Under the pieces are notes generated by a model that was given only the letters and a program-made list of their open reading frames with translations, ran no database searches and was not told the origin of the DNA. Shown piece after piece: positions 1 through 64,000 of a stretch of 64,000 nucleotides of DNA; position 1 is the stretch's first letter; the number at the start of each line of letters is the position of its first letter. The stretch comes from an uncultured candidatus Porisulfidus sp. (GTDB taxonomy: Bacteria; Pseudomonadota; Gammaproteobacteria; Poriferisulfidales; Poriferisulfidaceae): positions 352,001 through 416,000 of the forward strand of contig OZ241993.1 of assembly GCA_965204575.1 (NCBI GenBank), read 5' to 3'. Made by a program: the position numbers and the translations under genes.

Positions 1-1611
1 GCGCTCACCATGCAGCGAGTCAGCCTGCAACTGGAATTCACCTGCCTGATGCGCGTGGAGTTGGAAGCCGAGCAGGAACATCCGGAAGAATTGAAGGCAC
101 TGCTGCACGCGATCGAGACAGTCGGGCAGCAACACGGCGGCGACGTGGCCGACTTGAAGCAGGTCTTTGAAAAAATGGGCTTGCAGGACGGTGCGGAAGA
201 ACCGGCGCAGAGGCTGCACGCCATCGTCGCCTCCGCCGCGTGGCGCGTCCAGAATACCCGCGCGCGACATTACGCGTTAGCCTTGATCCCGAAAATGATC
301 GAAAGCGCCGGCCGGCAGGATGCTTCCGCACAAGTGCTGAATCTCTTGTTCGACGTGCTGGAAACCCTCCTGCGCCGACCCGACTGCATGGCTCTGTTGA
401 CCGAGAACCCTCCGGCACTGAACTTGCTCACCGAACTGACCAGCCGCAGTCCGTGGGTGCGGACCCAGGTCCTGGAGTCCCCGCACCTCATCGACGAATT
501 GCTCTCCCCGAACAGCTTGTTTGGAGAACGGACCCCGGAAATCCTGCAGAAAATCCTGCAACTCGCCCTGCCGGACGACGAGGACGACCTGGAGCAGCAA
601 ATGAGAGCCTTGCGCCAGTTCCGGCAATCCCAAACCCTGCAAATCGCCGCCTGCAACCTCGTGCACTCGAAATCCCTCTCGGACGTGAGCGACGAATTGA
701 CCTGGGTCGCTGAAACCGTTACCGCCTGCGCGTGGGAGCTGGCCCTGCAGCAGCAACTCCAGCGCCACGGCCAGCCGCACTGCATCGTCGATGGGCAGCG
801 CCGTCCGGCCCACTGCGCCATTGTCGCCTACGGCAAGTTCGGCGGGCTTGAAATGGGGTTCGACTCCGACCTGGACCTGGTGTTCGTGCATGACAGCGAT
901 GGCGAAGAGCAGATGACCGACGGGGAAAAGCCGGTATACAACGAATATTTCTTCACTCGCGTGGCGCAACGATTCATCCACATCATGGAGACTATGACCG
1001 CCTACGGCACCTTGTACGAAATCGATCCCCGGCTGCGGCCGGGCGGACAGTCCGGACAGCCGGTCTGCAGCCTGCACTACTATGAAAAATATCTGGAGGA
1101 AAAAGCCTGGACCTGGGAGCGTCAGGCATTGGCGCGGGCACGGGTGGTCGCGGGCCATGACGCGGTGCGGACAGCATTCGAGCAAGTCCGGGCACGCGTT
1201 TTATGCGTGCCGCGCGAACCCGCCGAACTGCAACAAGAGTTCGTGGACATGCGTCAGCGAATGCTGGATGCGCACCCCCCTCTATCCGAGTCTTTCCACA
1301 TCAAGAGGGACCCCGGCGGGATCACCGATCTGGAGTTCATGGTGCACTATAATGTATTGCTTCACGCTGGAAAACACCCGGAAATCATTGAGCCGACTGC
1401 CACAGTGATGATCCTGGATCGTCTGGCGCAATGTGGCCTGCTGGGCACCGAAACAACTGAATTCCTGCGCGCCTGCTACTTCAGTTACCGCGACCGGATA
1501 CACGTACTCAACCTGCAGGAGTTGCCGCCGCACTCTCCGCCGGACGAATTCGCCGGCGAACGCAAGAAAATTCGGGAACTTTGGGACGAGACCTTCGATC
1601 TGGCGACATGA
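1..1611 (+). CDS. glnE: Glutamine synthetase adenylyltransferase, 5'-truncated by the window edge
   Basis: YGKFGGLEMGFDSDLDLVF nucleotidyltransferase motif, LYEIDPRLRPGG, AWTWERQALARAR and HIKRDPGGITDLEF; glnE-ilvE synteny. Confidence 0.95.
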   Translation, partial: ALTMQRVSLQLEFTCLMRVELEAEQEHPEELKALLHAIETVGQQHGGDVADLKQVFEKMGLQDGAEEPAQRLHAIVASAAWRVQNTRARHYALALIPKMIESAGRQDASAQVLNLLFDVLETLLRRPDCMALLTENPPALNLLTELTSRSPWVRTQVLESPHLIDELLSPNSLFGERTPEILQKILQLALPDDEDDLEQQMRALRQFRQSQTLQIAACNLVHSKSLSDVSDELTWVAETVTACAWELALQQQLQRHGQPHCIVDGQRRPAHCAIVAYGKFGGLEMGFDSDLDLVFVHDSDGEEQMTDGEKPVYNEYFFTRVAQRFIHIMETMTAYGTLYEIDPRLRPGGQSGQPVCSLHYYEKYLEEKAWTWERQALARARVVAGHDAVRTAFEQVRARVLCVPREPAELQQEFVDMRQRMLDAHPPLSESFHIKRDPGGITDLEFMVHYNVLLHAGKHPEIIEPTATVMILDRLAQCGLLGTETTEFLRACYFSYRDRIHVLNLQELPPHSPPDEFAGERKKIRELWDETFDLAT

Positions 1612-2537
1612 GCACACTGGCCCCGCACCCGGACGCCGTAATCTGGCTGGACAACCGCTTGGTCCCCTGGGCCGAGGCAACCACGCATGTCTTGACCCAC
1701 AGCCTGCATTACGGCAGTGGCGTTTTCGAGGGGCTGCGGGCATTCGCCACCGAGCGAGGCCCCGCCATCTTCCGCCTGCAGGAGCACACCGACCGCCTGT
1801 TCACCTCGGCCGGTTGCGTCGACATGACTATCCCGTTCTCCCAAGAGGAAGTCAACCAGGCCTGCATCGACGTGGTCCGGAAAAACCGGCTGGAGACCGC
1901 GTACATCCGTCCGATCTGCTTCTACGGGGCAGAGGGATTGGGGCTGCACGCCAAGGGACTTGAAGTTCACACCGCAGTGGCCGCCTGGGAATGGGGCGCC
2001 TATTTGGGCGTGGAAGGCTTGGAACGCGGCATCCGCGTCTACACCTCGTCCATCATCCGCGATCGCGTCAATTCCCCGCTGACCAGTTCCAAGATCTGCG
2101 GGAATTACGTCTATTCGGCCGTGGCCACGGCACAAGCGAAGCAGGCGGGGTACGACGAGGCGTTGCTGCTGGAAGCGGACGGACGAATCTCGGAGGGCAG
2201 CGGTGAAAACCTGTTCATTGTTCGCGATGGCGTGCTGGAGACTCCAGCGCTAGGATCCGCTCTTGATGGAATCACCCGTCGCACCATCATCGAGCTGGCG
2301 CAGGAAGCCGATCTGGAGGTCCGCGAAAACCGGCTGGTCCGGGATGATCTGCTCCAATGCGAGGAAGCATTTTTTACCGGGACTGCAGCCGACGTCACCC
2401 CCATCCGGGAACTGGACGGCGAAGCCATCGGCAATGGCCAACGCGGGCCTGTCACCTCTCAGCTGCAGCAGCAATACCAAGACATCGTGAGCGGGCGTTC
2501 CGAGCGTCATCTTCACTGGCTGACATTGGTGGAATAA
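1608..2537 (+). CDS. ilvE: Branched-chain amino acid aminotransferase
   Basis: HSLHYGSGVFEGLRA, KICGNY (PLP lysine), EGSGENLF, LDGITR; ATG at 1608 overlaps the glnE stop. Confidence 0.95.
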   Translation: MSTLAPHPDAVIWLDNRLVPWAEATTHVLTHSLHYGSGVFEGLRAFATERGPAIFRLQEHTDRLFTSAGCVDMTIPFSQEEVNQACIDVVRKNRLETAYIRPICFYGAEGLGLHAKGLEVHTAVAAWEWGAYLGVEGLERGIRVYTSSIIRDRVNSPLTSSKICGNYVYSAVATAQAKQAGYDEALLLEADGRISEGSGENLFIVRDGVLETPALGSALDGITRRTIIELAQEADLEVRENRLVRDDLLQCEEAFFTGTAADVTPIRELDGEAIGNGQRGPVTSQLQQQYQDIVSGRSERHLHWLTLVE

Positions 2538-2539
2538 TC

Positions 2540-2767
2540 ATGCCCAATCCTCACACCGCGAAGCATCCGAGCTCCTTCAAGACGCCAAATCAGGCGGCTC
2601 AGCAAAATATTCGCCTCAAGCAACTCCCCCTCCACTGCCCCCTGCCGGGAACCAGCCTGTGGAATTCCCACCCCCGGATTTTCCTGCCGATTGAGGACAT
2701 GCCCGACGGCAAGATCCGGTGCCCTTATTGCGGCACTCTATACACGCTGGTGGACTCGGACAGCTGA
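2540..2767 (+). CDS. Zinc-finger (zf-CHCC-like) small protein
   Basis: LPLHCP...WNSHPRIFL...CPYCGT pattern; usual position after ilvE. Confidence 0.85.
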   Translation: MPNPHTAKHPSSFKTPNQAAQQNIRLKQLPLHCPLPGTSLWNSHPRIFLPIEDMPDGKIRCPYCGTLYTLVDSDS

Positions 2768-2772
2768 ATCCA

Positions 2773-4197
2773 GTGCATCTGAGCCTGCCCGATTTCTCCT
2801 CAGTCCGCGCCCTAGTGGTCGGCGATGTCATGCTGGACCGCTACTGGAGCGGGAACGCCGAACGTGTCTCTCCGGAGGCCCCGGTGCCCGTCGTCACCGT
2901 GGAAGACGAACAGCAACGGATTGGCGGGGCAGGCAACGTGGCCGTCAACATTGCTGCTCTGGGTGCCCAAACCACCCTTCTGGCCCCGGTCGGCCCGGAT
3001 CAGCCTGGCCGCACGTTCACCCGCCTGATTCGCAAGCATGGAATCGAAAACCGCCTGATGGTTCAAAGCGGGATGACCACGCCGCTTAAGCTCCGGGTCG
3101 TCAGTCAGCATCAGCAGCTGATCCGGCTGGATTTCGAGAAGCGTGCGAATTTAAACAAGACCCTGTTCCAGAAGCGGTTTCGTTCCGCCCTGAACCATTG
3201 CGATGTCGTCATCCTGTCGGATTACGGCAAGGGAGCCCTGGAAGACCCCCAGCCGCTGATTACCCTGTGCCGCCGCATGGGCAAGCCGGTGTTCGTGGAC
3301 CCCAAACGGGCCAATTTCTCCGCCTATGCCGGCGCCACCGCCATGACCCCGAATCGCCGGGAACTGGAAGCCGCGGTCGGGCCGGTTCCCTCTCTCGAGG
3401 CGATTTCCGCCCATGCCGAAAAACTCTGCCGCCGACACCGCCTGAAAGCGATGCTGGTCACCTTGGGAGAACAGGGCATGCTGTTGCAGAAAGGACGCGC
3501 AAGCACCCACCTTGCAGTGACGGCGCGCGATGTGTTCGATGTCACGGGTGCCGGGGACACCGTGATCGCCATGTTCGCATGCGCCCATGCCGCAGGACTG
3601 TCACTGGAAGAATCCATGCGGCTGGCAAACCTGGCCGCAGGCCAGGTGGTCGGCAAGTTTGGAACGGCGGCCGTCACGCCGGATGAACTGAAGCGGGCCA
3701 TGCGCCTTGAACGGAAAACGGAAACCGGCATTGTTCCCTACAACACCCTTCGCCGGCTGGTCCGTGAAACCCGGGAACTGGGTGAAACCGTGGTGTTTAC
3801 GAACGGCTGCTTCGATCTTCTTCATGCCGGTCATGTGGCACTGCTGGAACAGGCGGCAGAGCTTGGCGACCGACTGGTCGTGGCGGTCAACAGCGATTCC
3901 TCGGTTCGCCGCAACAAGGGGACGGGTCGTCCGATTCAGCTACTCAAGTACCGGCAGCAAGTGCTGGCGGGCCTGGAATGCGTGGACTGGGTCGTGTCGT
4001 TTTCCCAAGATACGCCGGAACAGTTGATCCGCGAAATCCTGCCGGATGTGCTGGTCAAGGGAGCCGACTACAAGCCTTCCCAGATCGTCGGCAAAAAAGA
4101 AGTCGAGAAAGCGGGCGGGAAAGTCGTCGTCCTGCCGCTGATGGAAGGCTACTCGACCACGGATCTGATCCGGCGTATCCGCGAGAGCGAGGAATAG
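2773..4197 (+). CDS. hldE: Bifunctional heptose-7-phosphate kinase / heptose-1-phosphate adenylyltransferase
   Basis: VVGDVMLDRYW, SPEAPVPV, DVTGAGDTV, FTNGCFDLLHAGHV; GTG start inferred. Confidence 0.95.
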   Translation: MHLSLPDFSSVRALVVGDVMLDRYWSGNAERVSPEAPVPVVTVEDEQQRIGGAGNVAVNIAALGAQTTLLAPVGPDQPGRTFTRLIRKHGIENRLMVQSGMTTPLKLRVVSQHQQLIRLDFEKRANLNKTLFQKRFRSALNHCDVVILSDYGKGALEDPQPLITLCRRMGKPVFVDPKRANFSAYAGATAMTPNRRELEAAVGPVPSLEAISAHAEKLCRRHRLKAMLVTLGEQGMLLQKGRASTHLAVTARDVFDVTGAGDTVIAMFACAHAAGLSLEESMRLANLAAGQVVGKFGTAAVTPDELKRAMRLERKTETGIVPYNTLRRLVRETRELGETVVFTNGCFDLLHAGHVALLEQAAELGDRLVVAVNSDSSVRRNKGTGRPIQLLKYRQQVLAGLECVDWVVSFSQDTPEQLIREILPDVLVKGADYKPSQIVGKKEVEKAGGKVVVLPLMEGYSTTDLIRRIRESEE

Positions 4198-4200
4198 GCC

Positions 4201-5226
4201 GTGGCAGACCAGGATTCCCGCATCCTGGTGATCGCGCAAGCCTGGGTCGGCGATGTCGTACTCAGCCAGATCCTGTACGCCCTGCTCAAACGCCGGCAGC
4301 CTGATGTCTCCATTGACGTCGTCGCGCCCTCTTGGGCGGAGGCATTGCTCGGGCGGATGCCCCAGGTTTCTCGCCACATTCCTCTTGATGTCCGGCACGG
4401 GCAGCTCGGGCTGTGGCGGCGGTGGGCGACAGCCCGCCGCTTGGATGCGCAGTATCAACAGGCGATCATCATCCCGCGCTCCGTAAAAGCGGCATTGGTG
4501 CCTTGGGCCGCCGGAATCAGGCAGAGAACCGGCTTTGACGCCGGAATCCGCAATGTGCTGATCAATGATTCCCGCTCCCGGCCACCGGGCATTCTCGCCC
4601 GGATGGCACGCCTGACATCGCCGGATCCTGTCGACTCGAATTCCATCCCCTACCCGAGTTTGGAAGTGGATTCGGAACAGACAGCCAGCGTGTTTCGACA
4701 ATGGAACATGGATCCCGATGAAACGGTCGTCGGACTGATGCCGGGTGCCGCCTACGGCCGAGCCAAACAATGGGGTGAGGGATCCTTCGTCCGGCTGGCG
4801 ACCCTGCTCGCCGAGCAAGGGCATCGGATCTGCGTGATCGGCACGGCGGGAGATCGCCCCCTCGGCGACGGCATCGTCCAGGCCGCGCCGGAGCAGACCG
4901 TGAACCTGTGCGGGGAAACCACGCTGGACCAAGCCGTCCACCTGGTTTCGGGGCTTGCGGCTGCGGTTTGCAATGATTCCGGACTGATGCACGTGGCTGC
5001 CGCCGTGAATACTCCCGTCGTCGGCATTTACGGCCCCACCAGCCCCGACACGCACCCGCCCCTGGCCGATGCCCGAAAAATTTGCTCGGCGCGGACCCTG
5101 TGCAGCCCCTGCCATCAGCGCACCTGCCCTTACGGGCACCACGCCTGCATGACCCGCATCACCCCCGAGCAGGTGTGTGAAGCCACACTTTCGTTGCTTC
5201 ATGACCGATCTCCATTGCTACAATAA
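4201..5226 (+). CDS. waaF: LPS heptosyltransferase II (GT9)
   Basis: WVGDVVLSQ, PGAAYGRAKQW, CNDSGLMHVAAA, CSPCHQRTCPYGHHACM. Confidence 0.92.
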   Translation: MADQDSRILVIAQAWVGDVVLSQILYALLKRRQPDVSIDVVAPSWAEALLGRMPQVSRHIPLDVRHGQLGLWRRWATARRLDAQYQQAIIIPRSVKAALVPWAAGIRQRTGFDAGIRNVLINDSRSRPPGILARMARLTSPDPVDSNSIPYPSLEVDSEQTASVFRQWNMDPDETVVGLMPGAAYGRAKQWGEGSFVRLATLLAEQGHRICVIGTAGDRPLGDGIVQAAPEQTVNLCGETTLDQAVHLVSGLAAAVCNDSGLMHVAAAVNTPVVGIYGPTSPDTHPPLADARKICSARTLCSPCHQRTCPYGHHACMTRITPEQVCEATLSLLHDRSPLLQ

Positions 5227-5275
5227 TTAATCGCTCCGTACCTGAAAGAAAGGGCGGAGTGTCTGGAGCCTGAAG

Positions 5276-5363
5276 GCCGAGATGGCGGAATTGGTAGACG
5301 CGCCGGACTCAAAATCCGGTGGGGTAGTCCCCCGTGTGGGTTCGAGTCCCACTCTCGGTACCA
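5276..5363 (+). tRNA. tRNA-Leu (anticodon CAA)
   Basis: Acceptor stem GCCGAGA/TCTCGGT plus ACCA; anticodon arm CCGGA-CTCAAAA-TCCGG; long variable arm; GGTTCGAGTCC T-loop. Confidence 0.97.
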
Positions 5364-5416
5364 ACAGCCACGGCATATCATAGGTGGAAGCTGGCACTCT
5401 CTTCGAAGCCCCCCCG

Positions 5417-5722
5417 ATGCCGTATTACAAGCGCCATGTTTTCTTCTGCGTCAACCGGAGGGAAGACGAAGCCTGCTGTCAGGACCATGACGCCCGCGCG
5501 ATGCGGGACTACGCCAAGAAGCGCTGCCAGGAACTCGGCATTCACGGAGCCGGGCAGACCCGAATCAATCAATCAGGCTGTCTTGACCGGTGTGCCGAAG
5601 GCCCGATCATCGTCGTCTATCCGGAAGGCACTTGGTACCGCTACCGCGACCAGGCGGATGTGGACCGAATCATTGATCAACACCTGATTCACGGAAAGCC
5701 CGTCAAGGAACTGGAGATCTGA
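5417..5722 (+). CDS. Thioredoxin-like [2Fe-2S] ferredoxin
   Basis: HVFFCVN...CC...GCLDRCAEGPIIVVYPEGTWY. Confidence 0.9.
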   Translation: MPYYKRHVFFCVNRREDEACCQDHDARAMRDYAKKRCQELGIHGAGQTRINQSGCLDRCAEGPIIVVYPEGTWYRYRDQADVDRIIDQHLIHGKPVKELEI

Positions 5723-5724
5723 CG

Positions 5725-6762
5725 ATGGATTTCCGTCCGCTTGGCGACACCGGCCTTGACGTCAGCGTCATCTGCCTCGGCACCATGACGTTCGGCGAAC
5801 AGAACACCGAGGCCGAGGCTCATCACCAACTGGACTGTGCGTTCGATTTTGGGGTCAATTTCATCGACACCGCCGAAATGTACGCCATTCCAACCTGTGC
5901 ACGGACTCAAGGATTGACCGAACAATATATCGGCACTTGGCTCGCTTCTTCCCGTGTCCCCAGGGACCGAGTAGTGGTGGCGACCAAGGTGACGGGCCCC
6001 AGTGAATCCATGGATTACTTGCGTGACGGGCCGCGCTTGAACGCAAAGCACATCAATCAAGCCATCGACGACAGTTTGCGTCGCCTGCAGACGGACTACA
6101 TCGACCTCTACCAGGTTCATTGGCCGGAACGCAACACCAATTACTTTGGGCAATTGGGTTATCGGTTTGAGGACGATGAAGATGTGATTCCAATCGAAGA
6201 AACCTATGAGGCATTATGCCGGTTGGTCGAGTCCGGCAAGGCGCGGGCCATAGGAATATCCAATGAAACCCCATGGGGAATGGCGGAATATCTGCGGCTT
6301 TCACGCGAGGGTTCTGGACCCCGCATTGTCTCCATCCAGAATCCCTATAACTTGCTGAACCGAACCTTTGAAGTCGGCCTAGCCGAAATGGCAATACGGG
6401 AGCATTGCGGCCTACTGGCTTATTCTCCTCTCGGATTCGGTGTCTTGACCGGGAAATATGAGCAGGGGCGTCCTCGGGGCTCCCGCCTCCAACGCTGGAA
6501 TTACTTCACCCGTTACAGCAATCCGCAGGCGCAGGCTGCCACCGCCAAATACGTTGCACTCTCTCGTCAATACGACCTGACGCCCGCGCAGATGGCCTTG
6601 AGTTTCATCCAGCAACAACCTTTTGTGACCAGTGCCATCATTGGTGCCACCACTATTGAGCAGCTCCAGGAAAACCTGGAAAGCGCCAATCTGGAACTGC
6701 CTCGCCAGTTGCTGCGCGAAATCGATGCCGTTCACGAGGCCCAGCCCAACCCCGCGCCCTGA
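5725..6762 (+). CDS. tas: NADP(H)-dependent aldo-keto reductase (Tas family)
   Basis: LGTMTFGEQN, IDTAEMY, DLYQVHWP, SIQNPYNLLNR, LLAYSPLGFG. Confidence 0.9.
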   Translation: MDFRPLGDTGLDVSVICLGTMTFGEQNTEAEAHHQLDCAFDFGVNFIDTAEMYAIPTCARTQGLTEQYIGTWLASSRVPRDRVVVATKVTGPSESMDYLRDGPRLNAKHINQAIDDSLRRLQTDYIDLYQVHWPERNTNYFGQLGYRFEDDEDVIPIEETYEALCRLVESGKARAIGISNETPWGMAEYLRLSREGSGPRIVSIQNPYNLLNRTFEVGLAEMAIREHCGLLAYSPLGFGVLTGKYEQGRPRGSRLQRWNYFTRYSNPQAQAATAKYVALSRQYDLTPAQMALSFIQQQPFVTSAIIGATTIEQLQENLESANLELPRQLLREIDAVHEAQPNPAP

Positions 6763-6764
6763 TG

Positions 6765-7478
6765 TCACATTGGCGGTGACAGCTGCGCCCCTGCCGCTTC
6801 AATCCACTCCTTGACCTGATCGTTCAATTCGGCAGGCTTCAATTTTCCCGCTTGGATCGGAGACCCGATCCGGAGCGTGACCTTGCCGGGCTTCTTGAAG
6901 AATCCGCGCGGCCAGAAATGACCCGCATTGTGCGCCATCGGAAGAACCGGAATCCGGCTTTGCGTCGCGATATGTGCTCCGCCAGCCTGGTAAGGACGGC
7001 GCTCCCCCACCGGAAGGCGGGTTCCCTCCGGGAAAATGACCACCACATCGCCTCGTGCGAATCGCCCTCGCGCCTGTTGCAGCAGGCGCTTCAGGCTCCG
7101 AACCGGGCTGCTTCGGTCAATGACGATCGGGCGGGTCAACGCCAACCCCCAACCGATTACCGGCAACCACAGCAAGGACCGCTTGAGCACAAACGCCGGC
7201 TGCGGCAATAGGACCACCAGCAAAACCGTCTCGAATGCCGACTGGTGATTGGCCATGAGCATATAGGGCCCAGTTTCCGGGAGGTTCTCACGCCCACGAA
7301 TTTCATAGGTGATTCCGCAAAACACCCTTGCACACCAGAGAACGGACACATTCCAGAAGCTCAGCAGCCGGTAGCACGGGCGCCGAGGCAAGCAGGCCGC
7401 GACCGGCACGACGAATACGGCAGCCAGGGTGGCGACAAGCACCCCCAGATAAAAACCCGTGGAACGGATGGCGGACAT
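6765..7478 (-). CDS. plsC: 1-acyl-sn-glycerol-3-phosphate acyltransferase
   Basis: NHQS and IFPEGTR motifs; glyS-gmhB-plsC synteny. Confidence 0.9.
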   Translation of the reverse strand: MSAIRSTGFYLGVLVATLAAVFVVPVAACLPRRPCYRLLSFWNVSVLWCARVFCGITYEIRGRENLPETGPYMLMANHQSAFETVLLVVLLPQPAFVLKRSLLWLPVIGWGLALTRPIVIDRSSPVRSLKRLLQQARGRFARGDVVVIFPEGTRLPVGERRPYQAGGAHIATQSRIPVLPMAHNAGHFWPRGFFKKPGKVTLRIGSPIQAGKLKPAELNDQVKEWIEAAGAQLSPPM

Positions 7479-7488
7479 CCCGCTGCGC

Positions 7489-8031
7489 TCAGGAGGATGG
7501 CGCCAGCAGTTCGTCTACGAATGAGTACAGGTCGTCGTATACCTCAACGCCGTCCGGCAAGTCCTCGTCCTTTTCAGTCTGCTTGCCGTAACCGGTGCGC
7601 ACGAGAATCGGGCGGGCACCTGCTGCCACCGCTGCCCGAATATCCGACAGCTTGTCTCCGACAGCCGGCACATCGGCGAGATCGGTCTCGCAACGGTTTG
7701 CAATATCCTCAAACATGCCCGGGTTAGGCTTGCGGCAATTACTCCCCGTGTCCGGCGCATCCGGGCAGAAGAAGATGGCATCCACCCAGCCGCCGAAGCG
7801 GCCCAGCGAGTTATGCATTTTCTGGTGAATCCGGTTGAGGGTGTCCATATCGATCATGCCGCGGCCAATCCCCGACTGGTTGGTCGCAAGCACCACCCGG
7901 TAACCCGCCTCGTTCAAGCGGGACACCGCCTGCATGCTGCTGTCGATCGGCACCCATTCCTCCGGCGTTTTGATGAAGTCCCCCCTTTCCTCGTTCAGGA
8001 CTCCGTCGCGATCCAGAATTATCAGTTTCAT
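7489..8031 (-). CDS. gmhB: D,D-heptose 1,7-bisphosphate phosphatase
   Basis: LDRDGV HAD motif, TNQSGIGRG, CRKPNPGM, VGD. Confidence 0.93.
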   Translation of the reverse strand: MKLIILDRDGVLNEERGDFIKTPEEWVPIDSSMQAVSRLNEAGYRVVLATNQSGIGRGMIDMDTLNRIHQKMHNSLGRFGGWVDAIFFCPDAPDTGSNCRKPNPGMFEDIANRCETDLADVPAVGDKLSDIRAAVAAGARPILVRTGYGKQTEKDEDLPDGVEVYDDLYSFVDELLAPSS

Positions 8032-8045
8032 GGTCAGGATGTCAT

Positions 8046-10139
8046 TCAGTCTTGCAGGCGAGAGAAATCCGCGATTCCCAGAAACAGATCCTGTAGACCC
8101 CGCAAAAGACGCAGGCGATTATGACGTATTTTTTGATCTTCCGCCATCACCAGCACTTCGTCGAAGAAGGCCGAGACCGGCTCGGCCAATGCGGCAAGCG
8201 CGCCCAGCGCTTCTCCGTAGGCGCCTGCCGCGCAATTTTTCAGCACTTCCTCGCGTACCGCGACAAGCCGGTCCGCGAGTGTACGCTCGGCGGGCTCCGT
8301 CAACAGTTCGGGGTTGACCTCGGCATCGTTTACGTCGGCTTCGCGCAGGATGTTCCGAATTCGCTTGTGTGTCGCAACCAGCACTTTCGCCTGCGGCGAG
8401 TCCCGGAAATCCTCGACTGCCCGCACCCGCCCGAAAGCATCCAGCGGTCGGGCCGACCCGACCGCCAGAACCGCCTCGATGGCGTCTCTGGATTGCCCTC
8501 GCTCGGCTCCGTACCCGTACATCCGGTCAGCCAGATAACCCCACACCGCCTGCGGAATACCGTCGGCATGAAAGGATTCCGGGTACTCCTTGACTGCCTG
8601 CGCCAGGCAATCCTCCAAGTCCAGATCCAAACCGCATTCCACCACCAGGCGCAGAACACCGTAAGCGGCGCGCCGTACGCCCAGCGGATCCCGGGTCCCG
8701 GTCGGGATTTCGCCTATCGAAAAGACCCCGGCCAGCATGTCCAGCCGGTCGGCCAAGGCCAGCACCTGGCCCGGCAAAGTTTCCGGCAGCGCATCATCCG
8801 CGTACCGTGGTCGGTAGTGGTCTGAAACAGCTCGGCAGACGGCATCCCCCTCCTCTTCAATCCGGGCGTAGTACGCGCCCATGACTCCCTGGAGCTTGGG
8901 AAATGATTGCACGATGTCCGTGCCCAGATCCGCCTTGCACAAATGTGCTGCACGACAGACGGTTTTCACATCCGCATCCGCTTTTCGGGCCACGTATTCC
9001 GCTAGTTCCTCAATGCGCTGAACGCGCTCAAGCAACGTGCCCAGTTTTCGATGGAAAACCACCCGGCCCAAGTCCTCCACACGAGAGCCGAACGACTTCA
9101 AGCGGTCACGCTCAAGATAAAAGGCGGCATCCTGAAGCCGGGAACGCACCACCCGCTCGCAGCCCACTCTAATGTCTCCATTCACGTCCGGAAGATTGGC
9201 GACGGCAAAGAAATGCCGGGACAATACGCCGTCCGGCCCCCGAGTCGAAAAATACTGCTGCTGATCCTCCAGCACCGCCCGAATGACTTCCTCCGGCAAA
9301 TCCAGGAATTCTTCATCGAAGCGTCCCGCAACCACTACTGGAAATTCCGCACTGGCACACACTTCCTCAAGCAGGGACTCCGGTCGAATCGCTGATACCT
9401 TGAACTCGGCCTCGAATTCCTCGATTTGCGACAAAACCTCCTGCTTACGTGCCGCTGCCTCTACCAGTACGTGACCCTGCTCCTTCAGAGCATTCTCGTA
9501 AGCTCCCGCATCCCCCAGTTCGACACTTTGTTCGCCAAGAAAGCGGTGGCCCCGCGTGACTGCGCCACAGGGGGTGTTCATGATTTCTCCAGCAATTGGC
9601 TCGCCACCGTACAGCAATGCCACCCATCGGACAGGGCGAAGAAAGCTCGTCTCTTCCGTTCCCCAGCGCATGCGTTTCTCCAATGGCAGCCCCGCCAAGG
9701 CCCGGTCGAAAATCTCCGGGAGCAGTTCCCGGCAATCACGGGGCTCGACCACTTCGTCAAACTTGAGCCATTCTCCCTTGTCCGTCTTCAGGCGGTCCTC
9801 TCCGGCTTTCCAACGTTGCATTTGTTCTGAATCGGCTTGGCATCCCTTGGCAAAACCCAGTAGTGCCCGGGTGGGTTCGCCTTCCGAGTCGAAAGCGGCT
9901 TCCACCGAGGGGCCTTTACGCATTTCGGTGGCGCCCGCCGTCCGTTCCGCCACGCCCGGAATCCGTAATGCCAAGCGCCTTGACGATGCATACGCTGTCA
10001 CGGCCTGGTCGAACGGGAGACTCACACTCTCCAGTTCGGCAACCACTGCAGCCACCAAGGACTCCCTGAGGGCCTCCAGAGAACGGGGTGGGAGTTCTTC
10101 CGTGCCGAGTTCGAACAGCACGGCTCTGGCTTCGGTCAT
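8046..10139 (-). CDS. glyS: Glycine-tRNA ligase beta subunit
   Basis: ELGTEELPP, KRMRWG...FLRPVRW, FPKLQGVMG, PTGTRDPLGVRRAA, FFDEVLVM. Confidence 0.97.
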   Translation of the reverse strand: MTEARAVLFELGTEELPPRSLEALRESLVAAVVAELESVSLPFDQAVTAYASSRRLALRIPGVAERTAGATEMRKGPSVEAAFDSEGEPTRALLGFAKGCQADSEQMQRWKAGEDRLKTDKGEWLKFDEVVEPRDCRELLPEIFDRALAGLPLEKRMRWGTEETSFLRPVRWVALLYGGEPIAGEIMNTPCGAVTRGHRFLGEQSVELGDAGAYENALKEQGHVLVEAAARKQEVLSQIEEFEAEFKVSAIRPESLLEEVCASAEFPVVVAGRFDEEFLDLPEEVIRAVLEDQQQYFSTRGPDGVLSRHFFAVANLPDVNGDIRVGCERVVRSRLQDAAFYLERDRLKSFGSRVEDLGRVVFHRKLGTLLERVQRIEELAEYVARKADADVKTVCRAAHLCKADLGTDIVQSFPKLQGVMGAYYARIEEEGDAVCRAVSDHYRPRYADDALPETLPGQVLALADRLDMLAGVFSIGEIPTGTRDPLGVRRAAYGVLRLVVECGLDLDLEDCLAQAVKEYPESFHADGIPQAVWGYLADRMYGYGAERGQSRDAIEAVLAVGSARPLDAFGRVRAVEDFRDSPQAKVLVATHKRIRNILREADVNDAEVNPELLTEPAERTLADRLVAVREEVLKNCAAGAYGEALGALAALAEPVSAFFDEVLVMAEDQKIRHNRLRLLRGLQDLFLGIADFSRLQD

Positions 10140-10145
10140 TGGGCC

Positions 10146-10290
10146 TTATACACAATAGTCCGCAAGCAGACTCTGTATATCCATTGACAGATCTCCGGGG
10201 TCACTTGAAAGAGTCGCGCCCGAAGGTCCGGCCCTAACAGAGGCGAACGCCCCTCCCTGTCCAGCCGCGCCAGTCCCCAGCGCCAATATG
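10146..10290 (-). ncRNA. Putative omegaRNA scaffold overlapping the tnpB 3' end
   Basis: Terminal stem TATACA..AGTC/GACT..TGTATA and a GACAG/CTGTC pairing; same layout as the second tnpB element; TnpB omegaRNAs are known to overlap the gene end. Confidence 0.6.
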
Positions 10291-11459
10291 TTGAATGCGG
10301 CATTAATGTCCGCATTCCTCACGTATCCGCATGATACGCATTCGAATTTGGCTTGAATCAGACGGCTTGCCTTCGCCACATGACCACATCGATGGCAACG
10401 CTGGCTAGTATAGGCGGGGTTCACCGCCTGCACCCGGCATGCCTTGTATTCCAGTATCCAGCGCAACCGACCCCACCCGCTAGCCGCGATCTCTCGGTTT
10501 AGAGCCGACTTTGCCATCACATGCTTGCCCGGCTTCTCCACCGTGCCCTTGGCCGACTTCATCAGGTTCTTGATGTCCAAGTCTTCTAGGCAGACCGTTC
10601 CAAAACGCTCTGTTAGGTCATGGCTAAGTTGGTGCCTCCAATTGTCACGAATATTAGCGATCTTTCGGTACAACTTCGCCACGGTTCGCTGTTCCCTCTC
10701 GCGACGTCTTGAATTTACTTTGATAATGTCTCCTTTCCGAGTTCGCCTCGGGGCTCCGTCCGCATCTATTAGCGGCACCCGCTGGCGGCGGCTCATCTTA
10801 CGCTTATGCCGCTTTAGCTTGGTTTCAAGGACGGAGACGTCAGGCATAAAAATTTGTTCGTGTTCCGTGGTTGCCACGTTCCATTTACCCTTGTCCAAAC
10901 CGACGGCCTTGCCGTTATCCTCCGGTTCCATGTCCGGAATCTCCCAGAAAACTGACACGTACCACTTCCCGTTCGGACGTTTCGTCACCACCGCCTGCTT
11001 GGCCTTGCCGTATGCCCACGGACCGCCACCCCGGCGGCTGATCGGCATCCAGCCAACCTTCGGAACACACAACCGGCCATTCTGAACCCGTACGTTCTGC
11101 GGAATGGTAAACGAATCACCATCTTCTTTGTGCTTAAACCGAGGAAAACCACGCTTACCTTTCCTTGCCTCTTTTATGGCATCCGCATACCGCTTCAGTA
11201 CGTACCGAACCTCATGGAATGGCAGTTCTTTCAGCCATTCATGGTCTGCGCTGTTGCGCAGTTTCGTGAATTCCAGACCCAGATTGAAAAAAGTGGGCGA
11301 TGGCTTTTCACCCTTGCCCTCTTCGTAGGCTTTCATTGCGTCCCGATTCTGTCCGACCGCCCAGTTCCAGATGTAGCGGTTCGCCCCCGCGATGCCGGAT
11401 AGCCTCTGCGCCCGGCGTAAGGTGCCCGGATACAGGCGATAGACTGACGAGCGAATCAT
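10146..11459 (-). CDS. tnpB: TnpB RNA-guided endonuclease (IS200/IS605 family)
   Basis: YRLYP N-terminus; RuvC D (VGLDKG), E (CLEDL), D (NADINAA); zinc finger CHRC...CVSC; ATG at 11459 inferred. Confidence 0.93.
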   Translation of the reverse strand: MIRSSVYRLYPGTLRRAQRLSGIAGANRYIWNWAVGQNRDAMKAYEEGKGEKPSPTFFNLGLEFTKLRNSADHEWLKELPFHEVRYVLKRYADAIKEARKGKRGFPRFKHKEDGDSFTIPQNVRVQNGRLCVPKVGWMPISRRGGGPWAYGKAKQAVVTKRPNGKWYVSVFWEIPDMEPEDNGKAVGLDKGKWNVATTEHEQIFMPDVSVLETKLKRHKRKMSRRQRVPLIDADGAPRRTRKGDIIKVNSRRREREQRTVAKLYRKIANIRDNWRHQLSHDLTERFGTVCLEDLDIKNLMKSAKGTVEKPGKHVMAKSALNREIAASGWGRLRWILEYKACRVQAVNPAYTSQRCHRCGHVAKASRLIQAKFECVSCGYVRNADINAAFNILALGTGAAGQGGAFASVRAGPSGATLSSDPGDLSMDIQSLLADYCV

Positions 11460-11565
11460 GAGTGGATTTTGCCATGCCGAAAGCCAGTTCGGCCCAAGTA
11501 AAGATAAATCATTAAATATGAAAGAACTTTCATGGGTAATGTGGGCTATTGGATATACCCCCCAG

Positions 11566-12447
11566 TTATTCCGCACCCAAGGGGAAATTCAGGGCTTCGC
11601 GCGAAGCGTAGTAGGCTTCTGCGATTTTCTGCGCCCGGCCACGGATGCGCAAAATGTACTTCTGGCGTTCCGTGACGGAAATCGCATGCCGCGCGTCCAA
11701 TAGGTTGAAGAGATGCGAGCACCAGACCAGTTGCTCGTAGGCCGGCAATGGAAGATTCTCTTCGATCAGCCGGTCACATTCCTCCTCTATCTCGTCGAAC
11801 TGGCGAGACAGTTTCTCCGTGTCGGCTTGTTCGAAATTGTAAGCCGATTGTTCGACTTCATTCTGGTGGAATAGCTGCCCGTATGAGATTTCAGCAGCCT
11901 CCTCGCCACCCCAAACCAAGTCGAAGACGCTGTCCGTTTCCTGCAGGAACATCGCAATCCGTTCTATGCCATAGGTCAATTCGCCGAGCGTCGGACGGCA
12001 TTCCAGCCCTCCTGCCTGCTGAAAATACGTGAACTGGCTGATTTCCATGCCATTGAGTTGCACTTCCCAGCCTAGGCCCCACGCCCCTAGCGTCGGGGAT
12101 TCCCAGTCGTCTTCCACAAAGCGGACATCATTCTTGTCCAGAGCGATGCCGAGTTCCTCCAAAGATTGCAGGTACAGATCCTGGATATCGTCCGGCGAGG
12201 GTTTGAGCGCGGCTTGGAACTGATAATAACGCTGAAGGCGGTTCGGGTTTTCTCCGTAACGCCCGTCCGTCGGGCGCCGACACGGTTGCGCGAACGCACA
12301 CCGCCATGGTTCCGGGCCGATTGCCCGCAGAAAAGTTTCCGGGTGGAAGGTTGCTGCGCCGATTGGCAGGTCATGCGCAGGCAGGATCACGCAGCCCTGC
12401 GCCGCCCAAAATTCTTCCAGTCGACGTATGAGGTTCTGTACAGTCAT
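11566..12447 (-). CDS. glyQ: Glycine-tRNA ligase alpha subunit
   Basis: [49 protein letters not shown]. Confidence 0.98.
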
Positions 12448-12464
12448 GGGCTTGACGGTTCGAT

Positions 12465-15400
12465 TCAGGAAAACCGGCTGCGGATAAATTCTTGAGTATC
12501 TGCCAAAGAGAGTTTAACAGTCGTCGGACCGTTGCGCACAAAAAAATCCCCTCCCTCTGCCGTCTCAATTCCCTTCCAATCAAGAAAGACGGGGTCAGGG
12601 CTCCGACGGCAACTCACCATGCAGACACTTTTGCCATCCACGATCTGTACTTTAGGGTCTATGCAAGTTCCGGCACGCGGGCCGAGACTATTTTGTACGC
12701 ATTGCATCAGATGGCGCATGAATTTATCGTCGTTCTCAAGTTGATCCTTTTCAATACCGACGATGGAGCCATCATCGGCGACTCCAATCAAGAGATCGCC
12801 ACCTTCGGTATTCAAAAAAGCTGCAATCGTCTTCAGCGCAGCATGAGTTACACCTTTATCATCCTTACGGTCTTCCTTCAAGTTCCAGCGCAGTGTCGAT
12901 TTGAATTCCAGAGTCTGGGATTCTCCCTGCTCGATTAATTCTTTCGCGCTACGCCGACCGCGAAGGTATTGGTCGAAGAGGTAGTTTTTTACCGCATCTC
13001 CAAAGATTTGATCGTCGGTGATTCGCTTGTACAGGTCGAAATTGGAGTCGACGATATCCTCAATAGCTTCTTCAACTTTTCGATCAAAAGCCAAGCGTAC
13101 ATTTTCTCGCGTGCTCACACGAGCGGAAGCGTCAAGGGCCACGTCCCCTTCCAACCTTTCCATCATCTGGCCGAGAGTGGCACAGTGTTCGGAACCCAAT
13201 TCCGTGCCGAAGCGTTCGTTCAGTTCGAAGATGATCTTCGACAGCATTTCCAGTTCTTCGGGCATAGGGCCATACGGTTCCTCATCGGTGACAGGATCCA
13301 ATCTCCCTGGCCCCCGGTCTAGTTCAATAGCGCCGCTCCCCGTCTCCCGGACCCGATAGGATTCCATATCAATATGCTGCCGTACGTCGAAAGGAAGATC
13401 ATCCCGATCGATGGGCAGCAACGGACACAAACACCGTGCAAAAACATAGAGCTTCTCTAGATCGGGATCGGCGAAAGTCAGTACTTGTGCAAGAAATGCG
13501 TAAAGCCGTATGTAACGAGTCAGTTCTTTCCGGAATTTGTCTTGTTCGTCTTCATCAAGTTCGCAAAAGCGATCTACTGAAGGTGCCAATGCAGCATAAA
13601 GCTGGTCTTGGGTGGGCTGGAGCCCAAAATAAATCTTGGAAAAAGCGTCAATATCTGCGGATGCGTAGACCGGATAGTTGCCAAGGCGCGTTTGCACTTG
13701 GTACAGGAGGTTGGGATCGGTCTCCTCCGATAGCAAAGTTGTTTCGTAATAGGGGTCGAAAGCGGCCTTGATTTCGTCGGCCTCGTTGGCGAAGTCGAGT
13801 ACTAGAGTTTCTGTCTTACCAGGATGGGTACGGTTGAGCCGGGAAAGTGTCTGCACAGCATTCACGCCGCCAAGTTTCTTATCGACGTACATCGTATGGA
13901 GAAGCGGCTGGTCAAACCCGGTCTGGAATTTGTTCGCGACGATCAAGAAACGATACTCCGGCGTATCGAATGTCCCAGCAGTCTGTGCTTCCGACTGTCC
14001 GTTCATGCCGGACTCCGTGTAGGACTGGCCACCGTCCCCAACTGTGCCTGAAAAAGCAACCAAGGCTTTGAAGGGATGGCCCTGCTCGGCGAGATGGCGG
14101 TCCATGGCCAACTTGTAGCGCACCGCGTGCAGGCGTGAACGGGTGACGATCATCGCCTTTGCCTGATTTCTGATCTTATCCTGTACCTGACCCATGAAGT
14201 GCTCGACCATGATGCGTACTTTCGTGTCAATAGCATGCGGATGGAGATCAACATAGGATTTCAGAAGACAGGCGGCTTTCTTTTTGTCATAGCGCGGATC
14301 GCTTTCGACCGTTTTCCAGAGTCGCCAGTAAGCCTTGCAAGTTGCGTAATTTGACAGGACATCCAAGATGAAGCCCTCCTCAATGGCTTGACGCATGGTG
14401 TAGTCGTGGAATGGCTTGAATGTGCCATCTGCATGCTTTGTCCCGAACAATTCCAGTGTCTTGGCCTTGGGGGTCGCTGTGAAAGCGAAGATTGAGAGAT
14501 TGGATTGCCGACCGCGACTCTGTATCTCGGCCAGAATAGTGTTTTCCAATTCTTCTTCCGGGGTTTCCGCCTGAATCTCTTCTTTTTCGGCCTCTTCCAG
14601 CGAGGCTGATGAAAGCGTTGCCTTCAGGCTTTTGCTCGACTCGCCCGACTGCGAAGAATGAGCCTCATCAATGATTAGGGCAAACCGCTTTCCCTGCAGG
14701 TCACCAACTTCAGCAGAAATGACCGGGAATTTCTGAAGCGTGGTGACAATGATTGTCTTGCCGGATTCAAGCGCGTCCTTGAGTTGGCGCGAAGTGGTAT
14801 TAATGTTCTCTACCACACCCAATGTTTGCTCGAACTGCCGTATGTTTTCCTGAAGCTGACGGTCCAGTACGCGGCGGTCGGTAATTACGATGATGGAATC
14901 GAAAATGCGTCGGTCGTCGGCACCATGTAGCGAAGACAATTGATGGGCCAACCAAGCAATGGTGAAACTCTTGCCGCTACCGGCCGAATGCTGGATTAGG
15001 TAGTGTTGCCCCGCCCCATTTTCGTGGGCATCGCATACGAGACGGCGCACGCAATCAAGTTGCTGGTAGCGAGGAAAAATCAGGATTTGCCTGCCAACTA
15101 TTCCTCCATTGCCGTTTTTCTTCTTGAGTTGGTGGATGAATCGTTGGATCAAGTCCAGCACACTGTCGCGTGACCAAGTCTCTTGCCAGAGATAGGCAGT
15201 AGCGTAGCCAGTTTGGGTCGGAGGCACGGGAGGATTCCCGGCCCCGCCGTATTTGCCTTGATTAAAAGGCAGGAAACGTGTTTTGTTCTTGTTCAGACGG
15301 GTCGTGACGTAGACCAAGTACGGGTCAACCGCGAAATGCGCGAGACACCGGCCACTGGCGAACAAGGGTTCCCGCGGGTCACGATCCTTTCTGTATTGCC

Positions 15401-15932
15401 GGATCGCATCCTTAACGGTCTGCCCGGTCAGTGGATTCTTGAGTTCGGCAGTAAAGATTGGAATGCCGTTCAGAAATAGTACTAGGTCCAGACTGTTCTC
15501 ATTCTTGACGCTGTATCGCAACTGGCGCACTACCGAAAATAGGTTTGCTCTGTAGAGACGTTGAGTTTCCTCGTTGAGCCCGCTCGCCGGGCGGAAGTAG
15601 GCCAACCAGAACTGGCATCCCATATCTTTTACGCCATGCCGCAGAACATCAAGTGTGCCGCGTCTCTTGATCTCGCCCGCCAAACGTTCCAGAAACCGCT
15701 CTTCAACTTCTATGCCGTAACGTTGCGAGAGCTTTTCCCATTCCTCGGCCTGGGTTGCTTTCAAGAAGCCCAAGGCATCGTCGCGTAGGAGACATGATTC
15801 TCGGTCGTAATCCTCTGGATGCCGTTTGTGATAACCACCGGGTCTCATTTCCTGACCATTATCAGAACCATCTTGAATCAAGGCCGCCTCAATCGCACCC
15901 TCGAAAGCGCGCTCAGAAACAACTATGTTCAT
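12465..15932 (-). CDS. hsdR: Type I restriction subunit R with a C-terminal Schlafen/AlbA_2 domain
   Basis: [15 protein letters not shown] nuclease motif, QHSAGSGKS Walker [18 protein letters not shown]; last ~160 aa contain GESQTLEFK...[20 protein letters not shown]...FFVRNG. Confidence 0.93.
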
Positions 15933-15971
15933 GGTGTGATACGGGGAATCTGCGCTGGTCGACTTGGCGCT

Positions 15972-17369
15972 TTACGCAGTAGAGACAGAGGTTTGTCGAA
16001 TGTCTATTTTACCGGTCACGGCGGCGGAAATGAGCGCAGAACGTAATTCTTTCTGTAGTTTTACGACCTGATGAATTTTGGCAATAAGACCATCGATTTT
16101 TGCTATCTCGCAGTCGAGAAAAGCCATAATTTCTCTTTGTTCGCGATAAGGTGGAATAGAAATACTCATATTTGCATATCGCTCTGCGCTTACATTTTGG
16201 ATTGTAGTTTGAATACAACTGCTGAGAAGCCAAAGTTTGTAAGCTCGGGATTGAGTAAAGTAGTCAATAAAAGCTGGTTCTGTTTCCTCATTGAATCGTG
16301 CACGAATAAGATATCCGGCAAATGCCGCCCTACCCCAACTTGAGTCATACCGAAAAGTCATACCAATAGAACCACTCCGAGCAAACAACATGTCACCTGG
16401 AACAAGTAGGTAGGGGTGGGCAAGATTCTCTGGAATAGATTTGAAACTGTCATCTCTCAGTGTCCCATTTTCCTGAATATCTGTAATTCGAATGTAGCGA
16501 GGAAAATCAGGATTGGTGCAATCTGCGGGTTCGTTGGCCCCATACTTCAGAGCTTCTGCAAGCAATCTCTTCAATCGCTTCACCTCCCAATGCTCTGGAA
16601 TCTCGCCTAGCCATTCAATGCCGGAATCTTTCATCGGGACATTGGGATCAAGACCCTTGGTGACAGCATGGCTAATAAGGGCAACACGCCTTTCTTGAAG
16701 CAGATCAATCAATCGCTCCTGCTTTTCAACTAGCATGTCGATTTTTACTGTCTCGCGATCTAGAAAAGTAGTGATGGCTCGTTGTTCGGGTAGCGGAGGC
16801 AAAGCTATTGCCATTCCTTCGATAATTTTGCCGCTAAGATTTGCTAGACCAGTTGTCGTGCCCGCTAGATAGTCAAGATATCTACGCCTCCCATTAAAAA
16901 AACGCCAAAGAAACCGTGGAAATGTATTTTCCTTGACACGAAGTCGCTGCATAAAGTTTGAAAAGCAACAATCCAAGTCTGCCACTTCTTCCGAAACAAT
17001 TGTTGTCTTCCCTATATGCAAAGCAGAGCCACTTGACGTTGTAATCAACAGGTCACCTTCTTCAAGGCGATAGGATGCATGCTCCAATGCTGTAAGTCTT
17101 CTTTTTGCAGGTGTTGAAATATCCCATTCTCCGCTAACCGTCTGTTCAGTCGAACGAAGGACGATCACACCCTCATCATCAAAATCGCTTCCCCATACAC
17201 CACTATCATTTTCTAACAATAACCGTTTTATGCGCGTAACTGCCCAATGCGTCGGAATCTCCCCTAACCACTCAATACCGGAATCCTTATACGCCGGATA
17301 CGGTACATAGCCCCTCTCGTTCAAAGGAGGTTCAGAATGATCCGTCCGAGCACTATTAGACTGATGCAT
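15972..17369 (-). CDS. hsdS: Type I restriction specificity subunit
   Basis: Two repeats of KDSGIEWLGEIP.HW, PPLPEQ and PPYREQ, ALISAAVTGKID; lower GC in the target-recognition domains. Confidence 0.95.
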   Translation of the reverse strand: MHQSNSARTDHSEPPLNERGYVPYPAYKDSGIEWLGEIPTHWAVTRIKRLLLENDSGVWGSDFDDEGVIVLRSTEQTVSGEWDISTPAKRRLTALEHASYRLEEGDLLITTSSGSALHIGKTTIVSEEVADLDCCFSNFMQRLRVKENTFPRFLWRFFNGRRRYLDYLAGTTTGLANLSGKIIEGMAIALPPLPEQRAITTFLDRETVKIDMLVEKQERLIDLLQERRVALISHAVTKGLDPNVPMKDSGIEWLGEIPEHWEVKRLKRLLAEALKYGANEPADCTNPDFPRYIRITDIQENGTLRDDSFKSIPENLAHPYLLVPGDMLFARSGSIGMTFRYDSSWGRAAFAGYLIRARFNEETEPAFIDYFTQSRAYKLWLLSSCIQTTIQNVSAERYANMSISIPPYREQREIMAFLDCEIAKIDGLIAKIHQVVKLQKELRSALISAAVTGKIDIRQTSVSTA

Positions 17370-17446
17370 TATTCATTCGGCTAGAAGCCAGAACCATCCA
17401 CAGACATTCCAACCCCGCACACAGAACACCAAACAGCAGGGTCTAG

Positions 17447-17995
17447 CTATATGTTCGGCGATGGAGGATAGGGTGGTGGAGTTTGATGCAGCCGGACTTG
17501 AATGGGGGTTCTCCCATGCAATACGTCTATAAGACCACGGCGTGCGAGTTGTTGCTCCCATTCGGCATCAGCCCACCCTTGTGGAACGTAATTCCCCCTG
17601 AGGATTTCGAGTTGCGCGATCTTGATTCCCAGTACCTTTGCCATTTCATCAATCAGCGTGGTCAAGAGCGTATTACGCTTTTGTATAGCTCGGTCATATT
17701 GGGCTTTCTCTTCTATAGGCGGCAATTCCTCACCCAAATGCGCCAAGTACTCTTTCCAAGAAGATACTACGCGTGGGCAGTCCCTGAATTCAAGCTCTAC
17801 GAGATTTAATGCTCCGACGTGCTCAGGGCTGATTTGCATGCTTCTCGTCTGCATTAGCGTGCGAAAAACATCTAGCTTGCGTTGCTTGTCGGCACGGATC
17901 TTGTCTAGACATTGAGACGCCATAATGGCAGCGACCGGACCCAACAGAATTGCTGCGATGGTAATCCATGGTAGCCAGGACGCAGTAGCGGTCAT
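17447..17995 (-). CDS. DUF6680-like protein with an N-terminal TM helix
   Basis: AILLGPVAA...KLDVFRTLMQTR...HVGALNLVELEF...YVPQGW pattern recalled for this family. Confidence 0.6.
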   Translation of the reverse strand: MTATASWLPWITIAAILLGPVAAIMASQCLDKIRADKQRKLDVFRTLMQTRSMQISPEHVGALNLVELEFRDCPRVVSSWKEYLAHLGEELPPIEEKAQYDRAIQKRNTLLTTLIDEMAKVLGIKIAQLEILRGNYVPQGWADAEWEQQLARRGLIDVLHGRTPIQVRLHQTPPPYPPSPNI

Positions 17996-18333
17996 AAAGC
18001 ATCCCGCAATTTTTTGAATATTACGTTAACCGGGCCTGTCGGAGTCCGGATGCCGATTGAATTTCCACGACCGAAATTTCGCGGCAGTGTCGCAGTGATT
18101 TTTTGCATTAAATCATCCCCTTTCTCGACTAACTTTCCCGTAACCAGCCAAGTTCCAGGGAGAGATTTCAACGTCACGGAAATATCGACATTGCCATCTT
18201 CGGCAGCCTCGTAAGTTCCGTCCAAAAGCCCTCCTACAGCATCTGCCCCAGCGATGATGCCATCTTTCATGGTGAGTACGGCATGGCCGGAGCCTGCTGT
18301 CCCTGTGTAGTACATTGCATAAATGCCATCCAT
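17992..18333 (-). CDS. GrlR-like beta-barrel protein
   Basis: MDGIYAMYY...GSGHAVL...DGIIAGAD...GTY resembles the GrlR family N-terminus; the ORF could extend to 18417. Confidence 0.55.
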   Translation of the reverse strand: MDGIYAMYYTGTAGSGHAVLTMKDGIIAGADAVGGLLDGTYEAAEDGNVDISVTLKSLPGTWLVTGKLVEKGDDLMQKITATLPRNFGRGNSIGIRTPTGPVNVIFKKLRDAL

Positions 18334-18395
18334 GATTGTGTTCCGGTTGCATGCGGTAGAAAAATTGTAGCCCAAATCCATTGTCTTAACATCCT

Positions 18396-19022
18396 TCACC
18401 GAAGTGCGTCTACCCATCCGAATGCATCAATGTAGGGAGAAATAATCGTCCGCACCCGACAGACTTCGGCGGCACGTTCGATCTCGTCCACCGATACGAC
18501 CCGGTAACGAATGGCTTCGTACAGTGCCTCCAGCGCGACATCGAGACCACATTTCCTGCGGTAACGGAAACAGTCGACAATCGTCCGGGCTGGCGAGGTG
18601 ATGCGGAAAGGCACGCCTTGCGCCACGCGGCGCTCCACTCCGTATGTCAGCATCGCACCTGAAAACCGGACGATGCGGGACTGAACCGGAGGATTGCGCG
18701 GTATCCGGGCCTTTCGATCTATGGCAAACCATATTCGATGCGGCGACTGAGTGCCGATTTCATGAATTGAAAGCGCCGACATCAGGCATATGATCGCATT
18801 GGGAATCGCCGCTGAAAGCATGGCATAGGATTCAAGTTCCAGAGCCTTGACCTCGGAGTCGGGAAACCGGTAAAGACCTCGTCCATATTTCTCGACGAAT
18901 CCCTCGGACACCAGACTCCCGAGCCGTCTGGGATGAATCCCGAGCGATGCGGCATCCCGGGCACGAAAAAAGGCTCCTAGGTCTGCGCTCCGCAGCGTCT
19001 GAAAATCGGTCATGCTGGACAT
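18396..19022 (-). CDS. AbiEi-family (type IV TA) antitoxin / transcriptional regulator
   Basis: GRGLYR winged helix, ICLMSALSIHEIGTQSP, TSPARTIVDCFRYRRKCGLDVALEAL. Confidence 0.88.
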   Translation of the reverse strand: MSSMTDFQTLRSADLGAFFRARDAASLGIHPRRLGSLVSEGFVEKYGRGLYRFPDSEVKALELESYAMLSAAIPNAIICLMSALSIHEIGTQSPHRIWFAIDRKARIPRNPPVQSRIVRFSGAMLTYGVERRVAQGVPFRITSPARTIVDCFRYRRKCGLDVALEALYEAIRYRVVSVDEIERAAEVCRVRTIISPYIDAFGWVDALR

Positions 19023-19030
19023 GACGCAAT

Positions 19031-19074
19031 TATATACTGTTTAAAATGTCGGCATTTATTTTTAAGTGTATATA
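19031..19074. promoter_or_regulatory. Inverted repeat upstream of abiEi, probable operator
   Basis: AAATG-TCGG-CATTT (19044-19057) nested inside TATATAC...GTATATA; AbiEi proteins autoregulate through inverted repeats. Confidence 0.55.
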
Positions 19075-19075
19075 T

Positions 19076-21226
19076 TTAAATTTCAGAATCCAGCGTCGCC
19101 AACATCTCCATGATTTCCTGCTCCGTGGCCTTGATGTCAGCCTGAATCTCAGTAAGGGCGCGAGGCTGGGCATGCCGGTAGAAATACCGGTTGAAATTGA
19201 TCTCGTAGCCAACCACCCCCACCATGCCGTCTTTCGAGTCACGTTTCGACAAATCGATCCAGGCATCGGGCACATGGGGTACCACTTCGCAAGCAAAGAA
19301 CTCTCGCACGCTCGTCGGGATTCCATTTTCGTCTACGGAATCCCCTCCCTCAGGAAGCGGCACACGCTCGGTATCGCGCAAATCAGGATCGGGCTCCGGG
19401 CTACCTCCCACATTGCGACACATTTCGGCCGTCTCGTCGCGTTCGCCGAGCGCTGAAAGAATTGCTTTTTTCACAACTGCCGTCAGTTTCAAACCAGCCT
19501 CGCCAGCCTCGGCGTCCAACACCTCTAGAAACGCCTCTCGGTCCTTGTACATCGTGCCGCCCAGCGATTCGAGCAGATTCAGGATCTTCTGTTGCCGTTC
19601 GCGCCCCTGAGTCTCTTCCTCCTCTTTGGCCTTTCCGCGTCTTTTCGATTTCGCCAGATTCTGGAAACCTTTCTGCTCCTCCAGACGAGCAATGCGCTCC
19701 GGACTTGCCTCGAAATTGAGCCGCAGCGGACGCTCCACTGTAATCTTCCGATACCCGAATTCCGTAATCGGGAAAACACGGCTGACAACCTGCTCTTCGA
19801 TCTTTCCATCCGCCTCGACTTCGCGCATCTCGCCATCCCGGAATCTCTTGACGAGATTCAGCACATCCCACGCTTTTTCGTATGGAATTTCGCGCCGCTT
19901 TTCGCCCAAGCTCTTCGGCATGGGCGTCCAGAAGGTGGTGGCGTCGATGAACAGCACCTTGCCCTCACGTTTCGGTTTCTTGCGATTGGTCAACAGCCAG
20001 ATGTAAGTCGCGATACCCGTGTTGTAGAAAAGCTGCTCCGGCAACGCGATTAGCGCTTCCAGTAAATCGTTCTCCATCACAAACCGCCGGATCTCGCTCT
20101 CCCCATTTCCGGCATCTCCCGTAAATAGCGGGGAACCATTCATGATGATCGCAATGCGCGCCCCCCCCTCACTCGGTGTACGAGCCCGCTTGAGCATATG
20201 CAGGAGAAAGAGCGTTTGTCCATCGCTGATACGCGGCAGGCCCACACCAAAACGTCCGGATTCTCCCCTTGCATGCTCACTTTGCACTGCATGCTCGTCA
20301 CTCCTCCAATTCTTTCCGTAGGGAGGATTAGCGATCAGGTAATCGAAAGTTTGGTCCGCGTGCCGGTCATGGGAAAGCGTACTGCCAAAAACAATGTTGC
20401 CGGCGTCGCGCCCCTCCGGATCATTCATGAAAAAATCTGACCTTGAGATGGCCCAGGTCTCCGGATTCACTTCCTGACCAAACAGGTGGATATCGGCATT
20501 GGAATTGAGCGGGCGCTTTACTTGCCGACCGTTTTCCCGCACCCCTTGGGTAATATGCTCTTTGGCGATCATCAGCATCCCGCCAGATCCGCAGCAGGGG
20601 TCATAGATGGTCTGGATGGCGCCTTCCCGGCTGAGATGCTTCTCATCACCGGCCAGCATAAGATCCACCATCAAGTGAACAACGTCGCGCGGAGTAAAAT
20701 GTTCTCCGGGATTCTCATCCAACGCTTCGTTGAATTTGCGAATCAGTTCTTCAAAAATCATTCCCATGGTCGGGTTGTCCACCCGTTTAGGGTGCAGGTC
20801 GACAGTACCAAACCGTTCCAGGACCTGAAACAGCAAACCCGCCTCGTCGAGCTTGCTGATCGTGTTGTCGAAGTCAAAGCGTGCGATGACTTCGCGCATA
20901 TTCTCGCTGAAGCCCGCGATGTAGTTCCGGAGATTCTCGGCAATGTTCTGTGGGTCACCGAGCAAACGCTCGAAATCGTACTGGGATGTGTTGTAGAACA
21001 CGAATCCGGATGCCTTGCGCAGTTGTCCACCCGGCTTTCGAAGCCCTCTTTTCCTCATCTCAGCATTCCGTTTCAGGACTTTTTTCTTGGTTGGAGCCAA
21101 AACACAGTCAAGCCGCCGCAGGACGGTTAGCGGCAAGATGACATCTTGATATTTCCCGCGCTTGAAATTATCGCGGATGAGGTCGGCCACACCCCAGAGA
21201 AAACTGACGATCTCGCTATGATTCAT
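19076..21226 (-). CDS. hsdM: Type I restriction methyltransferase subunit
   Basis: GEHFTPRDVV, YDPCCGSGGML (SAM binding), ANPPY, GYEINFNRYFY. Confidence 0.96.
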   Translation of the reverse strand: MNHSEIVSFLWGVADLIRDNFKRGKYQDVILPLTVLRRLDCVLAPTKKKVLKRNAEMRKRGLRKPGGQLRKASGFVFYNTSQYDFERLLGDPQNIAENLRNYIAGFSENMREVIARFDFDNTISKLDEAGLLFQVLERFGTVDLHPKRVDNPTMGMIFEELIRKFNEALDENPGEHFTPRDVVHLMVDLMLAGDEKHLSREGAIQTIYDPCCGSGGMLMIAKEHITQGVRENGRQVKRPLNSNADIHLFGQEVNPETWAISRSDFFMNDPEGRDAGNIVFGSTLSHDRHADQTFDYLIANPPYGKNWRSDEHAVQSEHARGESGRFGVGLPRISDGQTLFLLHMLKRARTPSEGGARIAIIMNGSPLFTGDAGNGESEIRRFVMENDLLEALIALPEQLFYNTGIATYIWLLTNRKKPKREGKVLFIDATTFWTPMPKSLGEKRREIPYEKAWDVLNLVKRFRDGEMREVEADGKIEEQVVSRVFPITEFGYRKITVERPLRLNFEASPERIARLEEQKGFQNLAKSKRRGKAKEEEETQGRERQQKILNLLESLGGTMYKDREAFLEVLDAEAGEAGLKLTAVVKKAILSALGERDETAEMCRNVGGSPEPDPDLRDTERVPLPEGGDSVDENGIPTSVREFFACEVVPHVPDAWIDLSKRDSKDGMVGVVGYEINFNRYFYRHAQPRALTEIQADIKATEQEIMEMLATLDSEI

Positions 21227-21324
21227 GGCAATGAATGTTACGCAGCGATTGGTTATTGTAATGAGCCCAGACTGGCTGCAAGCGAAACGTCCCCGGAATG
21301 CGCTCGCAGGCAGCCAAATATCAC

Positions 21325-22512
21325 TTATCCCGCCACATCGAAAATCTTGCGGTGTTCCGCAAGAATGTGCCGATCGCTCAAGCTCGCGATGTAGTCGGCG
21401 ATCACCCGAGCCTGACCCTCCTCACCGCGGGTCTTTTTCTTCTCACGGGCCCGTTGATGCAATTCCGTCGGCAGCAACTGCGGGCGATCCATGAACGCAC
21501 GGAATAACTCCCGAATGACACCAACCGCCTTGTTGGAGGCCCGCACCAAACGGTAGTGGCAGTAATACTTCTCGTGCAGCAGCCGCGTCACCGGTGCAAG
21601 TTCAGCACGCAACTCGTCGCTGAATCCAGCCAATCGATCGGGACAGGCGCGGACGGCCTGCGGCGAGTCCGGTTGCGCCTGCTCAATCCGCTTTTTGGTG
21701 GCAAGGATCAGGTCGACCATCATGGCCGTAATCATGCGCCGGTTGGCTTCATGCAGCAAAGCATGCCAAGACAACTTCGGCGAGGCTTTCTGCGCCTCGT
21801 CATAGGCGCGGGAAAACAGCGCCAATTCGCGCACTTCCTCAAGGTCCAGGAAACCCAGTCGCAAGCCATCGTCCAGATCATGGTTGGTATACGCGATCGG
21901 ATCGGCCAAATCCACCAACTGCGCCTCCAGGGTCGGCGACTCGCCCTTCAGAAAACGCTCTCCCAGCGGGCCCAGGGTTTTGGCGATCTCTTTCGGGCAG
22001 CGCTTCAGCACTCCTTCACGTGTCTCAAAACTCAGGTTGAGGCCGCGAAAGTCGGCGTATTTGTATTCCAGTTTGTCGATCACGCGCAGCGATTGCAGGT
22101 TGTGCTCGAATCCCCCATACTCTTTCATGCAGTCGTCCAGCGCATCTTGCCCGGCATGCCCGAATGGCGTGTGACCCAGGTCGTGGGCCAATGCAATCGA
22201 TTCGGACAGGTCTTCATTGAGGCGCAGGGCCCGCGCCAACGTGCGCGACAGCTTGGCCACTTCGATGCTGTGCGTCAGTCGGGTGCGAAAAGATCCATCC
22301 GCATGATTCACCATGACCTGGGTCTTGTACTCCAGGCTACGGAAAGCGGCCGAGTGAATGATCCGGTCGCAATCACGCTGGTACAGCGTCCTGAATTCGT
22401 CCGGAGGCTCTGCATGCTGCCGCCCAAGCGAATTGGATTCGCTGGCTGCGTAAGGGGCAAACCCGGCCCGGTCCGACCCACCGCCCCGCGCTTCCAGCAA
22501 ATCGACTGCCAC
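21325..22512 (-). CDS. dgt: Deoxyguanosinetriphosphate triphosphohydrolase
   Basis: RTRLTHSIEV, AHDLGHTPFGHAG, FEHNLQSLR, HDLDDG. Confidence 0.93.
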   Translation of the reverse strand: MAVDLLEARGGGSDRAGFAPYAASESNSLGRQHAEPPDEFRTLYQRDCDRIIHSAAFRSLEYKTQVMVNHADGSFRTRLTHSIEVAKLSRTLARALRLNEDLSESIALAHDLGHTPFGHAGQDALDDCMKEYGGFEHNLQSLRVIDKLEYKYADFRGLNLSFETREGVLKRCPKEIAKTLGPLGERFLKGESPTLEAQLVDLADPIAYTNHDLDDGLRLGFLDLEEVRELALFSRAYDEAQKASPKLSWHALLHEANRRMITAMMVDLILATKKRIEQAQPDSPQAVRACPDRLAGFSDELRAELAPVTRLLHEKYYCHYRLVRASNKAVGVIRELFRAFMDRPQLLPTELHQRAREKKKTRGEEGQARVIADYIASLSDRHILAEHRKIFDVAG

Positions 22513-22516
22513 GGGT

Positions 22517-23593
22517 TCAGCGCACTCCTGCCAATGTGGCCGACAATAGCCGTTCGTCCACCTGGTCGGTCACTTCCGCCTGCCCGATCGCCCGCATCAG
22601 GATGAAACGCTGTTGTCCTCCGACATTCTTCTTGTCGTGCCGCATATGGGCGCGCAATTGATCGGCCCCCAGGTCTTCCGGCAGCCGGGTCGGCAGCCCT
22701 GCACGGTCGACCAGCGCCTGTATCCGCTCTGCCGCCTGAACTTCGAGCCAGCCCATCCGAACCGACAGGTCGGCGGCAAGCACCAGGCCGCAGGCCACCG
22801 CTTCGCCATGACACCACTGCGCATAGCCCTGCTCAGTCTCGATCGCATGCGCAAAAGTGTGGCCCAAGTTCAACAAGGCGCGGGCACCGGTACGTTCCCG
22901 CTCGTCGGCAGCCACGATCCGCGCCTTGCTGGCGCAGGACGTCTTGATCGCATGCGTCAAGGCTTCCGTCTCCAATGCCAAGACTTCCTCAAGGTGGTCT
23001 TCCAGCCACTCGAAAAATTCCGCATCGTCAATCAAGCCGTATTTGATGACTTCGGCCACGCCCGCCCGCATTTCGCGGGGCGGCAGACTGCGAAGTGTTG
23101 CCGGATCGATCAATACCGCCTTCGGTTGCCAGAATGCGCCGATCATGTTCTTGCCGAGCGGATGGTTGACGCCGGTCTTGCCGCCGACCGAGGCATCCAC
23201 CTGCGCCAGCAACGTCGTCGGAACCTGCACAAAATCCACGCCACGCATGTAGGTGGCGGCAGCAAATCCGGTCATGTCGCCGACCACGCCTCCCCCGACC
23301 GCGATGAAAATCGCGCCACGCCCGAGCTCCTGTTCCAGAAGCCAGGTATAAAGCCCGTTCAGGTCTTCCAGCGTCTTGTGTTGCTCCCCGTCCGGCAGCA
23401 CGTAGCATCCACGGCAAGTCGGGCCCAGGGCCTGCGCGAGAGGCCGGGCATACAGATCTTCCACCCCTGGATGCGTGACCAGCACGACGTCGGACCCCAC
23501 CAGAGGAGCCCAGTGTGCCGGATCTTCAAGCAATCCTTCACCGATCAGGATCGGGTACGAGGCGCCCTTCAGGGCAACAGTCAATTCATCCAC
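22517..23593 (-). CDS. aroB: 3-dehydroquinate synthase
   Basis: GGGVVGDMTGFAAATYMRG, PTTLLAQVDASVGGKTG, LNLGHTFAHAIE. Confidence 0.97.
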   Translation of the reverse strand: MDELTVALKGASYPILIGEGLLEDPAHWAPLVGSDVVLVTHPGVEDLYARPLAQALGPTCRGCYVLPDGEQHKTLEDLNGLYTWLLEQELGRGAIFIAVGGGVVGDMTGFAAATYMRGVDFVQVPTTLLAQVDASVGGKTGVNHPLGKNMIGAFWQPKAVLIDPATLRSLPPREMRAGVAEVIKYGLIDDAEFFEWLEDHLEEVLALETEALTHAIKTSCASKARIVAADERERTGARALLNLGHTFAHAIETEQGYAQWCHGEAVACGLVLAADLSVRMGWLEVQAAERIQALVDRAGLPTRLPEDLGADQLRAHMRHDKKNVGGQQRFILMRAIGQAEVTDQVDERLLSATLAGVR

Positions 23594-23676
23594 GAAAAAC
23601 TCTTCGGTCTCAAACTACCGTTTGAGGCAAATTGTATACTGCCTAGGTCTCTCACCTCTATCTTTTCTCGGAGACC

Positions 23677-24048
23677 ATGCCAGAAACTTTACTGCTGACT
23701 GCCGGTCGTCACACCGCCACGATCACCTGCTACGACACGCCGACCGCGCAGGCGATTTGCGCCGCGCTGCCGATCCAGTCCGAAGTCCACACCTGGGGGC
23801 AGGAAATCTACTTCGGGGTGCCCGTCGAAGCCGATCTTGAAGCCGATGCCCGCGATGTGGTGGAGGCCGGAGAGATCGCGTTCTGGGTGGAAGGCCGGTG
23901 CATTGCGATCGGGTTCGGACCGACTCCGATTTCACGCGGTGACGAGATCCGGCTGGCCGCGGCGGTCAATATCTGGGGGCATGCGGACGATGTCCACGGT
24001 TTCGCCGCCTGCGTTCCCGGCGACCCGGTCATGGTGCGTCGCGCATGA
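23677..24048 (+). CDS. Cyclophilin-like fold protein
   Basis: TPTAQAI..ALP...WGQEIYF...GEIAFW...IAIGFGPTPIS. Confidence 0.75.
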   Translation: MPETLLLTAGRHTATITCYDTPTAQAICAALPIQSEVHTWGQEIYFGVPVEADLEADARDVVEAGEIAFWVEGRCIAIGFGPTPISRGDEIRLAAAVNIWGHADDVHGFAACVPGDPVMVRRA

Positions 24049-24356
24049 ATCCGGTCCGCGGGAAATTCCCGACCCCTCCCGAACCCGAAAAAGTCGCTTC
24101 AGACTGGCAACAGCGCGGTTTTTCCTGCGGAACGTTCGAAGACTCTCCGGGACGCGCCTGGCGAGATTTCACTCACGATAGCAACGAGCTGATTACGGTT
24201 GTGGAGGGCCGGCTGCAATTGACCCTGGAAGGAACCGACATGGTCCTGGAACCCGGGGACGAGGCCTTCATTCCACGGAATTGTCTTCATTCGGTAATCA
24301 ATATCGCCCCGACCCGCACCGTCTGGCTGTATGGCTACGACAGTCCGGGCGTCTGA
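24045..24356 (+). CDS. Cupin domain protein
   Basis: H...ELITVVEG...PGDEAFIP...HSV cupin motifs. Confidence 0.8.
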   Translation: MNPVRGKFPTPPEPEKVASDWQQRGFSCGTFEDSPGRAWRDFTHDSNELITVVEGRLQLTLEGTDMVLEPGDEAFIPRNCLHSVINIAPTRTVWLYGYDSPGV

Positions 24357-24874
24357 TCAAGCCACTCGACGATGTTTTCGCAGGCTGCGCGCACCGTCAG
24401 GCCATCCATGTTGACCTGGTAGTCGCACAATTCCCGGTATAGCGGTTCGCGTTCGAGAGACAACCGTTTCAAAACCTCTTCCGGATCCCCGTCCTGCAAT
24501 AGCGGGCGGGTGCGGTCGGCACGCAAGTGCTGCAATTGGGCCTCCAGCGGCACGCGGAGGTAGATGACCGTGCCACGCGAAGCCAAGAGGCGGCGGTTGT
24601 CGGCGTCCAGTACGGCACCCCCGCCGGTCGCCAACACGATATTCTTCCGTTCGACCAGTTCCGCGATGACCTCGCGTTCCCGACGACGGAACCCCTGCTC
24701 GCCCTCGTGCTCAAATATTTCCGAGACCGTCACTCCGGTACGCTCTTGCAGGACTGCGTCGCTGTCGAGGAATTCCCGTCCCATCGCTTTCGCCAGCATG
24801 GAGCCGACCGTCGTCTTCCCCGCGCCCATCGGGCCGATCAGGAACACATTGGAAGGGTGAACGGGTATGCCCAT
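24335..24874 (-). CDS. aroK: Shikimate kinase
   Basis: GPMGAGKTTVG, GEQGFR, ATGGG, RPLL. Confidence 0.96.
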   Translation of the reverse strand: MGIPVHPSNVFLIGPMGAGKTTVGSMLAKAMGREFLDSDAVLQERTGVTVSEIFEHEGEQGFRRREREVIAELVERKNIVLATGGGAVLDADNRRLLASRGTVIYLRVPLEAQLQHLRADRTRPLLQDGDPEEVLKRLSLEREPLYRELCDYQVNMDGLTVRAACENIVEWLDQTPGLS

Positions 24875-24935
24875 AACGCATCGTCATAGTCAAAGCCACA
24901 CTATACTGTAGCCCTGTCCATACTCCAGTTCCGAC

Positions 24936-27332
24936 ATGAAGATCGTCCGTCGCCTGCTGAGACTGATCGCCCTAGGGGTGATGCCGGCCCTGCTCGTCGT
25001 GCTCGGGGCCTATTTGTACATCCAGCCCAGCATGCCGACGGTCCAGGAACTGCGCGATGTCCATCTGCAGACCCCGCTTCGCGTGTACTCCCAGGATGGC
25101 GCATTGCTCGCGGTCTACGGCACCAAGCGACGCATTCCCGTCAGTCTGGACGAAATCCCGATGTCGATGCGCCAGGCCTTCATCGCGTCCGAAGACGCGC
25201 GTTTTGAGCAACATTTCGGAGTGGATTTGCAGGCCTTGGTCCGCGCCGCCGTGGATCTCGCGCGCAGCGGACGGATCCGCCAAGGCGGCAGCACCATCAC
25301 CATGCAGCTGGCGCGCAACTTCTACCTGACTCGTCAGCGTCACTTCGTTCGCAAATTGCGCGAGATTTTCCTCGCTTTGCGCATCGAACAGGAACTCAGC
25401 AAGGATGAAATCCTGGAACTGTACCTGAACAAGATCTTTCTTGGACATCGGGCGTACGGCGTGGGTGCCGCGGCCGAGGTTTACTACGACACTTCCCCCC
25501 GACACCTGACGCTGGCCCAGGTGGCCACCATCGCCGGCCTGCCCAAGGCGCCCTCGACCCTGAACCCGGTCACCAACCCCGAAGCCTCCCGTGCGCGCCG
25601 CCGCTACGTATTGGATCGCATGCTGCAGGACAGGCACATCACAAGCGAACAATTTCAAGAAGCCGTAGACGCTCCCGTCACCGCACGGCTAGGCCACTAC
25701 CGCGGCCAGTCTTCAGCGCCCTACGTCGGAGAGATGGTCCGGGCCGAAATGGTGGGACGATTCGGGACAGATGCCTATACCGGGGGCTACACGGTTTACC
25801 TGACGATACGCAACGATTTGCAGACGGCGGCCCGCAAAGCCGTGCGAAGGGCCTTGATCCGCTACGACCTGCGCCACGGCTGGCGCGGTGCGGAAAATCG
25901 CCTGACACCGCTCCCGGAAAGCAAGCAGGAGCTTGATCGGGTTCTGGCCAACACGCCGACTCGCGGCGGCTTCGAGAACGGCATCGTGATTCATGCTGGC
26001 CCGGATGTCGCACATATCTACCTCGGCCGCGGCCGTTGGGCGGAACTCACTCTCGACGAGATTCTCTGGGCAAGGCCGATGGAGCACGTCGACCGGCGCG
26101 GACCTACGCCGAGGGCGACTTCGGATGTGGTGAATCCGGGCGATATCGTGCATCTGATATTTGAGGACAACGTCTGGCGCCTGCGCCAGATTCCGGAAGC
26201 CTCCGGCGCACTGGTCGCCATTGATCCGACCGACGGCGCGATCCGGGCGCTGACCGGCGGCTTCGATTTCGCCTTGAGCAAGTTCAATCGCGCGACTCAG
26301 GCGCATCGCCAGCCGGGCTCCAGCTTCAAGCCGTTCCTGTATACCGCGGCCCTGGCCAAGGGCTACACCCCGGCCACGCTGATAAACGATGCGCCCGTGG
26401 TCTACCACGACCAAGGCATCGAAGGGGCCTGGCGTCCTGAAAACTACAGCGGCCGGTTCTACGGGCCTACCCGGCTCCGTGAGGCACTGACTTATTCCCG
26501 AAACGTGGTCTCGATTCGCATGCTCGACGACATTGGAAGCGACTACGCGCGCCATTTCGTGGAGCGGTTCGGTTTTGATGCCTCGACTCTTCCCGACAAC
26601 CTGACGCTGGCGCTGGGCTCAGGCGAAGTGACCCCGTTGCAAATGGTGGCGGCATTCGCGATTCTTGCCAATGGTGGCTACCAGGTCGAGCCCTACTTGA
26701 TCCAGCGCATCGAGGACACAACCGGTGACTTGGTTTACGTGGCCAATCCCCGAAAAGTCTGCGACGATGCCTGCCAGATTCAGGTCTTGTCGTCGCTGGC
26801 ATCCTCTGAACAGGAAATGCCCGCACTGATGCCGGAAAACTCCGCTTCGCGCGTCCTCGAAAAACGAATTCACTACCAAATCGTCAACATGTTGAAGGAT
26901 GTGGTCCGGTTTGGAACTGCACGCGCCGCATTGGCACTGGAACGCGGGGACCTGGCTGGAAAAACCGGCACCACGAACGACCAGCGCGATGCCTGGTTCA
27001 GCGGATTCAACTCCCAGCTCGTGGCGACGACCTGGGTTGGCCGGGACGACTTCGGGAAACTCGGGCGGCGCGAAGTCGGCGGCACGGCGGCCCTGCCGAT
27101 GTGGGTCGATTTCATGAAGGTGGCGTTGACCGGCTTGCCGGAAAAACCGCTTGCCATTCCTCCCGGCATCGTCCAAGTGCGGATTGACCCGAAAAACGGC
27201 CTGTTGGCTCCGCCCAACAGCAAGGATAGCGTCGTGGAGACCTTCCGCGAGGAACGGGTGCCCGATCGCCTGTCAAAGGAAACCGTCCTGACGCCTGGAG
27301 AAGGCACCGACATCCCCGAACAACTGTTCTGA
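24936..27332 (+). CDS. mrcA: Penicillin-binding protein 1A
   Basis: EDARF, GGSTITMQLARN, RKLRE transglycosylase motifs; SSFK, SRN, KTG transpeptidase motifs. Confidence 0.96.
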   Translation: MKIVRRLLRLIALGVMPALLVVLGAYLYIQPSMPTVQELRDVHLQTPLRVYSQDGALLAVYGTKRRIPVSLDEIPMSMRQAFIASEDARFEQHFGVDLQALVRAAVDLARSGRIRQGGSTITMQLARNFYLTRQRHFVRKLREIFLALRIEQELSKDEILELYLNKIFLGHRAYGVGAAAEVYYDTSPRHLTLAQVATIAGLPKAPSTLNPVTNPEASRARRRYVLDRMLQDRHITSEQFQEAVDAPVTARLGHYRGQSSAPYVGEMVRAEMVGRFGTDAYTGGYTVYLTIRNDLQTAARKAVRRALIRYDLRHGWRGAENRLTPLPESKQELDRVLANTPTRGGFENGIVIHAGPDVAHIYLGRGRWAELTLDEILWARPMEHVDRRGPTPRATSDVVNPGDIVHLIFEDNVWRLRQIPEASGALVAIDPTDGAIRALTGGFDFALSKFNRATQAHRQPGSSFKPFLYTAALAKGYTPATLINDAPVVYHDQGIEGAWRPENYSGRFYGPTRLREALTYSRNVVSIRMLDDIGSDYARHFVERFGFDASTLPDNLTLALGSGEVTPLQMVAAFAILANGGYQVEPYLIQRIEDTTGDLVYVANPRKVCDDACQIQVLSSLASSEQEMPALMPENSASRVLEKRIHYQIVNMLKDVVRFGTARAALALERGDLAGKTGTTNDQRDAWFSGFNSQLVATTWVGRDDFGKLGRREVGGTAALPMWVDFMKVALTGLPEKPLAIPPGIVQVRIDPKNGLLAPPNSKDSVVETFREERVPDRLSKETVLTPGEGTDIPEQLF

Positions 27333-27420
27333 ACTCAACCGAAAATCGGGTATACAATTCTTTCTTGCCCGGGTCTATCAAGAGTAAATTTTAGAATTCT
27401 TTCCATGGAGACCTCCGAAA

Positions 27421-27948
27421 ATGAATCGCAACCTGATTCTCCTGCTCGCTGCCGGCGCACTCGGCATCATCCTCTTATCTCTCGCCATGAACCAAGGCTC
27501 GTTTCTTGGGATGACCTCATCCGAACCTATGGACACCGAAAGTCAGGCTGACAGCACTGACGCAGAACAGGCCAAGGCGATGGTGGCTCAGGCTCTTGGA
27601 TATATGGACGAACATGGCACAGCCGCCCTGATCGAGAAAGTCAATGCGGGTGCCCCTGAATTTCATCAGGGTCAGTTTTACGTTTTCGTTCTGGACAATG
27701 CCGGGACTATCGTGGCTCATCCTATTGATCCCAGTTGGGTGGGAGTGAGCGACGATGTCGGAACGGATGCCGATGGCAATGTCTTTCTTGCACGAATGGC
27801 TGCGGCAGCCGCCGAAAATCCGGACGGCAGCTGGTTCGATTACCGCTGGCCGCACCCGGTCACGGAGGAGGTGGTCACCAAATCCAGCTGGATCGTGATG
27901 CGTGACGACCATGTCGTTGGCGTCGGCATCTACTTAGAGGAGAAATAG
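27421..27948 (+). CDS. Exported stand-alone Cache-domain protein
   Basis: Signal/TM segment, then YVFVLD..GTIVAHP...DADG...GSWFDYRWPHP...VGVGIY. Confidence 0.8.
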   Translation: MNRNLILLLAAGALGIILLSLAMNQGSFLGMTSSEPMDTESQADSTDAEQAKAMVAQALGYMDEHGTAALIEKVNAGAPEFHQGQFYVFVLDNAGTIVAHPIDPSWVGVSDDVGTDADGNVFLARMAAAAAENPDGSWFDYRWPHPVTEEVVTKSSWIVMRDDHVVGVGIYLEEK

Positions 27949-27983
27949 GAGCATCCGGACGGATGCCCCCGGTCGTCCAAGGT

Positions 27984-29030
27984 TCAGTTCGTATCAGCGC
28001 TGAAGCGGTGGACTTCGTCGATTAGACAGGCAAGCTGATCCGGATCGATATCCGGCGTGATGCCGTGCCCGAGGTTGAACACGTGGCCTGGGTGGGGGCC
28101 ATAATCTTCCAGTAGTGCACGTGCGGCGGCACGCAGGTCCTCCGCGTCCTCACGCAGCATGGCCGGATCCAGATTCCCCTGCAAGGCGCAGACTTGCCCC
28201 ACCTCCTCCCGTGCGGCGCGCAGATTCACAGTCTCGTCCAAGCCGATTGCCTCGCAACCGATCTTGCTGACTTCGGTCAGCTGCCCGCCACCCCCGCGGG
28301 CAAACATGATGCGCGGCACAACCGGCCCCAGTTTCTCCATGATGCGCTCGACCGGCTGGAGCGAGAAACGGACATAATCCTCGCCTTCCAAGATGCCTCC
28401 CCAACTGTCGAAAATCATGACCACGCTGGCGCCGGCCTCGATCTGCGCCTCCAGATAAAGGGCGACGGAATCCGCCAGAATCGAAAGTAGATGGTCGAGT
28501 TGATCCGGTTCGGACCGGAGCCACTCGGCGACACGGGCGAACTCGCTGCGGCTTCGGCCCTCGATCATGTAGGTCGCCAATGTCCAGGGGCTGCCGGCAA
28601 AACCGATTACCGGGACTTGCCCTCCAATCTCCCGGGACAACAAGGAAACGGCTTCGCCGACATAGCGGAGTTCCTGGTGCGGGTCTGGAACCCCCAACGC
28701 CCGGATGTCGGCTGCACTGCGGACCGGGCGCTCGAAATACGGCCCGGTCCCCTCGGAAAACCCGAGCCCCAACCCCATCGCGTCCGGAATGGTCAGGATG
28801 TCGGAGAACACGATCGCTGCATCCAGCGGATAGCGGCGCATCGGCTGCAACGCGGCTTCGCAGGCATAGTCCGGCGTCCGGCATAAATTGAGGAAGCTTC
28901 CGGCGCGCTCGCGCAATTCCCGATACTCCGGAAGGTAGCGCCCGGCCTGGCGCATGATCCAGACAGGCGTGCAGTCGGTCGGCTGCCGCCGCAGGGCGCG
29001 AAGGAATCGATCGTTTTCCGGGACCGCCAT
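27984..29030 (-). CDS. hemE: Uroporphyrinogen decarboxylase
   Basis: PVWIMRQAGRYLPEY, FSDIL, FNLGHGI. Confidence 0.97.
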   Translation of the reverse strand: MAVPENDRFLRALRRQPTDCTPVWIMRQAGRYLPEYRELRERAGSFLNLCRTPDYACEAALQPMRRYPLDAAIVFSDILTIPDAMGLGLGFSEGTGPYFERPVRSAADIRALGVPDPHQELRYVGEAVSLLSREIGGQVPVIGFAGSPWTLATYMIEGRSRSEFARVAEWLRSEPDQLDHLLSILADSVALYLEAQIEAGASVVMIFDSWGGILEGEDYVRFSLQPVERIMEKLGPVVPRIMFARGGGGQLTEVSKIGCEAIGLDETVNLRAAREEVGQVCALQGNLDPAMLREDAEDLRAAARALLEDYGPHPGHVFNLGHGITPDIDPDQLACLIDEVHRFSADTN

Positions 29031-29037
29031 CGGGGCC

Positions 29038-30453
<1,416 letters not shown>

Positions 30454-30470
30454 CTAAGCCTCGGCCAAGT

Positions 30471-30489
30471 TTCCGGCAGGATGCCGGAA
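30471..30489 (-). terminator. Hairpin downstream of rpsU
   Basis: TTCCGGCA-GGA-TGCCGGAA inverted repeat just past the rpsU stop; weak U-tract. Confidence 0.45.
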
Positions 30490-30498
30490 GATCAAAAA

Positions 30499-30708
30499 TC
30501 AACGGTAACGCGGTCGCGATTGCTTGGACAGACGTTTGGCATTGCGCTTGATCGCCGCTGCAGCCTTGCGTTTACGCACTTCGGTCGGTTTTTCGTAGTA
30601 CTCACGGCGACGGGCTTCCGAAAGTACTCCTGACCGCTCGCACGCACGGCGAAAGCGACGAATCGCGACGTCAAAAGGCTCGTCTTCCTTGACTCGAATT
30701 CCAGGCAT
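30499..30708 (-). CDS. rpsU: 30S ribosomal protein S21
   Basis: [12 protein letters not shown]...[14 protein letters not shown]. Confidence 0.97.
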
Positions 30709-30894
30709 TTAGATTCATCAAATGGCCAAAAATGGACTGCGTATTGTACATGGTCAGCAAAAACGGGCTAAATCGTACAAAGGCTCAAAGCGACCTTTGT
30801 AGTACCCGAAGAGATGCGCCCGGAGGTTTCTATGCGAAATGCGGAAGCGTCAAAACCCGCGATAATAGCGGTGCCGTTATGCTGACTTTGTCGA

Positions 30895-31941
30895 ATGCCT
30901 ACAGCTGAAACCACCCGGGTGCTTGGCATCGAGACCTCCTGCGATGAAACCGGAATCGCGGTTTGGGACAGTGCGCGTGGACTTCTCTCCCATAAGCTCT
31001 ACAGCCAGGTCAAGACTCACCGGCAGTACGGCGGGGTCGTGCCGGAACTGGCCTCGCGCGATCATGTGCGTCGCCTGCCCCAGTTGACCTTGGATGCCCT
31101 GGAGGAAGCCAGGTGCCTGCCTACGGATCTGGATGCCATCGCCTATACGGCCGGGCCCGGACTGATCGGTGCCCTGATGTCCGGCGCCTCGTTCGCCTGC
31201 GCCATGGCCTACGCGCTGGACCGGCCGGCACTCGCCATTCACCACATGGAAGCCCACCTGCTGGCCCCCCTGATGGACAATCCGGATTTTTCGCCCCCTT
31301 TCGCGGCGTTGCTGGTGTCAGGCGGCCATAGCCTGCTGATGCAGGTCGATCAGATCGGCCAATACACGTGCCTAGGCCAGAGCATCGATGATGCCGTTGG
31401 CGAGGCCTTCGACAAAACCGCACGCATTCTGGATCTGCCCTATCCGGGCGGCCCTGCCTTGGCAAAACTCGCGGAGCGCGGAGATCCCGAACGCTTTCAT
31501 TTTCCACGCCCGATGCTGGATCGCGAAGGTTGCGACATGAGTTTCAGCGGGCTCAAGACCCATGCCCGCCGTTTGGCCGAAGCCAATCCGGAAGATGCCC
31601 AAGCGGCCGCAGACATCGCGGCCGGCTTTCAGGAGGCGGTGGTTGACGTCCTAGTCGCCAAGTCTCAGCGTGCGCTGGAGCAGAGCGAGTTGAACCACCT
31701 TGTCGTGGCAGGTGGGGTCGGTGCAAACCGGAGACTGCGAAGCCGGCTGGCGCAAGCCCTCGAGGAGAACGGCCAACAGGTCCTTTGGCCTCCCCCCGAA
31801 TACTGCACGGACAACGGGGCCATGATCGCCTTTGCCGGCTCTCTGCGCCTGCAAGACTCCGACGCACTCAGTGGCCTGGAAATCCGGAGCCGAGCCCGAT
31901 GGCCCCTGGAAGAGCTTGCTTCCCCGTCCCCTCTCACCTGA
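30895..31941 (+). CDS. tsaD: tRNA t6A threonylcarbamoyltransferase
   Basis: LGIETSCDETG, GGVVPELASRDH, HHMEAH, DDAVGEAFDK, CTDNGAMIA. Confidence 0.97.
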   Translation: MPTAETTRVLGIETSCDETGIAVWDSARGLLSHKLYSQVKTHRQYGGVVPELASRDHVRRLPQLTLDALEEARCLPTDLDAIAYTAGPGLIGALMSGASFACAMAYALDRPALAIHHMEAHLLAPLMDNPDFSPPFAALLVSGGHSLLMQVDQIGQYTCLGQSIDDAVGEAFDKTARILDLPYPGGPALAKLAERGDPERFHFPRPMLDREGCDMSFSGLKTHARRLAEANPEDAQAAADIAAGFQEAVVDVLVAKSQRALEQSELNHLVVAGGVGANRRLRSRLAQALEENGQQVLWPPPEYCTDNGAMIAFAGSLRLQDSDALSGLEIRSRARWPLEELASPSPLT

Positions 31942-31960
31942 GGCGGCGCTCCACACAGCG

Positions 31961-32320
31961 TCAGGCTAGTTGGCTCTTCGACCGGTAGTGGAAAAATCCG
32001 TAGATCGCCCAAGCCGGAAAGCTGAAAACAATCGCGTAGATCGCGATGCCCAAGGGACCGAACAGCCCGCCAATCAAAACCGACCCAACCGTCGCCGGCG
32101 CCAACACGATGAATGCAGCCCATGCCGATACGACATGTCCCCCGCGCCGCAATGCCCGGCAGGCCGATGCCAGCGGAAGACCGAATGGTGCCAGAAAGAT
32201 CAATGCCAGCCACGCCTGCGGCTCGACAAACAGGGGAATCCCCCTAGCCGCGGTCACCAGAAGGATCCCGAACGGCAGCCACAGCAAGGCAAGCAGGACA
32301 AAAATGGAGAAGCGTTTCAT
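31961..32320 (-). CDS. Hypothetical membrane protein
   Basis: About four hydrophobic segments; fills the gap between recognised genes. Confidence 0.6.
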   Translation of the reverse strand: MKRFSIFVLLALLWLPFGILLVTAARGIPLFVEPQAWLALIFLAPFGLPLASACRALRRGGHVVSAWAAFIVLAPATVGSVLIGGLFGPLGIAIYAIVFSFPAWAIYGFFHYRSKSQLA

Positions 32321-32340
32321 CCGCGATTTTCAGTCGGGAA

Positions 32341-32901
32341 TCAACTCCCGGTTCTGCGCCACTTGATCGAACAGCCCATGCTGGAAACCTGCTCGCTTGG
32401 TCCTTCACCGGTCTTTGCGACTTGGACCATCGCTTCGAACAAATCCCGCCGCGCGTCCGGGACCGGGTGCATGCCGCTTTCGTCCAGGCGTCCTCGGTAT
32501 TGCAATTTCAACTCGGCGTTGTAGCCGAAGAAATCGGGCGTACACACCGCACCGTACGCCTGTGCCACCTGCTGCGATTCATCCAGCAAATAAGGAAAGG
32601 GGAAATCGTATTCGCGTGCAACCGCAACCATGTTGTCGAACGAGTCTTCTTGGTAATCGGTCGGATCGTTCGACATGATGGCCACCGACTGGATTCCATG
32701 AGAACGCAATTCGCCCGCATCCCACACGATTCGCTCCCGCACCGCCTTCACGTACGGGCAGTGATTGCAGATGAACATCACCAAGGTCCCGGCTTCGCCA
32801 CGGCATTCATTCAGCGACCATTCGCGACCATCAACCCCGGGCAGGGTGAAATCGACTGCCGGCTGGCCAAAATCGCAAACCGGAGTGTGTTTAAGACTCA
32901 C
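32341..32901 (-). CDS. Thioredoxin-family (AhpC/TSA-like) protein
   Basis: FICNHCPYV, YGAVCTPDFF, YRGRLD, SMGCSIKW. Confidence 0.9.
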   Translation of the reverse strand: MSLKHTPVCDFGQPAVDFTLPGVDGREWSLNECRGEAGTLVMFICNHCPYVKAVRERIVWDAGELRSHGIQSVAIMSNDPTDYQEDSFDNMVAVAREYDFPFPYLLDESQQVAQAYGAVCTPDFFGYNAELKLQYRGRLDESGMHPVPDARRDLFEAMVQVAKTGEGPSEQVSSMGCSIKWRRTGS

Positions 32902-33668
32902 GACCGGACTCCTTTGAGCGCCTGTGACGCCGCCTGCGACAGAAACAGGGTGTCCACTCCGATTCCCACCAAGGTGAATCCCATATTAATGTATTGGGAC
33001 ACCACGTCCGGCGCAATCCCGAAAATGCCCGGAATCTTGCCTACCTCCTGACAGACCTCCAGGACTTCGGCAATCGCTTCCTGCACCGCCGGGTCGTGCA
33101 CTTGGCCCGGGATGCCCATGCTTGTAGACAGGTCGTAGGGCCCGATGAACAGCACGTCCACCCCTTCCACGGCAGCCAGATCCCGGACGTTTTTCACTGC
33201 GTCCTTATGTTCGATCTGGATCACCGTCAGTAGCGAATCGTTTGCCTGAGCCAGATAAGTCTCGAATTCCGCCCCGTAACGATGGGCGCGAGCGATGCCG
33301 ACTCCTCGCTCGCCCCGAGGCGGGTACTTGGCGTAATTGACGACCTGCTCCGCCTGCGCAACCGTGTTGACCTGGGGCGCAATGATTCCGCTTGCCCCGA
33401 CATCCAGCATCTTCTCGATCCAAGTCTCCTCGTGCACCGGGATCCGGACCAGGCAGGGCGTCCGGTCTCCCGTCGCCTGAATGAGGGATTCGACGGCAAG
33501 CGGGTCGTGCGTGCCATGCTCGGCATCAATGAACAGCCAATCGAATCCGGTGTCGCTCAAGATCTCCGCGGCCTGAGGACTGTTGAGGCTGACGATCGTG
33601 CCAACCAGCACCTCGCCGGCACAGGCCCGTCGGCGAAAACCGTTCTCGCAAACCAGCGGGCCGCTCAC
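32898..33668 (-). CDS. HpcH/HpaI aldolase family protein
   Basis: [31 protein letters not shown]; GTG start overlapping the rpiA stop inferred. Confidence 0.88.
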
Positions 33669-34318
33669 GACAGCGACTCCACGCCTTGGTCGGTCCCGAT
33701 CAGCAACACATCCGCGCCGCGTCGAGCAAATAGTCCGACCGTGACCACTCCGGGAATATCGTTCAAGGTGCCTTCCATTTTCGGGGGATCCAGAATTTCG
33801 AGGTTGTGGACATCCAAGATGCAGTTGCCGTGGTCGGTCACGAAACCTTCGCGCCACTCCGGCATGCCGCCCTGCTGGACCAGTTCGCGCGCCACCATGG
33901 AACGTGCCATCGGAATGACTTCGACCGGCAATGGAAAAGCACCTAAACGATCCACCTGCTTGCCATCGTCAATGATGCACACGAAGGTTTCGCTGCATCC
34001 GGCGATGATTTTTTCGCCCGTCAACGCACCGCCACCGCCCTTGATAAGGCTGCGGTGTCGCGTTGCTTCATCAGCTCCGTCCACGTACAGGCGCAAGGGT
34101 CCGGCCGCGTTCAAATCCACCACCGGGATGCCGATCTGGCGCAGTCGCTCAGTGCTCGCCTGCGACGACGATACGGCGGCATCGATCTTACTTTTTACGG
34201 AAGCCAGCGCGTCGATGAAGAAATTGACCGTCGAACCCGTCCCGACTCCCAGCACCTCGCCCGGTTGAATGTAATCCAACGCGGCTTCCGCCGCCCTTCT
34301 CTTCTTTTCGTCGCTCAT
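33665..34318 (-). CDS. rpiA: Ribose-5-phosphate isomerase A
   Basis: [31 protein letters not shown]. Confidence 0.97.
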
Positions 34319-34365
34319 CCCGCGAGTCCCTATAATTGGGCTTCAAAGTTTAACATTGGCAACGC

Positions 34366-34602
34366 ATGCCTTATTTCGTTTTTCAGGTCGAAGGCGCCAA
34401 CCCGGAAAGCCGGGTAATCAATTTTTTGCAGGTCTTCGAGAACTACCGGGAGGCGCGCATGCGTGCCCGGGAAGAGCGGGCGAAACAACCGGATGCGGGG
34501 CCGGAAGCCGTCCGCGTGGTCTTCGCGGAATCCCGGGGACTGGCCGAGGGCCTGCTACGGCAACGGCGCGAAGCCCCGATCCTGAAGGAATGGGAAAAGT
34601 GA
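34366..34602 (+). CDS. Small hypothetical protein
   Basis: Clean ORF divergent from rpiA with TATAAT upstream. Confidence 0.65.
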   Translation: MPYFVFQVEGANPESRVINFLQVFENYREARMRAREERAKQPDAGPEAVRVVFAESRGLAEGLLRQRREAPILKEWEK

Positions 34603-34709
34603 AGGCAAAAACACCTTGATTGGTGGGTGAGCCGATCAGCAGATTGACAAAAAGTTAGTATTGATTTATGCTTACTAATACTACCTTTATATACCTTTTT
34701 GGCTGCTCC

Positions 34710-35141
34710 ATGTCTAAATATCAATTGTTGGCGACCCACCTGCATCAATCGGGACAGGATTCCATTGCCATGACTTTCGCCAAGATCGAACGTATTGTCG
34801 GGACCAAACTCCCGCCTTCGGCTTTTAAATATCGTGCGTGGTGGTCGAACAATCCAATGAACAGCGTCATCACTCGTGCCTGGCTTGATGCCGGATACAA
34901 GACCGAGAATGTCGACATGTCCAAACGTAAATTGATTTTCAAAAAGTCTTCGCAGGATACGTCGATGGAAGAATTTCCCGACAAACAACCCTCTTCCCGT
35001 AAAAGCCGTGCGGCTGAAGACTCCAATGCGCGTTCTTTCTCGTTCTCGCGCATTTTTGGTGCGCTCAAGGGTACCGTGACGGTCAGGCCCGGTGTGGACT
35101 TGACACTGTCGACTGGCGAAACGTGGGACGCCGAGAAGTAA
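34710..35141 (+). CDS. Putative antitoxin: DUF7662-like N-domain plus VapB-like tail
   Basis: MSKY..L..HL...MTF..IE..VG..LP.SA....AWWSN...AW..AG, then IFGALKG...DLT...W; sits directly upstream of a PIN gene. Confidence 0.65.
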   Translation: MSKYQLLATHLHQSGQDSIAMTFAKIERIVGTKLPPSAFKYRAWWSNNPMNSVITRAWLDAGYKTENVDMSKRKLIFKKSSQDTSMEEFPDKQPSSRKSRAAEDSNARSFSFSRIFGALKGTVTVRPGVDLTLSTGETWDAEK

Positions 35142-35147
35142 TCGGCA

Positions 35148-35555
35148 ATGGCCGCCCTTCTCCTTGATACCTGTGCCGCCATCTGGATCGCACAAGGGGA
35201 ACGCCTACGGGAACCTGCCGCCAGCGAGCTGAAAAAGAGGCGGAGAGAGCCGCTGTTCGTGTCGCCCATTACCGCTTGGGAAGTCGCCACGCTCGCCTCG
35301 AAAGGCAAGATCGCCATAGCGATTGATCCAGAATCTTGGTTTGAAAGTTTCTGTAGCCTACCCGGAGTCGCTCTAGCGAAGATGCCGCCATCGGTGTTGG
35401 TCGCTTCCGCCAATCTCCCAGGCACCCCGCCCGCTGACCCGGCGGACCGCATCCTGATCGCAACCGCTCGGGCTTCCGGATACGCCTTGGTGACCCGTGA
35501 CAAACTTATTCTGAAATACGGGGAGCGCGGCCATATCCAGGTTATGGGATGTTAA
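35148..35555 (+). CDS. vapC: VapC PIN-domain toxin
   Basis: LLLDTCAAIW, SPITAWEV, DPADRILIATA, LVTRD. Confidence 0.9.
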   Translation: MAALLLDTCAAIWIAQGERLREPAASELKKRRREPLFVSPITAWEVATLASKGKIAIAIDPESWFESFCSLPGVALAKMPPSVLVASANLPGTPPADPADRILIATARASGYALVTRDKLILKYGERGHIQVMGC

Positions 35556-35644
35556 ACGAAGACCGACACCCCGGTTAATTGAAGAAGCCCAAAAGGATTG
35601 AAACCCTCTCTCGCTTGACAAAGCAATCTGCCTGACAAAAGTGC

Positions 35645-36208
35645 ATGGATGAAGTCCAGTACCGGAATACCTACCACTCGGTCAACGAGCGACGGTGTCA
35701 CTTCGAAAAGACCATCAACGCCCGGGCCTGCACCTGTCGCCACATGCGGCGGTTCAATCTGGCAGACCGGGAAGGCATCGGCTGCACCCACCCCGAAGCG
35801 CACCAGAACTGCGCCGACTGGCTCCGTGCCTTGCGCCGGGCATCTTGTTTTGCGTTGTCACGACCCAATCCGGCCGACATCCTGCCCCACCGCCTGGAAG
35901 CAAAAGTCCAGGCGGGCGGCCTGCTGGGCCTTTCCGAACTGATCGACGGTGCCGCCCGTGTTGAAGACATCGCAGGTTTGCTGGACCGTTCGCTTGAGCG
36001 CTACGGCAACGTGTCCGACATTCCCATGCAGGACATCGTGACGGCAGTCACGGAATATGAACCGCGCCAGCGCAAAACTCTCAGCCCCAAGTCCGCGCTC
36101 CTGAAAGCACAGAAGGTGGTTCGGAAGAAGACTTCCGGAGTCGCATCGCTGGCCGATGAGCTGATTGCCGAAAGACGTGCCGAAGCGCAACGCGAGGCCG
36201 ATGAATGA
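35645..36208 (+). CDS. Cys-rich conserved hypothetical protein ending in an antitoxin-like tail
   Basis: RCHFEK...C.C...REGIGC...C core; C-terminal SLADELIAERRAEA resembles AbrB/VapB antitoxin ends. Confidence 0.6.
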   Translation: MDEVQYRNTYHSVNERRCHFEKTINARACTCRHMRRFNLADREGIGCTHPEAHQNCADWLRALRRASCFALSRPNPADILPHRLEAKVQAGGLLGLSELIDGAARVEDIAGLLDRSLERYGNVSDIPMQDIVTAVTEYEPRQRKTLSPKSALLKAQKVVRKKTSGVASLADELIAERRAEAQREADE

Positions 36209-36584
36209 GCGTGGTCATTGACGCCTCGGCAGCACTCGCGGTACTCAATTGCGAACTTGGCGCAGAAAGGACCGAGGATATTCCGGTGGGCGGTCTGATC
36301 AGTGCCACCAACTTCTCGGAGGTGCTTTCGAAGCTGGTGGACGTAGGTCTGACGACGACGCGGCCGTCGGCGCATTTGATGCACTCATGCTGACTGTTGT
36401 TCCCGTCGATGCCGCGCAAGCGCAATATGCAGGACTTCTACGCCGTCAAACTCGCGAGCACGGCTTGTCTCTGGGTGATCGCGCTTGCCTCGCCTTGGCG
36501 GCCACACGAAAGTTTCCGGCGGTCACGGCAGATCGCGTCTGGGCGAAGTTGAACCTCGGCATTGAGATCAAGGTTATCCGATGA
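36205..36584 (+). pseudogene. Frameshifted VapC PIN toxin
   Basis: VIDASA...SATNFSEV in one frame and GLSLGDRACLALA...TADRVW in another; shift near 36350. Confidence 0.8.
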
Positions 36585-36654
36585 GTCCGTCAGCCGGCAA
36601 CCACCGAATACAATTTTCTTCTTCTCCGTTCCATCATTTGCACGGTATCCAGCC

Positions 36655-37278
36655 ATGTCTCCGATCCCGGAAGAACTGAGACTCGACCGTCAGGCGCGTG
36701 AACTCCATGTCCGCTTCGACGATGGCGCCGCATTCGTGCTCCCCTGCGAGTACCTGCGCGTCTTTTCCCCCTCCGCCGATGTGAAAACGGCGAGAGCCCG
36801 CGGCGACTTGGTTACGGACAAACAGAGCGTCAACATCGAGCGCATCGAGCCTTGCGGGACGTACGCCGTCCGTCTCTACTTCAGCGACGGCCACAATACC
36901 GGAATCTATTCCTGGGAGTCCCTGTACCAACTGGGCCAAGACCGTCAGAAGAACTGGCAACAATACCTGGTTGATCTCGAACAACGGAGACGATCCCCTG
37001 CGGGAGGCGAGGAACGCGTCGTCACTCTCCTGCTGTTCGGCGCCTTGGCCAAAGAATTGGAGATGGAGCGTGTGGACGTGGCCCTGCCCAGCGAAACGAC
37101 CACTGTCGCTGAATTTTTATATTGGCTGCGCCAGCGCGGGGACGACTGGCACGAAGCCATCGACCCCAGGCGGCTGACTGTCACGGTCAACCGGCAATCC
37201 GCCGAACCGACCACCCGCCTGCATAACGGAGACGAGGTCTCGTTGACCCCGACCTACCAAAAAACGTCAAACGATTGA
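36655..37278 (+). CDS. DUF971 (GBBH-like N) domain fused to a MoaD/ThiS-like domain
   Basis: EYLRVFSPSA...YAVRLYFSDGHNTGIYSW, then LLFGAL...TVNRQ...LHNGDEV; no C-terminal GG. Confidence 0.8.
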   Translation: MSPIPEELRLDRQARELHVRFDDGAAFVLPCEYLRVFSPSADVKTARARGDLVTDKQSVNIERIEPCGTYAVRLYFSDGHNTGIYSWESLYQLGQDRQKNWQQYLVDLEQRRRSPAGGEERVVTLLLFGALAKELEMERVDVALPSETTTVAEFLYWLRQRGDDWHEAIDPRRLTVTVNRQSAEPTTRLHNGDEVSLTPTYQKTSND

Positions 37279-37280
37279 CC

Positions 37281-38603
37281 CTAGCCGGCCATGGAACCCA
37301 GTTCGGTCAACAGGATTCCGGTCAACGCGCAGGTCACCATCACCGGGACCACCGGGACCCGCCCGGCGGAGAGAGCCAGCAGCGCCAACCCGGTCATCAG
37401 CACCATGTTGAAGTCGGGCGGAGCTTCCCAGCCATGCGTCCAAATGACATGCCCCGCGAACATCACCGCCAGATTCAGCATGACGCCGACGACGGCTGCG
37501 GTGATGGCGGTCAGCGGAGCGGTGAATGCGGGACGGTGGCGCGTCTGTTCGATATAAGGCGCACCGATGAAAATGAACAGGAACGAAGGCAGGAACGTAT
37601 ACCAGGCCGCGATCGCGGCAGCCAGGATCCCAGCTCCCACCATTTGATCCGGGCCCAGCAACTGCCCTTCCCATCCCCCGACGAAGCCGACGAAAGAGGT
37701 GATCATCACCAGCGGCCCGGGAATCAGTTCCCGCAACGCAAGCCCGTCGATCATCTGAGCGGCCGTAATCCATTGGAAATGTTCCACCGCGCTCTGGTAC
37801 ACGTAGGGAAGAACCGCGTAGGCACCGCCGAAAGACAGGACAGCGGCCTTGCTGAAAAACACCGACATGTCCGTCAGTGTGCCGCTGTCGTCGATCAAAT
37901 GGGCAATCACATACACTCCGACCCACAGACCGGCTCCGGCCACACACAGCCACAGGACTCCGTGCCGAGTGATTGAAAGCGCGGATGCGAAATTGTCTTC
38001 GTCCGCCGTTGCGGTTTGAGGATCGGACGGCGCAACCCAGGCGGGCTTGACCCAATGCACCAACCAGCCCAGAACCCCTGCGGAAATGATGATTAATGGA
38101 AAAGGAAGGTGGAACACGTACAGTCCGGAAAATGCCGCGAGCATCACTGCCCAAAGCAAGGCATTGCGCATGACACGCCGCCCGATCCGCCAAATCGCGT
38201 ACAAAATCACTGCCGTCACTGCCGGCTTGACCCCATACAGCGAGGCAGCTACCCACTCGATGTCTCCGAACGCCAAATACAGCCAGGCCAGCACCACGAT
38301 CATGAGCAGCGAAGGGGCCACGAACAGGATGCCGGCGATCAGCCCGCCCAGCCTTCCATGCAGCAGCCAACCGATGTAGGTGGCCAGCTGTTGCGCCTCC
38401 GGGCCCGGCAGCACCATGGTGTAGTTGAGGGCGTGGAGGAACCGGTGTTCGGAAATCCAGCGCAGGCGCTCCACCAGTTCCAGGTGCATGATCCCGATCG
38501 CACCGCCCGGACCGCCAAAGCTGACCAATCCCAAACGCAGCCAGTAACGCATGGCCTGCCACAGGCTGAGCGACGCCGATGCGGTCTTGTGCGACTCGGT
38601 CAT
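37281..38603 (-). CDS. chrA: Chromate efflux transporter (CHR family)
   Basis: SFGGPGG, LPGPEAQQLATYIGW, SFGGAYAVLPY, PGP in the second repeat. Confidence 0.9.
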   Translation of the reverse strand: MTESHKTASASLSLWQAMRYWLRLGLVSFGGPGGAIGIMHLELVERLRWISEHRFLHALNYTMVLPGPEAQQLATYIGWLLHGRLGGLIAGILFVAPSLLMIVVLAWLYLAFGDIEWVAASLYGVKPAVTAVILYAIWRIGRRVMRNALLWAVMLAAFSGLYVFHLPFPLIIISAGVLGWLVHWVKPAWVAPSDPQTATADEDNFASALSITRHGVLWLCVAGAGLWVGVYVIAHLIDDSGTLTDMSVFFSKAAVLSFGGAYAVLPYVYQSAVEHFQWITAAQMIDGLALRELIPGPLVMITSFVGFVGGWEGQLLGPDQMVGAGILAAAIAAWYTFLPSFLFIFIGAPYIEQTRHRPAFTAPLTAITAAVVGVMLNLAVMFAGHVIWTHGWEAPPDFNMVLMTGLALLALSAGRVPVVPVMVTCALTGILLTELGSMAG

Positions 38604-38650
38604 TTGGTGCACACTAGGTTTCCGACCCCTAAACAATATAGGAGGTTTTT

Positions 38651-38968
38651 ATGTCGGATGATATTGTGTCCCGTTCCGGTGCCGTCGTCGGCCAATGGGA
38701 TGGAAAAGACGTCAAGGACCTGCAGGAAGAACTCGCGCGCATCAAGCGCGAAGTTTCGGGTGACAAGGTGGAGCCTACCGGAGTTCCGCACCAGGACCAG
38801 TTCCCGGACGACCTGAAGAATTTTACGGCCTATATCCTGTGGGGCTGCGACCTGAATGGTGTCTGCCTGGTCGGCTCCGGCGCCAACCGCCCCGAATCGG
38901 TGGAGTCCATTCGAGAGTTCTATGGCAACCAGATCGCCAAGGATGCGATGGCCCGGCACGATGAGTGA
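38651..38968 (+). CDS. Conserved hypothetical protein
   Basis: Strong AGGAGG Shine-Dalgarno; coherent 105-aa ORF. Confidence 0.7.
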   Translation: MSDDIVSRSGAVVGQWDGKDVKDLQEELARIKREVSGDKVEPTGVPHQDQFPDDLKNFTAYILWGCDLNGVCLVGSGANRPESVESIREFYGNQIAKDAMARHDE

Positions 38969-39163
38969 AATTCCGAATCGAATCTAGTTAGGTAAAGCGC
39001 CTGAAATCCTCCGACGAGAGACAACTGCAGGTTGCGTCCTGCTTCTCAGTCGGAGGTTCCGGCGCCAATCTGTAGCGAACTTTCAATGGTCACGAGCCGA
39101 CGGTAACCCCGTCCCGGTTCATTGTACCGGCAGGCTTGGCCGAGGGGCTGTACACTGAGCCCC

Positions 39164-40267
39164 ATGCAGATTTATCTGGTGGGCGGCGCGGTGCGCGATC
39201 AGTTGCTGGGGATTTCAGTCTCGGAACACGACTGGGTCGTGGTCGGTGCCCACCCGGAACAGCTTCTCGAACTCGGCTACCGCCCGATCGGGCGGGATTT
39301 CCCGGTCTTCCTGCATCCAGAGACTCAGGAAGAATATGCACTGGCGCGCACGGAGCGCAAGACCGGTCGCGGCTATCACGGGTTTTCATTTCATGCCAGC
39401 CCGGAAGTCTCGCTGGAGGAAGACCTGCGCCGTCGGGATTTGACCATCAATGCGATGGCCCAGAATGAGGCCGGGGAGTTGATCGACCCGTACGGCGGGC
39501 AACGCGACCTGGAAGCCAAGGTTCTGCGCCATGTCTCCCCCGCCTTCGACGAGGACCCGGTGCGCGTGCTGCGGGTTGCGCGCTTTGCGGCCCGTTTCCA
39601 TGGACTCGGGTTCCAGATCGCCGATGAAACCCTTGAGCGGATGCGCGCCATCGCGGAGACCGGGGAAGTGGATACCCTGACTCCAGAGCGGGTATTCTTG
39701 GAGCTTCAGCGCGCCTTGATGGAGCCTGCCCCCGAGGTGTTTGTTGCCGCTCTCGCCGCCTGCGGCGCCTGGCCTGCAATTTTCCCGCAGCTGCCCGACA
39801 CGACGGCCATCGGACAGACTTTGCGCGAGTCGGCTGCGGCAAAGTCTCCATTGCCCGTGCGCTTTGCCTGTCTCTCCTGGCACAGCCGGGATGTCGATGC
39901 CTGGTGTCAAGCCATTCGCGCACCACGCAGGCTCGCCCAAGCCGCCCGGCTGCTGCACCGGCATTTCTCCACCTGGTCCGATCTGGATTCCAACGATCCT
40001 TCGGCCGTGCTGGCCCTGCTTGAATCCCTTGATGCCGTGAGACGACCGCAACAACTCGAAGATTTCAGTGCCGCCGCTGCCGTTCTCGGCACGGTGCTTG
40101 AACTGGATTGTGAGCAAACAAACCGGCGCGTGCATGCCGCCTGCATTGCTCTTCAAGGTTGCGATGAGAAGTCTGCCGCCCAGCAAACCGACCAAAGGAC
40201 GGTTCGCGAGCGAGTTCACGAGGCACGGCTCGAAACCGTGCGTGCTACTTTAATGGAAAGCCAGTAG
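39164..40267 (+). CDS. cca: CCA-adding tRNA nucleotidyltransferase (short form)
   Basis: [44 protein letters not shown]. Confidence 0.93.
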
Positions 40268-41041
40268 AAGCCCGCCGAGCACCACCCGGTACAACGCGAA
40301 CGGCATCATCCCGATTCGCTTGATCAGGCGCAGAAAGAAGTGGATGCACAGCCAGGCGGAAATCCCCGCGATCAAGGCGCCCAGGATTAATGCCCCCCAA
40401 TCCACTGCTTGAGTCACGTGCAAAGATTTTTGCAGGGACAAGGCTCCGGCGGCGGCAATCGTCGGAATCGCCAAGAGGAAAGCCACCCGTGCGGCAGCGG
40501 TTCGCTGCAGGCCCAGCACCAACGCCGCCGTCATCACGATGCCGGCCCGCGACACTCCCGGCACCAGCGCCAGACACTGCGCGGACCCGATCCATACGGC
40601 ATCGCTCCAGCGCAATTGCTCCTCGGTTCGTGCCCGGGAGCCTTGAGCGTCTGCAACCCACAGCAAGATACCGAACCCTAGCGTCGTCCAGGCGATAAGC
40701 TGCACTTCGCGCAAATCGGCCGACACCACGCTAAACATTGCCGCGCCGACGATCACGACCGGAATCGTCGCAACAACCAGCCAGGCGGCCAGGTAACGTG
40801 CGGATTCCGATTCCGGAGCTTCTCCGGCCACCACGGCACGCAGCATTGCCCCGAGTTCTCGGCGGAAATAGCTCAACATCGCGAGCAGAGTGCCCACATG
40901 CACGGCAACATCGAACGCATGGCCCTGGTCTTCCCAGCCGAGCAGCACTGGAGCCAGGATCAGGTGGGCGGAACTGGAAATCGGCAGGAACTCTGTCGCT
41001 CCCTGCAGCAATGCCAGAACCAGAACTTCAAGCCAGTTCAT
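40250..41041 (-). CDS. uppP: Undecaprenyl-diphosphate phosphatase
   Basis: [21 protein letters not shown]. Confidence 0.95.
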
Positions 41042-42178
41042 TTAGAGTCGATTCCGGTGATCCGGGCAAACGCGATGCGGCAGCTCGACCGGAAAATCGC
41101 GACCCAGCGCCAGTACCCTGAAGCGTTCGCCCATGTGATCGGGATGCGTCAGGGTTTCGATCTGCCCGCGTTGCGCGAGCCACGCGGCTTCATCCGCCGA
41201 GGCGTCGGCAGCTTCCAGCAAGCCGTATTCCAGCAGGAACCCGGCCTGCGAGGTGAACATCAGGATGTCGAATCCCCGCTCCGCCGCCAATTCCGCCACG
41301 TCGGTGAAATCCACGTCCACGCTGATGTCTTCGTGTCCTGGCTGGTGAAACGGGTCCGAATGCGCTTGATGATCCGCATGGCAGCGCAAGGTGCCGGCAA
41401 CACGCTGGGGATGGTAATACTCCCGACGCGGGTAGCCGTAGTCGATGATCAACACAACGCCACGCTGCAGAGATTCATCCAACTCATCCAGCCACGTGCG
41501 CAGAACGTCATGCCGCCACTCCGAGCGATATCCGGTTGCAGGAATCTCCTCAAGTCCGGCAATTAACCGATCCAAGTCCGGGTCGGCCGACGCTCCAAGT
41601 TCCCAACAGAGCCCATCCCCGTCCCGGACGGCAACCATGCGCTCGCGAATGCCTTCGTCGGTCACTTCGAAACAGCGAGCCGGCAGGGCGTCCAGAAATT
41701 CATTGGCCAGCACGATTCCCTCGAACGCCTTGGGCAGCCTGTCGGACCAGTGCGGCAGCGCGCTCCGGCCATCCAGGGTCTCGGCCTGTCGCTTTCGCAG
41801 TCCGGACGAACGCTCCAGCAACCAGTAATTATCAGGTGGAGCTTGCAGTGCGCCCAGAACATCACGCGCCAGCCTGCCGTCTCCGGGCCCATATTCTGCT
41901 ATCGCGCCGCCATCCAGTTCCCCCTGTGCAAGGTCACAGAAACGCGCCACGCAGCGGGCGAGGAAATCTCCCAATCCCGGCGCGGTGACAAAATCCCCGG
42001 ATGTCCCGAATATGGGGTGCGCCCGTTCGTAGTATCCGTAGTCCGGAGCATACAGCGCCTGTTCCATGTACTGGTCGAACCGCAACGGGCCTTCTTGCCG
42101 GATTCGCTCCGCCAAGCGCAGGCGCAAGGCATCCACGGGAATCTCCGATTCGGACACGGGCGAGGAAATGGCAGCCAT
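41042..42178 (-). CDS. SAM-dependent methyltransferase (MidA/NDUFAF7 family)
   Basis: YMEQALY....GYY, GDFVTAP, ANEFLDALP, IDYGY, MGERF. Confidence 0.9.
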   Translation of the reverse strand: MAAISSPVSESEIPVDALRLRLAERIRQEGPLRFDQYMEQALYAPDYGYYERAHPIFGTSGDFVTAPGLGDFLARCVARFCDLAQGELDGGAIAEYGPGDGRLARDVLGALQAPPDNYWLLERSSGLRKRQAETLDGRSALPHWSDRLPKAFEGIVLANEFLDALPARCFEVTDEGIRERMVAVRDGDGLCWELGASADPDLDRLIAGLEEIPATGYRSEWRHDVLRTWLDELDESLQRGVVLIIDYGYPRREYYHPQRVAGTLRCHADHQAHSDPFHQPGHEDISVDVDFTDVAELAAERGFDILMFTSQAGFLLEYGLLEAADASADEAAWLAQRGQIETLTHPDHMGERFRVLALGRDFPVELPHRVCPDHRNRL

Positions 42179-42227
42179 GGCGTTGCTATTATCGCGTTAT
42201 CATGGACAGGAGTTGACAGACAGGAAA

Positions 42228-42980
42228 ATGACCTCCCCTTCCTTGGACGGCCAAGCCATCCTGATTACCGGTTCCGCGCGCCGGTTGGGCGCGCATATGG
42301 CACACCATCTGCACCAGGCCGGCGCCAATATCGTGCTGCATTGCCGGCACTCCGTGGTCGAGGCTCAGCGACTGGCGGAAGAACTGCAGGAACAGCGCCC
42401 GGATTCGGTCGCCCTCGTCACCGCCGACCTCCGCGAGGAGCAGAGTGAATTTTCCATCATTGCGGCAGCCGTGCAGTCGTTCGGGCAACTGGACGTACTC
42501 ATCAACAATGCTTCTCTGTTCGACCCCGGCGGGATAGCCCCGGCAAACCCGGAGCAATGGGAAGAAATCCAAGCCGTCAATGTCCGGGCTCCATGGCTGC
42601 TGGCGGAAGCAGCAACGCCGTACCTGCGCGAGACGCAGGGCTGCATTATCAACCTTCTGGACATTTACGCCATGCGCCCGCTGCGCGGCTACCTGTCGTA
42701 CAGTACCAGTCAAGCCGCCTTGGCCGGACTGACCCGCGCCCTGGCGCTGGAACTCGCCCCAGACGTGCGCGTCAACGGCATTGCGCCGGGCGCGATCCTG
42801 TGGCCGGATGAAGCCGATGGCTGGGACCGCCAAGCCATTATCGACAGCACGGCGCTGAAGCGTCTCGGCCACCCGGACGATATCGCCCGCGCGGCACTAT
42901 TCCTGATTAGGGATGCGGGCTACCTGACGGGAGAAGTCCTGACCGTCGACGGCGGGCGTAGTCTCACGCCCTGGACCTGA
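42228..42980 (+). CDS. folM: Pteridine reductase (SDR)
   Basis: ITGSARRLG, LINNASLF, VNGIAPGAILWP; folK/folB context. Confidence 0.85.
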   Translation: MTSPSLDGQAILITGSARRLGAHMAHHLHQAGANIVLHCRHSVVEAQRLAEELQEQRPDSVALVTADLREEQSEFSIIAAAVQSFGQLDVLINNASLFDPGGIAPANPEQWEEIQAVNVRAPWLLAEAATPYLRETQGCIINLLDIYAMRPLRGYLSYSTSQAALAGLTRALALELAPDVRVNGIAPGAILWPDEADGWDRQAIIDSTALKRLGHPDDIARAALFLIRDAGYLTGEVLTVDGGRSLTPWT

Positions 42981-43457
42981 TACCGGGCGCAGGGTGACAG
43001 GGTTGTCGTCCTGCCATTCCTGCCACAGTTGCGCAATGGAGATTCCCAGCACCGGGTGCTCCAGGCCCCCGCAGATCTCCGCCAGAGGGCCAAGCACGAA
43101 CTCATGGTGCAGGATTTCTTCGCGCGGCAAGGACAGGACCCCATCCCCCAGTACCCAATCGTCATAGAGCAACACGTCCAGATCGATCGTGCGGGACACG
43201 AAACGATCCTTGCCCCGAACCCGTTCCAGTTCAGTCTCGATCCGGTATAAGGCCTTGTTGACGACATGAGGGTGGTCTTGCGTGTCGAACGCCACGACCA
43301 TGTTGTGAAAATCGTCGCCCTCGAATCCCAGCGCCGGGGATTCGTACAGGGTGGATCGGGTCAGCGGCCCGTAATGCTCCTCCAGCCGCTCCAGAGCTTC
43401 CGCAATCTTGCGCTCCCGGTCGATGTTGCTGCCGAGGCTGACATACACCCGCGCCAT
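42897..43457 (-). CDS. folK: 2-amino-4-hydroxy-6-hydroxymethyldihydropteridine diphosphokinase
   Basis: YVSLGSNI, SRTIDLDVLLY, FVLGPLAEI. Confidence 0.93.
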   Translation of the reverse strand: MARVYVSLGSNIDRERKIAEALERLEEHYGPLTRSTLYESPALGFEGDDFHNMVVAFDTQDHPHVVNKALYRIETELERVRGKDRFVSRTIDLDVLLYDDWVLGDGVLSLPREEILHHEFVLGPLAEICGGLEHPVLGISIAQLWQEWQDDNPVTLRPVSGPGRETTPAVDGQDFSRQVARIPNQE

Positions 43458-43807
43458 TAATCCCCTCGCTCGATCTCGACCCCGACTTCCTGCGCGGTTC
43501 GGACTGCAAATGGCTTGGCGATTCGGACTCGCACCCAGCTCACCGAGAATTCTTCACGGACAAGGCCCGCCACCGCCTCGGCCAGCGACTCGACCAACTG
43601 ATACTGGCTGTTCTCCACGAATTCCACCACACGCTGGCTGATCGCCTTGTAGTCGACGGCCTCCTCCAGCGTATCGCTGGTCGCCGTATGCGCCACATCG
43701 GCCCGGAGATCCAGATCCAGCACCAGATTTTGGCGAATCTGCTTCTCCCATTCGAAAACGCCGATTACGGCCTTCGCTTTGAGGCCCCGGATGAAAACTG
43801 TATCCAT
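43457..43807 (-). CDS. folB: Dihydroneopterin aldolase
   Basis: IGVFEWEKQIRQ, VDY, LVESLAE, KP.AV...VGVEIER. Confidence 0.95.
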   Translation of the reverse strand: MDTVFIRGLKAKAVIGVFEWEKQIRQNLVLDLDLRADVAHTATSDTLEEAVDYKAISQRVVEFVENSQYQLVESLAEAVAGLVREEFSVSWVRVRIAKPFAVRTAQEVGVEIERGD

Positions 43808-43911
43808 GATTCAGCCGTAAAATTTAGGGGAGCTTGGTTGGTTTTCAGAAAGTGTCAAGGATATTATCCTGTGGGGAATTATGTAGCAAAATCTGCAAAA
43901 GGAGAGAAATA

Positions 43912-44145
43912 TCACCTAATTTTCTTTTTCAGTTCAAAAAACCTCTCCCTAGACATCCCCGCTGATCTCATACAGCTTTTAATCACGCCTACTTTCACAT
44001 CCTTCTTCATGGGGATTGTTACAGGTTCGCTATGTCCATCTTTCTCTAAGATGAGATGAGACCCACGCGTATGCTCGTTTGTAAAGCCATCAGCTTTAAA
44101 GATTTTAGAAAGCGTTTGCCATTTATGCGGCGTGAGCCTGTCCAT
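43912..44145 (-). CDS. hicA: HicA-family toxin
   Basis: GF....RGSH......PVTIP with the catalytic His. Confidence 0.85.
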   Translation of the reverse strand: MDRLTPHKWQTLSKIFKADGFTNEHTRGSHLILEKDGHSEPVTIPMKKDVKVGVIKSCMRSAGMSRERFFELKKKIR

Positions 44146-44482
44146 GAGCAACCAATGAAATCGGAACACTTATCATATGTTCGTCCTCAAGATTATTATT
44201 CTCATTATGTTCTTGGCTCACAGCTAATTCAAAACCAAGATCGCTCAATACCTTGTCCAAAACATGGCGGCTTAAGCAGGACTCAAGGAAAAATTGAATT
44301 GCTTCCACAAGATTCTCAAGCGCTTCTTCTTCTGTATCGCCTTGGCTGAAAACATCAAGTGGAGGACAAGATGAAACATAAGCGTTTCCATCCTTTTCGA
44401 TTTCATATGGCATGCACACTTCAAACCGTATCAAATAAGGTTCCATGTGTATCCTCTTGAAAGTTAGGTTGATTGACCTCAA
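44123..44482 (-). CDS. hicB: HicB-family antitoxin (hicBA order)
   Basis: YVSSCPPLDVFSQGDTEEEALENLVEAIQFFLE; true start may be the internal ATG. Confidence 0.85.
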   Translation of the reverse strand: MRSINLTFKRIHMEPYLIRFEVCMPYEIEKDGNAYVSSCPPLDVFSQGDTEEEALENLVEAIQFFLESCLSRHVLDKVLSDLGFELAVSQEHNENNNLEDEHMISVPISLVAHGQAHAA

Positions 44483-44973
44483 ACACGCTACTATGTTCGA
44501 GGATAGAGCAAATTCTACCTTAAATGGCGCTTCGCGGAGATTTCTTCTTTCCCCTCTGGCAGGTGCAACTCTTCGACGAGCTTCACCAGTTCATTCTGTG
44601 CCTCTCCTTTAGGAGGGCGCGCGTCATCGGTCATAACCGAGAGCACTCTTCATCAAGTCTTTCCATGGCCTTCTCTGAAGACCCCAAGAGCCGCAAGTAA
44701 GCCTGCGACCTTCGCGTATGAAGATATATCTTTATGAGGTTGCTTATGCTTTCAGACGGATAATGCACCTGGCAGAAGGCATCAACAAAAGATGTTTTCC
44801 ATTGTCCCTCCAGCCCAGCCTGATCGCGGTAGGAGTATGGCCGGATTGTTTTATCTTCAGTTTTCATGGTGAAGTCGCATAAAATCTCTCAGGCCGAAAC
44901 TTTTGAATGTTCAATGGTAGGGTTTGCGGGATAATACCACAGACTCAGTTAGATCTCAGCACACCAATCTATT

Positions 44974-46321
44974 GGCGCATCACGGTTTTGTGTGGAATAG
45001 AGGGTCAGGGATAATGCTTCCGCGTTTTAGTCTGGAGTGTGGTCTGATGGAAGCAGTGAACAAGTTTTGCGAGATGCTGATGTTTCTGCATCCGCCGTGG
45101 GAGGTGGTCTCGGTGTCCTGTCGGGAAGGAGGCGAGGATCGCAGCCCGGGGCGCGTCACGATCGAGTTGGCCTATCAGGCGAAGAGCCTGGTGCCGTGTC
45201 CGGAATGCGGGACCTTGTGCAAGCGGCACGACACGAAGGCGCGGGAGTGGCGGGACCTGGATTTGATGGGTTGGCGCACGACCTTGCGGGCCGAGGTGCC
45301 GCGGGCGAACTGCCCGGAGCACGGGATTCGGCAGATCGCGGTGCCGTGGGCGGAGTCCCACGGTCGTTTCACGATGCGCTTCGAGACGGAGGTGATCGAG
45401 GACCTGCTGGCGATGCCGCTGCGGGCGGTGGCGCAGAAGTGGGGGCTGAGCTGGCATCAGGCGGACGGCATCCGCTCGCGGGCGGTGCGGCGCGGATTGG
45501 CGCGACGCGGGCCGCAGGCACCGAAGCGGATCGGCATCGACGAGACCTCGTTCCAGAAGCGGCATGAATATGTCTCGATCGTGGTCGATCAGAAGCCGGC
45601 GTCCGGGCGCAAGGGGGTGGTGCTGTATGTGGGAGACCGCAAGGATCAGGCAGCGGTGGAGCCGTTTTTCAGAGAGTTGGGCGACGCCGCCTGCGCGCAG
45701 GTTGAGACGGCCGCGATGGATCTGGCGCCGGCCTACATCGCGGCGACCCTGAAGTACACCCAGGCCGACATCTGCATCGACCGCTTCCATGTGGTGAGCC
45801 TGCTCAACCAGGCGGTGGACCAGGTGCGCCGGGCGGAGCACAAGAGGTTGCTGGCGCAAGGCGATGCCCGCCTGGCGGGCACCCGTTTCGACTGGCTGAT
45901 GACCGAGGAGCGGATGGGCCCGGCCCGGCGCCAGCGTCTGGAAGCGTTACGCAAGGAGGACCTGAAGGTGGCCCGGGCCTGGATCCTGAAGGAACGGGCG
46001 GCGGAGATCTGGGCGTTGCGCGACCGGACCCTGGCCTACTACGCCTGGGAAGCCTGGCATCAGGCGGCGAAACGCTCGCGGCTGGCCCCGGTGATCAAGG
46101 CGGCGGAGACGATCTGGAAGCATGTGGAAGAGATCCTGAACGCCGCCGTGCTGGGCATCAGCAATGCCCTGTCGGAATCCATCAACGCGAAAGTGCAGTG
46201 GATCAAACGCCAAGCCTGCGGCTACCGCAGCCGCGAGCGCTTCCGTGAAGCCATCTACTTTCACTTGGGCGGACTCGACCTGTATCCGAGACCTCCGTTC
46301 CACACAATTCCGTGAAGACCC
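44974..46321 (+). mobile_element. ISL3-family insertion sequence
   Basis: Imperfect terminal IRs GGCGCATCACGGTTTTGTGTGGAA / GGGTCTTCACGGAATTGTGTGGAA; 8-bp target duplication AATCTATT at 44966-44973 and 46322-46329. Confidence 0.95.
45047..46315 (+). CDS. ISL3 transposase
   Basis: CPECG...CPEHG zinc finger, IGIDE, MD, DRFHV, SNALSESIN, GYRS. Confidence 0.95.
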   Translation: MEAVNKFCEMLMFLHPPWEVVSVSCREGGEDRSPGRVTIELAYQAKSLVPCPECGTLCKRHDTKAREWRDLDLMGWRTTLRAEVPRANCPEHGIRQIAVPWAESHGRFTMRFETEVIEDLLAMPLRAVAQKWGLSWHQADGIRSRAVRRGLARRGPQAPKRIGIDETSFQKRHEYVSIVVDQKPASGRKGVVLYVGDRKDQAAVEPFFRELGDAACAQVETAAMDLAPAYIAATLKYTQADICIDRFHVVSLLNQAVDQVRRAEHKRLLAQGDARLAGTRFDWLMTEERMGPARRQRLEALRKEDLKVARAWILKERAAEIWALRDRTLAYYAWEAWHQAAKRSRLAPVIKAAETIWKHVEEILNAAVLGISNALSESINAKVQWIKRQACGYRSRERFREAIYFHLGGLDLYPRPPFHTIP

Positions 46322-46388
46322 AATCTATTTAGCGGGGACACCTTAAAGGTACGGTAAAATTGCGCGTTCAGGGCGGGCTCACCGCCGT

Positions 46389-46476
<88 letters not shown>

Positions 46477-46590
46477 TCGCTCCAAAACCAGAAGGAAAGA
46501 CCGGGCAATGCCCGGCCTAGCCCTGTCTGCAAGGCAGTGTGTCCGCCTGTCTGACCCAACGCTTTCCGTCAAGACTCCCGTCTCACCGGA

Positions 46591-46971
46591 TCAACTGTGG
46601 CGAAGATAGGCAAACCGGGGATCATCCGGAGTGCCTTCGAGTGCCGAACCTTCAGGGGGCTGCCAGGTCATGGCCTCCTCGATCCGGGCCGCCAACTCAA
46701 AGTCCCGGTTGGTCACCCCTTTCTTCGCATGGGTGGTCAGTTTGACGATCACGAACGCATATGAAACGGTCAGGTCCGGATGATGCCAGCCCTGTTCCGC
46801 CAGGTGTCCGATCGTGGTCACGGCCATGAGCGTACCCTTCCAGCTTGCCGTGCGGTATTTGCGACGGATCCAGCCGGATTCCAAATACCATTCGGGCAGT
46901 TCTTCCTTGAGCCGCGCCTCGATTTCCTCGTCCGTGTAGGTCGCGTCGTTGTCTTCTTTTTTCAGGCTCAT
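46591..46971 (-). CDS. Pterin-4a-carbinolamine dehydratase family protein
   Basis: AE..WHHPDL, LTTH...GVT.RDFELA. Confidence 0.88.
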   Translation of the reverse strand: MSLKKEDNDATYTDEEIEARLKEELPEWYLESGWIRRKYRTASWKGTLMAVTTIGHLAEQGWHHPDLTVSYAFVIVKLTTHAKKGVTNRDFELAARIEEAMTWQPPEGSALEGTPDDPRFAYLRHS

Positions 46972-47137
46972 GATTTTCCCTCGTGCTGCATCCTCCCATT
47001 CTACTCTTGCGCGGTCATAAAATAAGAGAGCCTGCGCCGGCCCTGTATGCCCCGCACCGTGCGAGTGCGGATGTGGAACCACGTGCCAGTGCCGGCAGAA
47101 AATTCGGGAAAGAGAATATCCGCCAACAAATACTGAC

Positions 47138-47602
47138 ATGTGCCTGAATCCATGCCGAATCCGGCGGGTGCTCCTGCCTCCAGCCATCCTTGCGGCGGTT
47201 ATTTTCCTGTTGCCCGCATGCAGCGGGGAAAGAACCGACCTGACGGGCGCCCAAGCCTGGATACTCGAGCCCTCTGCCGAAGGCATTTCCACTGGCGGCC
47301 TGACCGTGCACAACCGGACCGATGAAGCGCGAATACTGCTGCACATCATGGCGGCTGACTTCAGGCAGGCGGGCATCCACGCAAAAACACGTTCCAGCTC
47401 CCCACCTTCCATCATCGTCGAAGCCCACCAAACCACCGGACTGCCCCCGGATGGCATCGTTTTCCTGCTGGAAGGACCTGAACGTCCCCTTCACGCCGGT
47501 GACAAGACCTTGCTCGCACTTCATTTCGACGACAGCCAAGCGATTTTCATCAACGCGGAAGTCCAAGCGTCTTCCCCGCCCTCCCCCGAGCCTGAGCCAT
47601 GA
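47138..47602 (+). CDS. Degenerate PCu(A)C-like lipoprotein
   Basis: LPAC lipobox, AW...GLTVHN, PLHAGD...LALHF scaffold; the usual Met/His copper ligands are mostly absent. Confidence 0.55.
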   Translation: MCLNPCRIRRVLLPPAILAAVIFLLPACSGERTDLTGAQAWILEPSAEGISTGGLTVHNRTDEARILLHIMAADFRQAGIHAKTRSSSPPSIIVEAHQTTGLPPDGIVFLLEGPERPLHAGDKTLLALHFDDSQAIFINAEVQASSPPSPEPEP

Positions 47603-48300
47603 GCGATTTCGGCGATGCCCTGATTGCCTCAGCCGGTCTCTTGACGGGACTGAACCCTGATCTCCTGGAGATCATCCGGTTGTCATTGTTCGTCACCCTG
47701 ACTGCCGTCTGCATCGCGACCGTGATCGGTATTCCGCTGGGAGGCCTGCTTGCAGTCAAGCGATTCCCGGGGCGCGCGTTCGTCGTGCTCATAATTGACA
47801 CTTTCATGGGGCTACCGCCCGTTGTCGTCGGATTGATCGTCTATCTGTGGCTGTCACGTTCCGGCCCTCTCGGCGTGCTGGGCCTGCTGTACACCCCAAC
47901 CGCGATGATCATTGCGCAGTGCCTGTTGGTCACACCCATCATTGCCGCATTGTCCCGCCAAGTCATTGCCGATGCCCACGGCCAATATGACGAACAGCTT
48001 CGTTCCTTGGGCGCGGCACGTTGGCAGCGCATCGCCACCCTGCTCTGGGAGACCCGGACCAGCCTTCTTGTGACGGTGCTGGCCGGCTTCGGACGAGCCA
48101 ACGCGGAGGTCGGCGCCGTCATGATCGTGGGTGGAAACATCAACCATGTCACCCGTGTAATGACGACCAGCGTCGCCTACGAAACCAGCCGCGGCAACCT
48201 CACCCAAGCCCTGGCACTCGGCATCGTGCTGATCCTGATCGCCATGCTGTTGACCCTGCTGCTGCACCAGTTGCGCAGGCTCAACGTGGAGCCCGGATGA
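47599..48300 (+). CDS. tupB: Tungstate ABC transporter permease
   Basis: MGLPPVVVGL, SRSGPLG, GFGRA.AEVGAVMIVGGNI...TRVMTT. Confidence 0.88.
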   Translation: MSDFGDALIASAGLLTGLNPDLLEIIRLSLFVTLTAVCIATVIGIPLGGLLAVKRFPGRAFVVLIIDTFMGLPPVVVGLIVYLWLSRSGPLGVLGLLYTPTAMIIAQCLLVTPIIAALSRQVIADAHGQYDEQLRSLGAARWQRIATLLWETRTSLLVTVLAGFGRANAEVGAVMIVGGNINHVTRVMTTSVAYETSRGNLTQALALGIVLILIAMLLTLLLHQLRRLNVEPG

Positions 48301-49040
48301 TGCGGCATTCCCCGGATTCCCTGTTTCCTCTCGCCGTATCCGGCCTTGATTTCTCTGTCGGCGAAGAACGGCTGTTGTCCGGGTTGTCGTTCGAACTGGA
48401 AGGAAAAGGCTGTACGGCAATACTCGGCCCAAACGGTTCCGGCAAAACCCTTCTGTTGCGCCTGTGCCACGGCATGCTCACGCCGACTGCCGGTTCTATC
48501 CGGTGGGGAGAAGCCACGCCAGTTCAAGCCCTGCCGTCGCAGGCCATGGTCTTTCAGTTGCCCGCCATGCTCAACCGCAGCGTGCGAGCCAACATCGACT
48601 ATGCGCTGAGGCTGCGCCGTATCCCTCGCGATGAACGACAACGGCTTGTCCAAGAGGCCGTTAAGCTCTGCGGCCTGACAGAAGTCGTCGGGCGCAATGC
48701 CCGCGTCCTGTCCGGCGGTGAGCGGCAGAAACTGGCCATCGCGCGGGCCTGGGTCACCCGGCCACGCGCCTTGCTGATGGACGAGCCGACTTCGGAACTG
48801 GATCCCCTCGCCACCCGGGAGATCGAATCCATGATCCAGCGGGTCGTTGCCCAAGGCGTTCGCGTCATCTTGGCGACGCACGATATGAATCAAGTCCGTC
48901 ACCTGGCAGACGATGTCCTGTTCCTGGAATACGGCCGTTTAAGGGCTCACCTGTCGATCGGGGACTTTCTGAATTATCAAGGCGACGACACGATGCGCGA
49001 TTTTGTTGCTCATCCGACCCGTTCCGGAGCCATCTCATAA
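48297..49040 (+). CDS. tupC: Tungstate ABC transporter ATPase
   Basis: GPNGSGKT, LSGGE, MDEPT; lies between tupB and tupA. Confidence 0.85.
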   Translation: MMRHSPDSLFPLAVSGLDFSVGEERLLSGLSFELEGKGCTAILGPNGSGKTLLLRLCHGMLTPTAGSIRWGEATPVQALPSQAMVFQLPAMLNRSVRANIDYALRLRRIPRDERQRLVQEAVKLCGLTEVVGRNARVLSGGERQKLAIARAWVTRPRALLMDEPTSELDPLATREIESMIQRVVAQGVRVILATHDMNQVRHLADDVLFLEYGRLRAHLSIGDFLNYQGDDTMRDFVAHPTRSGAIS

Positions 49041-49045
49041 GTCTC

Positions 49046-49858
49046 ATGCGCCTTACATTCGCCTTTCTCTTGGGCTGCCTGGCATTCCCTTCCGCAATGG
49101 CGGAGTCGGAATTCCTGACCATCGCATCCACCACTTCGACGGATCACTCCGGGCTGTACGATTACCTGTTGCCGATCTACGAGAAGAAATCCGGCGTAAG
49201 TTTCCGGGTTGTGGCCGTCGGCACCGGCCAGGCCATTCGCAATGCGATGCGGGGAGATGCCGACCTGCTGATCGTTCACCACCGCGAATCGGAAGAACGT
49301 TTCGTCGCCGAAGGCTACGGATTGCAGCGGGATGACCTGATGTACAACGAGTTCATGCTGATCGGGCCGCGCGAAGATCCCGCGAAGGTTTCAGAAGCGG
49401 ACAGCATCGCGGAGGCCCTGCATCGTATTTCCCGATCGGGTCTTACTTTCGTCTCTCGTGGCGATGACAGCGGAACCCATAAGCGGGAATTGGAGCTGTG
49501 GGAAAAAGCGGAGGTTCAGGTTCGCCCTGCCAGCGGGGACTGGTACTGGGAGGCCGGGGCCGGAATGGGGCCGACCCTGAACATGGCCGCCGCGCGCAAC
49601 GCTTATGTCTTGAGTGACGGCGCCACCTGGGCCGCGTTCGGCAATCGGCAGGACCTAGTCGTGTTGTATCGGGATGATCCGCTACTGCACAACCAGTACG
49701 GCATCATCGTGGTCAACCCCGACCGACATTCGCACGTCAAGTGGGAACTGGCTCAAGCGTTTTCGGAATGGCTGCTGTCGGAAGACGGACAGCAGAGGAT
49801 CGCGGATTTCAAAATTGTTGGCGAGCAGGTGTTTTTCCCGAATGCCCAGCCGCGCTGA
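49046..49858 (+). CDS. tupA: Tungstate-binding protein
   Basis: ASTTST signature, VGTGQA, SRGDDSGTH, GMG. Confidence 0.9.
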   Translation: MRLTFAFLLGCLAFPSAMAESEFLTIASTTSTDHSGLYDYLLPIYEKKSGVSFRVVAVGTGQAIRNAMRGDADLLIVHHRESEERFVAEGYGLQRDDLMYNEFMLIGPREDPAKVSEADSIAEALHRISRSGLTFVSRGDDSGTHKRELELWEKAEVQVRPASGDWYWEAGAGMGPTLNMAAARNAYVLSDGATWAAFGNRQDLVVLYRDDPLLHNQYGIIVVNPDRHSHVKWELAQAFSEWLLSEDGQQRIADFKIVGEQVFFPNAQPR

Positions 49859-50011
49859 GTGCTCGGACAGTGTAGCTTAGGGAAAGGAAGAATCTTCCTC
49901 ATAAAGTAAATTTAAATATTTTTTGTTGTATTTGTACTTTTAGTGCAGTATAATTCACATTGAAAATGATTTTATGGCGGAATAACGCCATATATCTTGT
50001 GGGAGAGCGCC

Positions 50012-51244
50012 ATGCTGTACAGACTGGAAATCGAAAACTTCCTGTGCTTCCGGGAGCGCCAAGTTATTGATCTAACCGTCTCAAAAACAGCGGCTTTGGA
50101 TGAAGCGCATTTCGCCCCGATTTTTGCGGGTGCAACGGTCAAAGCCCCCAAAACCGTTGTCATCTATGGCGCAAACGCTTCGGGCAAGTCCACGGTAGTC
50201 AAGGCCATATCCTTGTTGGCGTATTTCGTAATCAACAGTTATGAAAATAGAAACGCGGTCGATCTCATCTATCAGCCATTCGCAGACGAGGACATGCCCA
50301 AGAAACCGGTATACCTGGCAATTGAATTCGGCGACACCATGGATCTGGTTCCCGAAATCAACCCCGAAGAAGTCTCTGACGACAGAACCTATGGAGTCTG
50401 GCGCTACGAACTCGAAGTAGTCAGAGTCGATGCGAAAACCGTGCGAGTGCACAAGGAAGTCCTACGCCAGAAACCCAATGGTGCTGGCAAATGGAGAAGG
50501 GTCTTTGAGTGGAACGGAGAAAGCCTGCAAGGATCGAAAGTTTTCCCTCTCGGCAACCATGCACAAGAGATCGAGAAAATCCCTGCTGTTTCAAGCGTCA
50601 TCGGTACACTAGCGTGGTATGAGCACAAGGCATCCAAGGTCCTTGTTAATGCTGCACGGGGGATTATTGGCAATATTTTGCTCGACAAATTTGAAGGGGA
50701 TCCCTTCTTAAAGTATTGTTTAGAATTTTACCTGGCAAATCCTGATGCCATAAAAAGCCTGAATCAGGAAATTCAGCGACTTGATATAGGAATCAGGCAG
50801 ATGAGCATTGTTCCCGGGATGAATGACCCTTTTGCTACATTCGAACACTACGGATTGACCGCCCCCGTGATATGGATGATGGAAAGCCAAGGAACACGTT
50901 CTTTCGTCCGATCATTCTTCCAAATCTACGCCGCGCTTCAGTCCGGCGGAGTCGCGGTCATGGACGAACTGGATCAGTCCCTCCACCCCAACCTTCTCCC
51001 CGAGATTCTGCACTGGTTTCACTCGCAGACAGACAATCCCGATGGCGCCCAATTGTGGGCGACCTGCCACACTGCTCCACTGATGGATGATCTTTTGAAA
51101 GAAGAGATCATCTTCTGTGAAAAAGACCGGCGTGGGCGCGCTCAAGCATACTGCCTCAAGGAAATTCAGGGGGTTCGAAGAAACGAGCATTTCACAAAGA
51201 AATATCTGGGCGGGGTCTATGGAGGAATCCCCAACATCGGATGA
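50012..51244 (+). CDS. ABC/AAA_21-type ATPase (RloA/AbiLi-like)
   Basis: IENFLCF, YGANASGKS, ESQGT, MDELDQSLHP, ATCH, YLGGVYGGIP. Confidence 0.88.
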   Translation: MLYRLEIENFLCFRERQVIDLTVSKTAALDEAHFAPIFAGATVKAPKTVVIYGANASGKSTVVKAISLLAYFVINSYENRNAVDLIYQPFADEDMPKKPVYLAIEFGDTMDLVPEINPEEVSDDRTYGVWRYELEVVRVDAKTVRVHKEVLRQKPNGAGKWRRVFEWNGESLQGSKVFPLGNHAQEIEKIPAVSSVIGTLAWYEHKASKVLVNAARGIIGNILLDKFEGDPFLKYCLEFYLANPDAIKSLNQEIQRLDIGIRQMSIVPGMNDPFATFEHYGLTAPVIWMMESQGTRSFVRSFFQIYAALQSGGVAVMDELDQSLHPNLLPEILHWFHSQTDNPDGAQLWATCHTAPLMDDLLKEEIIFCEKDRRGRAQAYCLKEIQGVRRNEHFTKKYLGGVYGGIPNIG

Positions 51245-51810
51245 ATGCCTCTCGACGCAACCTGCAGAAACGAAAATTGATTCTGCTCGGCTGCGAGGGG
51301 AAGTCCGAACGTGCGTACGTCGCCCTACTGAACCGATTCGCACACGATGCCAGCCTTCCGGTGCAGATCCGGTCCCTGGGCTTGGAGCATGCCGGCGACC
51401 CTCTAGGCCGGGTGCGACTGCTACTGAAAAAAATAAGAGCGGAGAGAAAACAATATCACTGGGTGGGCATCCTTTTGGATTCCGACCAGACCCAAAGCAA
51501 ACACACGGAACCTCGCGTCCGTGAAGCTCGCCGTCTAGCGAAAGAGCACGATATCAACTTGGTTTGGCAAAACCCGTGCCACGAAGGATTGCTTCTCAGG
51601 CACATGCCGGGGCAGGAAAAAATCCAGCCGGTCAACTGTGCCGACGCACAGAAGAAGCTTGTCGTCATCTGGCGCGAATACCGAAAGCCCATGGCCGCAA
51701 ATCAACTGTCGAGCAGAATTCGTCTTGAAGATGCACAACGGGCGGCCCGCGTAGAGCCTGACTTGAAGGAACTTCTAAAGGCAACGGGACTACCGCTCTC
51801 TACTCGGTAG
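51241..51810 (+). CDS. RloB-like protein
   Basis: LGCEGKSE..Y, LDSD, NPCHEGLLLRH; ATGA overlap with the ATPase. Confidence 0.85.
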   Translation: MNASRRNLQKRKLILLGCEGKSERAYVALLNRFAHDASLPVQIRSLGLEHAGDPLGRVRLLLKKIRAERKQYHWVGILLDSDQTQSKHTEPRVREARRLAKEHDINLVWQNPCHEGLLLRHMPGQEKIQPVNCADAQKKLVVIWREYRKPMAANQLSSRIRLEDAQRAARVEPDLKELLKATGLPLSTR

Positions 51811-51842
51811 CCTCCGCACATACGTTGCCACGTTCTACTGAT

Positions 51843-52118
51843 TCATGACTCAGGCTTGCGAGCCTGGGCGATATCGTAGCTGTTTTGCATCCTCAACAGT
51901 GTGCCCTTGGAAACACCAAACGCCTTCTCAATCTTACCTGCCATTTCAGGAGAGAGAGCCGCGTATTCGTCGAAGAATGCAGACAACTCAGGGCGCGTGA
52001 CTCCCAGCACTCGTGCCGCCTCGGCCACCGACAAGCCCAACGGCTCGACAATCTCATACCTCACGAACCCTCCCGGGTGAGCCGGATTTTTCATCCGGAT
52101 TCCTTGCGTCTGGCTCAT
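51843..52118 (-). CDS. higA: HigA-family antitoxin (orphan)
   Basis: MKNPAHPG...LSVAEAARVLGVTR...LSPEMA..IEKAFG...LLRMQ..YD. Confidence 0.88.
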   Translation of the reverse strand: MSQTQGIRMKNPAHPGGFVRYEIVEPLGLSVAEAARVLGVTRPELSAFFDEYAALSPEMAGKIEKAFGVSKGTLLRMQNSYDIAQARKPES

Positions 52119-52206
52119 CGCTGATTTCCTGTTTTTATTTTGCGGCAGTCCCGATGAAAATTATAGGCTGGATTCAGCACCCTACCCTCTTTGTTCAATT
52201 GGGATT

Positions 52207-52238
52207 TTGGCAACAGATTTGTTGGCAACAAATCTGTT
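52207..52238. repeat. Perfect 13-bp inverted repeat overlapping a 9-bp direct repeat
   Basis: AACAGATTTGTTG-G-CAACAAATCTGTT (52212-52238); TTGGCAACA at 52207 and 52222. Confidence 0.85.
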
Positions 52239-52300
52239 TCAAACCTGTGCCGCCCGTCTACTTGCCCTATAACACCCAGTATTTGATCTGGCCACTTTCC

Positions 52301-53527
52301 TCAGTGTGCCGATACGCCATGCAGCCGCTCGGCACGACGGCGCAATAAGGCCACAGTCGCCAGCAAAAGAATCGAAATCAGGACGAAAATCGTCGCCACT
52401 GCCAGGATGGTCGGCGAGATCTGCTCCCGGATGCCGGAGAACATTTGGCGTGGAACCGTTCGCTGGGTCACGTCGCCGAGTTGCAGGATTACCACCACTT
52501 CGTCAAATGAAGTGATAAAGGCGAACAGGGCTCCGGATACCACGCCGGGAAGAATGATCGGCGTCTGTATCTTGAAGAAGGTCCGCACCGGCGAAGCACC
52601 GAGGCTGGTCGCCGCACGCACCAGGTTGTGGTCAAACCCGGCCAAGGAGGCCGTCACCGTAATCACCACGAACGGGACCCCAAGCACTGCATGCGCGAAG
52701 ATCAGTCCGGGATAAGTCTTGGCGAGCCCGACCTGGCTGAACGCGAAAAACAACCCGGATGCCGTAATGACCAATGGCACCACCATCGGTGAAATCAGCA
52801 ATGCCATCACGGTGCGCTTGAACGGCATTTCCGAACGACTGAGGCCGACCGCGGCCATCGTCCCGAGTGCCGTGGCCAAAAGGGTTGCCGGAATGCCGAT
52901 GATGAAGCTGTTCTTGATGGAACGCACCCACTGCGCGTTGTTCCACATGTCGGCCCACCAACCGACCTCCGCATCCGGCGCCACCATCCCATTGCGCACG
53001 ATGTCGGCATACCAGCGCAGGCTGAAGGCATCCGCTTCCAGATTCAGCATGCCGGCGGTAAAACTGAAATACGGTTCCTGGTTGAAGGACAAGGGCACCA
53101 CGACGAAGATCGGCACCACCAAGAACACGAAGATCAGCGCGCACACTCCCCGGAACATGTAAAACAGGAACACTTCGCGCGGCCCGGCATACTCCGGCAG
53201 GCCTGCCCGGTAGCGCCCGGTGGCAAGCCAAGCGGACGCCGATGCCAAAACCCACCCAAGTGCCAGCATCAGCAAGGCGAACGCCACGCCGTGTGTCGCG
53301 AGCCCCACCAGCGCGAGCGCAAGCATGCAGAACGAGCGTGCGACTCTAGGCGATTCGGGGTGAATCGCGGCCGGAAGCGACAGCAGGGCGAACAGCAAAG
53401 CGCCTGCCAGCATGTACGGCAACATCAACGCGGTGTCGCCGTATGCCGTGAGCAGCCCGACCAAGGCGCCCGCCAGACCGCACCAGGCCGCGGCAAATCG
53501 AACCGGGGGACGGATCGCCTCAAGCAC
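52301..53527 (-). CDS. Polyamine-type ABC permease (PotC-like)
   Basis: FSLRWY, LISPMVVP, AATSLGA, FITSFDEVV. Confidence 0.9.
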   Translation of the reverse strand: MLEAIRPPVRFAAAWCGLAGALVGLLTAYGDTALMLPYMLAGALLFALLSLPAAIHPESPRVARSFCMLALALVGLATHGVAFALLMLALGWVLASASAWLATGRYRAGLPEYAGPREVFLFYMFRGVCALIFVFLVVPIFVVVPLSFNQEPYFSFTAGMLNLEADAFSLRWYADIVRNGMVAPDAEVGWWADMWNNAQWVRSIKNSFIIGIPATLLATALGTMAAVGLSRSEMPFKRTVMALLISPMVVPLVITASGLFFAFSQVGLAKTYPGLIFAHAVLGVPFVVITVTASLAGFDHNLVRAATSLGASPVRTFFKIQTPIILPGVVSGALFAFITSFDEVVVILQLGDVTQRTVPRQMFSGIREQISPTILAVATIFVLISILLLATVALLRRRAERLHGVSAH

Positions 53528-53530
53528 GCC

Positions 53531-54817
53531 TCAGCCCAGCCTCATCCGGTCGATGCCGGATACGCGGTCGTACAGCCAGTACAGGAACATGACCAGCACC
53601 AGCAGGACGAAGCCCATTGCCGCCGCCAACGGCCAGTTGAGCGATCTCCGCATGTGGAAATCGATCAGGTTGGAAATCATCTGCCCATCCTGTCCCCCCA
53701 CCAAGGCCGGAGTGATGTAGTAACCGGTGGCAAGAATGAACACCAGCACCACGCCCGCACCGATGCCCGGCAGGGTCTGCGGCAGGTATACCCTCCAGAA
53801 GGCCACCCAACCGTTTGCGCCCAAACTATGCGCCGCCTGAACGTACGCCTTCGGTATGGTCCGCATGACCGCATACAGCGGCAGGATCATGAACGGCAAG
53901 AGAATGTGCGTCATGGCGACCAGGGTCCCGGTCCGGTTGTAGACCATGCTGAACCGGCTGTCGTCGCCGATGACCCCAAAAGCGACAAACAGGTCGTTCA
54001 GCACCCCGTTGCCCTGCAGGATCGCGATCCAGGCGGTGGTGCGCACCAGGATCGAGGTCCAGAACGGCAGCAGCACCAGAATCAGAAGCAGGTTCGTGCT
54101 TCGCTGAGGCAAGTTGGACAGCAGGTAGGCCACCGGATAGCCCAGCAGCAGGCAGAAGATCGTGACCAGTGCGGAGATCTCGATCGTACGCCAAAACAAC
54201 GTGAGATGGATGCGGCGTTTCTCATCCTGGCGACGAATGGAACCGTCGCCGCGGTACTTGAGATCCACGGAAGTCGCCAGATAGGTTGGCGTATACCGAG
54301 CGGCGGCGACGCGAAGCGCTTGCCAGGTCTCAAGCTGGCCCCATGCCGGTTTATGGTCAACCATCGCCTCCCTGTAAGGGGCCTCGAAGCGTGCCGCCTT
54401 GCGCGCCGTGGAAGTGAACAGGGACCGCCCCCCGGGCAGTTCCCGGTTGACCCGGGTCGCCACTTTGCCGATGGTTTTGTCTTTCCTCGCCTGCGCCAAG
54501 TCCTTCTGCAGGGCTGCGTACATGGCTTCGGTCGGCTCCGACACGCCGTCCCACGCCTCCAATACGGGCGTGCTGTGCGGCATGTATCGTGCGTAGGTGT
54601 CGTCATGGACTCCCTGCCACAGGAACACCAGCACCGGGATGATGAAAGCCGCGAGCAGGAAGGCCAGCAGCGGCAAGGTCAGCCCCAGGGCCCTGAGCCG
54701 GCGGACCATGAGCGCCCGTGCGAGTTTTGTTTTAAGTGGGACGCCGTCGACGATAATTGCCGGCTCGGGTGGGGCTGACGGAGTCACGATCAAACTATCC
54801 CTCGACCAGCCAAGCAT
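53531..54817 (-). CDS. Polyamine-type ABC permease (PotB-like)
   Basis: LGYPVAY, LLPFWTSILVRT.AW, LPFMILPLY, GYYITPALVGG; start uncertain. Confidence 0.9.
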   Translation of the reverse strand: MLGWSRDSLIVTPSAPPEPAIIVDGVPLKTKLARALMVRRLRALGLTLPLLAFLLAAFIIPVLVFLWQGVHDDTYARYMPHSTPVLEAWDGVSEPTEAMYAALQKDLAQARKDKTIGKVATRVNRELPGGRSLFTSTARKAARFEAPYREAMVDHKPAWGQLETWQALRVAAARYTPTYLATSVDLKYRGDGSIRRQDEKRRIHLTLFWRTIEISALVTIFCLLLGYPVAYLLSNLPQRSTNLLLILVLLPFWTSILVRTTAWIAILQGNGVLNDLFVAFGVIGDDSRFSMVYNRTGTLVAMTHILLPFMILPLYAVMRTIPKAYVQAAHSLGANGWVAFWRVYLPQTLPGIGAGVVLVFILATGYYITPALVGGQDGQMISNLIDFHMRRSLNWPLAAAMGFVLLVLVMFLYWLYDRVSGIDRMRLG

Positions 54818-55907
54818 TGAATCTTTCGTTCAACTCATCCAAGTAATCCGCCCAGAACTCCACGTCCTGCCAAATCACGGTCTTCAGGTGGCCCGGCCAG
54901 GTCGGCATATGCGGCTGCATGTCCAGCTCGGGGTTGGAATGATGGGACCCGATCATTTCGGAAGCGGTGCGCCGTACCGGCGCATAGGAGATCCACGACG
55001 CCTGCACCGCCATGTTTTCAGGCTTGGAGGCGAATGCGATGAAGTCGAGTGCCAGATCCCGGTTCGGGGCTCCCTTCACAATCGCCCAATGCCCGATCTC
55101 CAGCACCTGTGCATCCCAAACGATGGCCAAGGAACGGCCTTCCAACTCGGATGCGTCGAAGATCCGCCCGTTGTAGGCCATACTCATCACCACTTCGCCA
55201 TCCGCCAGCAACTGCGGCGCATGAGAGCTGGCTTCCCACCACACGACTTGCTCCTTGATGCCGTTCAACCGAGCGAAGGCACGATCGACCCCTTCCGGAG
55301 TTGCCAACACCTCGTAGACCTGATCCGGGGGGACTCCGTCGGCCACCAATGCCATCTCCAGGGAGGCCTTGGGACTCCTGCGCATACCCCGTCGACCAGG
55401 AAATTTTTCCAGATCGAAAAAATCGCGGATGGTGGTCGGCCCCGGTGACAGCCGATCCTGATCGTAGGCGAACACCATTGACGCCACTATGTGTCCGATC
55501 ATGCAGGAGCTAATGGCCCTCTCGGGAAAATCCTGCTCGGCGGGAGTCCCGTTCGGTGCCGGGGGCAGGATGGAAGGATCAATCTCCTCCAGCAATCCTT
55601 CATCGCACCCTAAAAGTCCCTCGGCAGCCTCGATATCCACGACATCCCAAGTGACGTTTCCGGCCAGGACCTGCGACTTGATTTCGGACAAGCCCCCACT
55701 GTAGTCCTCGGACAGGATCCGGTGGCCGGCGCGAGCCATCCACGGCTTGTGGTAAGCCTCCACCTGGCTCTGGGTATAGGGACCGCCCCAAGAGACCACA
55801 GTCAGGTCGCCCGCCACCGCGCCCGATACCGTAAGCCAAGCTCCTGCAGCAAGAAAAAAGACAACAAAGAGCCTCTTCGGCGGTCGTGTCCGCGCCACCT
55901 CACTCAC
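54795..55907 (-). CDS. Polyamine-type ABC substrate-binding protein, copy 2
   Basis: VSWGGPY, WDVVD, DFFDLEKFPGRRG, ALVADGV, YNGRI; GTG start inferred. Confidence 0.88.
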   Translation of the reverse strand: MSEVARTRPPKRLFVVFFLAAGAWLTVSGAVAGDLTVVSWGGPYTQSQVEAYHKPWMARAGHRILSEDYSGGLSEIKSQVLAGNVTWDVVDIEAAEGLLGCDEGLLEEIDPSILPPAPNGTPAEQDFPERAISSCMIGHIVASMVFAYDQDRLSPGPTTIRDFFDLEKFPGRRGMRRSPKASLEMALVADGVPPDQVYEVLATPEGVDRAFARLNGIKEQVVWWEASSHAPQLLADGEVVMSMAYNGRIFDASELEGRSLAIVWDAQVLEIGHWAIVKGAPNRDLALDFIAFASKPENMAVQASWISYAPVRRTASEMIGSHHSNPELDMQPHMPTWPGHLKTVIWQDVEFWADYLDELNERFNAWLVEG

Positions 55908-56980
55908 TCGATCAGCCAGGCATTGAAGCGTTCGTTCAATTCGTCGACATGATCGGCCCAGAATTCCTCGTCGTGCCAAATCACGGTCTTCATGTTGCCC
56001 GGCCAGGTGGGAAGGTGCGGCCCCATCTTCAGGTCGGGGTCGGCATGGTAGCTCCCGACCAGTTTGGCGGCAGACTTGCGTACCGGTGCATAGGAAATCC
56101 ACGACGCCTGGACGGCCATGTTTTCAGGCATGGAGGCAAATCTGATGAAGTCCAATGCCAGTTCCAGATTCGGGGCCCCCTTCACGACCACCCAGTTGTC
56201 CATCGCCAGCACCTGTGCATCCCAGACCATGGCGAGCGGCTGGCCTTCCGCCGCAAACGCATTGAAGATGCGGCCGTTGTAGGCCGTGCTCATGACCACC
56301 TCGCCATCGACCAGCAACTGCGGCGGCTGGGCACCCACCTCCCACCACAGGACATGCGCCTTGATGCTGTCCAGCTTGGCAAAAGCGCGGTCGATCCCCT
56401 GCGGGGTCGCCATCACCTCGTAAACCCGGTCCGCCGGGACGCCGTCGGCCACCAGTGCGATCTCGAGATTGACCTTGGGAGTTTTGCGCATGCCGCGCCG
56501 ACCCGGGAACTGCTCCAGGTCGAAGAAATCCTGAATGGTGCTCGGAGGTGGCGACAATCGTTCCTGGTTGTAGGCATAGGCTGTCGACCAGATGACGGTG
56601 CCGATGGCGCAGTCGCCGATGGTGCCCTCAAGAAAATCCTCTTCGGCCGGCGTCCCGTCCGAAGCCGCAGGCAGGATGGCTGGATCAATTTCTTCGAACA
56701 ATCCCTCGTCGCACCCCAAGATGGCTTCGGCGTCCTCGACATCCACGATGTCCCAGGTAACGTTGCCAGCCTCAACCTGCGCCTTGACTTCGGACAGGCC
56801 GCCGCTGTAGTCCTCGGACAGGACCCGGTGGCCGGTGCGGGCCATCCACGGTTTGAAATAAGCCTCGGTCTGGCTCTTGGTGTAGGCACCGCCCCAGGAG
56901 ACGATGGTCAAGTCGTCCGCCGATGCGGTCGTTACCGCGAAACAGAGACCTGCAGCGCAGAACAACGCGAAAGACTTCAT
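55904..56980 (-). CDS. Polyamine-type ABC substrate-binding protein, copy 1
   Basis: Signal peptide, VSWGGAY, DFFDLEQFPGRRG, YNGRI. Confidence 0.9.
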   Translation of the reverse strand: MKSFALFCAAGLCFAVTTASADDLTIVSWGGAYTKSQTEAYFKPWMARTGHRVLSEDYSGGLSEVKAQVEAGNVTWDIVDVEDAEAILGCDEGLFEEIDPAILPAASDGTPAEEDFLEGTIGDCAIGTVIWSTAYAYNQERLSPPPSTIQDFFDLEQFPGRRGMRKTPKVNLEIALVADGVPADRVYEVMATPQGIDRAFAKLDSIKAHVLWWEVGAQPPQLLVDGEVVMSTAYNGRIFNAFAAEGQPLAMVWDAQVLAMDNWVVVKGAPNLELALDFIRFASMPENMAVQASWISYAPVRKSAAKLVGSYHADPDLKMGPHLPTWPGNMKTVIWHDEEFWADHVDELNERFNAWLIE

Positions 56981-57008
56981 GGTTACCTCACAAATTCGAC
57001 GGGTTTCG

Positions 57009-58088
57009 CTATGGTAGTGCATCCAGTGCGCGACAGTCCTCGGTATTCCAGCTGACCGGCGTCTCCTGGCCCACTTTCAGGTGCTCATGGCCTGCCGCGT
57101 TGGGCATCTTGACAATAAAATCGTCATGGCCCAGCACCCTCATGCGGCAACGGATGTGGTCGCCAAGGTAAATCAATTCCTCCACCACCGCATCGAACCG
57201 GTTTTCTCCTGCTTCGCCGATAAACACCCGCTCCGGACGGATCGACAACGTGGTCGGAGTGCCCATGCCACTGCAATTGACCGCCAAGGCCCGGCCGCGG
57301 CCGGAGTCTTCGATCGAGACCTCGGCCACGCCGTCGTGGACGCTTTCGACCCGGCCGTACAATCGGTTGTTCTCTCCGATGAAGCGCGCGACAAAAGCAG
57401 TCTCCGGGCATTCGTAGAGGGTTTCCGGGTCGGAATCCTGCTGGATGGAGCCATCCTTGAACACGGCGATCCGGGTCGACATGGTCAGGGCCTCGGATTG
57501 GTCGTGCGTCACATAGACGATGGTCACGCCCAACTGGTCGTGCAGATGCTTGATTTCGTACTGCATGTGCTCACGCAATTGACGGTCCAGTGCCCCCAAA
57601 GGCTCATCCATCAGCACCAGTTCCGGTCGGAACACCAAGGCGCGGGCTAACGCGGCGCGTTGCTGTTGCCCTCCCGACAGCTCGGACGGGCGGCGATTGC
57701 CGAACCGCCCCATCTCCACCATCTGCAATGCCTCGCGCACTCGCTCCTCGACCTCGGAGCGTCCCATCCGGCGCACTTGCAACGGGAATGCAAGATTCTC
57801 ATTGACCGTCATATGCGGGAACAGGGCGTAATTCTGGAATACCACGCCGATGCCCAGTTGGTGCGGAGGCACGGAATTCACCGGGCGGCCGTCGAGACGG
57901 ATCTCCCCATGCGTGACGGTCTCGAATCCAGCCAACATCATCAGGCTGGACGTCTTGCCCGAGCCGGACGGCCCGAGCAGGGTCATGAATTCACCGCGGG
58001 GGATGCTCAGGTTGAGGTTCGCAACCGCCAGAGTCTCACCGTCATAGCTTTTCTGAACCTGGTCGAACTCCACGAACGGGCGCATCAT
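57009..58088 (-). CDS. Polyamine-type ABC ATPase (PotA-like)
   Basis: GPSGSGKT, VFQNYALFPHM, LSGGQQQR, MDEPL, YVTHDQ; ATG overlaps the tnpB stop. Confidence 0.93.
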   Translation of the reverse strand: MMRPFVEFDQVQKSYDGETLAVANLNLSIPRGEFMTLLGPSGSGKTSSLMMLAGFETVTHGEIRLDGRPVNSVPPHQLGIGVVFQNYALFPHMTVNENLAFPLQVRRMGRSEVEERVREALQMVEMGRFGNRRPSELSGGQQQRAALARALVFRPELVLMDEPLGALDRQLREHMQYEIKHLHDQLGVTIVYVTHDQSEALTMSTRIAVFKDGSIQQDSDPETLYECPETAFVARFIGENNRLYGRVESVHDGVAEVSIEDSGRGRALAVNCSGMGTPTTLSIRPERVFIGEAGENRFDAVVEELIYLGDHIRCRMRVLGHDDFIVKMPNAAGHEHLKVGQETPVSWNTEDCRALDALP

Positions 58089-58235
58089 AATGTGTGGAAA
58101 TCGGGGGGTGAGCCCCGGTAATTCCACGACATCGTTGACGGATCACTGACGGTGTCCACTAGGCATTCCATGAAGAATGCCCCCGCTTCGTTGTCCTCTC
58201 CCCGTCCCGTCACCGGAGCGCCTCCGGCCAGGAGC
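58085..58235 (-). ncRNA. Putative omegaRNA scaffold overlapping the tnpB 3' end
   Basis: Terminal stem ATGT-GTGGAA/TTCCAC-ACAT, GACGG/CCGTC pairing and GATCCGTCAA motif matching element 1. Confidence 0.6.
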
Positions 58236-59488
58236 CTGTTCAATCCCAGGTCCAGGATGTTTCGCGCGGCATTGATGTCCGCGTTGTCCATGTGTCCGCA
58301 GGCCAGGCACTTGAAGTGCGCCTGCTCCTTTCGGTTGTCTTTGTCCACGTGCCCGCACTCCGCGCACGCCCGGCTGGTGTTCCGCGCTGGCACCCTGATG
58401 AGGTCCATCGCCTTGTACTGCAGGAAGCGGTTCATCAGCCCCATGCATGCCTTCTGCGCCAGCTTCCGGTTCAGCCCCGACTTCGCGTTCACGTGTCGCC
58501 CCGGCTTCTCTTTCGTGCCCCGAGCCGACTTCATCATGGCCTTCACGTCCAGGTCCTCCAGCACAATGTGCTGAAAGTTCTGTGCCAGCCAAGCCGAGGC
58601 GTGGTGGCTAAAGTCCTGACGCACCCCGGCCGCCTTGCGTTTCGCCTTCGCCGCACGCTGCTGCAACCGCAGCCGCCGGTTCGAGGCCACCTTGACCACC
58701 CGGCCCGACTTCGTGCGCACCGCCTCCCCGTTGGCACCCTTCAACTCGAGTAACTTCCGATGGCTCGCCCGCCACTGGTAATGCCGGGCCCGTGACTCGT
58801 GCTTCTCAATCAATTCATGTGGAATCAGGATGATCTTTCTTCCCCCGGCCCACGAAATGGCAATGTTTTCGGTATTACGGTCGACTCCGCATACTCCGCC
58901 ATGCCAGCGCCAGTCCGGGTCTTCCACCTCCCACAGCACCGACACGTACCACTTGTCTCCTTCCTGGTACACCACCGCGGTCCGCGCTTCGCCATCGCCC
59001 CAAGGATCAACGCCCCGCGTCCGCGACTGGGCCTTGCGGTTCATTCGCACCCAGCCCACCTTCGGAACCCGCAGACGCTTGTTCTGCACCTTCACGTCAT
59101 CCGGGATCGTGAACGACTCCCGGCTGATGCCCTTGACCTTGAAGCGTGGCGGCCCGGCTTCCTTCCCGCGCTTGCCTTCCCGGAGCCGTCGGCGAAAATG
59201 GGAGAAAGCGACCCCCAAGGAAAACGCGCCCGAGCTGCGCACGATAGGACAAGACAACTCTCGCAGCCACTCGTTGCCTTCCTGCGCCTTCAGTTGGATG
59301 AACCGCCTCCCGAATTCAAACGGGAAAGCCCCTGGCTTCTCCCTCTCGCCGGCCTTGAACCGCTTGTATTCTCGCTTTTGCTCGGCCAGCAACTCGTTGT
59401 AGACGAACCGGGCGGCTCCGCACAACCGGGCGAACTGGCGCTCCTGCGTCTGGTTCGGATACAGACGGTAGCGGGAGGCTCGGTGCAT
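58085..59488 (-). CDS. tnpB: TnpB RNA-guided endonuclease (IS200/IS605 family)
   Basis: YRLYPN; RuvC D (CGVDRN), E (VLEDL), D (NADINAA); zinc finger CAEC...CLAC. Confidence 0.93.
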   Translation of the reverse strand: MHRASRYRLYPNQTQERQFARLCGAARFVYNELLAEQKREYKRFKAGEREKPGAFPFEFGRRFIQLKAQEGNEWLRELSCPIVRSSGAFSLGVAFSHFRRRLREGKRGKEAGPPRFKVKGISRESFTIPDDVKVQNKRLRVPKVGWVRMNRKAQSRTRGVDPWGDGEARTAVVYQEGDKWYVSVLWEVEDPDWRWHGGVCGVDRNTENIAISWAGGRKIILIPHELIEKHESRARHYQWRASHRKLLELKGANGEAVRTKSGRVVKVASNRRLRLQQRAAKAKRKAAGVRQDFSHHASAWLAQNFQHIVLEDLDVKAMMKSARGTKEKPGRHVNAKSGLNRKLAQKACMGLMNRFLQYKAMDLIRVPARNTSRACAECGHVDKDNRKEQAHFKCLACGHMDNADINAARNILDLGLNRLLAGGAPVTGRGEDNEAGAFFMECLVDTVSDPSTMSWNYRGSPPDFHTL

Positions 59489-59878
59489 GATGGACCTACT
59501 CTAGCACGGGTGTTTCACACGAAATCTTTAAGCCCCTACGAACGCAGTATCCGTCATGATCGGCACTCCCGATGCCGGCAAACCCCTCTCGGTTTCGTCC
59601 CGCGGGTGCCGGAGAGAACACTCCCCTGCTTCAATCTCGCGGCAACCCGCAGTCCGAGGAAAACGATACGTTTTATTGTACATAGATGCGAAGCAGGCAA
59701 AGCCTAGGGTGGCGTCCGACAGCCCCCGGTCGTCATAAAACATTCATCTCTTATTTTTATGCTCCTGTCATGCGCATCCGCGAATCTAGCCACCAAGAAG
59801 TCCGGGACCCAGGGGCAAAGGGCCGTATGTTTCCTGATTAAAAGGTCAGGGCTTTCGCTTTTGACCCGCATGGCTCGG

Positions 59879-60643
59879 CTACCTTGAGCCGCACCAGTAT
59901 CGTCCGACATCCTCCGCATACAGAGGCCAGCAATGGACTCTCTGAGGGTTGAAGTCCCCGTAGTTACTGGGGTGGAAGGTATGAAGCCAAAGGAATGTCT
60001 TTCCGTCCGGCTCGAGTTCGATAAGGCCTTTTTCGTAGTAAGCATCCCGTTTGAACCGACGACGATCGCTTTTCACGGTCCGCTTGACATGCCCTCGGAC
60101 ATCGAAACTACGGCGCAGGTTCTCCTTCGCCCAACCGCCTTGCGTCACGCAGACATCCGGCTTCAGAACGTGTAATTCTCCAGGAAGGAAGCGGCGGCAG
60201 TTCTCGAACAGGATAGAGTCGGCCTGCTTGTTTCCCCCCTTGTTCGAGCAGCACTTCGCGCTGTTCACGTGTGCGAAGTGGAGACGCGTGTCCGCAACCG
60301 TGAGATGCGGCTCGAACTGGCGGAGTAACTCCCTTGCCATTTCATGGGTGCGGTACCAATGGCGGTTCTTCGGAAGTGCCGCCACGTCGCATTCAAGAGC
60401 CCGCCTGCGGACGGCTTCGCCAGTGCGTTGTTGCGGATCCGGGCTGCCTCTGCCGGAGTCCAGCGAGAGAAAAAGCAAGCGCGGGAGCGTTCTCTCTTCC
60501 TCTTCATAGCGTGGACCCACGAAACTCGCCTTGGCTTCCGTGAATTGCGGGGCTTTTGCCGAGCATTCCTCACGCCAAGGACAGCGAAAGCCGATCGATG
60601 ATATTCCATGCGAATCATAGAACGCGGCAAGCTTTTCAAGCAT
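59879..60643 (-). CDS. Uracil-DNA glycosylase superfamily protein
   Basis: LLFLSLD, HVNSAKCC, NCRRFL..EL..LKPDVCVTQG, HTFHPS. Confidence 0.65.
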   Translation of the reverse strand: MLEKLAAFYDSHGISSIGFRCPWREECSAKAPQFTEAKASFVGPRYEEEERTLPRLLFLSLDSGRGSPDPQQRTGEAVRRRALECDVAALPKNRHWYRTHEMARELLRQFEPHLTVADTRLHFAHVNSAKCCSNKGGNKQADSILFENCRRFLPGELHVLKPDVCVTQGGWAKENLRRSFDVRGHVKRTVKSDRRRFKRDAYYEKGLIELEPDGKTFLWLHTFHPSNYGDFNPQRVHCWPLYAEDVGRYWCGSR

Positions 60644-60716
60644 GTGAATCCCCCCACGTGCAGGCGTGAACCATGGTGCTGCCGGGATCAGGACAAGAAT
60701 CAGGAGCAAAAGGCCC

Positions 60717-61060
60717 CTATTTATTGTAAGCACTATAGTACTGCTTCTTGGCCCCGAACACCCCCACGTCGTAGGCACCCCCGGAAAAGTACTCGAAGGT
60801 TCCCGCCGTTTCCTCGTGGCTCGACCCATAGAACGCGCCGCGAAGGCTCATGCCCGAAGCCATGTCCGACCCACTGAACCGGCCAGAGTTGTTGCTGTCC
60901 AGACTCAGTTCGTTGGGCCTGAAGGAAATGTCCGACGGGCTGACGGAACTTCCATCGTCCAAGAAAAACCATTTCTCGATTGAAACCAGCAGATCCGGCT
61001 CATTGTCAGTGCCCAATCCGTATGCCCCGTCGGGTGCGACACGGATGTCGAGCCTCGGAC
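60717..61060 (-). pseudogene. Remnant C-terminal beta-barrel of a TbpB-like surface protein
   Basis: LRGAFYGSSHEETAGTF...GVFGAKK matches the TbpB-like barrel end; no N-terminus or signal peptide. Confidence 0.55.
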
Positions 61061-61064
61061 CGGT

Positions 61065-61616
61065 TCAATCTTCCTCGGGGCAGGACGCCCCTTGCCAAAA
61101 TCGTTCCGGCTCCCCCTTTTCCTTGGCCAGCGTCCGTGCCAGAACAAACAACAGGTCCGACAATCGGTTCAGGTAGACTCGCACCGTTTCCGGCAAATCA
61201 TCCAGCACGACAACCCGCCGTTCGGCACGCCGGCAAACCGCGCGCGCCACGTGGCATTGCGCCGCCTCGACGCCCCCGCCCGGAAGGACAAATTCCTCAA
61301 GCGGCGGCAACGCGGCATTCAATTCCTCGGTCCAGCGTTCCAATTGGGCTGATTTCTCTTCGCCTTTCCAATCCAACTTCCCCTGCGCAATGGTTGCGCC
61401 CAAGTCGAACAAGTCCTGCTGCACCTCTTCGACCTGCCGGCAGGCCTCCATGCCTGACGCCAAGGCCAGCAATAGCCCCAGCTGGCAGTTGAGTTCATCG
61501 ACTGCCCCCAATGCTTCGACTCGTGGATCGTCTTTAGACAGTCGGGCGCCTCCTGCAAGGCCCGTCGTCCCATCGTCCCCGCTTCGGGTTGTCACACGCG
61601 AGATGCGGTAAGCCAT
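61065..61616 (-). CDS. Cob(I)alamin adenosyltransferase (PduO type)
   Basis: TTRSGDDGTTGL, GAVDELN, FVLPGG, RAVCRRAER, YLNRLSDLLFVLAR. Confidence 0.93.
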   Translation of the reverse strand: MAYRISRVTTRSGDDGTTGLAGGARLSKDDPRVEALGAVDELNCQLGLLLALASGMEACRQVEEVQQDLFDLGATIAQGKLDWKGEEKSAQLERWTEELNAALPPLEEFVLPGGGVEAAQCHVARAVCRRAERRVVVLDDLPETVRVYLNRLSDLLFVLARTLAKEKGEPERFWQGASCPEED

Positions 61617-61624
61617 GTCGCACC

Positions 61625-62149
61625 CTATCGGAAGCCATCCAAAACGGCAATGACGTCCTGGGCATGCCCTCTTACGGGCACCGTCCTCCAGATGTGGCGG
61701 ATGATGCCTTCCGGGTCGATCAGGAAGGTCTGGCGCTTGGCGTACGACATGCCCAGCATCCCGCTGTGCGCACCGTAGCGCTCGGCGACCCTTCCTTCCG
61801 GGTCCGATAGTAGCGTGAACGGCAGGCTGTATTTGTCGATGAATTTCTGGTGGTTGTTCGCGTTGTCTATGCTGATTCCGACCACCTTGGCATTCCGCTC
61901 GTGGAACGGCGCGATCTCGTCCCGAAATGCGCAGGCTTCCATGATGCAGCCCGGCGTATTGTCTTTCGGGTAGAAGTACAGCACCAGCCACTGCCCGTAA
62001 TAATCCGAAAGATGGTGGGGCGCCTTGTTCTCATCGGTCAAGGTGAAGCCGGGAGCCGGCATGCCTACGTCCAAGGATACGGGGCTTGGCGGTGTGCTCA
62101 ACCCCAGCATCGCCAGGCTCCGGCGGAATCCCGACAGGAAGTCGCTCAT
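61625..62149 (-). CDS. bcp: Peroxiredoxin (BCP/PrxQ)
   Basis: LYFYPKDNTPGCIMEACAFRD, RQTFLIDPEG. Confidence 0.9.
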   Translation of the reverse strand: MSDFLSGFRRSLAMLGLSTPPSPVSLDVGMPAPGFTLTDENKAPHHLSDYYGQWLVLYFYPKDNTPGCIMEACAFRDEIAPFHERNAKVVGISIDNANNHQKFIDKYSLPFTLLSDPEGRVAERYGAHSGMLGMSYAKRQTFLIDPEGIIRHIWRTVPVRGHAQDVIAVLDGFR

Positions 62150-62222
62150 TGGGGCACCTTCCCCATCCGTCCCGCCACACGGCAACGCGGCTGCCGGAAA
62201 TTTTCGAGCCGGAAGCGAGAGA

Positions 62223-63623
62223 TCACGGTGCGGCAATATCCCCGCCGGTCTGGAACCAGCGGAGCTGTTCGCGCAAGCGGACGACCTCGCCGACCACGAT
62301 GAGGGTGGGCGGTTCAACATTCTGTGATTGCACCAGTTGCGGGAGATCCTCCAGAGTGCCGGTGAGCACCCGCTGCTCCGGAGTGGTGCCCCGGGTAATC
62401 AGCGCAGCCGGAGTGCCGGCGTCCAAGCCGTGCTGCACCAACTGCCTGCAGATTTCCGGGCAGCCAGCCAAGCCCATGTAGAACACCAGCGTCTGGCGCG
62501 GGTGCGCCAGCATGTCCCAGTTAAGGTCGACGCTCCCGTCCTTGAGGTGTCCGGTCACGAAAATGCAGGCCTGCGCGTAATCGCGGTGGGTCAGTGGAAT
62601 GCCCGCGTAACTGGCACAACCGTTGGCAGCGGTGATGCCGGGGACAATCTGGAACGCGATGCCTTCTTCCATCAAGGTCGCGATTTCCTCGCCCCCGCGA
62701 CCGAACACCAGCGGGTCGCCCCCCTTCAGGCGCAGGACCCGCTTGCCTTCCCGGGCAAGACGAACCAGCAGGGCGTTGATCGATTCCTGCTCGATCGTGT
62801 GCTGGGCGCGCTCCTTGCCTGCGTAGATCTTCTCGATGTCTTTCCGCAGCAGGGCCATGATCGGATCCGACACCAGCCGATCGTAAACCACCACGTCGGC
62901 CTGCTGGATGAGACGCAGCGCGCGAAACGTCAGGAGATCCGGGTCGCCAGGCCCCGCGCCGACCAGGTAGACTTCCCCGGTGCCCGGCACCTGTCCGCGC
63001 TCCAATTCCTGCCTCAGGGTTTCGTCCGCTTCCGCCTCGCGACCGTCCAGCACCTGCTCGGCAATTGGCCCGGTCAGGACCGCTTCCCAGAAGCGGCGGC
63101 GCAACCGGCGTTCGGGGAATTTCTCCCGCGCTGCGCCCCGGAACCTCTCGACCAGTGCCGCCAGTCTCCCGAACGCGCCGGGAATGCGGCTTTCCAAGTG
63201 GTTTCGCAACAGCCGCCCGAGCACCGGCGAAGCGCCGTCGGTGCAGATCGCGACCTGAATCGGGTCCCGGTGAATCACCGACGGCAGCAGCACGTCCCCG
63301 GCATCGGCTTTATGGGCGGCATTGACCAAGAGACCCCGCCCCCGTGCTTCCTCTGCGATCCTGTCGTTCAGCGCCGCATCGCTGCTGGCAACCACAACCA
63401 GGAAGACCCCCTCCAGGTCCTCTTCCTGGAAGTCCCGGGCCTGATAATCGATGCGGCCCGCCTCGGCATGGTCGCGCACCGAGTCGACGGCTTCGGGGGC
63501 GACCACCCGGACCGGCGCACCCGCGCGCACCAGTGCTTCGATCTTCCGCGCAGCGACCGGTCCCGCTCCGACCACCAGGCAACGGCGATCCGCAACATTG
63601 GCGAACAGGGCGAGCGAAGCCAT
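62223..63623 (-). CDS. cysG: Siroheme synthase
   Basis: VVGAGPVAARK, VYLVGAGPGDPDLLT, RLKGGDP..FGRGGEE, GIPLTHR. Confidence 0.96.
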   Translation of the reverse strand: MASLALFANVADRRCLVVGAGPVAARKIEALVRAGAPVRVVAPEAVDSVRDHAEAGRIDYQARDFQEEDLEGVFLVVVASSDAALNDRIAEEARGRGLLVNAAHKADAGDVLLPSVIHRDPIQVAICTDGASPVLGRLLRNHLESRIPGAFGRLAALVERFRGAAREKFPERRLRRRFWEAVLTGPIAEQVLDGREAEADETLRQELERGQVPGTGEVYLVGAGPGDPDLLTFRALRLIQQADVVVYDRLVSDPIMALLRKDIEKIYAGKERAQHTIEQESINALLVRLAREGKRVLRLKGGDPLVFGRGGEEIATLMEEGIAFQIVPGITAANGCASYAGIPLTHRDYAQACIFVTGHLKDGSVDLNWDMLAHPRQTLVFYMGLAGCPEICRQLVQHGLDAGTPAALITRGTTPEQRVLTGTLEDLPQLVQSQNVEPPTLIVVGEVVRLREQLRWFQTGGDIAAP

Positions 63624-63790
63624 ATCTTCTTATGATGGAGTTGGAGTAAAATTAGTCTTATTATCAACCTAAAAAGAATCTTTTGAAGCCATGTTTCGAT
63701 TGATCGCGGTCCTGATCGGCCTTGCCATCCTTGCCTCGGCCATCTACTTTGCGCTGGTCGGCTAGAAGCCGAAACAACAGGACACGCAAA

Positions 63791-63830
63791 GTAGGCGGGC
63801 ATCACCTGCTTGAGGTGATGTCCGCTTTAC
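63791..63830. repeat. Intergenic hairpin upstream of cysG
   Basis: GTAGGCGGGCATCACC-TGCTTGA-GGTGATGTCCGCTTTAC. Confidence 0.6.
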
Positions 63831-64000
63831 ACATTCTGCTTGAACCCTAAAATCATTGTTTCATTAAGAATGGGACGAAACTCTCCTACGGTTTCTGTCG
63901 TGCCCATGCCATTCTCGAACGCAGGAGAACAGCATGACTGCACGAAAAATTCGAGACGCAGAAACACCACCCACCTCGACAGAAGAAACCGGAACATTTG

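Follow-up and report, generated by a model that had tools for sequence, protein, structure and literature searches.

Why would the restriction subunit of a type I restriction-modification (R-M) enzyme end in a Schlafen domain? The question is raised by a single open reading frame of 1155 aa, here called hsdR::slfn (12465..15932, minus strand; ATG start, stop codon at 12465-12467), in a window of 64,000 nucleotides from an uncultured candidatus Porisulfidus sp. The initial annotation had described a complete HsdR that continues in frame into extra C-terminal residues at about 12465-12955. This description was borne out: the one reading frame contains GESQTLEFK (residue 1003), [21 protein letters not shown], FFVRNG, and the extra region fits a Pfam match at 12510-12923 within a module that reaches the last codon at 12468. 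The same annotation had also proposed that the extra domain is an RNase coupled to the state of the R-M complex, and it is this proposal that the following analysis addresses.

Judged by its motifs and by the presence of hsdM and hsdS in its operon, the HsdR part of the fusion is an intact type I R subunit. PADLOC assigned hsdR::slfn to REase_I (E 2.5e-33), and the only PDB sequences matched by the full protein were five EcoR124-type HsdR entries (2w00, 4be7, 4beb, 4bec and 4xjx). The whole-protein NCBIfam model for hsdR, TIGR00348, matched with E 5.5e-60 and 203.6 bits, below its higher curated cut-off of 284.55. The N-terminal PD-(D/E)xK nuclease occupies aa 128-216 (15285..15551, minus strand; Pfam HSDR_N, E 2.5e-16), and its catalytic residues are retained in the aligned full-length homologues: D149 in 167/167, E163 in 166/167 and K165 in 167/167. 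It is followed by an SF2 translocase motor at aa 287-730 (13743..15074, minus strand), where Pfam found SWI2_SNF2 and ResIII (287-444) and T1R_D3-like (661-714), all above their cut-offs. The motor carries Walker A GSGKS (318-322; G318-S322 kept in 160-167 of the 167 full-length homologues), DEAH (422-425; 167/167), TATP (485-488, motif III) and QTLSRLNR (694-701, motif VI). The nuclease, Walker A and DEAH elements claimed at the outset are thus all present and conserved in the 167 homologues. By secondary structure, aa 740-1001 (12930..13715, minus strand) form the HsdR C-terminal helical region and a conserved helical connector, and the connector and junction residues 985-1003 are conserved among the 167 full-length homologues. 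The full-length AlphaFold model was of moderate confidence (pLDDT 71.4, pTM 0.53), with low confidence at 843-910 and 994-1025; its best fold matches were EcoR124I HsdR chains (E 5.5e-22 to 2.1e-20). In EcoR124I HsdR (PDB 2w00, 6h2j and 7bst), the nuclease, motor and helical part follow one another in the same order as in hsdR::slfn, whereas that protein has 1038 aa, lacks a Schlafen domain and shares about 16% sequence identity with hsdR::slfn.

The C-terminal module (12468..12923, minus strand; Pfam aa 1004-1141, with a C-terminal helix to aa 1155) was confirmed as a Schlafen/AlbA_2 domain by profile, by modelled fold and by catalytic residues. Pfam SLFN_AlbA_2 (PF04326) matched well beyond chance (E 1.4e-19; 71.1 bits, cut-off 25.3), covering profile positions 1-117 of 118, and there is one such stretch per chain, i.e., a single lobe. 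An AF2 model of the module had a pLDDT of 96 and a pTM of 0.91. All 23 Foldseek matches of this model at E<=0.001 were AlbA_2, Schlafen or SAMD9 structures, as were the best 20 entries in VIA-align (Z 15.0 to 6.5), where the next entry, at Z 5.5, was unrelated. The fold matches cover the catalytic C-lobe of Schlafens (chain residues about 165-350), and a PDB sequence search with the module gave 13 matches at E<=1, all 13 of them Schlafens. The top fold match, DIP2311, is a protein without known function. The fold matches also include SAMD9 labelled "_DBD with DNA" and SLFN5 labelled "DNA binding", so AlbA_2 domains can bind DNA too.

The putative active site is complete. The initial annotation had recognized a Schlafen/AlbA_2 signature in an E-x4-E-x-K motif with a downstream Asp, and these residues proved to be E1004, E1009, K1011 and D1053, which correspond in the alignment to the ExxxxExK motif and the Asp of SLFN11 and SLFN13. 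The motif itself (ESQTLEFK; 12900..12923, minus strand) aligned to ESQSIEFK of pig SLFN11, and D1053 (12774..12776, minus strand) is the aligned counterpart of the catalytic D248 of rat SLFN13, an enzyme whose cleavage requires E205, E210 and D248. Among the 167 full-length homologues, E1004 is kept in 164, E1009 in 165, K1011 in 167 and D1053 in 167, while a SAFAN-like AAFLN at 1037-1041 is kept in 165-167.

The genes around hsdR::slfn place the fusion in a defence setting. All lie on the minus strand, and hsdR::slfn therefore has the same orientation as hsdM and hsdS. The hsdM gene (19076..21226) encodes an N6-adenine methyltransferase subunit of 716 aa (Pfam N6_Mtase, E 4.9e-57, and HsdM_N; PADLOC MTase_I, E 1e-257), and hsdS (15972..17369) encodes a protein of 465 aa with two target-recognition domains (two stretches of Pfam Methylase_S; PADLOC Specificity_I, E 5.2e-118). 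Between them are an abiEi-like antitoxin/regulator gene (18396..19022, 208 aa; PADLOC AbiEi, E 3.8e-60; Pfam AbiEi_4), orf141 (17992..18417) and, as cargo within the R-M operon, a DUF6680 gene (17447..17995, 182 aa; PF20385, E 2e-49). The typical order in relatives is hsdM-abiEi-abiEii-hsdS-hsdR::slfn, and hsdM-abiEi-hsdS-hsdR was found in 35 of the 48 loci having enough upstream DNA. orf141 occupies the place of abiEii and had no match in Pfam, NCBIfam, PADLOC or PHROG; that it is an AbiEii remnant was rejected, as it has no similarity to AbiEii. The operon fills an inserted island of about 8.9 kb (12448..21324) that is flanked by glyQ, whose start codon is at 12447, and by an HD-domain gene, whose stop is at 21325. 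The island has a GC content of 0.46-0.55 against about 0.61 in the flanks, and in four of the five congeners checked the HD gene lies only 92-116 bp from glyQ. A scan for promoters and terminators over 10000-23000 returned fewer sites than shuffled sequence (5 versus 9.6 and 12 versus 14.3, respectively). Taboada et al. (2026) link a Schlafen to defence when it lies <=10 kb from known defence genes and is fused to another domain; here the domain is fused to HsdR, and its type I R-M operon also contains abiEi.

The explanation that we consider somewhat probable is that hsdR::slfn is a restriction-coupled RNase effector, i.e., a type I HsdR with a Schlafen domain as a second effector, probably a tRNase, that is switched by the state of the complex. 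As part of this explanation, and at the same strength, hsdR::slfn is predicted to be a working R subunit with a PD-ExK nuclease and an SF2 translocase. Together with HsdM and HsdS, it would carry out ordinary restriction of unmethylated DNA. The Schlafen module would be a metal-dependent endoribonuclease, with tRNA as the probable substrate; it would stay inactive in the resting complex and be switched on when the complex changes state, which would halt translation and hence phage growth. We infer the RNase activity, tRNA as its substrate and the trigger. For the switch, we favour the pairing of two HsdR tails, for instance after motors translocating on foreign DNA have stalled or collided, because the characterized Schlafens act as pairs or oligomers of lobes and hsdR::slfn has only one. 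The three characterized prokaryotic systems are all described as oligomeric: a hexamer, a dodecamer that turns into a filament, and a tetramer whose dimer rebuilds the two-lobed unit. Type I enzymes contain two HsdR per complex (PMC2602864). In its most specific form, this idea makes the HsdR motor the sensor and each tail half of a Schlafen unit, such that stalling or collision would assemble the tRNase and a single event would give both restriction and translation shut-off; we put this form forward tentatively and regard it as unlikely to be correct in full.

There are at least two other functional possibilities for the domain. The first, which the initial annotation had favoured, is a guard like PrrC: the intact R-M complex would silence the Schlafen RNase, and binding of a phage anti-restriction protein, either a DNA mimic of the Ocr/ArdA type or a Stp-like peptide, would release it and cause abortive translation shut-off. 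The position of the Schlafen module at the HsdR C-terminus is consistent with this possibility, and in EcoR124I the HsdR C-terminal region contacts the methyltransferase core. The EcoR124I-Ocr and EcoR124I-ArdA complexes are among the fold matches of the full-length model, and what speaks for an active nuclease, namely profile, fold and catalytic residues, holds equally for a guard. The precedent is PrrC itself: a linked type I enzyme keeps it silent until an anti-restriction factor of a phage activates it (PMC2610378, PMC3458546). Against a guard, Pfam found neither an ABC ATPase of the PrrC type nor an anticodon-nuclease domain in the reading frame, no sequence feature indicates inhibitor sensing, and Schlafens linked to R-M have been speculated in print to sense DNA-cleavage structures, not inhibitors (PMC13462974). 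In addition, a Schlafen with a single lobe requires a second one, which the binding of an inhibitor would not obviously provide. We therefore think a guard of this kind doubtful.

The second possibility is that the domain takes part in the DNA reaction, as an auxiliary nucleic-acid-binding or nuclease part that would improve restriction by holding or cutting the DNA, ssDNA or RNA:DNA hybrids encountered by the translocating enzyme. Its fold relatives include DNA-bound SAMD9 and SLFN5-N ("ssRNA cleaving and DNA binding"), some members are named "putative DNA binding domain-containing protein" in NCBI records, and the closest Schlafen domains outside HsdR are fused to DNA enzymes (N6_N4 methylase, SNF2 helicase and GmrSD_N). 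When metagenomes were scanned with P0257, the nearest Schlafen protein that is not an HsdR, just two short loci were obtained, with no usable context. However, tRNA is cleaved by all characterized prokaryotic Schlafens in the published accounts, HsdR already has a conserved DNA nuclease, and the three acidic residues are near-invariant, which points to catalysis over binding alone. A role in the DNA reaction is thus a rather poor candidate, a little behind the guard. The sequence of hsdR::slfn contains nothing that separates an inhibitor trigger from an engaged, stalled or colliding enzyme as the trigger, or either of these from a role in the DNA reaction.

A third reading would deny the domain any effector role and treat it as non-functional or regulatory, e.g., a decaying remnant or an RNA-binding autoregulation tail. 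The distribution of the domain is what gives this reading some ground. Among 189 close HsdR homologues, 19 lack the domain, and the set contains four partial forms; the Schlafen-less natural relatives end at about aa 994-1002. In a midpoint-rooted tree of the 189 HsdR cores, parsimony gave about eight changes between having and lacking the domain, and reconstructed the root as carrying it, a pattern suggestive of several independent losses within this close group. The 19 homologues without the domain also count against the preferred explanation, since they show that the R-M enzyme does not need it. By sequence comparison, though, the domain and the motor are equally conserved: mean identity to the query was 0.796 in the Schlafen region and 0.78-0.79 in the motor, against 0.62-0.66 in the N-terminal and helical regions. 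Pairwise distances were 0.165 in the Schlafen region versus 0.185 in the HsdR core, and the two were correlated (r 0.585, reached by 0 of 300 permutations). Conservation equal to that of an ATPase motor across many phyla, with catalytic residues intact, would be unexpected for decay, and a passenger is very improbable.

The recurrence of the fusion was confirmed: it is a recurrent architecture and not a one-off. A match to the C-terminal part at E<=0.001 was present in 1703 of 2262 scored candidates, PF04326 occurred together with HsdR domains in 120/120 among the matches listed, and relatives are encoded in 337 genome stretches. In all 80 loci kept, which come from many phyla and different assemblies, an HsdR core lies upstream of the domain, and the best core match directly abuts it in 76; the same in-frame junction is also found in 3 of 15 congeners. 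A read-through or an assembly fusion of two genes in one genome was rejected on this recurrence of the in-frame junction across assemblies and phyla (80/80 loci and 3/15 congeners) and on the conservation of residues 985-1003, and hardly deserves further consideration. The initial annotation had itself raised the doubts that the domain might fail to match AlbA_2 or that the fusion might be a one-off read-through; the profile and structure searches, with only Schlafen, SAMD9 and AlbA_2 among the top structures, and the survey of homologues settled both in its favour. A tblastn search with the C-terminal 195 aa returned 19 plasmid records, all below 60% identity and with no R-subunit annotation among the 15 listed, and one weak phage record at 26% identity; the plasmid and phage collections searched thus gave no evidence for carriage on either.

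Should the RNase arm of the preferred explanation prove real, type I restriction would, in hundreds of species, be a two-layer defence of DNA cleavage and translation arrest, and both restriction failures and the effects of anti-restriction proteins would have to be viewed differently. Such a design may let bacteria stop protein synthesis while restriction of a phage proceeds or fails. The HsdR fusion would combine a presumed sensor and an effector in one well-understood machine, for which a toolkit exists: translocation and cleavage can be assayed in vitro, and mutants of the ATPase and of the nuclease are available, as are anti-restriction proteins. The natural Schlafen-less variants, with their defined end point, are a ready-made control. 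With this toolkit and these short variants, the clade makes the question of Schlafen activation directly testable.

How does hsdR::slfn compare with what is known? Prokaryotic Schlafens were established in 2025-26, by two papers of 2026 among others, as phage-activated tRNases fused to sensors (PMC13056530; PMC13462974; preprint 10.64898/2026.05.29.728809). Of the seven Schlafen systems that Taboada et al. tried in E. coli, however, only two gave defence (PMC13056530), which counts against the preferred explanation. RorSlfn5 and EcoSlfn7 (PMC13056530), CbCash (PMC13462974) and SLFN-pAgo (preprint 10.64898/2026.05.29.728809) share with hsdR::slfn a single-lobe Schlafen with Ex4(E/D)xK, a fusion and a defence locus. 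The partners of these effectors are Ig-like, DUF262, Csx15 or Argonaute sensors, whereas the partner in hsdR::slfn is a complete R subunit that is itself an effector. The Schlafen domain is C-terminal in hsdR::slfn; an N-terminal position is implied by the residue numbers E15/D20 of RorSlfn5, E17/D22 of CbCash and D32 of RzAgo.

Association of Schlafens with R-M is likewise in print. Direct fusions to methyltransferases and to HsdS have been reported (PMC13462974; preprint 10.64898/2026.05.29.728809): methyltransferases are fused to or neighbour the Schlafens of clusters 3, 4 and 7 (PMC13462974), and a Schlafen-GHKL module is fused to HsdS (preprint 10.64898/2026.05.29.728809). More than half of the defence-linked bacterial Schlafens lie beside R-M systems or other nucleases, with activation stated there as unknown (PMC13462974). 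In these systems, as in hsdR::slfn, the module sits on or beside R-M parts. A fusion to the R subunit, which brings both motor and nuclease, is not named in the main texts, where "HsdR" has 0 occurrences; the supplementary architecture tables of PMC13056530 and PMC13462974 may list one. The initial annotation set the novelty too high, since phage-activated bacterial Schlafen tRNases and their R-M association had already been published.

The pairing of PrrC with EcoprrI resembles the arrangement predicted here: an abortive arm that cuts RNA is linked, both physically and genetically, with a type I R-M enzyme. PrrC is made as a polypeptide of its own and combines an ABC ATPase with a nuclease domain of unrelated type, whereas the link in hsdR::slfn is covalent. 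Membership of the PrrC family was rejected, as neither the reading frame nor any gene lying between hsdM and hsdR matched an ABC-ATPase or PrrC nuclease domain of Pfam. The likeness to PrrC drawn in the initial annotation therefore survives as a functional analogy and not as kinship.

Human SLFN11, as well as SLFN13 and SLFN14, unites a Schlafen tRNase with a nucleic-acid motor in a single polypeptide, as predicted for hsdR::slfn, and in SLFN11 it is the binding of ssDNA to the helicase domain that activates the tRNase (PMC13056530). Eukaryotic Schlafens, however, have two lobes per chain and a C-terminal SF1-type helicase, whereas hsdR::slfn has one lobe placed C-terminal to an SF2 HsdR translocase, and the Schlafen domains share about 20% identity. 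If the HsdR motor does act as the sensor, this would explain why so many bacterial Schlafens adjoin restriction systems, and hsdR::slfn would be a bacterial counterpart, built on a different motor family, of the ssDNA- and helicase-gated tRNase SLFN11.

The gene hsdR::slfn, a type I hsdR with a C-terminal Schlafen/AlbA_2 domain, is a single unbroken ORF of 1155 codons on the minus strand (window 12465-15932), and its product has the features of both an HsdR and a Schlafen domain. The initial annotation had placed a fusion here and described its front part as a complete HsdR; the coordinates hold, every string it quoted occurs in the translation, and the nuclease, Walker A and DEAH motifs are intact and conserved in 160-167 of 167 full-length homologues. 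Pfam locates HSDR_N at residues 128-216, SWI2_SNF2/ResIII at 287-444 and a T1R_D3-like domain at 661-714. PADLOC assigns the product to type I restriction enzymes (E 2.5e-33), and NCBIfam TIGR00348 (hsdR) matches it at E 5.5e-60 with 203.6 bits, under the curated cut-off of 284.55. In the alignment of the 167 homologues, nuclease residue D149 is kept in 167, E163 in 166 and K165 in 167, Walker A (G318-S322) in 160-167, DEAH (422-425) in 167, TATP (485-488) in 166 and QTLSRLNR (694-701) in 166-167. Whole-protein sequence matches in the PDB were five EcoR124-type HsdR sequences only, and the top structural matches of the full-length AlphaFold model, which is of moderate quality (pLDDT 71.4, pTM 0.53), are EcoR124I HsdR chains (E 5.5e-22 to 2.1e-20). 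Judged from its sequence, the HsdR part is intact.

The Schlafen part, or tail, matches SLFN_AlbA_2 (PF04326) at residues 1004-1141 with E 1.4e-19 and 71.1 bits against a Pfam cut-off of 25.3, covering profile positions 1-117 of 118. Modelling of residues 985-1155 with 70 relatives gave pLDDT 96.0 and pTM 0.91. A Foldseek search of the PDB with this model returned 23 matches at E<=0.001, all of them AlbA_2/Schlafen/SAMD9 proteins, including DIP2311, the SAMD9 tRNase domain, a RecG-related N-domain and SLFN5, 11, 12, 13 and 14. With VIA-align, the best 20 entries all belong to the same set (Z 15.0 to 6.5), the next entry (Z 5.5) is unrelated, and the aligned region of eukaryotic Schlafens is residues ~165-350, the catalytic C-lobe. 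Sequence matches in the PDB at E<=1 number 13, every one a Schlafen; the tail's ESQTLEFK lines up with pig SLFN11 ESQSIEFK, and a 12-residue stretch with GGYLLFGVDDES of rat SLFN13. Cleavage by rat SLFN13 requires E205, E210 and D248, while E249A resembles other non-critical mutants (PMC5862951). Based on the alignment and these mutant data, E1004, E1009 and D1053 are the counterparts of the SLFN13 catalytic residues; they are kept in 164, 165 and 167 of the 167 homologues, and K1011 in 167. Profile and fold thus bear out the earlier reading of the tail as Schlafen/AlbA_2 with an E-x4-E-x-K motif and a retained downstream Asp; the motif begins at E1004, and the Asp is D1053, the counterpart of D248. 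Sequence and model together identify the tail as a Schlafen nuclease lobe whose active-site residues are intact.

With residues 960-1155 as the query, 1703 of 2262 scored candidates matched at E<=0.001, and the best 120 of these all carry PF04326 together with HsdR-type domains (74-92% identity). Relatives of the fusion are encoded in 337 genome stretches (one genome per species), of which 80 loci with 73-86% identity were kept. By record titles, these come from Gammaproteobacteria, Gemmatimonadota, Acidobacteriota, Binatia, Thermodesulfobacteriota, Planctomycetota, Myxococcota, Nitrospirota, Latescibacterota, Spirochaetota, Cyanobacteria and others. An HsdR core lies directly upstream of the Schlafen domain in all 80, and in 76 the domain immediately follows the best core match; the fusion is not a one-off, as the initial annotation had allowed it might be. 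Per genome it is rare. A sample of 400 genomes of the same class gave HsdR matches at E<=1e-100 in 43, a tally that takes in the unpublished genomes G079, G334 and G346, and just two of these matches extend into the Schlafen part, those in the window's genome and in G153. The fused gene in G153 (L090, G153:C6:77102-82678) matches the query in two separate frames (residues 5-848 in one, 839-1154 in the other), which is a frameshift or assembly error. Three of 15 other genomes of the genus have the fusion.

Among the 120 matches listed in a search with residues 1-960 (71-94% identity), PF04326 is present in 100 and absent in 20; two of the latter are truncated fused forms, and 18 stop at residue ~994-1002, exactly where the Schlafen domain starts. 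A midpoint-rooted tree of 189 HsdR cores, built on the pooled hits of two biased searches and possibly including some broken genes among the short forms, has the domain whole in 166, partial in 4 and missing in 19. The Schlafen-less forms are scattered, with one well-supported clade of 9 among them, and Fitch parsimony gives 8 changes with the domain inferred present at the root. This scatter reads as repeated domain loss. In the homologue alignment, conservation of the Schlafen region is on a par with that of the motor, at mean identities of 0.796 and 0.78-0.79, respectively; the N-terminal and helical regions reach 0.62-0.66. Pairwise distances in the Schlafen region track those in the core (r 0.585, reached by 0 of 300 permutations), and therefore the domain travelled with the enzyme.

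The minus-strand gene order is an HD-domain gene, hsdM (19076-21226), abiEi (18396-19022), orf141 (17992-18417), a DUF6680 gene (17447-17995), hsdS (15972-17369), hsdR::slfn and glyQ, which starts merely 17 nt downstream of hsdR::slfn. The spacing between the HD gene and glyQ is 92-116 bp in 4 of 5 congeners checked, so the ~8.9 kb that separates them here is an inserted island; G+C of the hsd stretch is 0.46-0.55 versus ~0.61 in the flanks. An ORF of 98 codons (19030-19326, minus strand) overlaps the hsdM 3' end in another frame, had no family match and probably does not represent a gene; tblastn matched it weakly in relatives, at places within their hsdM genes. Between glyQ and glyS lies an ORF for TnpB, an IS200/IS605-type RNA-guided endonuclease (10146-11576, minus strand; NCBIfam guided_TnpB, E 2.3e-71), that shares 11 nt with the 3' end of glyQ and stops 6 nt short of glyS. 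In all 5 congeners checked, TnpB is absent and glyQ directly abuts glyS.

Enough upstream DNA was available for 48 related loci; of these, 42 have hsdS, 40 have abiEi and 36 have hsdM, and the order hsdM-abiEi-hsdS-hsdR is seen in 35. In relatives, an AbiEii nucleotidyltransferase toxin gene usually comes after abiEi. In the window, the abiEi-like gene has no AbiEii partner and is followed instead by orf141 and the DUF6680 gene (17447-19022, minus strand), a pair found in one of the 80 related loci (L007) and possibly an alternative toxin partner for AbiEi. No family matched orf141, and it was rejected as an AbiEii remnant because the two have no similarity. In the fused-system operons (L007-L086), variable defence cargo precedes hsdR, sitting either between abiEi and hsdS or in the hsdS-hsdR interval: Fic/DOC proteins (several loci), an M78 peptidase with DUF4411, GmrSD, a Macro domain protein, an OLD-type ATPase-TOPRIM with UvrD helicase, DUF3644 and an AAA_21 ATPase. 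A congener HsdR without the Schlafen domain (64% identity) likewise sits in the order hsdM-abiEi-abiEii-hsdS-hsdR; since this Schlafen-less system keeps the AbiE-containing order, the AbiE insert and the Schlafen tail were added independently.

Counting one representative per 50% cluster, 6574 proteins are related to the Schlafen module at E<=0.001; of these, 3630 reach E<=1e-10 and 199 reach E<=1e-30. The nearest outside HsdR (45-50% identity) are likewise C-terminal modules, joined to an N6_N4 DNA methylase, an SNF2 helicase, TPR repeats or an unannotated N-terminal region of ~270 aa. Homology with one non-HsdR Schlafen protein starts at residue 954, and thus the helical lead-in is part of the module. 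The HsdR C-terminus is an attachment site for other add-ons. In one protein (P0291, 1329 aa) HsdR is extended by Schlafen with an S24 peptidase behind it, and in a 47% identical HsdR (L093:221-3784, minus strand) a C-terminal S24 (LexA/UmuD-like) peptidase takes the place of Schlafen; these sequences hint at regulation by self-cleavage. The hsdR::slfn product is not a PrrC relative, its Pfam matches including no ABC ATPase or PrrC-type nuclease domain.

In the hsdR::slfn product, the restriction subunit and the Schlafen active site are both intact, the fusion is strongly constrained and its genomic setting is one of defence. Prokaryotic Schlafens act as Mn-dependent tRNases; they come fused to sensors, and phage cues activate them (PMC13056530). 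CbCash is inactive as a dodecamer and becomes active as a filament (PMC13462974), a SLFN-pAgo dimer rebuilds a two-lobed unit (preprint 10.64898/2026.05.29.728809), and in human SLFN11, ssDNA bound to the helicase activates the tRNase (PMC13056530). Because hsdR::slfn encodes one Schlafen lobe and each type I enzyme contains two HsdR (PMC2602864), we favor an RNase arm that, going by this published Schlafen work, would be gated by the state of the restriction-modification complex. The simplest gate would bring the two HsdR tails together when the motors stall or collide on foreign DNA. A fair rival, proposed in the initial annotation, is a PrrC-like guard in which an anti-restriction protein would release the Schlafen RNase; by analogy it draws on PrrC, for which release by an anti-restriction factor has precedent (PMC2610378, PMC3458546). 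As a second rival, the module might serve the DNA reaction itself.

A link between Schlafens and restriction is in print, as fusions to methyltransferases and as neighbors of restriction-modification loci, with activation left open (PMC13462974), and so is a Schlafen fusion to HsdS (preprint 10.64898/2026.05.29.728809). In the literature searched, we found no main-text mention of a fusion to the R subunit, and 'HsdR' has 0 occurrences in the main texts of PMC13056530, PMC13462974 and the preprint 10.64898/2026.05.29.728809. After these 2026 papers, an HsdR-Schlafen fusion is not very surprising; it offers an unusually tractable system for how restriction-linked Schlafens get switched on. The window's 1.82-Mb genome has a second Schlafen gene, located outside the window (L087:5481-7604, minus strand; 707 aa), whose product has an N-terminal GmrSD_N (DUF262) and a C-terminal Schlafen/AlbA_2 domain with 40% identity to the HsdR tail. 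This GmrSD_N/DUF262-Schlafen architecture is the same as that of EcoSlfn7, which defends E. coli (PMC13056530).

Follow-up and report, generated by a model that had tools for sequence, protein, structure and literature searches.

How does a gene stay readable once a mobile element has taken over its start codon? The question is raised by the 64,000-nucleotide stretch of DNA analysed here (the window), in which a tnpB gene (59488-58085, minus strand) divides the native Shine-Dalgarno sequence and ATG of potA from the remainder of potA (Table 1). Cas12 descends from TnpB, itself a compact nuclease for genome editing, and TnpB biology has been established in IS605 and IS607 elements, which are excised without a scar. 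We consider it probable that the element at potA is of another kind, namely a transposase-less cassette of the ISL3 family that was moved in trans, with potA being restarted in its right repeat.

Table 1. Features of the potA locus and of related elements in the window (IRR and IRL, right-end and left-end repeat of the ISL3 element).
Feature	Position	Strand	Remarks
Native potA Shine-Dalgarno, GGGAG	59566..59570	-	Now stranded upstream of the element; GGGAG-N8-ATG also in the uninterrupted loci of relatives
Stranded potA start	59528..59557	-	ATG 59557-59555 and six native codons; MTDTAFVGA*, stop 59530-59528
CTG directly 5' of left duplication, TAM-like position	59545..59547	-	G at the same position in 22/23 insertions
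Left target duplication copy, CGTTCGTA	59537..59544	-	Single occurrence in empty sites
Left terminal inverted repeat, GGGGCTTAAAGATTTCGTGTGAAAC	59512..59536	-	Nearest the ISL3 IRR
tnpB	58085..59488	-	467 aa; RuvC D203/E311/D404 and CxxC..CxxC motif intact
Nucleotide-conserved block, putative omega-RNA scaffold	58079..58229	-	Within and past the tnpB 3' end, to the tip
Right terminal inverted repeat, ...TTTCCACACATTATGATGCGCC	58079..58103	-	Nearest the ISL3 IRL; holds tnpB stop and new potA start
Replacement potA start, ATG-ATG	58083..58088	-	ATG 58088-86 and ATG 58085-83; tnpB TGA is 58087-58085
Right target duplication copy, CGTTCGTG	58071..58078	-	8 bp, directly outside the right repeat
potA-like ABC ATPase	57009..58088	-	359 aa from the new ATG; ABC_tran and TOBE_2
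Autonomous ISL3 insertion sequence	44974..46321	+	Transposase 45047-46315; inverted repeats match those of the tnpB cassette
ISL3 8-bp duplication, AATCTATT	44966-44973 and 46322-46329	+	Perfect
Other tnpB cassette of the window	10141..11562	-	Different family, different inverted repeats; on the glyQ-stop/glyS-start overlap
Duplication of the glyQ/glyS cassette, AATAACTG / AATGACCG	11570-11563 / 10140-10133	-	8 bp, on either side of the cassette

Ends of the element and the empty site

The element proper spans 1,458 bp (59536-58079, minus strand) and has terminal inverted repeats of ~25 bp as well as an 8-bp target duplication. An earlier note on this DNA had drawn its bounds at 58072..59570, which placed an element correctly at this locus, but the element proper lies slightly inside these limits. 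The genome contains six full-length copies with 79-81% identity to that of the window, and their alignment with it is confined to the part between the two repeats. The repeated CGTTCGT at the junctions is genuine, being part of the target duplication; the repetition of ATGA is structurally irrelevant, as one ATGA belongs to the host and the other lies within the right inverted repeat. The insertion at potA cannot be entirely fresh, since one of the 16 duplicated bases now differs.

Orthologous potA loci are uninterrupted in all 11 relatives, and in nine of them the empty site reads gggagtgccgatcATGACGGATACYGCRTTYGTNGARTTCGA, with a single target copy and the N-terminus MTDTAFVEF(DQ). These empty sites show that the insertion hit CGTTCGTR, codons 5-8 of potA, in the sense orientation. 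With the empty allele in hand, the two reconstructions offered earlier can be told apart: Removal of the element through CGTTCGT (MTDTAFVEF) yields the N-terminus that is ancestral in those nine relatives, and removal through ATGA (MMRPFVEF) is contradicted as the ancestral form. A junction of the element is spanned by contigs of runs from two studies, and no empty-site joint at potA was seen in the DNA contigs of four runs.

The tnpB gene and its 3' block

The tnpB product has the domains HTH_OrfB_IS605, OrfB_IS605 and Cas12f1-like_TNB, the first and last scoring over their cut-offs and OrfB_IS605 under its own (24.9 against 30.5 bits). Aligned to solved TnpBs, the protein shows the RuvC D-E-D triad and a zinc ribbon. 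D203, E311 and D404 are invariant in 12 of 12 sequences, the zinc-finger cysteines are likewise invariant, and conservation by codon position is 74% at third positions versus 88-90% at first and second ones; judged from its sequence, this TnpB looks functional. The 3' block is near-invariant over ~150 nt and contains one compensatory hairpin. A predicted helix, which displays no covariation, pairs the tip with an internal GGCGCU, and single-sequence folding of the block was not better than that of shuffles (z = 0.74). Rfam detected two tRNAs only in the whole window at gathering thresholds, and no match on 58040-58400 at E<=1.

An ISL3 partner in the same window

At a distance of 12 kb from the tnpB cassette, the window holds an autonomous ISL3 insertion sequence of 1,348 bp, present in three identical copies in the genome and encoding the domains DDE_Tnp_ISL3, Zn_ribbon_ISL3 and HTH_Tnp_ISL3 (PF01610, PF14690, PF13542). 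The right repeat of the cassettes (consensus GGCGCTTCACGATTTTGTGTGGAA) compares with the ISL3 IRL (GGCGCATCACGGTTTTGTGTGGAA) and the left repeat with the IRR. Perfect 8-bp duplications surround all three ISL3 copies in G000 and the single copy in G007, and gene-less ISL3 relatives occur in the form of a 40-bp TIR-TIR palindrome and of solo ends. A weak match to PF01610 at genome position 793189 came from an ORF of desaturase type, not from a transposase.

The mobilising TnpA of Y1 or serine type that the earlier note had in mind does not agree with the ISL3-type ends and the matching ISL3 transposase in the window, nor with the genome at large: Y1_Tnp (PF01797) and Resolvase (PF00239) had no match each in this single-contig, 98.75%-complete genome, in searches whose positive controls worked. 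In the cassette, tnpB and the strongly conserved RNA-like block up to the right tip stand where an ISL3 element has its transposase gene. The likeness of the ends suggests mobilisation in trans, most likely through a DDE transposase of the ISL3 family like that of the element at 12 kb distance. Against this stand the identity and recent age of the ISL3 copies, when the tnpB cassettes have diverged by ~20%, and the lack of any insertion site common to two genomes.

The state of potA

Both starts described in the earlier note, the stranded GGGAG-N8-ATG encoding MTDTAFV before an early stop and the replacement ATG overlapping the tnpB stop, are confirmed on the minus strand. In-frame reading from the new ATGs gives MMRPFVEFDQVQK and leads into the potA ABC ATPase with its TOBE domain. 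Its assignment to PotA is supported by the combination of ABC_tran with a C-terminal TOBE_2 and by an SBP_bac_8 gene downstream, spermidine/putrescine being the putative substrate. The frame is intact over 359 codons after the insertion, and the product is 94.6-97.7% identical in amino acids to nine orthologues. Private changes number six synonymous and one non-synonymous, a pattern like that of uninterrupted orthologues, although the count tests constraint weakly, since the insertion may date from any point along the G000 branch. By its intact frame and substitution pattern, potA still looks functional.

Among 24 cassette copies, the window copy alone has ATG at both codons; as its nearest relative is only 82% identical, this ATG-ATG may have arisen either before or after insertion. 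At the second ATG there is a similarity to the ISL3 IRL, whose sequence is GTGATGCGCC. There is no Shine-Dalgarno sequence ahead of the new ATG, and an in-frame GTG at 58127 is an alternative candidate start. A sigma-70 and terminator scan of 57900-59800 returned no promoter-like sites and one terminator-like site versus 1.8 expected. The native ribosome-binding site and ATG would now yield a nine-residue stub, tnpB is probably read through by transcripts from the pot promoter, and PotA is probably made by termination-reinitiation at the ATG-ATG of the right repeat, where start and tnpB stop overlap (ATGA). Such a restart, to which the reading frame, the unbroken ORF and the pattern of substitutions point, would change the N-terminus from MTDTA to MMRP.

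Cassette copies at gene starts across the genus

A survey of the genus supplied 24 cassette copies, 21 of which could be scored for gene-start position and 23 for the flanking base. A recognisable duplication (6-8 of 8 matches) is kept in 20 of the 24, its two halves being identical at 8/8 positions in ten copies, at 7/8 in eight and at 6/8 in two, with none in the remaining four. The 8-mers that are duplicated vary between copies, are rich in A/T and have no ATRA motif in common, which speaks against the ATRA-type junction once proposed as target; such "ATRA junctions" would arise as a side effect of duplicating 8 bp. All but one of the 24 copies have their tnpB stop at 6-24 nt from the right tip. 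The TGA of tnpB overlaps an ATG (window copy) or GTG (most copies) that reads out of the element.

A sense gene start lies within -25..+150 nt of 16 of the 21 insertions, versus 0.07-0.18 expected under four null models (~17%), whose gene calls were crude (1,511 ORF-based genes). The bias towards start sites that the earlier note had suggested comparing with a random model is thus borne out. By our reading of the placement data, co-directional gene contexts contain seven sense and no antisense insertions. Replication orientation was rejected as the cause of the bias, only three of six copies being co-oriented with replication. Genes downstream of copies include cysS, tsaD, coaBC, ftsK, purL, thiE and ilvA.

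The glyQ/glyS cassette likewise stands in the sense orientation, at an overlap of glyQ TGA and glyS ATG for which the empty site was found in nine of nine relatives, so that both tnpB genes of the window do occupy initiation sites in sense, as first remarked. Another copy, c6, destroyed the GTG start of nadB (empty site in six of ten relatives), so that upstream of the FAD-binding fold no start is left but an in-frame GTG belonging to the repeat; one repeat of c6 also lacks its tip, and the copy is no longer mobile. Near-identical copies of one subfamily at four sites in genome G009 indicate recent movement. TnpBs of at least 74% identity were found in this genus and a few metagenome contigs only, and of 51 distant relatives (23-30% identity) checked for flanking inverted repeats, about five were above shuffles, among them one (L079) with perfect 28-bp repeats and no duplication.

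A tnpB frame that ends 6-24 nt from the tip, combined with A/T-rich 8-bp targets, would let copies survive before housekeeping genes, and would explain why those directly before such genes survive in sense only. On this evidence, even a genome as small as 1.8 Mb can harbour a mobile element within the starts of its housekeeping genes while these genes stay alive.

A one-sided CTG beside the cassettes

The base 5' of the left duplication is a G in all but one of the 23 insertions, with T before the G in 15/23 and C before the T in 13/23, whereas the mirrored C on the right side occurs in 7/23 only. Beside ISL3 copies, G is present in 5/12 on the equivalent side and in 0/5 on the other (Fisher p 0.0008 versus the cassettes). 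One possible, if doubtful, explanation is that this TnpB lineage has re-fitted IS605 homing to a variable 8-bp duplication, with a CTG TAM, a guide that starts at the tip, and a tnpB frame whose end in the repeat turns it into a harmless first cistron. The guide-RNA scaffold would extend all the way through the right inverted repeat to its tip, the right duplication copy and its flank would form the guide, and the TAM would be CTG (YKG) directly outside the left duplication copy. Only the empty site would offer both a TAM and a full match: The left junction would match over 8 nt only, and the right junction would have the repeat tip (GCC) in TAM position. Cleavage by TnpB would restore or drive copies beside CTG and so account for the near-universal G in surviving insertions, and the frame ending in the repeat would make the cassette a harmless extra first cistron before essential genes.

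Alternative explanations

The Pfam domains of tnpB are named after IS605 OrfB and both window elements sit on ATG/TGA-containing junctions, as would be expected of an IS200/IS605- or IS607-type element that is moved by a Y1 or serine TnpA and whose ATRA-type target favours start/stop overlaps. We give this reading scarcely any credence, because ends of that type are refuted by features that IS200/IS605 and IS607 do not have, namely terminal inverted repeats and 8-bp duplications of variable sequence, and because PF01797 and PF00239 matches are missing from the genome and an ATRA motif from the duplicated 8-mers. It is also unlikely that potA was simply knocked out, its in-frame ATG-ATG being coincidental and the gene not yet decayed. 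An in-frame fusion does arise by chance in one of three cases, the new start lacks a preceding Shine-Dalgarno sequence, and the genome has further PotA-like ATPases (36-37% identity); but a gene with its 359-codon frame intact, a 6:1 ratio of synonymous to non-synonymous private changes and a duplication already diverged at one of 16 bases argues otherwise, as do the ATG at both codons in this copy alone, the same solution in nadB, a gene without another start, and the insertions ahead of cysS, glyS, tsaD and coaBC, which must allow expression. Restart of potA within the right repeat of an ISL3-type cassette remains our preferred reading.

What TnpB itself contributes is a separate matter. Domestication of the tnpB copies as nuclease-independent, TldR-like regulators of downstream genes would suit copies fixed in sense before housekeeping genes and the immobility of c6, but is highly improbable given the invariant RuvC triad and zinc-finger cysteines, the retention of both inverted repeats and duplications in most copies, and the recent movement in G009. 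We give an even chance to the view that TnpB has no role in persistence, the CTG mark and gene-start bias resulting only from DDE target choice and purifying selection on host genes. ISL3-type elements generally prefer A/T-rich 8-mers, the ISL3 flanks of one relative have G in 4/7, and the transposase that moved the old cassettes may not be the sampled one; yet DDE target preferences are usually symmetric, whereas the CTG mark is one-sided and G is less frequent beside the ISL3 copies.

Relation to known systems

As a natural ISL3-type case in multiple copies, whose autonomous partner stands alongside and whose empty sites can be read in sister genomes, the locus leads to three testable predictions: a CTG TAM outside a variable duplication, a guide starting from the repeat tip, and host translation coupled to the tnpB stop. 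The cassette resembles ISL3 insertion sequences and their non-autonomous MITEs in that its repeats begin with GG and measure ~25 bp and its duplications are 8 bp long and A/T-rich, but it carries a cargo nuclease gene and a guide-RNA-like module instead of nothing or of metal-resistance passengers, as in ISPpu12. The overlap of the tnpB TGA with ATG or GTG is like stop/start coupling in bacterial operons (ATGA, GTGA), except that here the signal resides in the inverted repeat of a mobile element and substitutes for the host gene's own start.

With the IS200/IS605 family and its tnpB-only IS1341 group (models ISDra2/IS608), the cassette shares an intact RuvC and an RNA-like 3' block reaching the right end. 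According to the available part of a 2026 review, in contrast, IS200/IS605 elements lack inverted repeats and duplications, insert on the 3' side of a motif that is fixed and 4-5 nt long, and use a Y1 TnpA, neither they nor IS607 having TIRs or TSDs (PMC13565253). The same part of the review lists ISL2, IS630 and IS1031 as TnpB-linked and attributes the rarity of DDE links in prokaryotes to a less flexible recognition of targets (PMC13565253). Fanzor/TnpB homologues in eukaryotic DDE transposons also combine an RNA-guided nuclease and right-end guide RNA with a duplication-making transposon. As a review describes them in its available part, Fanzor systems have a fixed duplication (TA or TTAA), its 5' copy being part of the TAM and its 3' copy part of the scaffold; the duplication of the cassette is variable, with the conserved mark outside, and would hence be part of neither.

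A literature search for TnpB together with ISL3 found nothing on the topic, judging by titles or the start of abstracts. TnpB branches associated with DDE transposases have been described, as have solo TnpBs whose ends match (Altae-Tran et al. 2023, PNAS, PMC10691335). In the sections of that paper available to us, TnpBs lie, as here, inside inverted terminal repeats with the tnpB 3' end within 250 bp of the transposon end, and solo tnpBs have ends resembling those of transposase-bearing elements, which likewise suggests mobilisation in trans; the DDE family named there is IS630, with ISL3 appearing only as the name of a supplement profile. Compared with those sections, three features are seen only at the locus described here: a cassette and its autonomous partner standing separately in one window, a tnpB frame that closes within the repeat, and a CTG on one side only, outside a variable duplication.

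A tnpB cassette at the start of potA

On the minus strand upstream of tnpB, a GGGAG (59570-59566) is followed after an 8-nt gap by an ATG (59557-59555) whose frame reads MTDTAFVGA and then stops. At the other end, the tnpB TGA (58087-58085) overlaps an ATG-ATG (58088-58083), from which the frame reads MMRPFVEFDQVQK into an ABC_tran + TOBE_2 ATPase (potA, ending at 57009), with two solute-binding-protein genes further downstream. An earlier note on this DNA had correctly described this layout, a stranded GGGAG-ATG and a tnpB stop overlapping an in-frame ATG. The leader of about 90 nt upstream of the potA start (within 59571-59700, minus strand) is almost unchanged across the nine closest relatives and may be regulatory; an Rfam search of it returned no family matches.

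The 467-aa TnpB scores above the cut-offs of the profiles HTH_OrfB_IS605 and Cas12f1-like_TNB and below that of OrfB_IS605. The source genome, a single 1.82-Mb contig, holds six full-length copies of the cassette, five of them 79-81% identical to the copy at potA (W). When the copies are aligned with their flanks, homology is bounded by an inverted pair of sequences of about 25 bp, with short direct repeats on the outside whose sequence varies between copies; cassettes so delimited measure 1,458-1,459 bp. A fuzzy search with the cassette repeat showed these ends to be shared by a 1,348-bp element, which is present in three identical copies, one of them in the window, and encodes a protein with DDE_Tnp_ISL3, Zn_ribbon_ISL3 and HTH_Tnp_ISL3 domains; perfect 8-bp duplications surround all three. 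Transposase genes in the genome comprise three ISL3 and one broken IS1595-type gene, and profile searches, with positive controls in each, found no Y1_Tnp, Resolvase, DDE_Tnp_1 or rve, such that the mobilizing Y1 or serine TnpA sought in the earlier note is absent from this genome.

Orthologues of potA occur at 11 loci in the genus, all uninterrupted, and nine of these read gggagt..ATGACGGATACYGCRTTYGTNGARTTCGAC (MTDTAFVEFDQ), with the target present once; the two remaining, more distant loci have different N-termini. Of two ancestral starts proposed previously, MTDTAFVEF is thereby confirmed, and MMRPFVEF, obtained by removing the element through ATGA, is rejected. The sole mismatch between the two target copies at potA (A vs G) falls at a synonymous position that also varies between relatives. 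Contigs of public runs from two studies cross the junctions, although the best-matching runs may be those from which the window itself derives, and this support is not independent; in these runs, no contig joins across the element as an empty allele.

Coordinates of the cassettes and related elements
Feature	Position	Strand	Flanks or remarks
W cassette	window 59536-58079	-	CGTTCGTA (59544-59537) and CGTTCGTG (58078-58071)
tnpB of W	window 59488-58085	-	
ISL3 element, window copy	window 44974-46321		
Second tnpB cassette	window 10141-11562	-	10133-10140 and 11563-11570; on glyQ/glyS junction
Copy at nadB-like gene (c6, locus L006)	genome 1158419-1159877		
tnpB genes of families C-F	genome (G000:C1) 65.6, 261.5, 435.8, 443.5, 520.6, 834.3, 1618.3 kb		
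Broken IS1595-type transposase gene	genome 1081541-1082425		
RNA-like blocks (L009, L014)	genome 775985-776059; 1028845-1028925		
Palindrome of repeat tips	genome 624981-625020		40 bp
Solo right repeat	genome 965303-965327		
Left-end and right-end remnants	genome 1295708-1295755; 1563883-1563930		
Distant TnpB, Caldilineaceae MAG contig	L079:1417-2754		

Turnover and constraint across the genus

Cassette copies are present in 9 of 16 genomes of the genus, and genus-wide counts rest on the 24 copies for which both ends could be defined. Target duplications are identical in 10 of these, match at 7/8 positions in eight and at 6/8 in two, and are absent in four, among them the copy at an L-aspartate-oxidase-like (nadB) gene, c6, which lacks one because of an 8-bp deletion at its left junction. 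No insertion site is shared between any two genomes. Copies within one genome are about 20% apart, as against 6-11% for housekeeping genes of sister genomes; such divergence without common sites implies that cassettes turn over from a diverse pool rather than descending vertically as old insertions. Near-identical copies at four sites in one relative (G009) point to recent movement of that subfamily.

TnpB itself is constrained at the protein level: conservation is 88%, 90% and 74% at codon positions 1, 2 and 3, and D203, E311, D404 and the zinc-ribbon cysteines never vary. The last ~150 nt of the cassette show higher conservation than any of the three codon positions in the coding region, and one hairpin within this block shows compensatory substitutions between subfamilies. 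RNAalifold also predicts a helix between the repeat tip (AGCGC) and an internal GCGCU; this helix never varies and so has no covariation support. The tnpB stop falls 6-24 nt inside the tip in 23 of the 24 copies.

Probable replacement starts

The 359-codon potA frame remains intact, with private substitutions of 6 synonymous to 1 non-synonymous (8:0 to 11:6 in uninterrupted orthologues). Of all 24 copies, W is the sole one to carry ATG at the stop-overlapping codon (GTG, GCG, CTG, CCG or GTA in others) and at the next codon (AAG elsewhere). Its closest relative is 82% identical, and these changes may predate or postdate insertion. The target of c6, TGGTTGCA, runs from the second base of the oxidase-like gene's GTG start, and 6 of 10 relatives' loci examined carry the empty site aattGTGGTTGCAGAC. 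Insertion converted the native GTG to CTG, leaving the right-repeat GTG, in frame (GTG AAG CGC CTG GTT...) and overlapping the tnpB TGA, as the sole canonical start upstream of the FAD-binding fold; as read from sequence, c6 supports the principle that a cassette repeat can supply a replacement start. This copy later lost 8 nt including the left-repeat tip, and is therefore probably no longer mobile.

Target position and a one-sided mark

The earlier note had suggested comparing distances to gene starts with a random model. Genes were called as ORFs ranked on codon usage, and ten of the downstream genes were checked against Pfam. Of the 21 scorable insertions (all but L047, L056 and L057), 16 have a gene start on the sense strand within -25 to +150 nt of the right tip, three have a more distant sense start and two lie between convergent genes. 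Against this, four null models (uniform; non-coding only; A/T-rich 8-mer after G; the last two combined) predict fractions of 0.07-0.18, the underlying gene calls being crude (binomial p <= 7e-9; for 6/6 in the source genome, p <= 3e-5). Between co-directional neighbours, by our reading of the ORF-based calls, cassettes are sense in seven cases and antisense in none. Replication direction does not account for this bias, with 3 of 6 copies co-oriented with replication.

At position -9 from the left tip, immediately outside the left duplication on its 5' side, 22 of 23 insertions have G (p = 6e-11, given a genomic G fraction of 0.30; L043, whose left junction is unclear, was omitted, and positions for c6 were taken from an inferred junction), with T at -10 in 15 and C at -11 in 13; the mirrored right-hand position is C in only 7/23. 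Flanks of autonomous ISL3 elements have G in 5/12 on the equivalent side and 0/5 on the other (Fisher tests against the cassette mark, p = 0.0008 and p = 1e-5). This one-sided CTG stands where a TAM, the motif flanking a TnpB target, would be if the guide started at the repeat tip. That it is a TAM is the boldest reading and, in our view, less likely than not; at least as likely, the mark reflects the target preference of the transposase that moved old cassette copies.

Other tnpB families

The second tnpB of the window belongs to a separate family (39% amino-acid identity), with its own repeats GGGGGTATATCC.../...TATAAGGCCC and a tnpB stop 5 nt from the tip. The insertion point of this cassette coincides with the glyQ TGA / glyS ATG overlap, a site empty in 9/9 relatives, and its 8-bp duplication, AATGACCG, leaves glyQ and glyS each with its own signal copy, the left copy having since drifted to AATAACTG, still a stop. 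Since the duplication copies both signals, the "ATRA junctions" once proposed as a target motif are duplication products, and that proposal was not borne out. Seven more tnpB genes (families C-F) are bounded by long terminal inverted repeats (GGGAATTATGTATGAAAGTTGACA type), which resemble the end beside the broken IS1595-type gene, and 8-bp repeats occur at several; every tnpB in the genome thus appears, on sequence grounds, to ride in DDE-type ends.

The genome also carries two solitary copies of the conserved 3' RNA-like block with no tnpB, each bracketed by a direct repeat of about 20 nt (ACACGGTTGACAG..GCA), which may be orphan guide-RNA modules. End sequences also occur on their own: a palindrome in which the two repeat tips directly abut, one isolated right repeat, and remnants of the left and right ends of the tnpB cassette. 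They represent products of decay or minimal derivatives. A distant TnpB (30% identity) on a Caldilineaceae MAG contig has perfect 28-bp inverted repeats (GGGGGACTATATACGATTTCACACCGGG), with no duplication visible in its flanks.

Comparison with known systems

The sections consulted of Altae-Tran et al. (2023, PMC10691335) describe six branches of DDE-associated TnpBs bounded by inverted terminal repeats, and also solo tnpB genes with matching ends, which imply mobilization in trans. The corresponding sections of a 2026 review (PMC13565253) name ISL2, IS630 and IS1031, and assign the fixed duplication of Fanzors to the TAM or scaffold. Within the running text examined in this literature, ISL3 is not named as a tnpB partner. 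The class of cassette is already known; specific to this case are its pairing with ISL3, a stop codon lying within the repeat, replacement starts and the one-sided CTG.
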